This document shows, one piece after another, positions 1 through 32,000 of a stretch of 32,000 bases of DNA (positions are counted from its first letter, which is position 1; every line of letters starts with the position of its first letter). This stretch comes from Erysipelotrichaceae bacterium (GTDB lineage Bacteria > Bacillota_I > Bacilli_A > Erysipelotrichales > Erysipelotrichaceae). The stretch covers positions 1,260,001-1,292,000 of the forward strand of contig OY760660.1 of assembly GCA_963663995.1 (NCBI GenBank), given 5' to 3'. The notes below the pieces were generated by a model that had not been told where the DNA came from, did no database searches, and was given only the letters and a program-made list of their open reading frames with translations. Both the position numbers and the translations under genes were made by a program.

Positions 1-63
1 ATTCTTGTTTTCTTTATTTCAAAAAGTGGACGACTTGATATTGCAATTTAGGTTAATTATATA

Positions 64-1278
64 TTATGTAAAAAAGATATCTTTCTTAAATAGTAAGAAA
101 TCAAGGATATTTATATGTGTTATTCCATCTCTTGTAAAATCAAATTTATCCATACTTAATACAAACTTAGGAGATTGATCTTTGATAGGACTAAAAGCAC
201 CAAATTCTCTATCTATTACTTCATCAGTCGCTAATAAATAGGCGACTTGTATAAAACATTTCTTTGTTCCATTGAATACTACAAAGTCAACCTCACCTTT
301 ATAGGTTTTCCCAACATAACATTGATATCCACGAGATTGTAATTCATTAAATATAATCGTTTCTATAGCTTGCCCAACATCAATATTCTTATTTGGATTA
401 ACAAGTGTTTTTAATCCAAGATCACTTACGTAATATTTATCAATTGCTTGTAGAATTTTATGTCTGTTTAAGTCGTATTTTAGACAAGGTGTTATCGCTT
501 TCGAATCAATACATCTATAAACATAATCATAAACGTCATCTTTTCTAACAGTAGTATCATCATTAAATAAAGTTTTGTAAACATTATTTATAGAAACATT
601 TCGTCCACTTTGATTGAATAAAAATCTAACAATTTTTATGATTAAATTTTTACTGAATTTATCCAAATTAAAAGCAATGTCTTTCATAATTACTGAGTCC
701 ATTACATCTTGTAGATAAGCTTGAATTGAATATGGTTCATCCAATATTAGTCTTTGTGGCAACCCACCCCAGGTCGCATAATCTAAAAAAGAATCTTCGT
801 TTATTTCCTTATCTAACAATTTCATGTAATCTATGTATTCACTATATGAAAACGGCATAATCGTAAAGGAAACATATCTTCCAGCTATATAAGTGGCGTT
901 TTTGCCAGATAATAGTTTTGCATTTGAACCAGTTATAAATATTGAAACATTATATTTATTTTTTAATGATGCGATAACTCTTTCAAAGTCTTCTAATTCC
1001 TGTATTTCATCAATAAATATATACGTCTTGTTTTCATTATTTATTTTAGCTTCTATAAATTCTAAAAAAAGATCAGGGTTCATAATTGAATTGTATTCAT
1101 AGTTTTCAAAATCTATTTCAATCAAAGTTTTATTCAATTGATCTTCATTTAGAATTTCATTTTTTATTTGTTTTAGTAATTCAGATTTCCCAGATCTTCT
1201 TAATCCTATTAGTATTTTAACTAGATCTAAGTGATAGAATGGTCTAATTTTTGATAAATATCTTTCACGTTTCAACAT
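64..1278 (-). CDS. AAA+ ATPase of the AAA_14/DUF4143 type (COG1373-like ATP-binding protein)
   Basis: 404-aa ORF. Walker A-like GLRRSGKSE near the N-terminus and Walker B-like IFIDEIQ. The long C-terminal region is typical of DUF4143 proteins. Confidence 0.8.
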   Translation of the reverse strand: MLKRERYLSKIRPFYHLDLVKILIGLRRSGKSELLKQIKNEILNEDQLNKTLIEIDFENYEYNSIMNPDLFLEFIEAKINNENKTYIFIDEIQELEDFERVIASLKNKYNVSIFITGSNAKLLSGKNATYIAGRYVSFTIMPFSYSEYIDYMKLLDKEINEDSFLDYATWGGLPQRLILDEPYSIQAYLQDVMDSVIMKDIAFNLDKFSKNLIIKIVRFLFNQSGRNVSINNVYKTLFNDDTTVRKDDVYDYVYRCIDSKAITPCLKYDLNRHKILQAIDKYYVSDLGLKTLVNPNKNIDVGQAIETIIFNELQSRGYQCYVGKTYKGEVDFVVFNGTKKCFIQVAYLLATDEVIDREFGAFSPIKDQSPKFVLSMDKFDFTRDGITHINILDFLLFKKDIFFT

Positions 1279-1440
1279 TTCATTAATCCTTTTAATACAT
1301 TATACAACTTATTTTATATCTTTCCACATATTTGGGAATATTTTAAATTATTTATAATTGTTCCAAAATATTATGCAAAATTCCGTTGAACAATACATAG
1401 AATAGTCTTTGTATATTTGGAATATCCTCTAATATTTAGT

Positions 1441-1467
1441 AATCTTTCCCATATATTGGGAAAGATT
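1441..1467. repeat. Perfect inverted repeat AATCTTTCCCA-TATAT-TGGGAAAGATT; a degenerate copy lies at 1318-1339
   Basis: Read directly: 11-bp arms with a 5-nt spacer. It sits in the intergenic region upstream of the minus-strand ATPase gene. The second copy shares ATCTTTCC...TGGGAA. Confidence 0.6.
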
Positions 1468-1490
1468 ATGATTTTTTATATCTTTGTACT

Positions 1491-1512
1491 AAAAAAGACT
1501 CCGAAGAGTCTT
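1491..1512 (-). terminator. Rho-independent terminator of the Fe-ADH gene
   Basis: Minus strand reads AAGACTC-TTCG-GAGTCTT followed by TTTTTT. The stem overlaps the TAA stop codon at 1511-1513. Confidence 0.7.
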
Positions 1513-2674
1513 ATAAACACATTCTATAGATAGCTTCTACATCACCCGCATCTAATGTCATTAGACCATAGATTTTATCACCATCCACAGCCTTCTGTGC
1601 CATTTCTGGGATATGAGTTTCATCAATATCAATTGCAGTGAGTGTCCCCGGTAATTCTAGTTCTATTTCAAAGAAATCAGATAGTTTTTGAATACCAGCT
1701 TTCGCAATCATCATATCGTCACCATTATCTTCAACCCCAAAAACATTGATGGCGAAACGTTTGAAACGATGAACGTTTTCTTCACTTAAGACATAGTTCA
1801 TCCATTTAGGGGTTAGGATTGCTAACCCTAAACCATGAGCAATATCGTAGAAGGCTGATAGTTCATGTTCCATTGAATGACATGACCAACCTGTCGTTTG
1901 TCCATGACGGGTAAAACCATTTAACGCCCAGGTTCCTGAGTACATGAGATTAGCTCTTGCTTCATAGTTTTCAGGTTCTTTTATGGCGATAGGTGCATAC
2001 TTCACAATCGTACGCATAATCCCTTCTTGTACTTCATCCATTAAGGACATGGATTCTAAGCTAAAGTATTGTTCAATTAAATGACTAAACATATCCGCTG
2101 ATCCACTTGCTGTTTGAAACTTAGATACAGTATAAGTATTCTCAGGATTTAAGAATGAAGCTTTAGGTAATAAAGCATCATTTTTCATCCCATACTTTTC
2201 ATGGGTATCCATTTTAGTAAGTACTCCACCAGCATTCATTTCAGATCCAGTCGCACTTAAGGTTAAGATTGTGATAATTGGTAGTGCTCCATTAAATTTA
2301 GCTTTTCCTGTCCATAAATCCCAGACATCACCATCATAGTAAGTACCACCAGCCATCGCTTTAGTCGCATCAATGGTACTACCACCACCAATAGGGAGTA
2401 AAACATCAACCTTATAATCACGTATAAACTTAATGGCTTCATTAACCGTTTCAACACGTGGGTTTGGTTCAATACCACCAAACTCTAACCATTCAAGTCC
2501 TGCATCATCTAAGACTTTCGTTACTTTATCAAATAATCCAATTCTCTTTACTGATCCACCGCCATAGGTAATAAGTACACGTTTACCATACTTTTTTAGT
2601 TCTGTTGGTAAGTGTTTTAACTGATCTTTACCAAAGTAAATCTTACATGTGTTTTGTAGTGTGAAATCATTCAT
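1511..2674 (-). CDS. Iron-containing alcohol dehydrogenase (butanol dehydrogenase/YqhD-like)
   Basis: 387-aa ORF with GGGS motifs (TYGGGSVKR, IGGGSTIDATK) and His-rich metal-site segments (FSHLIEQ, CHSMEHELS) typical of the Fe-ADH family. Confidence 0.9.
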   Translation of the reverse strand: MNDFTLQNTCKIYFGKDQLKHLPTELKKYGKRVLITYGGGSVKRIGLFDKVTKVLDDAGLEWLEFGGIEPNPRVETVNEAIKFIRDYKVDVLLPIGGGSTIDATKAMAGGTYYDGDVWDLWTGKAKFNGALPIITILTLSATGSEMNAGGVLTKMDTHEKYGMKNDALLPKASFLNPENTYTVSKFQTASGSADMFSHLIEQYFSLESMSLMDEVQEGIMRTIVKYAPIAIKEPENYEARANLMYSGTWALNGFTRHGQTTGWSCHSMEHELSAFYDIAHGLGLAILTPKWMNYVLSEENVHRFKRFAINVFGVEDNGDDMMIAKAGIQKLSDFFEIELELPGTLTAIDIDETHIPEMAQKAVDGDKIYGLMTLDAGDVEAIYRMCL

Positions 2675-2758
2675 CTTTTTAATCCTCGCTTATACTTATT
2701 ATACTAATACTTGAAGTATGCTCCAAGTCAAGATTAAAGCCTATAAAAAAATCTTAGC

Positions 2759-3382
2759 TTATGCTAAGACCTTCGTTATAAATCCATCAAAATATTTATA
2801 CATGAGTTGTATGGTATTACCCATTAAGAGTACTGCAATAACTGTTCCTATCCCAATACCAATAATAGATCCTGTAAAGACAAGTGATGTGACAATCGTT
2901 AATGTCACAAAAGTAGAATCAAAGAGTATCTTTACTCTTCCAAACTTTACCTTAAAGACATCACTCATGGTTTTAACAACACCATCAACAGGATTTAAAA
3001 TCATGTCTGATTTAACCGCTAAGAAGACACCTGTCGCAATCGTTAAGATAGCAACTAGTAATAAAGCTAAGCCACCTAATAAACTTGTCATATAAATATT
3101 TAAGTTATTGTTAATCAAATCTAATACAAAACCAAATACTATAGAAAAAGGTATTTGAAGTAATATCTTCATATCTGTTTTACGTACTAAAGCTAATTGA
3201 ACTAGTACCAATACAAGATACATACCCATTGAAGCAATTCCTAAAGATAAACCTGTTATTTGATTAATCGCAAAAGGAAATGAAGCAACTGCAGCTACTC
3301 CTAAACCTGTACGTGTGTTTAACACGATTCCAAATGCGAGTAGTAACATTCCTATAACATATACAACACTGCGTTTAACCAT
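2759..3382 (-). CDS. Polytopic membrane protein, YczE/YitT-like
   Basis: 207-aa ORF, hydrophobic throughout with about 5-6 predicted TM segments. The N-terminus VVYVIGMLLLAFGIVLNTRTGLGV resembles the YczE family. Confidence 0.55.
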   Translation of the reverse strand: MVKRSVVYVIGMLLLAFGIVLNTRTGLGVAAVASFPFAINQITGLSLGIASMGMYLVLVLVQLALVRKTDMKILLQIPFSIVFGFVLDLINNNLNIYMTSLLGGLALLLVAILTIATGVFLAVKSDMILNPVDGVVKTMSDVFKVKFGRVKILFDSTFVTLTIVTSLVFTGSIIGIGIGTVIAVLLMGNTIQLMYKYFDGFITKVLA

Positions 3383-3458
3383 AATGACACCTTCTATCTA
3401 ATTGCTTAGTTAGTTTAACACTATCAAGTTTAATACTCAAAGTTTTTGTACACTTAAA

Positions 3459-3490
3459 GAAAAAGTGATTTCCGTTATGGATGATCACTT
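3459..3490 (-). terminator. Putative Rho-independent terminator after the GH1 gene
   Basis: Minus strand AAGTGAT...ATCACTT arms (7 bp plus an inner TCC/GGA pair) followed by TTTTTCTTT. Confidence 0.5.
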
Positions 3491-3505
3491 AATCTTAATT
3501 ATTGT

Positions 3506-6209
<2,704 letters not shown>

Positions 6210-6261
6210 AATGTATCCCCTTTCTTTTTAAGTTATTTACATTATAAATTTGATATGATAG

Positions 6262-7122
6262 ATGTGCTTATGGATAATTTTCCAATTTTGGAAAGTTCAA
6301 AATATAATAATAGAAAAGCAGGAAAAGTATATCAAAGAGAAGAAAAAATTATATCTACAATTAAGTGAATACATTTTTACTAAAACACATTATGATGTGA
6401 ATTTTGTGATTGCGAAAACAATGATGGAACATATTAATGAGTTTCCAGATATTTCTCTTAAAGAACTTGCTTACTTTGCCAATACATCTGAAGGAAGCAT
6501 TTCAAAATTTTGTAAGGAACTAGGCTTTACTAACTTTAAAGACTTAAGAAGTGAAGAATTTATTTATCAACCGAATCCTTTCTTTGAAGAGTTATCTAAA
6601 GAAATAAAAAATCATTCCATTGATGAAGCATTTATTCATTTTCAAACAAATATCGATAATTATGAAAAACAAGCTATCGACTATCTTGATGAAAGCGTAC
6701 TAGAAAGTGTTTCTAAGAAAGTTAAGTATTCAAAAAACATTGCGATATACACTGGACTTCATGGCTATGCCGCAATGAATCTTTTGCATAATATATTATT
6801 ACCATTCGATATTTTCACTTACCGTATTAATCGAGATTCTGATAACGATGTTATCTCATCAGTCAACTCTAACTCAGAACTTATTATTGTTATATCTTTA
6901 ACTGAAAAATGGATAAATAAGAAAATAGAAAATAATGTCTTTGATGATCAATCATTAAGCAGAACCATTCTTATCACCCATGAACAAGAAACAAAGTATG
7001 CTGATAAATTCATGAGTGTTATTTCGTTTAAAGATACAAAAGACTTTTATTCATCCACCTATATTTCAGACAGAATTTTAAAAGCCTTAGTCATTAAATT
7101 GTTTATATATTTATCCAAATAA
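6262..7122 (+). CDS. RpiR/MurR-family transcriptional regulator (HTH_6 + SIS)
   Basis: HTH segment SLKELAYFANTSEGSISKFCKELGFTNFKDLR followed by a SIS-like region (NIAIYTGLHGYAAMNL). It is divergent from the PTS/GH1 operon. The start codon is uncertain: the HTH lies about 30 aa further in than usual. Confidence 0.75.
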   Translation: MCLWIIFQFWKVQNIIIEKQEKYIKEKKKLYLQLSEYIFTKTHYDVNFVIAKTMMEHINEFPDISLKELAYFANTSEGSISKFCKELGFTNFKDLRSEEFIYQPNPFFEELSKEIKNHSIDEAFIHFQTNIDNYEKQAIDYLDESVLESVSKKVKYSKNIAIYTGLHGYAAMNLLHNILLPFDIFTYRINRDSDNDVISSVNSNSELIIVISLTEKWINKKIENNVFDDQSLSRTILITHEQETKYADKFMSVISFKDTKDFYSSTYISDRILKALVIKLFIYLSK

Positions 7123-7910
7123 ATTAAAAATCCACGGTTTTTCAATCGTGAATTTTCACCCAGCATACACTGGATATCTCGTAAAATATATTCTTTAAAG
7201 AGTTGTTTGAATCGAGGATATTTTGATTTAAAAAAGATAACTCTTTCATTTTGTGCGCACGAGTTTCTAACTTTTCTAATTAGATGCAACATTGATAGTA
7301 AAAGTGAGTAATAATTTTTTACCACTTTTATCTTTTATATTATATAACTCACACAATTCATCCAATAATTGTGGTTTCGATATCTCTACCACAATTATTA
7401 AATCCCCAAATGTTATTAATTTTGTAAATATCCACGCCGTTACTCTTCCATACTTTTTTGAAAAATGAAAATTATACTCATTTGTTGACTTATCAATTGT
7501 ATGAAAATACCTTGAAATTACTCTAATAATGTCTTGAGTATCCTTGTTGGGGTTATAAGCTTGTACGTCATTCCATTCAATCTCTTTTGGATTAACGAAA
7601 TCTAATTTATACCCAACTAAATTTCCAATTTTCTCCTCTATTCTAGTAATAACTTGCAAAAGTGTATTCTCAAATTATCATCAAATAGTTTTAAACTTAC
7701 AAAAGATTCAATACTAATTCCACCAATATAAATATGATCATTATCTAAATATTTTCCTTGTATAAATGGCTCTTTGTATGCATTTACTAAATTAAAATAA
7801 CCATACTTGATAAGAAATTCTTAACGCTTACTACCTTCACATTTTATTTTTTTCTTATCTCTAAGATACTTTATTTGTGTATTGAAATTTTTAAATGGTT
7901 TTTCATTCAT
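7059..7910 (-). pseudogene. Disrupted Abi_2 (AbiD/AbiF-like, HEPN) abortive-infection gene
   Basis: Minus-strand reading from the ATG at 7910 gives MNEKPFKNFNTQIKYLRDKKKIKCEGSKR, then an in-frame TAA (7821-7823), then EFLIKYGYFNLVNAYKEPF...LFDDNLRIHF. Frameshifts near 7655-7665 and 7276-7325 follow. The last fragment carries LIRKVRNSCAQNERV, where the family motif RNxxAH reads RNSCAQ. Confidence 0.75.
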
Positions 7911-7960
7911 ACTGTGCCACCCTTATATATAATTCATATACACTAAATCATGAAAATCCG

Positions 7961-7988
7961 AAAAAAGAATGGCACTTTCGCACCATTC
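7961..7988 (-). terminator. Rho-independent terminator of the esterase gene
   Basis: Minus strand GAATGGTGC-GAAA-GTGCCATTC (9 bp including two G-U pairs, GNRA loop) followed by TTTTTT. Confidence 0.75.
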
Positions 7989-8005
7989 TCATTAATCATT
8001 AAATC

Positions 8006-9688
8006 TTAATTCCAAAGATTTGCATTGCCATAACGTGCATCAAGTTCTGCAGAGAACCAACGTCCGTTCATGACATTAGAAATAACAAATTCTTTTAATC
8101 CTTCAGGAACCGTTGTATCTGCATCCATCGCATCCATGATCGCTTCATAAGATGTAGTATCATCTTTCAATTCGACAATCGCAGAAGTATCATCTGAATC
8201 AAATACCATTGATACTGTGTTATCAACTGTGAATGCATCCCAAGTAGCTAGTTCACCACCATTAGGATCACCAGATACTAAGAAGTTTGTTAAGTACTCA
8301 TTGAATACATCAGACATCGACGTATAACCTTCACCATTGAAGATATCTCCAAAGAAGCCTGAGTAACCATGTGTACTTGTTAACATAGGTACAAAGATAC
8401 CGTGGAATGAATAAACACCCCATCCTGCTAGAGTAGGATCCATATAGTTAGAATCTAAACCAGCATAGTTTACTTGAGCAACATAGATATTAGAATCATA
8501 TTTTTCATCCATTGCTTCAGCACTTAGTTGTGCATTGAAGATACGATACATGTCAGAACCATAGATTGATGCAAATTGTTTAGCAGCTGCGATTTCTTCT
8601 TCTGTATATTCCGCAACGATTGTTTCGTTTGCGTATGATCCATCAAATACATTGAAGAATGTAAATTCTGTATCACCCGTTAACATAAGTACTGGTACAT
8701 CATTATATACAGTAGTATCAAAACCTTCTTCAGGTATTCCAACACCATCTGTATAGAGATGTGGGAATACACTCATACGAATTCCCGCATTTCCCATAAG
8801 AACTGCTAATCTTTCGCCAGATACTGAATATAAGTAATCGGCTGTTTCTTGAGTATCTTCTAGTAAGAATGAAACTGCTGCATCTGTATCAGCCGCAACA
8901 CCATCTTCAACAGCTAGAGGTGCAATAGCTTCAGCTATTTTTTGTGCACTCATGTCTTCATCAGCAAGTGTCATACCACCACTGAATACAATCGCTTTAT
9001 CAAATTTGTCTTCGAATAATGGAGAGATTAACATCGCCATAACATCACGACCACCCGCTGAGAAACCAGAGATTGTAATATTTTCTGGATCTCCACCAAA
9101 TGAAGCAATATTAGCTTTAACCCAATCTAAAGCTTTTGCCATATCTTGTAGTGCATAGTTACTTGTTTCACCTTCATCAACAACTGCCGGTAAAGCATTG
9201 AAACCAAGTAAGCCTAAACGATAGTTAACAGATACAAATACGATATTATCTTTTTGTACTAAATCAAAACCAGGAATTTCTTGTGTGTTACCTGTTTGGT
9301 TATTACCACCATGTAGGTATACAAGAACTGGTAAGTTATCACTACCACCTTCTTGACCATAAACATCTAAGAATAAACTGTCTTCTGTTCCAACTGCTTC
9401 AGTGCCTGATAATTGTAGAGCAACTGCATGTGGAACGGTCGCATCTAGTGTGCCTTCCCAATCGGATGCATCCTCAGGTGCACTCCATCTGAGTTCATCC
9501 ACTGGTGCTGCTGCATATGGAATACCATACCAAGCAATTGATCCATCTTGGACTAAACCTTGTACATCCCCATTTTCAACTGTAACTAAACTACCAAGCA
9601 CAAATGGCACAGCAGGTTCAGATGAACAAGCTGTTAATGAGAAAGACAACATTAAGCTAACAACTAATAATGTTAAGAATTTTTTCAT
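8006..9688 (-). CDS. Secreted lipoprotein, type-B carboxylesterase/lipase family
   Basis: Lipobox signal MKKFLTLLVVSLMLSFSLTAC. Oxyanion region VYLHGGN and nucleophile elbow ISGFSAGG (GxSxG). The protein is very acidic and the gene is visibly more G+C-rich than its neighbours. Confidence 0.85.
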   Translation of the reverse strand: MKKFLTLLVVSLMLSFSLTACSSEPAVPFVLGSLVTVENGDVQGLVQDGSIAWYGIPYAAAPVDELRWSAPEDASDWEGTLDATVPHAVALQLSGTEAVGTEDSLFLDVYGQEGGSDNLPVLVYLHGGNNQTGNTQEIPGFDLVQKDNIVFVSVNYRLGLLGFNALPAVVDEGETSNYALQDMAKALDWVKANIASFGGDPENITISGFSAGGRDVMAMLISPLFEDKFDKAIVFSGGMTLADEDMSAQKIAEAIAPLAVEDGVAADTDAAVSFLLEDTQETADYLYSVSGERLAVLMGNAGIRMSVFPHLYTDGVGIPEEGFDTTVYNDVPVLMLTGDTEFTFFNVFDGSYANETIVAEYTEEEIAAAKQFASIYGSDMYRIFNAQLSAEAMDEKYDSNIYVAQVNYAGLDSNYMDPTLAGWGVYSFHGIFVPMLTSTHGYSGFFGDIFNGEGYTSMSDVFNEYLTNFLVSGDPNGGELATWDAFTVDNTVSMVFDSDDTSAIVELKDDTTSYEAIMDAMDADTTVPEGLKEFVISNVMNGRWFSAELDARYGNANLWN

Positions 9689-9700
9689 GTTTCTTTTACA

Positions 9701-9720
9701 TGCGCATATTTATATGCGCA
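9701..9720. repeat. Perfect palindrome TGCGCATAT-TT-ATATGCGCA in the esterase 5' leader
   Basis: Read directly: 9-bp arms, 12 nt upstream of the esterase ATG, lying between an SD-like AAGGAAGGG (9722-9731) and the start codon. Confidence 0.6.
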
Positions 9721-9823
9721 ATCCCTTCCTTTTTGACCTTAGGTTTAAGAGCTTGTTACTTATCCATAATGACTTCCCTCTAATACAGATAAGCAACACG
9801 TTCTCTATCAACCTAAATATCTG

Positions 9824-9851
9824 AGTTTAATTTACACTTTTATAGTGTCAA
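9824..9851 (-). promoter_or_regulatory. Putative sigma-A promoter of the esterase gene
   Basis: Minus strand TTGACA (9851-9846), a 16-nt spacer, then TAAACT (9829-9824). This predicts a leader of about 125-130 nt. Confidence 0.5.
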
Positions 9852-9852
9852 T

Positions 9853-9875
9853 AAAAAAGTTGAAAAAACTTCAAC
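9853..9875 (-). terminator. Orphan terminator-like hairpin immediately upstream of the esterase promoter
   Basis: Minus strand GTTGAA-GTTTT-TTCAAC followed by TTTTTT. No minus-strand gene ends here. Confidence 0.4.
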
Positions 9876-9920
9876 CTTTGTAATCCCTTTCATGCATGTA
9901 TTGTCGTTTATAATAAGACT

Positions 9921-11375
9921 ATGAAAATCAATCAATTGAGATTAACCTTTACATCGATTGCCTTAACCCTTAGTTGGTTGTTTGCGCTACTAGGTTTAAT
10001 TGTTTATATTCAAAATTTGAATCAATATTTCTTTGTCAGTCGATCACTATTTATATTCCCTAACTTTTTCTGGAACATCTTAGATACATTAAAGATCAGT
10101 ATAGATACGAGTATTCGTTTAATGCTTTGGGGGACAAGTTTCTTTGTCTTTCTCTTCGTTGATTTTACAATTAACTACACCAGCTTTATTAAGAAACAAA
10201 ATCGTTATCTATTAGAACTTGTATTAATAGTATGGTTCGTGTTTGTTTCATTAATTTATGATCCTGTGCTTTATGAAAGAATCTATTATTCCTTTTTATC
10301 TGTAAATAGCACTCATCTAAATTTTGAACAATTCTATAACCTACAAGCCGTTTTTCACTTCACAACGTCGTTTGTCAACATTCTACTTATTTTTGCTTCC
10401 ATCACTATTTTATTAAGATTCTATATTCGTAATCGTAAATATATTTACTTTAATCGGCCATTAAAAAGAACGGTTATTTCATTAATTATTATTGTGATAG
10501 TTTATTTAATGTTATTTACGGGTGCACCATACTTTTTAAAAACAGTATCTCTTTTAAGCCAAACCATTCGTTATCAACGGATTAATTTAGGTGTTTTTGA
10601 TTCACTATATTCATTTATTCCTTATATTATGTTGTTTACTCTATTATTTACCTTTTATATTGTGTTTGATCAAAGACGTTTCGTGATAGAAAATGAAAAT
10701 AAAGATTTAAAGATATTAAGAGATGTCTCAGTGGCTAACTCAAGTTCTCGCATTTTTACCCATTCTGTTAAGAATCAACTGGTGGCGATATTAGCTGATA
10801 CAGAACAATTACTGGAAACTCTAGATAAAAATAACGTTTCTTACAAACTCGCACATTCCATCAAAGAGAGTACTCAACATACCATTCAACATGTTAATGA
10901 TCTAAGACATTTTATGGATAACTTAGTGGTCGAACTCAAACCTACCCACTTAGATGCGTTCATACAATCTTTAAACTTTAATAAACTCTTTAGCAAAGAG
11001 ATAGCCTATATTCCATACTTTGAAAGTGAATCTATATGTTTAATAGATGCTCAGTTAATGCAGGAAGCATTGCTTGTCATTATTAAGAATGCGATCGATG
11101 CGATGAGTCAAAATAAAGGCACCATCAGAATCAATACAAAAGATACCGATAAGTTTGCGATCATTGAAATCTGTGATACGGGATGTGGTATTGATAAAAA
11201 AGATATTGAGAAAATCTTTGATCCGTTCTTTAGTACTAAACCAAGTCGCACAAACTGGGGGGTTGGTTTAACCTTCTCTCAAAAGATTGTGATGGCACAT
11301 CATGGAAGAATACAAGTTGAAAGCAAGTTAAATTCAGGAACATGCTTTAGTATTTATCTTCCAATCATTGAATAG
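9921..11375 (+). CDS. Membrane sensor histidine kinase
   Basis: The N-terminal half has multiple TM segments. H-box FTHSVKNQL, N-box IIKNAIDA, G1 DTGCGI and G2 GVGL are present (HATPase_c). Confidence 0.85.
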   Translation: MKINQLRLTFTSIALTLSWLFALLGLIVYIQNLNQYFFVSRSLFIFPNFFWNILDTLKISIDTSIRLMLWGTSFFVFLFVDFTINYTSFIKKQNRYLLELVLIVWFVFVSLIYDPVLYERIYYSFLSVNSTHLNFEQFYNLQAVFHFTTSFVNILLIFASITILLRFYIRNRKYIYFNRPLKRTVISLIIIVIVYLMLFTGAPYFLKTVSLLSQTIRYQRINLGVFDSLYSFIPYIMLFTLLFTFYIVFDQRRFVIENENKDLKILRDVSVANSSSRIFTHSVKNQLVAILADTEQLLETLDKNNVSYKLAHSIKESTQHTIQHVNDLRHFMDNLVVELKPTHLDAFIQSLNFNKLFSKEIAYIPYFESESICLIDAQLMQEALLVIIKNAIDAMSQNKGTIRINTKDTDKFAIIEICDTGCGIDKKDIEKIFDPFFSTKPSRTNWGVGLTFSQKIVMAHHGRIQVESKLNSGTCFSIYLPIIE

Positions 11376-11432
11376 GGTTGATGTTTTTTCAACCCAAAAA
11401 AGTTTGTATTTCAAACGATAATAAAGGTGACT

Positions 11433-19611: not shown

Positions 19612-20418
19612 CTAAACTCTTCTTACAATTTGGCATTTGTTCAATTTAGAAAGTGCAAAAGAAATAATATGCAATATTTGTAAGCAATCATCTTCATTAT
19701 CGTAACTATATATTTTAGGTTTATGTGATCGAGGATTTCTAAATAAATTCCCAATTGATAATAATAACTGACGATATCCTGTGAATTCATCAATTTCAGA
19801 TTGATTTTTCATTGATGAAAAAACTAGCATTGGAGACTTATCGTTAAATGCTTCATATACAAGACTATTGGAATCAGTTGTTAGACCAGTTAATTTTCTT
19901 ATTTCATCATACAGGGATTTGGATGATTCTAAGATAATATTAAAATAATCTTCATGAATTATATCAGGTTTACAAAAATCAATTATTTTAGGATGAATAT
20001 TTAAATTCTCAAGTTTAACTTTGAATAACTGTGTATCAATCATTGCCTCACGCAATGTAGTTGCCTTTTTAGTAACTACGCATTTACCGGACTCATTAAT
20101 TGTTATTCCATCAAAAGCAAGAATTGTATTAAGAGTTAATCTAAGTTGAATAAAATCATCATGTCTACCAATGAAATTAACTGGGTTAATATAATATTCA
20201 ATTAAAGCGATTATATGATTAGCACAGTCAAATTTTTGTTGATAAAGAGTAAATTGTTTTTCAATTCTTCTCCACTTAGTTGTACGCTCTACATCGTCTT
20301 GTGTTGGGAAATTAACATTTCTAAATTGTTTTGTTAAATTATATCCTGTAGTTAATTCACCAAAGATTTTACTTATTGCTTCTAAAGTGTTAGGTCCAAA
20401 ACATTCTATTTTTGCCAT
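19612..20418 (-). CDS. Ymh/TIGR02391-family protein (HEPN-like, RNPRSH motif) with an unknown N-terminal domain
   Basis: The C-terminal ~120 aa match my recollection of the TIGR02391 layout: SLYDEIRKLTG...LVYEAF...EFTGYRQLLLSIGNLFRNPRSHKP...CLQILHIISFALSKL, including R-x4-H. The ATG at 20418 is preferred because GGGTGGGA lies 6 nt upstream; the ORF track starts at the GTG at 20430. Confidence 0.8.
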   Translation of the reverse strand: MAKIECFGPNTLEAISKIFGELTTGYNLTKQFRNVNFPTQDDVERTTKWRRIEKQFTLYQQKFDCANHIIALIEYYINPVNFIGRHDDFIQLRLTLNTILAFDGITINESGKCVVTKKATTLREAMIDTQLFKVKLENLNIHPKIIDFCKPDIIHEDYFNIILESSKSLYDEIRKLTGLTTDSNSLVYEAFNDKSPMLVFSSMKNQSEIDEFTGYRQLLLSIGNLFRNPRSHKPKIYSYDNEDDCLQILHIISFALSKLNKCQIVRRV

Positions 20419-20525
20419 TAATTTTCCCACCCATTTTCTACTTTCAAATATAACATCTAATAAGTTAAATTTCTAATTGCTTAGATTGTGTAATAATAAT
20501 ATCAATGATTAATTGGTGAGGGAAT

Positions 20526-20882
20526 ATGAAACAAAATTCTGAAACACAAATTCAAAAATGGAACGAAACATTAATTGAAATTATTGAGAGGATTGATTGG
20601 TATTACTTTGAGCTTGATGCCAATTCACAAAAAATATTGGATAATAAAGATTATAGAAATCATCCAATTTCAACATCTATGGCACAACTAAGAATATTTT
20701 CCTTTGAACTTAGCGATGAGGTTAATAAGGATATTTTGAAAGAAATTCTAAAACTAGTCTATAAGTATGATAAGTACAAAATCTATAGTATGGAAACAAT
20801 TATTGAGGATATTATGAATTTATATATTACAGATTTATCTATGTTAATAAATCAAATATATGATCATATGTTAAGTAAATAA
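20526..20882 (+). CDS. Hypothetical 118-aa protein, first gene of a two-gene operon
   Basis: Good SD (GGTGAGGG). No recognisable motif; probably helical. Its stop lies 13 nt before the next gene's ATG. Confidence 0.6.
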   Translation: MKQNSETQIQKWNETLIEIIERIDWYYFELDANSQKILDNKDYRNHPISTSMAQLRIFSFELSDEVNKDILKEILKLVYKYDKYKIYSMETIIEDIMNLYITDLSMLINQIYDHMLSK

Positions 20883-20895
20883 ATGGTAATTGAAA

Positions 20896-21828
20896 ATGAG
20901 TGAAAGAAAATGTTTAGTTTGTGGATCTTCAGAATGTAAAATAACTGAGAATCCTGGCTATAAAAGCATAGTGAACTGTAAACATGGGTTCAAATACATT
21001 GTTTTTGATGAAGTGTTTGAACAGCAGGATGACATTCTAATCAAGTGTAGTAGTTTGATTTTAGAAAAGTTATTACAAAATAGAAACGAAATGCTTATCT
21101 TTTACTATGACAAAGAAAAAAATGAAGACTTAGGAATTAATTTATATAATCTAATAATTAATTATCCAAAGAATATTTCTCAAAAAATAGATAGAATTCT
21201 TTTAAATTTAACTAACAGGCACCCAATCTATGGATATATGTTTAGAACGGATGATTTGGATGACAAATTATTATTCCCTGAAACAAATCAATATCTTGAG
21301 TATGATGGAATTCTAAATATGCTCATCGATTTAAAATATCTAACAAGAGATAATAGAGATGAATATTTTATTATTACATCTAAAGCGTGGGAAAGAGTTG
21401 AGAGTTTACAAAAATCAGCACAAACAACTAACACTGCTTTTCTTGCTATATCATTTGGATCTGAGTCTGAGACCATAATAAAATCGATAAGGAAAGCTGT
21501 CACAAGTTGTGGTTATGATTTTATGATTATTAGTGAGAAAGAGCATAATAATCAGATAGTTCCAGAAATACTATATGAGATAAGTAAAAGTAAATTCGTT
21601 GTTGTCGATATAACACATGGTAATTTTGGAGCTTATTATGAAGCGGGTTATGCGCATGGAATCGGTAAAGAAGTAATTGTGTGCTGCAATAAAGGCAATT
21701 TCCAAAGTGATGATAAAGAAAAACACCCACACTTTGATATATCGCAGAAGAACATGGTTTTATGGGATGATCTCTTAGACTTAGAAGAAAGACTAGTCAA
21801 GAGAATTCAATCAACCGTGGAGGAATAG
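20896..21828 (+). CDS. Zn-ribbon + wHTH-like + nucleoside 2-deoxyribosyltransferase/DNPH1-like (SLOG/TIR-related Rossmannoid) domain protein
   Basis: N-terminal C8-x2-C11...C30-x-H32 (numbering from the TTG at 20890). The C-terminal 182-295 reads AFLAISFG...SKFVVVDITHGNFGAYYEAGYAHGIGKEVIVCC...HFDI, matching the NDT-family core (D/T.G..[FY]E.GyA...gK.vi). An alternative TTG start is at 20890. Confidence 0.65.
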   Translation: MSERKCLVCGSSECKITENPGYKSIVNCKHGFKYIVFDEVFEQQDDILIKCSSLILEKLLQNRNEMLIFYYDKEKNEDLGINLYNLIINYPKNISQKIDRILLNLTNRHPIYGYMFRTDDLDDKLLFPETNQYLEYDGILNMLIDLKYLTRDNRDEYFIITSKAWERVESLQKSAQTTNTAFLAISFGSESETIIKSIRKAVTSCGYDFMIISEKEHNNQIVPEILYEISKSKFVVVDITHGNFGAYYEAGYAHGIGKEVIVCCNKGNFQSDDKEKHPHFDISQKNMVLWDDLLDLEERLVKRIQSTVEE

Positions 21829-21935
21829 TTTAAGTAGATATTTCATTATAACAATTAGTCAAGTCTCCACTAATTTACTTACTACTAATTTATTTATATC
21901 GCTCGAATTAATTTCTTTGTATTTAATTTTTTGCT

Positions 21936-21943
21936 AATCATTA
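21936..21943. repeat. 8-bp target-site duplication AATCATTA of the IS256-family element (second copy at 24750-24757)
   Basis: Identical 8-mers directly abut the reconstructed element ends. Confidence 0.8.
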
Positions 21944-22061
21944 GAGAGTATAAAATATTTTGTGTAAACGTCTCTAAGTAGAAGAGACGGTGTTCTTTGA
22001 AAGAGTGGGAAGCACTCATGTAAAATGTAGTTGTTCAGAAAACAATTACAGGAGACTTCCC

Positions 22062-23252
22062 ATGTCAAATTTTAGCACAGATTTAATGAGCGCATTTCTT
22101 AAAGGTGAAAGTATCGAAGAAGTGATGCGAATCGAACTTGAGAAAGCTGTTAATGAGTTATTACAGTTAGAGTTAACCAGTTATCTAGACTATGATAAAT
22201 ATGATCCCATTGGTTATAACACAGGTAACTCAAGAAATGGAACTTACACACGTCAACTCAAAACACGCTTTGGAGAAATCAGTGTAGAAATACCACGAGA
22301 TCGTAATGGAGAATTCAAGCAGCACACAGTTCCCAGTTATAAGCGAAGCACCGATGATTTAGAATCCATGATTATTCAGATGTATCAACGTGGGATAACG
22401 ACATCTGAGATATCAGAACTCATTGAACGCATGTTTGGAATGTATTACACACCGCAAACGATATCGAATATGACGCAAGTTCTAAGTGATCAAGTTGAAG
22501 CGTTTCATACCCGTCAAATTCAGTCTCGATATGTCAGTTTATATCTGGATGCGACTTACTTAAGCGTAAGACGAGATCGTGTCTCTAAAGAAGCTTTACA
22601 CATCATTGTCGGGATTACAGAGGAAGGCATCAAAGAGATTCTAGATTATCGTCTATATCCTTCAGAATCCTCTGAGAACTATCGAGAAATGCTTGAAGAC
22701 TTAAAGTCACGAGGATTAGAAGAAGCACTCATATGTGTCAGTGATGGGTTAACTGGGCTAAGAGATGTTTGTTTAGAAGTATTCCCACAAACTCAACATC
22801 AAAGTTGTTGGGTACATCTATCAAGACGCGTAGGTCATTTAGTTAGAGCTAAAGACAAAGGGATTGTGTTGAATGATTTGAAGGATGTTTATCAAGCTAA
22901 AACAAAGAATGAAGCTTTGATTAATTTAGAAGTTTTTAGAACCAAATATGAAAGACATTATCCTAAAGCCGTTCAAGTCCTAAGCAATACTGAATCACTT
23001 CTAAGCTTCTATAACTTCCCACAATCCATTCAAAGAAGTATTTACACAACTAACTTGATTGAAAATCTAAACAAACAACTCAAACGTCAAACGAAGAAAA
23101 AAGAACAGTTTCCCAATGAAGAATCTTTAGACAGATTCATCTGTAGTCTGTTCTTGAATATGAATCAAAAGTTCCAAAGTAGAATCCACAAAGGATTCAA
23201 TAAATCTGAATACGAATTAGAAAAACATTTCGACAAAACATTTTACGAGTAA
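22062..23252 (+). CDS. IS256-family (Transposase_mut/MULE) transposase
   Basis: The 396-aa layout and blocks resemble IS256 transposases (YLDYDKYD...NSRNGTY, LYLDATYLSVRR, ISDGLTGL, TTNLIENLNKQLKRQTKKKEQFPN). AGGAG lies 7 nt before the ATG at 22062; the GTG at 21990 would read through the IRL. Confidence 0.9.
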   Translation: MSNFSTDLMSAFLKGESIEEVMRIELEKAVNELLQLELTSYLDYDKYDPIGYNTGNSRNGTYTRQLKTRFGEISVEIPRDRNGEFKQHTVPSYKRSTDDLESMIIQMYQRGITTSEISELIERMFGMYYTPQTISNMTQVLSDQVEAFHTRQIQSRYVSLYLDATYLSVRRDRVSKEALHIIVGITEEGIKEILDYRLYPSESSENYREMLEDLKSRGLEEALICVSDGLTGLRDVCLEVFPQTQHQSCWVHLSRRVGHLVRAKDKGIVLNDLKDVYQAKTKNEALINLEVFRTKYERHYPKAVQVLSNTESLLSFYNFPQSIQRSIYTTNLIENLNKQLKRQTKKKEQFPNEESLDRFICSLFLNMNQKFQSRIHKGFNKSEYELEKHFDKTFYE

Positions 23253-23287
23253 ATTCCTTTAGAGTTTACACAAAATTCTTTACACTA

Positions 23288-24744
23288 GGGCGTGCGGACA
23301 TAAAGTTGGACAAAGAGGAGAAATATGCCAACTTATTCAAAACAACAAGTTAAAATAGCTTTAGAACTTTATAGAGAAGAAAGAAGCGCAACACAAGTCG
23401 TGAGGAAATTAGGTTATCCCACAAAAGCTACTATTTACCTTTGGTTAAGTCGTGAAAAAACAAACTCTAATAATCAGATTAAAAATACAGACTCTTATTC
23501 ATATCTAAAACGGAAAACGATTTCACCAGAACTTAAAATAAAAATCATTAAACGATGTTTTGAGGATGGGGAAGATGTTAGATATGTGGCAGAGGAGATG
23601 GGAGTTAGTCGACAAAGCATTCATAATTGGCGTAGAATAATTGAAACCAAAGGATTAATTGGACTAATGAATAAAGATAAGCAGAAGATTATCAAACCAA
23701 ATCTCACAGAAAACAAAGAAATAAAACAAGCGAATACAGAAGAAATCAATTCACTTTTAAATGAAATCAAATCATTAAAAATGGAAGTAGATCTTCTTAA
23801 AGAGGCATTAGATTTAATAAAAAAAGATAAAGGCATTGGTTATCTAAAACTAAAAAATAGTGAAAAAATCCAGTTAATCAATGCCTTAAAAAAAGAATAT
23901 CCATTGAAAGATTTACTAGAACGATTGAACATTCCAAAAAGTTCATATCATTATCATCTAAAGAAATTAAAAAGTCGTGATAAGTATGAAAATTTGTGTT
24001 TAAAAATAAAAGAAATTTATGAATTAAACCGTTGTGTATATGGTTATCGAAGAATAAAGATTAGTCTAAACAATCAAGGAGTCATTGTTTCTGAGAAGGT
24101 TATACGTCGTCTTATGAAACAGATGGAACTAAACCCAAAGTACAAAAAGAAAACAAGAAAGTATAGCTCATATCAGGGTGAAATATCAGAAGCTCCAGAC
24201 AACATTATTAATCGAGATTTCAAATCTGATTATCCAAATCAAAAATGGCTCACAGATATAACTGAATTCGCGTTATCAAATGAAAAAGTATACCTCTCTT
24301 CAATCGTTGACTGTTTTGATGGGAAGATTATTTCTTGGAATACGAGCACTCGTCCTGACGCACAACTAGCTAATGAATCACTAATAGATGCATGTAAGAC
24401 ATTAAAGAAGTCTGATAATGTGATACTTCATTCTGATCGTGGTGGACACTATCGATGGAGTAACTGGATAAATATCACCAAAGAACACAATATTATTCGA
24501 TCTATGTCTAAGAAAGGTTGTACGGGTGATAACGCTGCTTGCGAAGGTGTATTTGGTCATATAAAAAATGAATGTTTTTATGGATTAGATTTTAGAGATT
24601 TTAACGCCGAAGAATTTATTGAATATTTAAATAATTATCTAGTGTGGTTTAATGAAACTAGAATTAAAATAAAATTTGCATGTAGTATTAATGAAAATCG
24701 ACAAAAATACGGTTATTAAAGTCCAACTTTATGTCCGCACGCCC
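23288..24744 (+). mobile_element. IS3-family insertion sequence, 1457 bp, perfect 24-bp terminal inverted repeats, 3-bp TSD CTA
   Basis: GGGCGTGCGGACATAAAGTTGGAC at 23288-23311 equals the reverse complement of 24721-24744. CTA is at 23285-23287 and at 24745-24747. Confidence 0.9.
23325..24719 (+). CDS. IS3-family transposase, OrfA-OrfB fused in a single frame
   Basis: N-terminal HTH regions, then a heptad Leu region, then the DDE/rve core (WLTDITEF, HSDRGGHY, GDNAACEGVFGHIKNE). An A7G run sits at the usual OrfA/OrfB junction (23819-23826). Confidence 0.9.
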   Translation: MPTYSKQQVKIALELYREERSATQVVRKLGYPTKATIYLWLSREKTNSNNQIKNTDSYSYLKRKTISPELKIKIIKRCFEDGEDVRYVAEEMGVSRQSIHNWRRIIETKGLIGLMNKDKQKIIKPNLTENKEIKQANTEEINSLLNEIKSLKMEVDLLKEALDLIKKDKGIGYLKLKNSEKIQLINALKKEYPLKDLLERLNIPKSSYHYHLKKLKSRDKYENLCLKIKEIYELNRCVYGYRRIKISLNNQGVIVSEKVIRRLMKQMELNPKYKKKTRKYSSYQGEISEAPDNIINRDFKSDYPNQKWLTDITEFALSNEKVYLSSIVDCFDGKIISWNTSTRPDAQLANESLIDACKTLKKSDNVILHSDRGGHYRWSNWINITKEHNIIRSMSKKGCTGDNAACEGVFGHIKNECFYGLDFRDFNAEEFIEYLNNYLVWFNETRIKIKFACSINENRQKYGY

Positions 24745-24817
24745 CTACCAATCATTAAAAGAAATATATACATTTATTTAATGTATAAGATAACTATTTC
24801 TCTCATGCTTATAATAT

Positions 24818-25144
24818 CTATTCTTCCTCAACACTTACTAAAAATAATTGTTGATCAAACTTACCATTCTTAATAGCTTTAACTGCTTGAGCCATATTTA
24901 CTTCAGATGAAGTAATAAGATACTTCTCTTTTATCTTGTCCATGACTTCTTGTAGATCTGCTAACTCTTGTATCATTGAAGCTTTATCTTGAGCTTGAAC
25001 TGCTTCACGTGCTTCTTCTACGAGTTTTTCTTTTAGTGCTACTAAAAAGGTTTCATCATCTAAGCTTATGAATTCAGCATGTTTACCATCTTTATTAATG
25101 ATTGCAGGTATATTATCTCTTACTAATTTTTTATAGATTTTCAT
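24818..25144 (-). CDS. MazG-like all-alpha NTP pyrophosphohydrolase (PRA-PH-like small family)
   Basis: MKIYKKLVRDNIPAII N-terminus is typical of this family. Metal-binding motifs EEAREA and ELADLQE are present. The ATG at 25144 is preferred, 1 nt after the upstream TAA. Confidence 0.75.
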   Translation of the reverse strand: MKIYKKLVRDNIPAIINKDGKHAEFISLDDETFLVALKEKLVEEAREAVQAQDKASMIQELADLQEVMDKIKEKYLITSSEVNMAQAVKAIKNGKFDQQLFLVSVEEE

Positions 25145-25145
25145 A

Positions 25146-25562
25146 TTAAATTTCATACTCACTACTAATTCTCAAATAAATTCTTTGTTCTTTTGTTGAA
25201 TTGATTTCATCATAAACAAAAATGCCGATAAAACGATAACCATCCATTGTATTTTGGTCTTTTACAAACGTTACTCTAGTATGTTTAGATTGTTTTTTTA
25301 ATTTAGTTATTTCTTTCGAGTCATCTCTAGTTTCAATTATAACTTTTCCATTATCAGAAATTATGTTTATCCAACCATGATTTGATGGTGATACAAATAC
25401 ACCATTTTCTTTATAAGCCAATTGTGGACACCATGCATACAAATTACCTTTAATTGGAAAATAACCGTGTTGCATAGCTTTGACATCTTTACCAAGCGTA
25501 TTAGCTATATCTACAATTAGTCTATATCTTTCAACATCATTAATCGTTAACTTTTCTTTCAC
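25146..25562 (-). CDS. Hypothetical 138-aa protein (GTG start), middle gene of the operon
   Basis: GGAGGA SD lies 9 nt upstream of the GTG. No family recognised. The pattern looks beta-rich (YFPIKGNLYAWCPQL, GWINIISDNGKVIIE, RVTFVKD, YRFIGIFVYDE). Confidence 0.6.
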   Translation of the reverse strand: MKEKLTINDVERYRLIVDIANTLGKDVKAMQHGYFPIKGNLYAWCPQLAYKENGVFVSPSNHGWINIISDNGKVIIETRDDSKEITKLKKQSKHTRVTFVKDQNTMDGYRFIGIFVYDEINSTKEQRIYLRISSEYEI

Positions 25563-25585
25563 TTAATAAATATCCTCCAATTAAA

Positions 25586-26455
25586 TCAAAATACTCCTAT
25601 AATTTTCCAAACAGTACTTTCTTTTTTTCTAAATGTATTTTTCGTACCAAATCCAAGTTTTGAAATTTCAGCAAATAAATCGGCATTTATTCCAAAATCA
25701 TCATTATATTCTAGTAATAAATGAAAATTTCTAAGATCATGGTTCAATCTACCTTCACCAACACTTTGCCATGTAGGTTCATGATGATACCATGCCAAGT
25801 TGTCAGGTAATTTCAAAGATTCATTATTTATATATTCAGCGTTATAAATTAACTTCTTATCTTTAAGTAATTTAACATTTATCTTGGTCTTTGCTTTTTT
25901 CTCAGCATCTAGCTCATTTATTGAATTGAAATCCCACCCAGAAATATATTCTACATTTATTTTCTTCGCACCAAGGTTTGTTAACAATAGGATTAGTTCT
26001 GAAAACTTATGTTCAAATGCTTTCTTATGAAACTCGTTTATTGGATAATACGTACCTATCAAAGTTGGATGTGCAACATACAATTCATTTTCTCTTGGAT
26101 GACCTATTGGAAATTTTAAATCTAATGAATCAGTGAACGAAATATAATTAACATTTACTCGCTTTGCTAACTCTCTTTGCTTTTTTATAGAGTTTAATAC
26201 CACATCTATCACTGCTATACCTATTCCAGCTGCTAACGGGACAACACCAAAACCTCTTATACTAATAACGCCAGCTATTATCGATCTCCACAAATTATCG
26301 TTGGAATCCTCATTTTTATCATTATCTTTTTCTTTTGACTTAATTTCTGATTCAAATATTTTTTCTTCTGCTAACAATTTCGTTTCGATAATCTCATCTT
26401 TTTCTACGACTAGAAACTGTCTTAAAGAATACGGTTTATCTATTAAATTTCCCAT
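25586..26455 (-). CDS. Membrane-anchored hypothetical protein (acidic N-tail, hydrophobic segment res 56-89, ~200-aa C-terminal domain)
   Basis: 289-aa ORF with AAGGA 7 nt before the ATG. The hydrophobic stretch is WRSIIAGVISIRGFGVVPLAAGIGIAVIDVVLNSI. The C-terminal domain (LAWYHHEPTWQ, FHLLLEYNDDFGI) is not recognised. Confidence 0.6.
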   Translation of the reverse strand: MGNLIDKPYSLRQFLVVEKDEIIETKLLAEEKIFESEIKSKEKDNDKNEDSNDNLWRSIIAGVISIRGFGVVPLAAGIGIAVIDVVLNSIKKQRELAKRVNVNYISFTDSLDLKFPIGHPRENELYVAHPTLIGTYYPINEFHKKAFEHKFSELILLLTNLGAKKINVEYISGWDFNSINELDAEKKAKTKINVKLLKDKKLIYNAEYINNESLKLPDNLAWYHHEPTWQSVGEGRLNHDLRNFHLLLEYNDDFGINADLFAEISKLGFGTKNTFRKKESTVWKIIGVF

Positions 26456-26533
26456 TTCCCATTCCTTTTTAAATTCAATTGATTTCTACTCATAATTATA
26501 ACCTATCATTGATTACTATTTTTTAATAAGTAA

Positions 26534-26546
26534 GTTGATAATCAAC
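26534..26546. repeat. 13-bp palindrome GTTGAT-A-ATCAAC upstream of the three-gene operon
   Basis: Read directly, 79-91 nt upstream of the 289-aa gene start. Possible operator. Confidence 0.3.
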
Positions 26547-26617
26547 AACATAATTCGCAACATGAATAAAAGAATTTTTCCCATTGCGAACACTATTTGA
26601 TATTCACTATCAATCCG

Positions 26618-32000: not shown

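Follow-up and report, generated by a model that had tools for sequence, protein, structure and literature searches.

The window analysed here is a whole stretch of 32,000 nt of DNA from an Erysipelotrichaceae bacterium (GCA_963663995.1 OY760660.1:1260001-1292000). An ORF scan of the window revealed three ORFs at 19612-21828, whose features, together with those of the surrounding block, are collected in Table 1. A 268-aa HEPN protein is encoded divergently from two co-oriented genes for proteins of 118 and 310 aa; the divergent units are separated by 107 bp, and 13 nt lie between the stop codon of the 118-aa gene and the ATG of the 310-aa gene. The coordinates and the spacing given by the initial annotation, made from the DNA alone, were reproduced, and the tight 118-310 operon that it had proposed is borne out by the 13-nt gap. 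With the homologous block of the close relative L004 as reference, all three ORFs are under purifying selection, with dN/dS of 0.07 (HEPN), 0.26 (118 aa) and 0.15 (310 aa), and therefore they are not chance ORFs.

Table 1. Features of the locus, in window coordinates.
Feature	Coordinates	Strand	Basis
Small ORF, 56 aa in the window (72 aa in L004)	19269..19439	+	inside the block shared with L004
PD-λ-3B-like 268-aa protein, AbiJ-NTD3-like + Ymh-type HEPN, predicted RNase effector	19612..20418	-	PADLOC, PHROG, Pfam, dN/dS
Ymh-type HEPN domain, residues 140-259	19642..20001	-	Pfam PF09509 and TIGR02391
HEPN catalytic motif R227-N-P-R-S-H232	19723..19740	-	translation; conservation in alignment A2
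N-terminal domain (~residues 1-135), putative phage-sensing/regulatory, AbiJ_NTD3-like	20014..20418	-	full-length alignment to the PD-Lambda-3_B model
Divergent intergenic region, 107 bp, with both SDs and presumably both promoters	20419..20525	.	~92% identity to L004
118-aa all-helical protein, near-ORFan, phage-gene relative, first gene of the 118-310 operon	20526..20882	+	three relatives, dN/dS, AF2
310-aa zinc ribbon - helical/winged-helix - NDT/TIR-like protein, predicted stand-alone sensor + N-glycosidase	20896..21828	+	family of at least 614, structure model, PHROG 16139, dN/dS
N-terminal zinc ribbon (C6, C9, C14, C28; three short strands)	20896..21006	+	alignment A1 and model
Middle helical region ending in a winged-helix-like unit, putative recognition module	21007..21420	+	AF2 secondary structure
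C-terminal NDT/TIR-like (flavodoxin-like) domain, residues 180-307	21433..21816	+	PF05014 sub-threshold, Foldseek
E249 codon, predicted catalytic nucleophile	21640..21642	+	invariant in A1; aligns with Rcl/DNPH1 Glu

Both transcription units had been credited with good SD sequences: this is true of the gene that leads each unit (GGTGAGGG for the 118-aa gene and GGGTGGGA for the HEPN gene), whereas the SD of the 310-aa gene is weak (TGGTAA). The HEPN protein has 268 aa when counted from the ATG at 20418, and the alternative GTG at 20430 falls within the SD motif GGGTGGG; the ATG at 20896 gives 310 aa for the second protein of the operon, and a TTG at 20890 gives 312 aa. A coupled expression of the 118- and 310-aa genes is suggested because of the 13-nt gap and the weak SD of the latter.

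Upstream of the trio lies the gene of an ABC/SMC-like ATPase of 700 aa (16844..18946; PADLOC PDC-S46, E 3.3e-100) and downstream those of transposases of the IS256 and IS3 families, while the GC content is 0.23-0.27 over ~15-21.5 kb versus 0.30-0.39 in the flanks. Neighbours and GC agree with the setting originally described, between an ABC ATPase and insertion sequences in an AT-rich island, and the setting is that of a defence island. The ATPase was considered as a partner of the HEPN protein and rejected, since its gene is convergent, missing from L004 and found by tblastn in none of 85 loci (L001-L085); in the loci beyond these the check was made against ORFs of at least 50 aa only.

The HEPN protein matched the PADLOC model PD-Lambda-3_B (PDLC03987) over the full length (E 3.6e-47, residues 1-263 against 1-264 of 270), and PHROG 6297 with E 4.6e-60. 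Residues 140-259 scored 96 bits with Pfam PF09509 (cut-off 25, E 1.8e-27) and the protein 91.7 bits with TIGR02391 (cut-off 39.45); with these curated cut-offs exceeded, it is, judged by its sequence, a member of the Ymh family of the HEPN superfamily. The translation reads FRNPRSH at 19723-19743, in which R227, N228 and H232 are invariant among 11 homologues of 26-90% identity (alignment A2), and the Ymh-type HEPN domain with an R-x4-H motif that had been recognised at first sight was so confirmed. A direct Pfam match was looked for in the N-terminal domain and none was found; likewise, Pfam and PADLOC profile searches of the protein gave no domain that would bind a ligand or sense a nucleotide signal. 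As far as the profiles tell, the gene falls into an Abi-type family already on record, that of AbiJ-NTD + Ymh HEPN, and the statement that no named system was known is not supported in view of the PADLOC match and of the Ymh family, described in 2013.

Homologues of this gene occur as lone genes in the lysogeny modules of prophages (IPP34, Javan514, TP712 and Erysipelothrix prophages), and of 85 viral loci, 39 have the gene oriented opposite to both its neighbours. Moreover, in the type I R-M operons of L178, L180 and L184 a gene of the family stands between hsdM and hsdS, and the same operon pattern, judged by gene sizes, was observed in L179, L181 and L183.

The 310-aa protein belongs to a family of at least 614 homologues, conserved over the full length, which has no significant match in Pfam and weak, domain-level matches only in PADLOC 2023; the window protein matched PHROG 16139 with E 3.1e-34. 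In the CxxC...C...C arrangement at its N-terminus, alignment A1 shows no variation at C9 and C28 and a conservation of at least 90% at C6 and C14, and the AF2 model, with a mean pLDDT of 87.6, places the strands of the zinc ribbon at residues 15-19, 23-27 and 33-37. In the same model the middle region ends in a winged-helix-like unit (H133-145, E149-151, E157-160, H162-175); one member of the family gave a weak match to HTH_45, and a Foldseek search for structural neighbours of this region found none. The C-terminal domain carries the invariant motifs HNNQIVPE, GAYYEAGYA and PHFDISQK. E249 (E251 in the 312-aa numbering) is invariant in A1, and in the family motif GAYyEAGyA the conserved Glu falls on that of GVGYELGRA in Rcl/DNPH1, the catalytic residue of Rcl.

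The comparison of the C-terminal domain with known profiles gave matches below threshold. The protein scored 16.9 bits with PF05014, below the gathering cut-off of 28.8, and sub-threshold matches to this profile were obtained for 40 of the 40 family members tested (best E 5.8e-5); with the TIR profile PF01582 it scored 14.3 bits against a cut-off of 21.3, and with the PADLOC TIR effector E was 1.2e-5. The best Foldseek match of the model was the SARM1 TIR domain (E 7e-4, probability 1.0), and DNPH1, BcmB, the RPS4 TIR and viral NDTs were also matched; the resemblance to TIR domains is thus seen in the fold but does not extend to the family profile. According to the structure model, a flavodoxin-like fold with a Glu after the central strand, as in the NDT family, is present. 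The conserved Cys, the sub-threshold NDT/TIR matches, the DNPH1/BcmB/SARM1-like fold and the invariant Glu uphold the first description of this protein as zinc ribbon + NDT-like.

R-M subunits dominate among the immediate neighbours of the 310 family at 54 non-redundant loci, where type III mod was counted 7 times and ResIII-helicase proteins, which are type III res or type I HsdR, also 7 times; further neighbours were type I S/M/R, MmeI and BsuBI, and also recombinases, a KAP NTPase and TIR_2. The genes often directly follow an integrase, or are inserted into type III R-M operons with mod on one side and res on the other, and the distribution of the family is patchy and strain-specific.

For the 118-aa protein no family match was found in Pfam, NCBIfam, PADLOC, PHROGs and a PDB profile search, and three relatives were retrieved among 1.84 billion representative proteins. 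The relative with 46% identity is a phage gene between a late regulator and terS, with neither partner gene there. The AF2 single-sequence model of the 118-aa protein is all helix and, with a pLDDT of 46, unreliable. The 118-310 operon could be read as a two-component toxin-antitoxin-like module, in which an NDT-like toxin would be neutralised or regulated by the 118-aa protein; the HEPN gene would then have no part in it. The short gap between the co-oriented genes, the conservation of the pair in L004 and the dN/dS of 0.26, which indicates that the 118-aa gene is maintained, speak for this reading, as does the position of a small helical protein before the enzyme, the typical layout of TA modules. 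However, no 118-aa homologue was found in 77 genome loci and L005-L008 of the 310 family, and therefore such a partner is not needed by the family; in addition, the scarcity of relatives, with one beside terS without an NDT-like gene, and the lack of a match of the 118-aa protein to any DNA-binding or antitoxin family make a module of this kind unlikely. The 118-aa protein is probably a phage-derived passenger or a lineage-specific accessory, and no general requirement of the 310 family.

The nucleotide homology between the window and L004 covers 19144-21843, a 2.7-kb block with 84% identity, in which the proteins of the trio are 82-90% identical and every gene is under purifying selection. 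The block includes a further small ORF, 76-80% identical at protein level and without relatives in any other fetched locus; an in-frame TAA at 19263-19265 makes its copy in the window the shorter one. The flanks of the block are wholly different, with HpaII R-M and an integrase in L004 and PDC-S46 and IS elements in the window; that the whole block is common to both despite such flanks counts against a separation of the locus into two units. The intergenic region, ~92% identical to that of L004 against 84% for the block, exceeds the conservation of synonymous sites (dS 0.28-0.78 in the genes), which would fit coordinated regulation, and contains an imperfect inverted repeat (20455-20467 / 20474-20486); a promoter scan of the divergent region gave promoter-like sites not above shuffled expectation. 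Together with the 13-nt gap and weak SD inside the operon, the conserved divergent region is another observation that does not sit easily with two units.

These features can be accommodated in a reading in which the HEPN, 118-aa and 310-aa proteins, perhaps joined by the product of the ORF at 19269, work as a single integrated system of defence. For example, the HEPN RNase could be controlled by a nucleotide signal that the NDT/TIR-like enzyme produces or destroys, the 118-aa protein serving as adaptor or inhibitor, and both units would be under a common divergent control region. The block kept as a unit in two genomic contexts, the purifying selection on all its genes and the conserved intergenic region are in its favour. 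Moreover, signalling from TIR-type enzymes to effectors is an established logic, with a precedent in Thoeris.

The distribution of the genes is against it. We examined ±5-6 kb around each 310-family locus, ~80 besides L004, and the trio was found together only in the window and in L004, so that the co-occurrence amounts to 1 of ~82 loci and the single case is a close relative. By tblastn and profile HMM, no Ymh gene was detected in the other 310-family loci (77 genome loci and L005-L008), and no full-length 310-family or 118-aa gene was present in ~124 Ymh loci (85 viral and 39 metagenomic). HEPN homologues as close as 73% and 70% identity lie among neighbours different from those of the window and are without the partners, both families are commonly solitary, and the HEPN protein is devoid of any detected sensor domain for a nucleotide signal. 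The identity to the window proteins does not exceed 47% (310-aa) or 73% (HEPN) in the homologues used for synteny; as a point against the two-unit model, this leaves room for a link confined to this small clade.

In a few streptococcal prophages (~7 loci) a distant NDT-like gene of ~230 aa lies 0.4-3 kb from the Ymh gene, which also weighs against treating the two kinds of gene as unconnected. A recurrent Ymh + NDT association in these prophages was nevertheless rejected since, among annotated phages, the Ymh gene is in 10 records and NDT-like morons are in 45, with an overlap of 0; the Ymh gene and the ~230-aa moron look like alternative cargo of one lysogeny-module slot. These records, which never coincide, also speak against an integrated system, and we regard the latter as quite unlikely. 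The one regulated three-gene unit of the initial annotation was not borne out either: with the exception of the close relative L004, its homologues essentially never co-occur elsewhere. A lineage-specific functional link of the trio is possible. It seems doubtful to us that in this small lineage the 2.7-kb block, with the small ORF and the HEPN, 118-aa and 310-aa genes, is now a truly integrated composite system; there, the conserved divergent promoter would co-regulate the genes of the NDT/TIR-like enzyme and of the HEPN RNase, and the two proteins would act together, for instance by coupling a nucleotide-derived signal or nucleotide depletion to RNA cleavage, and the phage-derived 118-aa protein would serve as decoy or trigger-sensing adaptor. 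It is more likely that the 310 family alone is a new, widespread single-gene anti-phage system, often nested in type III/type I R-M operons.

That the genes have no part in defence, the 310-aa protein being a salvage enzyme or regulator of the nucleoside 2-deoxyribosyltransferase type and the HEPN protein a non-catalytic RNA-binding or housekeeping protein, would agree with the JGI label 'nucleoside 2-deoxyribosyltransferase' carried by two 310-aa homologues and with the weak PF05014 match in all members, but is highly improbable considering the window protein's PF05014 score below the cut-off, the zinc-ribbon + winged-helix architecture and patchy, strain-specific distribution of the 310 family, the AT-rich island with neighbours that are mostly R-M systems and integrases, the intact and invariant HEPN motif and the experimentally anti-phage character of PD-λ-3, which contains a homologue of the HEPN protein as its B component.

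The explanation that we favour is that of two independent units parked side by side, a solitary HEPN gene and the 118-310 operon, as drawn from the domain identities, the motif conservation, the purifying selection and the lack of co-occurrence that we observed. In these terms, the 2.2-kb segment is likely to be a piece of a mosaic defence island with two functionally independent units, and no single three-component system. A defence or abortive-infection role of the genes is plausible; the enzymatic activities, the triggers and the Abi outcome of the two units we infer as follows. In the first unit, the AbiJ-NTD3-like N-terminus of the HEPN protein would sense a phage component and is fused to a predicted Ymh-type HEPN RNase, of which the RNxxxH motif would form the active site. 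From the homology with PD-λ-3B and the AbiJ/Ymh class, the protein is most likely inactive until infection, when the HEPN domain would cleave RNA, leading to abortive infection or growth arrest. In the second unit the 310-aa protein would be an autonomous effector: its N-terminal half, with zinc ribbon and winged-helix-like unit, may act as a recognition module, and the NDT/TIR-like domain, once activated, is predicted to hydrolyse through Glu249 the N-glycosidic bond of NAD+ or of a (deoxy)nucleotide.

In this way, what had been put forward as a new system of three genes comes down to known logic, and the most interesting piece of the locus is the 310-aa family. From sequence and structure model, the family stands out as a candidate for a new kind of defence protein, a stand-alone N-glycosidase of the TIR/NDT superfamily; by analogy with Swarozyc or with the retron NDT effectors, it is plausibly a defence protein uniting sensor and N-glycosidase. 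The family is also a further case in which R-M operons serve abortive-infection genes as landing pads.

The closest known relative of the HEPN protein is found in PD-λ-3 of E. coli ECOR28, an abortive-infection system with experimentally shown protection against phage (Vassallo et al. 2022). This system was cloned as three genes, encoding A, a PD-(D/E)XK-like nuclease, B, and C, a β-propeller of ~480 aa (Vassallo 2022); B consists of AbiJ_NTD3 + Hypoth_Ymh, with residues 6-112 matching AbiJ_NTD3 at an HHsearch probability of 97.8% (Vassallo 2022 supplement). The window protein aligns full length with B in an identical two-domain layout (HEPN ~140-259), whereas the window has neither an A-like nor a C-like gene, and the B-like gene is solitary in Gram-positive prophages. 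In fact, no PADLOC match to PD-Lambda-3_A at E <= 0.1 was obtained in the ORFs at 16844-21828, 14707-16113 and 24818-25562, no nuclease family of Pfam was matched in the block, and no ORF resembling PD-λ-3C in size or family adjoins the HEPN gene. With the A and C components absent, the locus was not assigned to PD-λ-3. The solitary or R-M-embedded Gram-positive PD-λ-3B-like proteins suggest that B carries the core Abi activity, with A and C as accessories.

The Ymh family has been described as HEPN toxins, solo or R-M-embedded, with fusions to AbiJ-NTD1, pMORC and AbiTii (Anantharaman et al. 2013, PMC3710099). The window protein conforms to this type, with an Rx4-6H HEPN domain and an N-terminal domain of the AbiJ-NTD type, and the solo or R-M-operon occurrence reported there was re-observed in L178-L184; it differs in that its N-terminal domain is NTD3-like, as in PD-λ-3B. 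An arrangement as in HEPN-MNT toxin-antitoxin modules was not recovered, as no neighbouring ORF matched a nucleotidyltransferase family.

As to the 310-aa protein, residues 193-250 (58 residues) matched the PADLOC model of Menshen NsnC with E 1.2e-5. NsnC is an inactive-PIN + nuclease protein working with NsnA and NsnB (PMC12065111); PADLOC gave no matches to NsnA (ParB-DUF262) or NsnB near the 310-aa gene, and a membership in Menshen was discarded, the NsnC match being a short, generic Rossmann-like resemblance. The fold is shared with DNPH1/Rcl and with the CMP N-glycosidase BcmB (Foldseek TMt 0.62-0.69), and the motif ...V(T)xPxxGxxxExGxAxxxGK... aligns, the conserved Glu of the 310 family matching the Glu of the Rcl motif. 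The NDT-family N-glycosidases also include the NDT-like effector of the retron Eco1. From these enzymes the 310-aa protein differs by a similarity below the Pfam threshold and by an N-terminal extension of 180 residues that is absent from them.

Swarozyc is composed of an N-terminal DUF4062 TIR-like NADase and a C-terminal HTH/winged AUX domain (bioRxiv 10.64898/2026.05.01.722283). Compared to it, the order of the domains is reversed in the 310-aa protein, where the catalytic domain comes at the C-terminus, resembles NDT/DNPH1 more than DUF4062, and is preceded by an additional N-terminal zinc ribbon; DUF4062 was weakly matched by 4 of 40 members of the 310 family (best E 0.0026) and not by the window protein. 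Both, however, combine in a single polypeptide a domain of the TIR/NDT superfamily with a conserved Glu and a recognition domain of the winged-helix type, and both are found in the context of defence islands.

We consider it fairly probable that the three genes represent two independent defence-type units, adjacent in a mosaic island and co-inherited in one lineage. The three ORFs were found exactly where the initial annotation had placed them, and the comparison with L004, a locus of a close relative carrying all three, gave dN/dS values of 0.07 for the HEPN gene, 0.26 for the 118-aa gene and 0.15 for the 310-aa gene, showing that they are real genes. For the HEPN gene the ATG was taken as the start, since the alternative GTG at 20430 falls within the Shine-Dalgarno (SD) sequence GGGTGGG and the homologues are 265-268 aa long. 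The GC content is 0.23-0.27 over ~15 to 21.5 kb, compared to 0.30-0.39 outside, defining an AT-rich segment. Upstream of the three genes lie a 700-aa ATPase and a Sau3AI-type R-M pair; the latter, complete and of type II, lies at the island's left edge, and the former, missing from L004, is a separate candidate defence gene. The two transposase genes follow directly downstream of the 310-aa gene, a side occupied in L004 by an integrase. The hairpin at 21969-21989 could represent either a terminator or the end of an IS. Further on, the SRA-domain ORF is bordered by an overlapping ORF of 114 aa, which has weak MazG/PRA-PH-like matches, and by an unassigned 289-aa ORF; this region (24818..26455, minus strand) may correspond to a type IV/IIM enzyme that is broken or split.

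Features of the island, in window coordinates
Feature	Coordinates	Strand	Remarks
C5 cytosine methyltransferase	13417..14661	-	divergent from the Sau3AI-family endonuclease gene
Sau3AI-family restriction endonuclease	14707..16113	+	NCBIfam 412 bits (cut-off 300)
700-aa ABC/SMC-like ATPase	16844..18946	+	PADLOC single-gene candidate PDC-S46, full length, E 3.3e-100; PHROG 38705
Small conserved ORF	19269..19439	+	56 aa in window, 72 aa in L004; within L004-shared block
HEPN gene	19612..20418	-	268 aa from ATG
118-aa gene	20526..20882	+	strong SD GGTGAGGG
310-aa gene	ATG 20896	+	13 nt past 118-aa stop; weak SD
IS256-family transposase	21990..23252	+	Transposase_mut E 1e-105
IS3-family transposase	23325..24719	+	rve + HTH
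SRA-domain ORF	25146..25562	-	138 aa; methyl-directed restriction enzyme model, C-terminal half only (positions 155-285 of 294)

The HEPN gene belongs to an already known kind (PD-λ-3B-like/Ymh). Its product matches the Pfam family Hypoth_Ymh (PF09509) over residues 140-259 with 96 bits and TIGR02391 with 91.7 bits, and in the motif F-R227-N-P-R-S-H232 the R, N and H are invariant in the 11 aligned homologues, with identity down to 26%. Moreover, residues 1-263 align to positions 1-264 of 270 of the PADLOC model PD-Lambda-3_B (E 3.6e-47), a full-length match; PHROG 6297 was also matched (E 4.6e-60). PD-λ-3 of E. coli ECOR28 is composed of three proteins, namely a PD-(D/E)XK-like nuclease (component A), a protein with AbiJ_NTD3 (residues 6-112) and Hypoth_Ymh (140-258) domains (component B) and a β-propeller of roughly 480 aa (component C) (Vassallo et al. 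2022 supplement, PMC9519451), and serves as abortive-infection control in a later paper (PMC13190303). Given the full-length match and this domain layout, the HEPN protein is a PD-λ-3B homologue of identical architecture, which also assigns its residues 1-140 to the AbiJ_NTD3-like part. The locus as a whole does not qualify as a PD-λ-3 system, components A and C being absent. In an earlier analysis (Anantharaman et al. 2013, PMC3710099), Ymh was described as a HEPN family found 'solo', 'in operon with R-M', or in fusions with AbiJ-NTD, AbiTii or pMORC; AbiJ-NTD-type domains were proposed there to sense phage components, and the C-terminal enzyme to kill the cell.

Elsewhere, prophages of Streptococcus, Lactococcus (TP712 orf5) and Erysipelothrix carry the Ymh-HEPN gene on its own, within the lysogeny or early region; of the 85 viral loci, 39 have it opposite in orientation to both neighbours. 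Full-length homologues within type I R-M operons, with hsdM/hsdS on either side, were found in the three loci whose R-M neighbours were Pfam-annotated (L178, L180, L184), and the hsdM-HEPN-hsdS pattern was also assigned, by gene sizes, in L179, L181 and L183; the homologues of L178-L184 show 30-34% identity and 4-nt stop/start overlaps with their hsdM/hsdS neighbours. In L180 a RhuM-Fic gene follows hsdS, and in L178 a YhcG PD-(D/E)XK gene precedes the HEPN gene. Distant NDT-like proteins of ~230 aa occur in 45 annotated phages of Streptococcus and Staphylococcus (INPHARED records, e.g. Javan37, SM1 gp10/11 and Staphylococcus phage SA13), and in the fetched loci L126 (6216-6947), L150 (8214-8909) and L139 (7303-7989); their N-terminal NDT-like domain carries the motif D-x-TG-x-N-P-N-V-F-x-E-L-G. 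These morons lie near the integrase, in the lysogeny-module slot held by the Ymh gene in 10 other phages; no annotated phage record is common to the two sets, mutually exclusive there, and a few IMG/VR contigs carry both genes, 0.4-3 kb apart. The NDT-like morons and the Ymh gene look like interchangeable cargo of a single hotspot rather than partners.

The most novel element of the locus is the 310-aa family, a putative, widespread variant of TIR/NDT-type defence enzymes. It comprises at least 614 proteins, mostly of 310-335 aa, conserved over the full length at ~40% identity and coming mainly from Clostridia and Erysipelotrichia, with some other phyla and one archaeon. The family alignment shows C9 and C28 invariant, C6 and C14 nearly invariant, these four forming a zinc ribbon, and a very strongly conserved C-terminal domain with the motifs HNNQIVPE, N-x-GAYYEAGYA (including the invariant E249) and PHFDISQK. 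The AlphaFold model built from this alignment is confident (pLDDT 87.6): a three-stranded ribbon is followed by a helical region, which closes with a winged-helix-like unit, and the α/β domain starts at residue 180. By Foldseek, the C-terminal domain resembles the SARM1 TIR domain, DNPH1/Rcl, the CMP N-glycosidase BcmB and plant TIR domains in the PDB, and nucleoside 2-deoxyribosyltransferases and TIR proteins among viral models. In the PDB profile search the family motif '...FVVVDVTYPNYGAYYEAGYAQALGKEVI' was aligned to 'VVVAEVTQPSLGVGYELGRAVALGKPIL' of Rcl, with E249 landing on the Glu of the latter. No significant Pfam match was obtained for the family; PF05014 gave sub-threshold matches in 40/40 members tested, DUF4062 weak ones in 4/40, and PADLOC weak domain-level matches only, to NsnC and a TIR effector (both E 1.2e-5). 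The cysteines and the C-terminal matches therefore bear out the original description as zinc ribbon plus NDT-like.

No constant partner of the family emerged from the 106 genes closest to it across 54 non-redundant loci. The most frequent families among them were type III Mod and ResIII-helicase proteins (type III Res or type I HsdR), with 7 each, RE_endonuc (5), the S, M and R subunits of type I systems, MmeI and BsuBI/PstI enzymes, recombinases of the serine and tyrosine types, KAP NTPase, TIR_2 and AbiEii-like ATPases. The family tends to be nested in R-M operons: homologues lie inside type III (mod/res) or type I operons in L051, L052, L058 and L063 (also L016, L046, L048 and L053), in several loci as mod-[X]-res, and often with gaps or overlaps of only few nucleotides.

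The 118-aa protein had no match in any family library searched, and its single-sequence model, all-helical, is unreliable (pLDDT 46). When 1.84 billion representative proteins were scanned exhaustively with HMMER, three relatives emerged: the counterpart in L004 (87% identity), a fragment of 62 aa and a 118-aa protein (46%), the only diverged one. The latter is a phage gene (L092 6001-6357, also L093-L095) with the small terminase on one side and a late transcriptional regulator (phrog_36) on the other, a typical accessory-gene slot, and with neither a HEPN nor an NDT-like gene nearby. The 118-aa protein of the window is probably a passenger derived from a phage, or else an accessory specific to this lineage; that it forms a toxin-antitoxin-like pair with the 310-aa protein, next to which it is encoded, seems unlikely.

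An integrated three-gene system, as initially proposed, appears rather improbable; it keeps some weight because the block is co-inherited with L004 and its control region is conserved. L004, a Logan contig, has the identical gene arrangement with 82-90% protein identity, and nucleotide homology is confined to 19144-21843, the flanks being unrelated (HpaII R-M and integrase in L004). This block includes a small ORF that lies past the 3' end of the HEPN gene in convergent orientation; the small ORF had no relatives in fetched loci besides L004 and, in the window, lacks its first 14 codons through an in-frame TAA at 19263-19265. The divergent intergenic region (20419-20525) shows ~92% identity to L004, against 84% for the whole block, and is more alike than the synonymous divergence of the flanking genes (dS 0.28-0.78) predicts; it contains an imperfect 13-nt inverted repeat (20455-20467/20474-20486), which may be an operator. 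However, the trio occurs together only in the window and L004. Neither a Ymh gene (tblastn and a profile HMM from the HEPN alignment) nor a 118-aa homologue was found in the 81 other 310-family loci (77 from species-representative genomes and the four contig loci L005-L008), and no full-length 310-family gene or 118-aa gene in the 124 Ymh loci (85 viral, 39 metagenomic). Moreover, beyond L004 even the nearest HEPN homologues lie among different genes (small phage-like genes at 73% identity, an adjacent PIN_3 protein at 70%), and homologues of the 310-aa protein at 44-47% come immediately after an integrase, on the border of an integrated element. The claimed new three-gene system is largely explained away. 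A housekeeping role is very improbable.

For the two independent, adjacent units we infer activities, triggers and outcome as follows. The first, a solitary PD-λ-3B-like AbiJ-NTD/Ymh HEPN protein, is predicted to be an infection-activated RNase leading to abortive infection. The second is the 118-310 operon, with the zinc ribbon - winged helix - NDT/TIR-like protein as effector, which is predicted to sense a phage cue via its N-terminal half and then hydrolyse an N-glycosidic bond, of NAD+ or a nucleotide. The locus points to a candidate single-gene defence family, that of the 310-aa protein, and hints that PD-λ-3B-like proteins may suffice by themselves. NDT-like effectors occur in retrons, and the 310-aa effector would be analogous to these in logic. 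Its logic would also parallel that of Swarozyc, in which a DUF4062 TIR-like NADase carries a winged-helix AUX domain that binds the phage portal (bioRxiv 10.64898/2026.05.01.722283).

Follow-up and report, generated by a model that had tools for sequence, protein, structure and literature searches.

In the nucleoside 2-deoxyribosyltransferases (NDT) and in DNPH1/Rcl, a glutamate is the nucleophile (E93 in rat Rcl and E98 in the L. leichmannii NDT), and a second acidic residue, D69 in Rcl and D72 in NDT, contacts the 3'-OH of the sugar. The catalytic role of the glutamate is also covered by reference 111 of PMC3710099. In our study, we analysed a window of 32,000 nucleotides from an Erysipelotrichaceae bacterium (contig OY760660.1, positions 1,260,001 to 1,292,000), in which a gene on the + strand (20896..21828) was found to encode a protein of three domains: a zinc ribbon, a winged helix, and an NDT/TIR-type domain. 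The last of these shares with DNPH1/Rcl and NDT the flavodoxin-like fold and the motif T-x-P-[S/N]-x-G-x-x-Y-E-x-G-x-A-x-x-x-G-K, in which the Glu is aligned, whereas the invariant EHNN and PHFD..Q motifs are the family's own. The metabolic NDT/DNPH1 enzymes contain no counterpart of the zinc-ribbon and winged-helix head, and their context is metabolic whereas that of the family is mobile and defence-related.

TIR-like DUF4062/NIR NADases fused to sensors act in abortive-infection defence (10.64898/2026.05.01.722283; 10.64898/2026.09.04.749371). As in our protein, the sensor and the effector of the TIR/DUF4062/NIR NADases (Swarozyc, Vulcan, Vesta, Avs2-NIR; SARM1) are contained in a single protein found in defence islands; the Glu on the helix after the third strand and a first strand of TIR-like appearance are likewise common to both. 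The enzyme domain, however, is C-terminal in our protein and N-terminal in the DUF4062/NIR-type systems, and the sensors of the TIR/NIR systems are HEAT repeats, STAND-TPR or a helical stalk instead of a zinc ribbon and a winged helix.

The retron type II-A effector (Retron-Eco1/Ec86) also carries an NDT-like and a winged-helix domain in one polypeptide and is kept inactive until a phage cue; its NDT-like N-glycosidase hydrolyses NAD(P)+ (PMC12673091). There the NDT-like domain is N-terminal and the DNA-binding winged helix C-terminal, whereas the order is reversed in our protein; moreover, the retron effector is devoid of a zinc ribbon and binds msDNA through basic surfaces, whereas the head of our protein is acidic. 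The solved Retron-Eco1 effector gave no sequence match at E<=10. Membership of a retron was ruled out by the reversed domain order and by the absence of a reverse transcriptase and of an msr/msd RNA nearby: no reverse transcriptase was present among the window ORFs, no Rfam family reached its gathering score, and no reverse transcriptase cluster was found among the neighbours at 84 related loci.

The fusion of N-terminal sensor domains to NDT toxin domains in Abi-like proteins was predicted in 2013 (Anantharaman et al.; PMC3710099). The Abi-type proteins (PrrC/RloC logic; AbiJ-NTD1-NDT fusions) contain a variable N-terminal head followed by a C-terminal toxin and are inserted in R-M operons, as family members are in 13 species; their heads are AbiJ-NTD, whereas ours is a zinc ribbon with a winged helix and has no link to anticodon nucleases or HEPN catalysis. 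In our literature searches, no defence protein combining a zinc ribbon, a winged helix and an NDT domain was found described, and the head would be a sensor type not previously described for NDT/TIR-fold effectors. On balance, we regard the protein as probably a new stand-alone anti-phage or anti-mobile-element defence protein, composed of sensor and effector, rather than a metabolic enzyme.

The gene and its family

The ORF extends from 20890 (TTG) or 20896 (ATG) to 21828 on the + strand, and the public gene call gives 310 amino acids, followed by a stop codon, from the ATG at 20896, in agreement with the coordinates of the original prediction. A start at the in-frame TTG (20890) would lengthen the protein by two residues. 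The closest relative contains a GGAG 7 nucleotides upstream of the same ATG. The ORF is a real gene. The residue numbers first assigned to the protein were counted from the TTG although its coordinates began at 20896, so that C8, C11, C30, H32 and E251 of that count correspond to C6, C9, C28, H30 and E249, respectively, in the 310-residue numbering used here.

The family is large and uncharacterised. Searches gave 729 hits in a 90%-clustered database and 1,670 representative clusters at E<=1e-30 in a 50%-clustered library, so that the ORF is no chance reading frame. Nearly all members were 310-350 amino acids long with an identical architecture, and the whole protein was acidic (median pI of 5.7 in the family). 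The members were mainly found in gut Clostridia, followed by Bacteroidota, Spirochaetota, Chloroflexota, Fibrobacterota and one archaeon; they were carried on plasmids and in prophages too. The full-length AF2 model of the target had a pLDDT of 87.7 and a pTM of only 0.61, so the arrangement of the domains, and hence any autoinhibition, is not defined by this model.

The zinc ribbon and the winged helix

The N-terminal module (residues 1-44, 20896..21027, + strand) contained three short strands, which the AF2 model of residues 1-176 placed within residues 15-37 at a pLDDT above 90. The C6, C9 and C14 residues (codons 20911-20913, 20920-20922 and 20935-20937, + strand) were at least 90% conserved in the family alignments, and C28 (20977-20979) was invariant, whereas H30 was not conserved. 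The putative zinc ligands are therefore likely to be four Cys residues in the order CxxC-x4-C-x13-C rather than the CxxC...CxH cluster proposed earlier; C6, C9 and C28 of that cluster were conserved, and the fourth ligand would be C14 in place of the His. The N-terminal CxxC was found in 307 of 324 full-length relatives and two CxxC in 112 of them, and distant relatives contained a canonical CPxCG...CPxCGRF ribbon. With four conserved predicted ligands and three modelled strands, the module has the features of a zinc ribbon.

The next region (residues 45-176, 21028..21423, + strand) was delimited from conservation, model, Foldseek and charge. It consisted of a helical region and a winged-helix module, with the core at about residues 90-161 (21163-21378, + strand) and a linker helix at residues 162-175; Y90-P91, N104 and W165 were invariant in the family. 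The AF2 model of residues 1-176 was confident (pLDDT 93.9, pTM 0.89) and showed the alpha-beta-alpha-alpha-beta-beta order at about residues 94-160. In the full-length model, helices were found at 94-108, 120-124 and 133-145 and strands at 115-117, 149-152 and 157-160; the two models agreed, save that 115-116 in the shorter one was too short for a three-residue strand. The alpha1-beta1-alpha2-alpha3-beta2-beta3 winged-helix topology was thus present in the model, and the original prediction of a winged-helix-like middle segment was borne out there, the Foldseek matches to winged helices being weak. These matches were to MarR, PadR, TubR, F93, the cullin WH-B and the ORC2 WH, with a probability of 0.9-0.99 and an rmsd of 3.6-5 A over 80-95 columns; no solved structure matched the head at E<=1e-3. 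The MYST acetyltransferases were the top Foldseek matches of the head and were rejected as its relatives, the rmsd being above 11 A. The MYST matches reflect only the arrangement of a zinc finger plus a winged helix.

The median pI of the winged-helix core was 5.1, and the recognition-helix segment had a median net charge of -2 and a pI of about 4. Only R100, R167 and a few Lys residues were conserved as basic residues, and the charge analysis of the family revealed no basic recognition helix or wing fit for DNA contact. DNA binding by this module is doubtful because it is acidic, and the idea of a nucleic-acid-binding head is weakened to that extent.

The C-terminal NDT/TIR-type domain

The C-terminal domain (residues 177-310, 21424..21825, + strand), which had been recognised earlier as a distinct block, was strongly conserved in the family. 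From profiles, model and Foldseek, it appears to be a divergent member of the NDT/DNPH1-TIR flavodoxin-like superfamily. The AlphaFold model gave a flavodoxin-like fold, as anticipated. Against the PDB, the top Foldseek match was the TIR domain of SARM1 (E=3.7e-4; 7cm7, 7djt); the DNPH1 chains were matched with a probability of 1.0, a TM(target) of 0.62-0.73 and an E of about 1e-3, and NDT (9emw), the CMP N-glycosidase BcmB (4jen) and TIR-1 of C. elegans were also matched. Against BFVD, the matches were viral NDTs, CMP/hmCMP hydrolases and a Cap12/Pycsar TIR.

At the level of sequence, the best match of the domain profile among the solved structures was Rcl/DNPH1 (E=0.006). The Pfam family Nuc_deoxyrib_tr (PF05014, clan Nribosyltransf) matched the target with 16.9 bits (E=0.007), below its gathering score of 28.8 bits; it was matched weakly by all 42 aligned members, with a best E of only 1.5e-5. 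Among the TIR and TIR-like families (PF01582, PF13676, PF10137, PF13271), the Pfam TIR score was 14.3 bits (cut-off 21.3), and DUF4062 (PF13271) was matched weakly by 10 of the 42 members, with a best E of 0.0026, whereas TIR_2 and CAP12-PCTIR_TIR were each matched by one member with an E above 0.05. Thus, no Pfam family was reached at its curated threshold by the C-terminal domain, and the NCBIfam search gave no equivalog and no meaningful match. The 'Effector TIR' model of CBASS in PADLOC was matched by 42/42 members (best 3.9e-8), within the domain only. The SLOG/LOG profiles of Pfam matched none of the 42 members at E<=0.1. Of the profile comparisons suggested beforehand, those with Nuc_deoxyrib_tr and the TIR-like families accordingly stayed below the cut-offs and that with SLOG gave nothing; the assignment to an NDT/DNPH1-like domain holds for the fold and for the alignment of the Glu and falls short at the Pfam score. 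Matches to characterised families were all below curated thresholds, an observation that speaks against the defence reading.

The first strand of the domain was F-I-A-M-S-F, with the family consensus [QT]-[AG]-F-[IVL]-A-[IM]-S-F, in which there is no Tyr; the Gly-rich loop after strand 1 was absent in the alignment. It appears to lack both the phosphate-binding loop of DNPH1 and the Tyr of NDT (Y-x-x-G...), and the HMM alignments to Rcl stopped short of it. The first strand looks TIR-like rather than DNPH1-like, and among Pfam families the domain has its place between NDT, TIR and DUF4062/NIR.

The predicted catalytic residue E249 was found in the N-x-G-A-Y-Y-E-A-G-Y-A motif, and its codon GAA (21640..21642, + strand) encodes the E of FGAYYEAGYAHGI, at the position given before. 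E249 was aligned with the Glu of the Rcl/DNPH1 motif GVGYELG, was invariant in both family alignments and was kept in 324/324 full-length relatives, which confirms its retention; neither the modelled fold nor the conservation of the Glu contradicted the original prediction. In the model, E249 lay at the start of the helix 244-255, after the strand 232-238, and would be equivalent to E642 of SARM1. Two other motifs were invariant: E-K-E-H-N-N-Q-I-V-P-E-I in a loop and helix (residues 214-225, 21535..21570, + strand) and P-H-F-D-I-S-Q-K (residues 278-285, 21727..21750, + strand), of which HFD..Q was found in 320/324 relatives. The invariant E224 (V-P-E-I; 21565-21567) lay one position off D69 of Rcl (D69A/D69N chains) in the HMM alignment. 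Besides the Glu, about 20 polar residues were invariant. The substrate cannot be deduced from these features.

Genomic context and probable function

The target gene lies inside a low-GC island of the window, in which a Sau3AI-type R-M, PDC-S46, a Ymh/HEPN PD-Lambda-3_B-like gene and IS256/IS3 elements are neighbours. The relatives adjoined integrases, serine recombinases, type I/II R-M, Wadjet, SLFN helicases, DUF4365 and a SEFIR protein, and some were located on Bacillus and Leptospira plasmids; a few immediate neighbours were housekeeping genes (tRNA synthetase, SAM synthetase). The phage family phrog_16139 gave a near-full-length match with an E of 3e-34. In 13 species, mod and res of a type III-like R-M operon flanked the gene, and the junctions overlapped or nearly abutted. 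Other, unrelated cargo genes were also found in this mod-res slot, pointing to a hotspot of insertion. The defence-island context, missed in the original prediction, is the strongest indication of the target's role. PADLOC v2 contains no model for the family, so the defence role is argued by guilt by association; the only matches were weak, domain-level ones to the CBASS 'Effector TIR' and NsnC. The identity of a CBASS/Pycsar effector was rejected, the head being a zinc ribbon with a winged helix and no CD-NTase or pyrimidine cyclase being adjacent; neither these nor a signal-binding domain (SAVED, STING, cNMP) was found among the window neighbours or the neighbour clusters at related loci.

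To identify partner genes, all ORFs within 6 kb were clustered at 84 related loci. No partner gene was conserved across them, and fixed neighbours were found only in the type III-like R-M subgroup (13 loci). PDC-S46 was not found near other family members at related loci. In the window, an upstream ORF of 118 amino acids (ORF118; 20526..20882, + strand), examined by ORF scan, homologue searches and comparison with the closest relative, ends 13 nucleotides before the target ATG on the same strand. The block of Ymh, ORF118 and target (about 19143-21843) has stayed together in the single close relative, with different flanks on both sides, and 19 of the 35 differences between the two ORF118 copies were at third codon positions, as expected for a coding sequence. 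In this lineage, the target could act as toxin in a module of two or three genes in which ORF118 (as antitoxin or regulator), the divergent Ymh/HEPN gene, or both take part; a solo effector would then not fully describe the window copy. We consider this unlikely, though it is the best placed of the competing explanations: ORF118 had no homologue beyond the closest relative among 5.8 billion proteins, ORF118 and Ymh were absent from all 87 other loci with family members, and the two copies were only about 82-90% diverged, so the shared synteny may be simple inheritance. ORF118 may be a lineage-specific operon partner outside the family-wide unit. Scans for promoters and terminators were of no help in DNA so rich in AT, with 25 promoter-like sites against 23.6 expected.

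In the stand-alone defence reading, the C-terminal domain would be the effector, an N-glycosidase of the NDT/DNPH1-TIR superfamily. E249 would attack C1' of a ribose or deoxyribose, or activate water there, in a pocket formed by the invariant E224, H217-N218-N219 and H279-F280-D281. The most likely substrates would be NAD(P)+, as in TIR, DUF4062/NIR and the NDT-like effector of retron-Eco1, or a (deoxy)nucleotide, as in DNPH1 and BcmB. The zinc ribbon and the acidic winged helix would keep the enzyme inactive until they recognise a sign of infection, for which a phage protein is more probable than DNA, and release or oligomerise the enzyme; the substrate would then be depleted and phage replication halted, probably through abortive infection. 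The earlier picture of a nucleotide-destroying effector on a nucleic-acid-binding head is thus retained for the NDT/TIR-type fold with its Glu and doubtful for the DNA-binding head. If confirmed, a large family (more than 1,600 clusters at 50% identity) would join the one-protein immune effectors of the NDT/TIR N-glycosidase fold, and, as its domain lies between NDT, TIR and DUF4062/NIR, it could help to show how the choice of NAD+ or nucleotide is set in the superfamily.

A little less probable than the module is a variant in which the family would be a hitherto unrecognised, very widespread single-gene anti-phage system that hydrolyses a phage-specific modified nucleotide, or excises bases of phage nucleic acid, in place of NAD+, the acidic head recognising a phage protein. 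The modified-nucleotide target is proposed by analogy with the closest solved relatives, DNPH1 (hmdUMP) and BcmB/MilB (CMP/hmCMP); if true, the system would protect directly, and without abortive infection, against phages whose DNA is hypermodified.

We give only a slim chance to a one-component regulator or ligand sensor, whose Rossmann-like C-terminal domain, as a SLOG/TIR-like binder, would hold a nucleotide or second messenger without cleaving it, while the winged helix would bind DNA and control transcription. A zinc ribbon, a wHTH and a small-molecule-binding fold do recall transcription factors, and MarR, PadR and FNR-type winged helices are among the Foldseek matches of the head. However, the winged helix and its recognition-helix segment are acidic, as given above, no adjacent target gene is conserved, and the mod-res insertion with overlapping junctions misfits a regulator of a divergent promoter. 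The SLOG alternative of the original prediction lost its footing in particular, since none of the 42 members matched SLOG/LOG and the Glu at the catalytic position is surrounded by invariant polar residues.

A nucleoside 2-deoxyribosyltransferase or nucleotide N-hydrolase of housekeeping or salvage metabolism, with the N-terminal module as a mere structural or regulatory appendage, is slimmer again. PGAP names the plasmid homologues of Bacillus mycoides and Leptospira 'nucleoside 2-deoxyribosyltransferase', Rcl/DNPH1 is the best match among solved structures, and every member matches PF05014 weakly. These scores nevertheless do not reach the gathering threshold of Pfam, and none of the NCBIfam equivalogs matches; members occur patchily and in mobile settings (plasmids, prophages, integrases, IS elements, R-M operons), the cassette has moved between different flanks, and the conserved head has no metabolic counterpart. 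The PGAP name is probably misleading for thousands of genes.

Least probable of all is an R-M accessory acting on polymeric nucleic acid, for example a base-excising or base-exchanging enzyme on modified phage DNA, for which the mod-res embedding, the specificity of the relatives DNPH1 and BcmB for modified pyrimidine nucleotides (by PDB titles) and the proposal of Aravind and colleagues that NDT domains in Abi-like proteins may deglycosylate DNA (PMC3710099) can be cited, but most loci are without an adjacent type III-like R-M, the unrelated cargo suggests a hotspot, the protein is acidic overall, and our searches found no NDT-fold DNA glycosylase as a precedent.

The gene and its C-terminal domain

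The ORF scan of the window found one long ORF on the + strand (20890/20896 to 21828). The public call for the identical protein (P0001) has 310 aa and an ATG start at 20896, and a GGAG was present 7 nt upstream of the matching ATG in the closest relative; therefore, residues were numbered from the Met at 20896. The ORF coordinates of the original prediction were upheld by the scan and the public call, whereas its residue numbers, counted from the TTG at 20890, were two too high. The GAA at 21640-21642 encoded the Glu of FGAYYEAGYAHGI, as had been proposed. The 90%-clustered database contained 729 matching proteins, nearly all of 310-335 aa and matching end-to-end at ~40% identity. When 1.84 billion representatives were searched exhaustively with the profile, the number of clusters was 1,670 at E<=1e-30, rising to 5,854 at E<=1e-10 and to 10,077 at E<=1e-3. 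With 729 matches and 1,670 clusters at E<=1e-30, the gene is no chance ORF.

The C-terminal alpha/beta domain (residues 177-310) contained five strands alternating with helices. The alignments showed an invariant first strand, F-x-A-x-S-F, followed by invariant E-K-E-H-N-N-Q-I-V-P-E-I (residues 214-225), D-x-T-x-x-N-x-G-A-Y-Y-E-A-G-Y-A-x-x-x-G-K-x-V-I-x-C-C, which holds E249, and P-H-F-D-x-x-Q-K (residues 278-285) motifs. Plasmid-borne homologues from Bacillus mycoides and Leptospira, at 30-36% identity, still carried the core of these motifs (EHNN, the Glu motif and HFD..Q). By the Pfam cut-offs the domain belonged to no curated family, with 16.9 bits for Nuc_deoxyrib_tr (cut-off 28.8) and 14.3 bits for TIR (cut-off 21.3). 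Among 42 aligned family members, a weak Nuc_deoxyrib_tr match was found in all 42 (best 1.5e-5), a DUF4062 match in 10 (best 0.0026) and a match to the PADLOC CBASS 'Effector TIR' model in all 42 (best 3.9e-8).

Against solved structures, the only meaningful relatives of the domain profile were Rcl/DNPH1 (E=0.006), followed by BcmB and an NDT. The profile alignment paired T-x-P-N-x-G-A-Y-Y-E-A-G-Y-A-x-x-L-G-K of the family with T-Q-P-S-L-G-V-G-Y-E-L-G-R-A-V-A-L-G-K of Rcl, so that E249 was aligned to the Rcl Glu; the invariant E224 was one position off the site distinguishing the D69A and D69N Rcl chains. Foldseek against the PDB found the SARM1 TIR (E=3.7e-4), an NDT, BcmB and numerous DNPH1 chains with TM(target) of 0.62-0.73, and against viral models NDTs, CMP/hmCMP hydrolases and a Cap12/Pycsar TIR. 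The domain was modelled as a flavodoxin-like fold and the Glu was present in 324/324 full-length relatives, in line with the original assignment; 11 outside the strict pattern also carried Glu. The profile scores, Rcl alignment, Foldseek matches and conserved Glu thus define the domain as a separate family within the NDT-TIR N-glycosidase superfamily, combining an NDT/DNPH1-like Glu motif with a TIR-like first strand.

The N-terminal head

The alignment of 42 members and the AF2 models divided the protein into three modules. The full-length model had a pLDDT of 87.7 and a pTM of 0.61, and that of residues 1-176 by themselves 93.9 and 0.89. Residues 1-44 formed a zinc ribbon of three short strands, as judged from the models and conservation. 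C28 was invariant and C6, C9 and C14 were conserved at >=90%; of the residues proposed originally, C6, C9 and C28 thus stood, whereas the His was not conserved. Distant members contained the textbook ribbon CPxCG...CPxCG[RK][FY], and 307/324 full-length relatives an N-terminal CxxC.

Residues 45-176 were modelled as a long helix, a winged helix (H94-108, E115-117, H120-124, H133-145 and a hairpin at 149-160) and a linker helix (162-175). Foldseek gave only weak matches, although of the expected class, namely MarR, PadR, TubR, STIV F93, cullin WH-B and ORC2 WH (probability 0.9-0.99, rmsd 3.6-5 A). The suggested winged-helix fold was confirmed, whereas its suggested binding of nucleic acid was weakened because the module is acidic (median core pI 5.1; net charge of the recognition-helix segment -2).

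Genomic context of the family and of the window copy

Neighbourhoods were compared at 84 loci from different species. A single arrangement recurred, at 13/84 loci (L054, L056, L058, L063-L065, L067, L069, L071, L075, L077, L080 and L086; family member at ~7.7-9 kb in most), where the family member was embedded in a type III-like R-M operon, with Mod on one side and Res on the other. In these 13 species, a helicase-YAcAr/DUF4391 pair was upstream of the family gene, with N6_N4 methylase and ResIII+RE_endonuc around it, and the junctions were overlapping or almost abutting. Unrelated small genes (blast clusters c9, c24, c25 and c56) sometimes occupied the same interval, which looks like a cargo hotspot inside the R-M system. 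For this embedded subgroup, an R-M-linked glycosidase acting on nucleic acid is conceivable but unlikely.

At other loci the genes directly beside the family member were heterogeneous; genes for integrases, serine recombinases, subunits of type I/II R-M, Wadjet, SLFN/AlbA_2, AAA_21/AbiEii-like, PDC-S01 and mad3 were abundant, and some housekeeping genes were present. Homologues adjoined integrase and ArpU on Bacillus mycoides megaplasmids, and a SEFIR protein on one Leptospira plasmid-prophage. Residues 53-308 matched the phage family phrog_16139 (E=3e-34). This context bears the hallmarks of a defence gene that stands alone and moves horizontally. Lactobacillus phage BH1 (MH983004.1, locus L091, 4425-5498, +) encoded a 357-aa protein with a related C-terminal domain (N-x-N-V-F-Y-E-L-G) and an unrelated N-terminus without the Zn ribbon; the enzyme domain is thus joined to other heads in phages.

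The window copy was found in a low-GC stretch (~13.4-26.5 kb; GC down to 0.24-0.27) between housekeeping genes, containing Sau3AI-type R-M, PDC-S46, Ymh/HEPN, ORF118, target, transposase and SRA-fragment sequences. The GC trough at 15000-21000 (0.24-0.27 against 0.30-0.39 in the flanks) coincided with the defence genes, as expected if these were acquired horizontally. At 13417-16113 was a Sau3AI-type type II R-M pair in divergent orientation, its methylase being of the C5 cytosine type (13417-14661, -) and its endonuclease Sau3AI/MutH-like (14707-16113, +; NF040973, 2.9e-123). A 700-aa SMC_N-like ATPase (16844-18946, +; phrog_38705) matched the single-gene PADLOC candidate PDC-S46 end-to-end (3.3e-100); tblastn detected no homology between it and the 712-aa AAA_13/AAA_15 ATPase immediately 5' of the family member at L008/L013. 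The divergent Ymh/HEPN gene (19612-20430, -) matched Hypoth_Ymh (Pfam, 1.8e-27), PD-Lambda-3_B (PADLOC, 3.7e-47) and phrog_6297, and no recognisable PD-Lambda-3_A partner was seen near it.

Immediately downstream of the target, a terminator-like hairpin (21969-21989) preceded an IS256/Mutator-family transposase gene (21990-23252), back to back with a single 464-aa IS3-family ORF (23325-24719). In the region 24818-26455, a 137-aa SRA-domain ORF (25146-25562, -) aligned to the model of a methyl-directed type II restriction enzyme over the model's C-terminal half alone (positions 155-285/294); this ORF is probably what remains of a gene after truncation or a frameshift. The ORFs on either side (24818-25162 and 25586-26455) had no family match. 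Outside the island were an AAA_14/DUF4143 ATPase (64-1278, -; PADLOC candidate PDC-S01, 7.9e-118) and a 126-aa fragment (7276-7659, -) matching the middle of AbiD (2.3e-7).

The target had a sole close relative, of 82% identity, at locus L007. A 2.7-kb block of Ymh, ORF118 and target (~19143-21843) was common to both, with different flanks on both sides; homology stopped at ~21843, just past the target stop codon and shortly before the transposase genes. ORF118, a 118-aa orphan immediately 5' of the target (20526-20882, +), was 87% identical in L007, and no other homologue was found in 5.8 billion proteins. It is probably a real gene, since the differences between the copies were mainly at third codon positions. 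That the window copy forms a lineage-specific toxin-antitoxin-like module with ORF118 is rather improbable; neither ORF118 nor Ymh was found at 87 other family loci.

Proposed mechanism and novelty

A sensor-fused N-glycosidase, for which there are direct precedents, is the best-supported model for the target. In Swarozyc, Vulcan, Vesta and Avs2, DUF4062/NIR TIR-like domains joined to varied sensors deplete NAD+ in abortive-infection defence that requires the Glu at the corresponding position (10.64898/2026.05.01.722283; 10.64898/2026.09.04.749371). The retron-Eco1 effector, which like the target has an NDT-like domain and a winged helix, hydrolyses NAD(P)+ once a phage cue has been received (PMC12673091), and N-terminal sensor domains fused to NDT domains were predicted in Abi-like proteins in 2013 (PMC3710099). 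In the target, the head would keep the enzyme off until a phage component is met, whereupon E249 would act as the catalytic residue on NAD(P)+ or a (deoxy)nucleotide; activation may involve oligomerisation, which TIR and NDT enzymes also show. As the head is acidic, a protein is a likelier trigger than DNA.

The acidic winged helix, the absence of any SLOG signal in the profile search of 42 family members and the invariant catalytic constellation make a ligand-sensing transcription factor, or the ligand sensor offered as the second original option, unlikely. A metabolic NDT, as in the PGAP name, is unlikely in view of the mobility, genomic context and extra head. Database names for the family were hypothetical or 'nucleoside 2-deoxyribosyltransferase', PADLOC v2 had no model for it, and no description of the Zn ribbon + winged helix + NDT architecture was found in the literature searched. 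The combination of a sensor with an NDT/TIR-type effector is of a well-known kind; the novelty lies in the sub-family of the enzyme and in the head.

Follow-up and report, generated by a model that had tools for sequence, protein, structure and literature searches.

The three tightly packed, co-oriented genes g1, g2 and g3 on the minus strand of the window (the whole stretch of 32,000 nucleotides analysed here) are best explained, at a probability of roughly 0.55, as a mosaic assembled in a chromosomal defence-island hotspot and not as a co-evolved three-component system; a link of this mosaic to modified cytosine is plausible. The comparison of syntenic loci indicates that g3 is a resident gene of the hotspot and that g1 and g2 are imported cargo. 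The coordinates and spacing of the genes were read from the sequence.

26455..25586, minus strand: g1, open reading frame of 289 aa with an ATG start
25562..25146, minus strand: g2, open reading frame of 138 aa with a GTG start
25573..25578, minus strand: GGAGGA, ribosome-binding site of g2, 10 nt 5' of the GTG, read from the sequence
25144..24818, minus strand: g3, open reading frame of 108 aa, the ATG at 25144 being the best start

The GGAGGA lies within the 23 nt that separate g1 from g2, the stop codon of g2 (TAA, 25148-25146) and the ATG of g3 are 1 nt apart, and a scan of the sequence found no terminator-like site between the three genes. A previous reading made from sequence only had described these minus-strand frames, the GGAGGA-containing gap and the stop-start spacing, all of which the sequence bears out. 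In the automatic listing of open reading frames, g3 starts further upstream, at a GTG (25162) that lies within g2.

The division of the locus into resident and imported genes is drawn from its flanks and from the corresponding chromosomal segments of relatives, referred to below by locus number.

13417-14661, minus strand: C5 cytosine DNA methylase, far flank (Pfam DNA_methylase, 1.4e-66)
14707-16113, plus strand: MutH-like endonuclease, far flank (Pfam MutH, 7e-33)
23325..24719, plus strand: IS3-type transposase gene (Pfam rve, HTH_21 and HTH_Tnp_1), adjoining g3 on its 3' side
25146..26617, minus strand: 1.47-kb cargo, consisting of the intergenic region, g1 and g2, which fills a variable slot
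26618..27541, minus strand: transglutaminase-like lipoprotein gene, conserved flank (Transglut_core, E = 4.5e-7; NCBIfam MAG6410-family lipoprotein)

In blastn comparisons with six syntenic loci, the g3 block (24818-25145) aligned in every one; the flanks, with the transglutaminase-like gene and the MutH-like/methylase pair, aligned as well, and g1 and g2 did not. When the window was aligned with L090, L092, L253, L254 and L255, the flank at 26620-27655 and g3 were matched and nothing between them was. The homology block of g3 ends a single base before the ATG, and the syntenic loci contain nothing that corresponds to g1 and g2; 3' of g3, homology with L253 breaks off at 24778. The slot is delimited by the stop of the transglutaminase-like gene, which is syntenic in L092, L254 and L255-257, and by the start of g3; its content differs from relative to relative, being NUDIX and CBS genes, NERD, DUF2130 or a single reverse-strand gene. 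The divergent MutH-like and C5 methylase genes (13417..16113) constitute a conserved far flank, and this pair directly adjoins the MazG-like gene in L090 and L255-257. The divergence of g3 tracks that of the flanking core genes. No structured RNA or tRNA was found at the boundaries of the slot. We regard the gene identities, the boundaries of the cargo, the synteny and the lack of conservation of the triad as direct observations. The mobile, defence-island setting proposed previously is supported, and the IS3-type transposase gene does begin about 100 bp below g3; the operon had been said to close the AT-rich island, and this needs correcting: the strongly AT-rich segment (GC 0.23-0.27) lies at about 15-21.5 kb of the window and the operon has a GC content of 0.28-0.29.

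Integration of the cargo would have replaced everything between the stop of the lipoprotein gene and the ATG of g3, so that g3 would now be read from the cargo transcript. Most relatives of g3 have their own -10 box directly before the ATG, at a distance of 6-7 nt; the arrangement TAAGTTATAAT-N6-7-ATG precedes the MazG-like gene in eight of ten loci and is absent from the window. The 1-nt junction and the lost g3 promoter could instead reflect a selected translational coupling of g2 and g3. The sequence upstream of g1 contains the following elements.

26495..26500, minus strand: TATAAT, perfect -10 box and candidate operon promoter, 39 nt upstream of the g1 ATG, with a weak -35
26534..26546, no strand assigned: 13-bp perfect palindrome GTTGATTATCAAC over the -35 region, a possible operator
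26554..26590, minus strand: imperfect inverted repeat TTCGCAA...TTGCGAA, with 16-nt arms that are 75% complementary and a 5-nt loop

A consensus promoter and terminator scan gave nothing beyond shuffle expectation; the TATAAT was missed by it because the -35 is poor. The palindrome had been noted before and is present as described, occurring once in the window against a shuffle mean of 0.14 matches. Its candidacy as a conserved operator of g1 was rejected on its absence upstream of g1 homologues. The inverted repeat, situated past the upstream lipoprotein gene, is possibly a terminator or an insulator.

Members of the AbaSI/PvuRts1I family are type IV restriction endonucleases that depend on 5hmC or glucosyl-5hmC. 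The product of g2, which had been said to match nothing, matches the Pfam SRA profile PF18491 at E = 4e-20 over profile positions 5-145 of 145, AbaSI (4par) at E = 4e-4, and proteins named 'AbaSI family restriction endonuclease' on Paenibacillus plasmids; its match to PADLOC mREase_II is confined to the C-terminal half (profile positions 155-285). [quoted passage not shown] Moreover, 23 of the 27 most conserved positions of the family are retained, W44, P46, W64 and N66 among them. Whereas the AbaSI/PvuRts1I enzymes comprise about 290-320 aa with an N-terminal nuclease domain, the 138-aa g2 protein lacks this domain entirely and cannot act alone as a restriction enzyme. By its sequence, g2 is a complete, stand-alone SRA-like protein of the AbaSI/PvuRts1I type, a predicted reader of modified cytosine. 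A recent truncation of a PvuRts1I-like gene was considered and rejected: the window contains no remnant of the PvuRts1I_N nuclease domain, tblastn with a full-length homologue recovering the SRA part only, and a 62%-identical homologue of the same stand-alone length occurs in a different context. The low identity (26%) between g2 and the SRA domain of the full-length enzyme of L094 likewise counts against it. Short proteins that stand alone make up about one third of the SRA-family representatives, and in phages g2 has only weak matches, at 26% identity. Identification of g2 as such a reader moves the theme of the locus from nucleotide-signalling abortive infection (Abi) towards modification-dependent, type IV-like restriction.

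The assignment of g3 as MazG-like has held up. The protein contains the motifs KLVRDNIP, EExxE (43-47) and ExxD (60-63), which do not vary within the family: E43, E44, E47, E60 and D63 are the same in all 56 homologues, and KLxRD, KLxEExxE and ExxD are kept. Homologues carry the name 'house-cleaning noncanonical NTP pyrophosphatase (MazG superfamily)', with PF01503 and COG4997 attached. The Pfam matches of g3 itself, to PRA-PH (E = 0.011) and MazG (E = 0.041), are both under the gathering score, and the family profile matches HisE 2a7w at E = 0.007. The AF2 model (pLDDT 95.7) is an all-alpha bundle of four helices, for which the top Foldseek matches are HisE 1y6x (probability 0.99), MazG 5ie9, YpjD 2gta and E. 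coli MazG 3crc, at E-values of 0.2-0.7 that are non-significant for such a short bundle. Taken with the motifs, the model places g3 in the MazG/HisE superfamily (COG4997 type) as a small all-alpha predicted NTP pyrophosphohydrolase, and every top structural or profile match of g3 falls in this superfamily. It shares EExxE/ExxD, the modelled helical bundle and a length of about 108 aa with small MazG/HisE pyrophosphohydrolases (5ie9, 2gta, 1y6x) and differs from them in its distinctive KLVRDxIP N-terminus and in falling under the Pfam MazG and PRA-PH thresholds. Viral contigs often carry distant MazG-like genes (35-43% identity), whereas members of the close g3 subfamily are chromosomal.

g1 belongs to a family of about 110 homologues from many phyla, for none of which Pfam domains are recorded. 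In its AF2 model (pLDDT 84, pTM 0.81) an N-terminal strand is followed by a helical hairpin, hydrophobic in part (residues ~50-97), and the C-terminal portion forms an alpha/beta domain that carries invariant His, Glu and Asp positions; the residues invariant in the family alignment are P116, G118, H119, P120, H143, E148, E153, E226, R236 and D253. The conserved His/Glu/Asp set suggests a metal-dependent enzyme. Foldseek searches of the model against PDB and BFVD returned no match at E <= 0.001, and nothing in Pfam, PADLOC, NCBIfam or the PDB sequences matched the protein sequence. The idea that g1 is the nuclease counterpart of g2 in a split AbaSI was discarded, as the model shows no Foldseek likeness to 4par, 4oky or any PDB chain (best PDB match, E = 0.8, TM ~0.13) and no sequence-profile match was obtained either. 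The protein had been called membrane-anchored. A charged low-complexity stretch and the hydrophobic segment at residues 56-89 on which that description was based are indeed present, with a Kyte-Doolittle 19-mer maximum of 2.32; anchoring itself is not established, because only 11 of 43 family members reach the Kyte-Doolittle threshold of 1.6, the best translocon-scale dGapp is +3.5 kcal/mol, and dGapp <= 0 is found in 0 of 43 members. Model confidence over the segment is low (pLDDT 52-68). The hairpin is, on this sequence evidence, neither family-wide nor a convincing transmembrane segment, and membrane anchoring is doubtful.

The contexts of g1 homologues are heterogeneous. SRA or MazG-like genes were found near none of them (0 of 92 loci), and neither all-against-all blastp clustering of neighbours nor Pfam and PADLOC scans of 65 tightly linked neighbours revealed a recurrent partner or a conserved neighbour family. 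Close homologues are preceded by a promoter-like sequence and a ribosome-binding site of their own, and most of those examined look monocistronic. Their contexts are defence-like in five of seven cases, the window included, the others containing GmrSD; PRTase-CE with RT; HNH_2 with SMODS and nSTAND3; or RNase_T/BRCT. These neighbourhoods and upstream sequences indicate that g1 is an autonomous single-gene module and not a dedicated partner of g2 and g3. In mobile collections g1 is nearly absent: the phage and plasmid collections gave one weak match each, and 2.9 million viral contigs yielded four loci. A prophage or plasmid origin of the locus, previously offered as a prophage or mobile-element remnant, was rejected on the scarcity of g1 in phage, plasmid and viral-contig collections, and prophage origin is further countered by the position of the locus in the chromosome between conserved core genes.

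The close g3 subfamily was sampled in nine arrangements, several of them on short metagenomic contigs, and the following counts are those of a small sample. Nuclease or restriction-modification genes surround the MazG-like gene in eight of the nine arrangements, and not histidine-biosynthesis or stringent-response genes, in which the subfamily differs from the small MazG/HisE pyrophosphohydrolases; C5 cytosine methylase genes are nearby in five. Typically an HNH_4 protein of 320 aa is encoded downstream, and DUF2130 or NERD genes lie upstream; the HNH_4 gene lies 3' of the MazG-like gene in L089, L094, L095, L254 and L262-266, and the pairing is conserved, the HNH_4 proteins being 60-63% identical. 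In L255-257 the g3 homologue stands alone. SRA/PvuRts1I-family genes accompany the close subfamily in three of the nine arrangements: the window, L089 (in the order GmrSD-SRA-MazG-HNH_4) and L094 (MazG, then a full-length PvuRts1I-like gene, HNH_4, HNH and a Dcm-type methylase), the PvuRts1I-like protein of L094 being composed of PF21598 and PF18491. Near more distant MazG-like genes none was found in about 150 loci fetched, and in this wider family the tight neighbours seen most often are NUDIX house-cleaning genes (5 of 70). Recurrence of the SRA gene may reflect a real partnership as opposed to shared use of a hotspot, which would tell against the mosaic reading.

Two further described systems resemble parts of the locus. 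MazG-adjacent His-Me finger proteins have been classified as 'Group 23' (PMC5714182), and g3 comes from the same MazG-like subfamily as this MazG-like/HNH_4(/DUF2130) module; the window differs in having no HNH_4 or DUF2130 gene or remnant, an IS element occupying the HNH_4 site. A tblastn search of the window with four HNH_4 orthologues gave nothing significant (best E = 0.40, away from the locus), and the idea that IS insertion had deleted an HNH_4 or DUF2130 partner was rejected, as no fragments of one were found in the window. The PUA-Calcineurin-CE-HAD (PUA-Cal-HAD) nucleotide-depletion defence combines a PUA-like reader with nucleotide-degrading enzymes and has rare MazG-like variants (bioRxiv 10.64898/2026.01.15.699771). 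The logic here would be the same, a predicted PUA-superfamily reader of modified bases being encoded 1 nt from an enzyme predicted to attack nucleoside triphosphates; the reader, however, is a PvuRts1I-type SRA-like domain, g2 and g3 are separate proteins, and their pairing is not conserved, recurring only in L089 and, in another form, in L094. None of g1, g2 and g3 matches HAD in Pfam or NCBIfam, which leaves the locus without a HAD phosphatase partner. Against PADLOC-DB v2, g1 had no match, g3 matched at chance level only, and g2 matched the reader half of mREase_II alone.

That PUA-Cal-HAD precedent, with its rare MazG-like substitutions, lends itself to an alternative in which g2 and g3 are a true sensor-effector pair and g1 an unrelated neighbour. 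The SRA reader would sense modified cytosine, whether incorporated in DNA or set free as a nucleotide during infection, and would activate or recruit the MazG-like enzyme, leading to collapse of the dNTP or modified-dNTP pool. The 1-nt gap, the loss from g3 of the independent -10 box of its relatives, and the bias of SRA/PvuRts1I genes towards the close subfamily (three of nine, against none in about 150 distant loci) argue for such a pair. It is nevertheless unlikely: the two genes are 353 nt apart in L089, where the MazG-like gene retains its own -10 box; the partner in L094 is a full-length nuclease needing no other effector; six of nine arrangements have a MazG-like gene without an SRA gene; there is no HAD partner; and the association could be a by-product of a hotspot that collects type IV enzymes. 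Rather unlikely, too, is the absence of any joint defence role, with g3 a house-cleaning enzyme, g2 an orphaned or decayed type IV specificity domain, g1 an unrelated accessory, and their adjacency the result of insertion or IS activity. The solitary g3 homologue of L255-257, the NUDIX neighbours of the wider family, the IS elements abutting the locus and a g1 homologue (L001) that sits among metabolic genes are consistent with it. Against decay, g2 spans the full length of its domain with 23 of 27 conserved positions intact, and these features together with the 62%-identical, same-length homologue elsewhere show that it is maintained; the frequency of short stand-alone proteins in the SRA family and the nuclease or restriction-modification surroundings in eight of nine close arrangements also speak against this account.

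The sequence-only reading had likened the locus to Abi systems that join a membrane effector to a nucleotide enzyme. Spelled out as a model, this would be a dedicated system of three genes in which a membrane-disrupting g1 is controlled by the g3 enzyme and a g2 adaptor. Tight spacing without terminator-like sites, the hydrophobic segment of g1 (Kyte-Doolittle 2.32) and the defence-island setting are compatible with this model, but the conservation of the triplet that it implies was not observed: the triad occurs neither in the 92 g1-family loci, all of which lack SRA and MazG-like genes, nor in any other locus of the MazG subfamily. In addition, g3 is a syntenic resident and g1 and g2 are cargo, the family does not preserve the hydrophobic stretch as a transmembrane segment (11 of 43 by Kyte-Doolittle, 0 of 43 at dGapp <= 0), and PADLOC offers no match for g1 or g3. 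The lack of co-occurrence largely refutes the model, which we consider very improbable. A doubtful further reading is a nuclease-free, modification-sensing defence, in which g2 would sense hypermodified cytosine, either in the DNA of a phage or in free modified nucleotides, and act through g3 and g1, non-nuclease effectors on the same transcript. In this type IV-like system g3 would destroy the phage's pool of modified or dCTP-type dNTPs, and the output would be nucleotide sanitation or abortive infection and not DNA cleavage.

Under the preferred reading, a mosaic within a defence-island hotspot, the most likely function of the locus would be action against DNA containing modified cytosine. 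The SRA/PvuRts1I-family genes in three of nine arrangements, the C5 methylase genes in five and the conserved MazG-HNH_4 pairing speak for this link, and PUA-Cal-HAD is a precedent for combining a reader with an effector that targets nucleotides. The ligands, the enzymatic substrates and any physical coupling are what we infer and not what we observe. g2 would bind a flipped-out 5hmC, glucosyl-5hmC or 5mC base, and g3 would hydrolyse dCTP-type or modified dNTPs. Such hydrolysis might deprive a phage of the modified precursor it needs; alternatively, it might keep modified dNTPs out of host DNA and thereby spare the host from its resident modification-dependent nucleases. In the present arrangement g1 may be an effector for the g2 reader.

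The claim of a new three-gene immune system does not hold. If g2 and g3 do cooperate, with or without g1, the locus would represent a modification-dependent defence that has no nuclease of its own, would connect AbaSI-type base-flipping readers with nucleotide-pool control, and would add a MazG-based example to the recently described nucleotide-depletion defences with PUA-like readers. Independently of any such cooperation, the comparison provides three leads that can be tested: a chromosomal hotspot with boundaries placed at single-base precision, a MazG-like/HNH_4/DUF2130 module that is conserved and uncharacterised, and, in g1, a widespread family without annotation or detectable structural relative.

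A resident gene encoding a MazG-like enzyme (g3) lies at a hotspot where restriction-type genes accumulate, and a nuclease-less AbaSI-type reader (g2) and an autonomous gene of an uncharacterised family (g1) have been inserted directly upstream of it. The tight, co-oriented arrangement of three minus-strand ORFs described in the sequence-only reading was borne out when coordinates and junctions were read: g1 and g2 are separated by 23 nt containing GGAGGA, 10 nt ahead of the g2 GTG, and a single nucleotide separates the g2 stop codon from the g3 ATG.

Features of the locus (window positions)
13417-14661, minus strand: C5 cytosine methylase gene, divergent from the MutH-like gene
14707-16113, plus strand: MutH-like (Sau3AI-type) endonuclease gene, divergent from the C5 methylase gene
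21990-24719, plus strand: two neighbouring transposase genes, one Mutator/IS256-type (420 aa) and one IS3-type (single 464-aa ORF, rve and HTH domains)
25144..24818, minus strand: g3, 108 aa, ATG start
25562..25146, minus strand: g2, 138 aa, GTG start
26455..25586, minus strand: g1, 289 aa, ATG start

A terminator scan found no terminator-like hairpin between the three genes. A perfect TATAAT (26500-26495) is located 39 nt 5' of g1, immediately preceded upstream by the palindrome GTTGATTATCAAC (26534-26546), which occurs once within the window. An imperfect inverted repeat, TTCGCAA...TTGCGAA (26554-26590), lies between a transglutaminase-like lipoprotein gene and the g1 promoter region and may be the terminator of the lipoprotein gene; the terminator scan made no call there. 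The IS3-type transposase gene starts approximately 100 bp past g3.

The identification of g3 as MazG-like was supported by an alignment of 56 homologues, in which KLxRD, KLxEExxE and ExxD are invariant, and many homologues carry the database name 'house-cleaning noncanonical NTP pyrophosphatase (MazG superfamily)'. Matches of g3 to curated Pfam models are weak (PRA-PH, E = 0.011; MazG, E = 0.041), and HisE structures come first with the family profile (E = 0.007). The AF2 model (pLDDT 95.7) comprises four helices, and its top Foldseek matches are HisE, Bacillus MazG, YpjD and E. coli MazG, with high probabilities and non-significant E-values, as expected because the bundle is short. We accept g3 as a predicted small all-alpha NTP pyrophosphohydrolase.

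The second gene, previously thought to match nothing recognisable, aligns end to end with Pfam SRA PF18491 (E = 4e-20) and resembles in sequence the SRA-like domains of AbaSI and PvuRts1I. It aligns to the C-terminal half of the PADLOC mREase_II profile (methyl-directed type II restriction enzyme), and relatives on Paenibacillus plasmids are annotated as AbaSI-family endonucleases. The nuclease domain is absent from g2, and no remnant of it was found anywhere in the window. Of 148 representative relatives recovered by an exhaustive HMMER search, most are full-length enzymes of 283-330 aa and about one third are short and stand-alone like g2, a fraction that possibly includes fragments. g2 keeps 23 of the 27 best-conserved family positions, among them W64-x-N66; by alignment N66 corresponds to PvuRts1I N217, mutation of which altered 5hmC versus 5mC selectivity (PMC4157451).

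The origins of these genes were examined by comparing synteny with L092, a related genome of 1.96 Mb, and with several metagenomic contigs. The common backbone runs DeoC, two alcohol dehydrogenases, FBP aldolase, the transglutaminase-like lipoprotein, a variable stretch, the MazG-like gene, a second variable stretch, and the MutH-like endonuclease with the C5 methylase. The blastn homology breakpoints are base-exact: the g3 block spans 24818-25145 in all comparisons, ending one base before the ATG, and alignment of the lipoprotein gene begins at 26620 and runs upward. The 1,472 bp between the breakpoints, containing g1, g2 and their upstream region, aligned by blastn to none of the syntenic loci, in which the first variable stretch holds a NUDIX + CBS protein (L092), an HTH and a NERD protein (L090, L091, L253), NUDIX, GGDEF, NERD and DUF2130 (L254) or a single reverse-strand gene (L255-257). 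g3 is 82% identical to its L092 counterpart versus 88-90% for the flanks, and 72% versus 66-72% in the L255 comparison; this divergence in step with the flanks indicates that g3 is vertically inherited and that g1 and g2 are cargo.

Ahead of the MazG-like gene, 8 of 10 loci carry TAAGTTATAAT, spaced 6-7 nt from the start ATG (among them L090:7984-8000, L254:5984-6000, L255:5984-6000, L089:1977-1996, and also L094 and L095). This motif is a perfect -10 box belonging to the gene itself and points to independent transcription, probably without a leader. It is missing in L092 and in the window, the latter because its g3 ATG directly follows the g2 stop codon; in the window strain, g3 is likely transcribed from the transcript of the cargo.

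The g1 family comprises approximately 110 detected proteins, all annotated as hypothetical, from Firmicutes, Proteobacteria, Bacteroidota, Actinomycetota, Chloroflexota, Spirochaetia and others, and is almost absent from the phage, plasmid and viral-contig collections searched. No match to g1 was found in Pfam, NCBIfam, PADLOC, PHROGs or PDB sequences, and its AF2 model (pLDDT 84, pTM 0.81) gave zero Foldseek matches at E <= 0.001 against PDB and BFVD. The family architecture begins with a conserved strand at the N-terminus, continues with a helical excursion that varies between members and ends in a C-terminal alpha/beta domain, with invariant residues P116 G118 H119 P120 ... H143 ... E148 ... 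E153 ... E226 ... R236 ... D253. The hydrophobic segment noted earlier is present (Kyte-Doolittle 2.32 in the window protein), yet across the family a score of 1.6 or more is seen in only 11 of 43 members, and on a translocon scale the best segment scores +3.5 kcal/mol and none of the 43 falls at 0 or less. By these sequence measures membrane anchoring of g1 is doubtful and is not a trait of the family.

Close g1 homologues possess their own promoter-like sequence and a strong RBS, and the majority of those inspected seem to be monocistronic. Five of seven lie in defence-like contexts: beside GmrSD and a helicase (L080), beside PRTase-CE and a reverse transcriptase (L085), within an island that also carries HNH_2, SMODS/Sa_NUDIX and nSTAND3 (L058), beside RNase_T/BRCT (L083), and in the window; that of L001 is metabolic. 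In L085:8001-11383 the homologue (53% identity) is directly followed by PRTase-CE, a small winged-helix gene and the reverse transcriptase, with HD and AAA_18 further along. In Fusibacter ferrireducens (L058:7040-15906) it is apparently split, a 179-aa ORF against tblastn coverage of residues 1-289, and its neighbours are an HNH_2 gene, a Sa_NUDIX and SMODS/AGS_C (CBASS-like) pair and an nSTAND3 NTPase.

The locus had been proposed to encode a dedicated three-gene abortive-infection system coupling a membrane effector to a nucleotide enzyme. This is not supported: g3 is resident and g1 and g2 are cargo, and HMM searches of 92 g1-homologue loci for SRA and MazG-like genes returned no match. No recurrent g1 partner emerged from clustering of neighbours or from Pfam/PADLOC scans of 65 tightly linked genes; g1 does not form a conserved pair with g2 or g3. 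The pairing of g2 with g3 is partly conserved. The close g3 subfamily (at least 50% identity) is represented by nine distinct arrangements, and in three of these the MazG-like gene adjoins an SRA/PvuRts1I-family gene: the window, L089 (GmrSD_C, SRA-only, 353-nt gap, MazG-like, HNH_4, UvrD-like) and L094 (MazG-like, 4 nt, full-length PvuRts1I_N+SRA enzyme, HNH_4, HNH, C5 methylase). None was found in the approximately 150 loci retrieved for more distant MazG-like genes.

The commonest partner of the close subfamily is a 320-aa HNH_4 protein (5/9 arrangements; 60-63% identical between lineages), often with DUF2130 upstream. It fits the 'Group 23' His-Me finger proteins, whose location beside MazG genes has been noted (PMC5714182). 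No HNH_4 or DUF2130 remnant was found in the window. DUF2130, a small MazG-like gene and HNH_4 recur as an uncharacterised module (L254:4675-7305; L262-L266; L089:1997-3281; L094:5001-7198; L095:5001-end), itself a candidate for a separate defence or repair system; in some loci cargo lies between the MazG-like gene and HNH_4, namely the PvuRts1I-like enzyme (L094) or a 1004-aa Metallophos protein (L262).

The defence-island setting is supported, and restriction-type genes collect at this locus. The slot past the MazG-like gene in L092 (8333-15706) contains NOV_C, a SNF2 helicase, a 456-aa unknown protein, a 556-aa C5 methylase and an AspBHI_N+Mrr_cat type IV enzyme, confirming a restriction-gene hotspot. 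GmrSD, McrB_N and AspBHI-like type IV-type genes occur in the same hotspot, and C5 methylase genes lie nearby in five of the nine close-subfamily arrangements. The MutH-like/C5 methylase pair probably forms a type II restriction-modification system; host DNA would then carry m5C, which is relevant to any resident modified-cytosine reader. In the most AT-rich stretch of the window (16844-21828, GC 0.23-0.27) lie genes for a 700-aa protein that weakly matches SMC_N/RecF-like ATPases and, on the reverse strand, for a 272-aa Hypoth_Ymh protein, together with two ORFs of 118 and 312 aa that match no family; the stretch looks like additional defence-island cargo occupying a second variable slot, which separates g3 from the MutH-like gene. 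On the downstream side of g3, homology to L253 stops at 24778, near the likely IS end.

The theme of the locus would be modified cytosine. A preference for 5-substituted dCTP occurs in some all-alpha NTP pyrophosphatases, among them mammalian DCTPP1. For another superfamily member, dCTP, 5-methyl-dCTP or 5-hydroxymethyl-dCTP were proposed as substrates in a paper on its structure (PMC2954211), and the PvuRts1I family prefers 5hmC and glucosyl-5hmC (PMC4157451, PMC4081097). In light of these precedents and the modified-cytosine context, we favour a model in which g3 would sanitise or deplete dCTP-type nucleotides and g2 would read modified cytosine, with g1 most likely an independent module and at most an opportunistic effector for g2. 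The published PUA-Cal-HAD systems, with rare MazG-like variants, follow the same logic of a reader combined with nucleotide-targeting enzymes and offer a precedent; the present locus, however, fails their defining features, since it has no HAD partner, its reader is of another family and the proteins are separate. That these genes together sense modification and defend the cell without a nuclease, by way of nucleotide hydrolysis, g1 or both, is, in our estimate, improbable. What is new here is a stand-alone SRA reader positionally coupled to a MazG-like enzyme, and a neighbour, g1, that represents a truly uncharacterised family.
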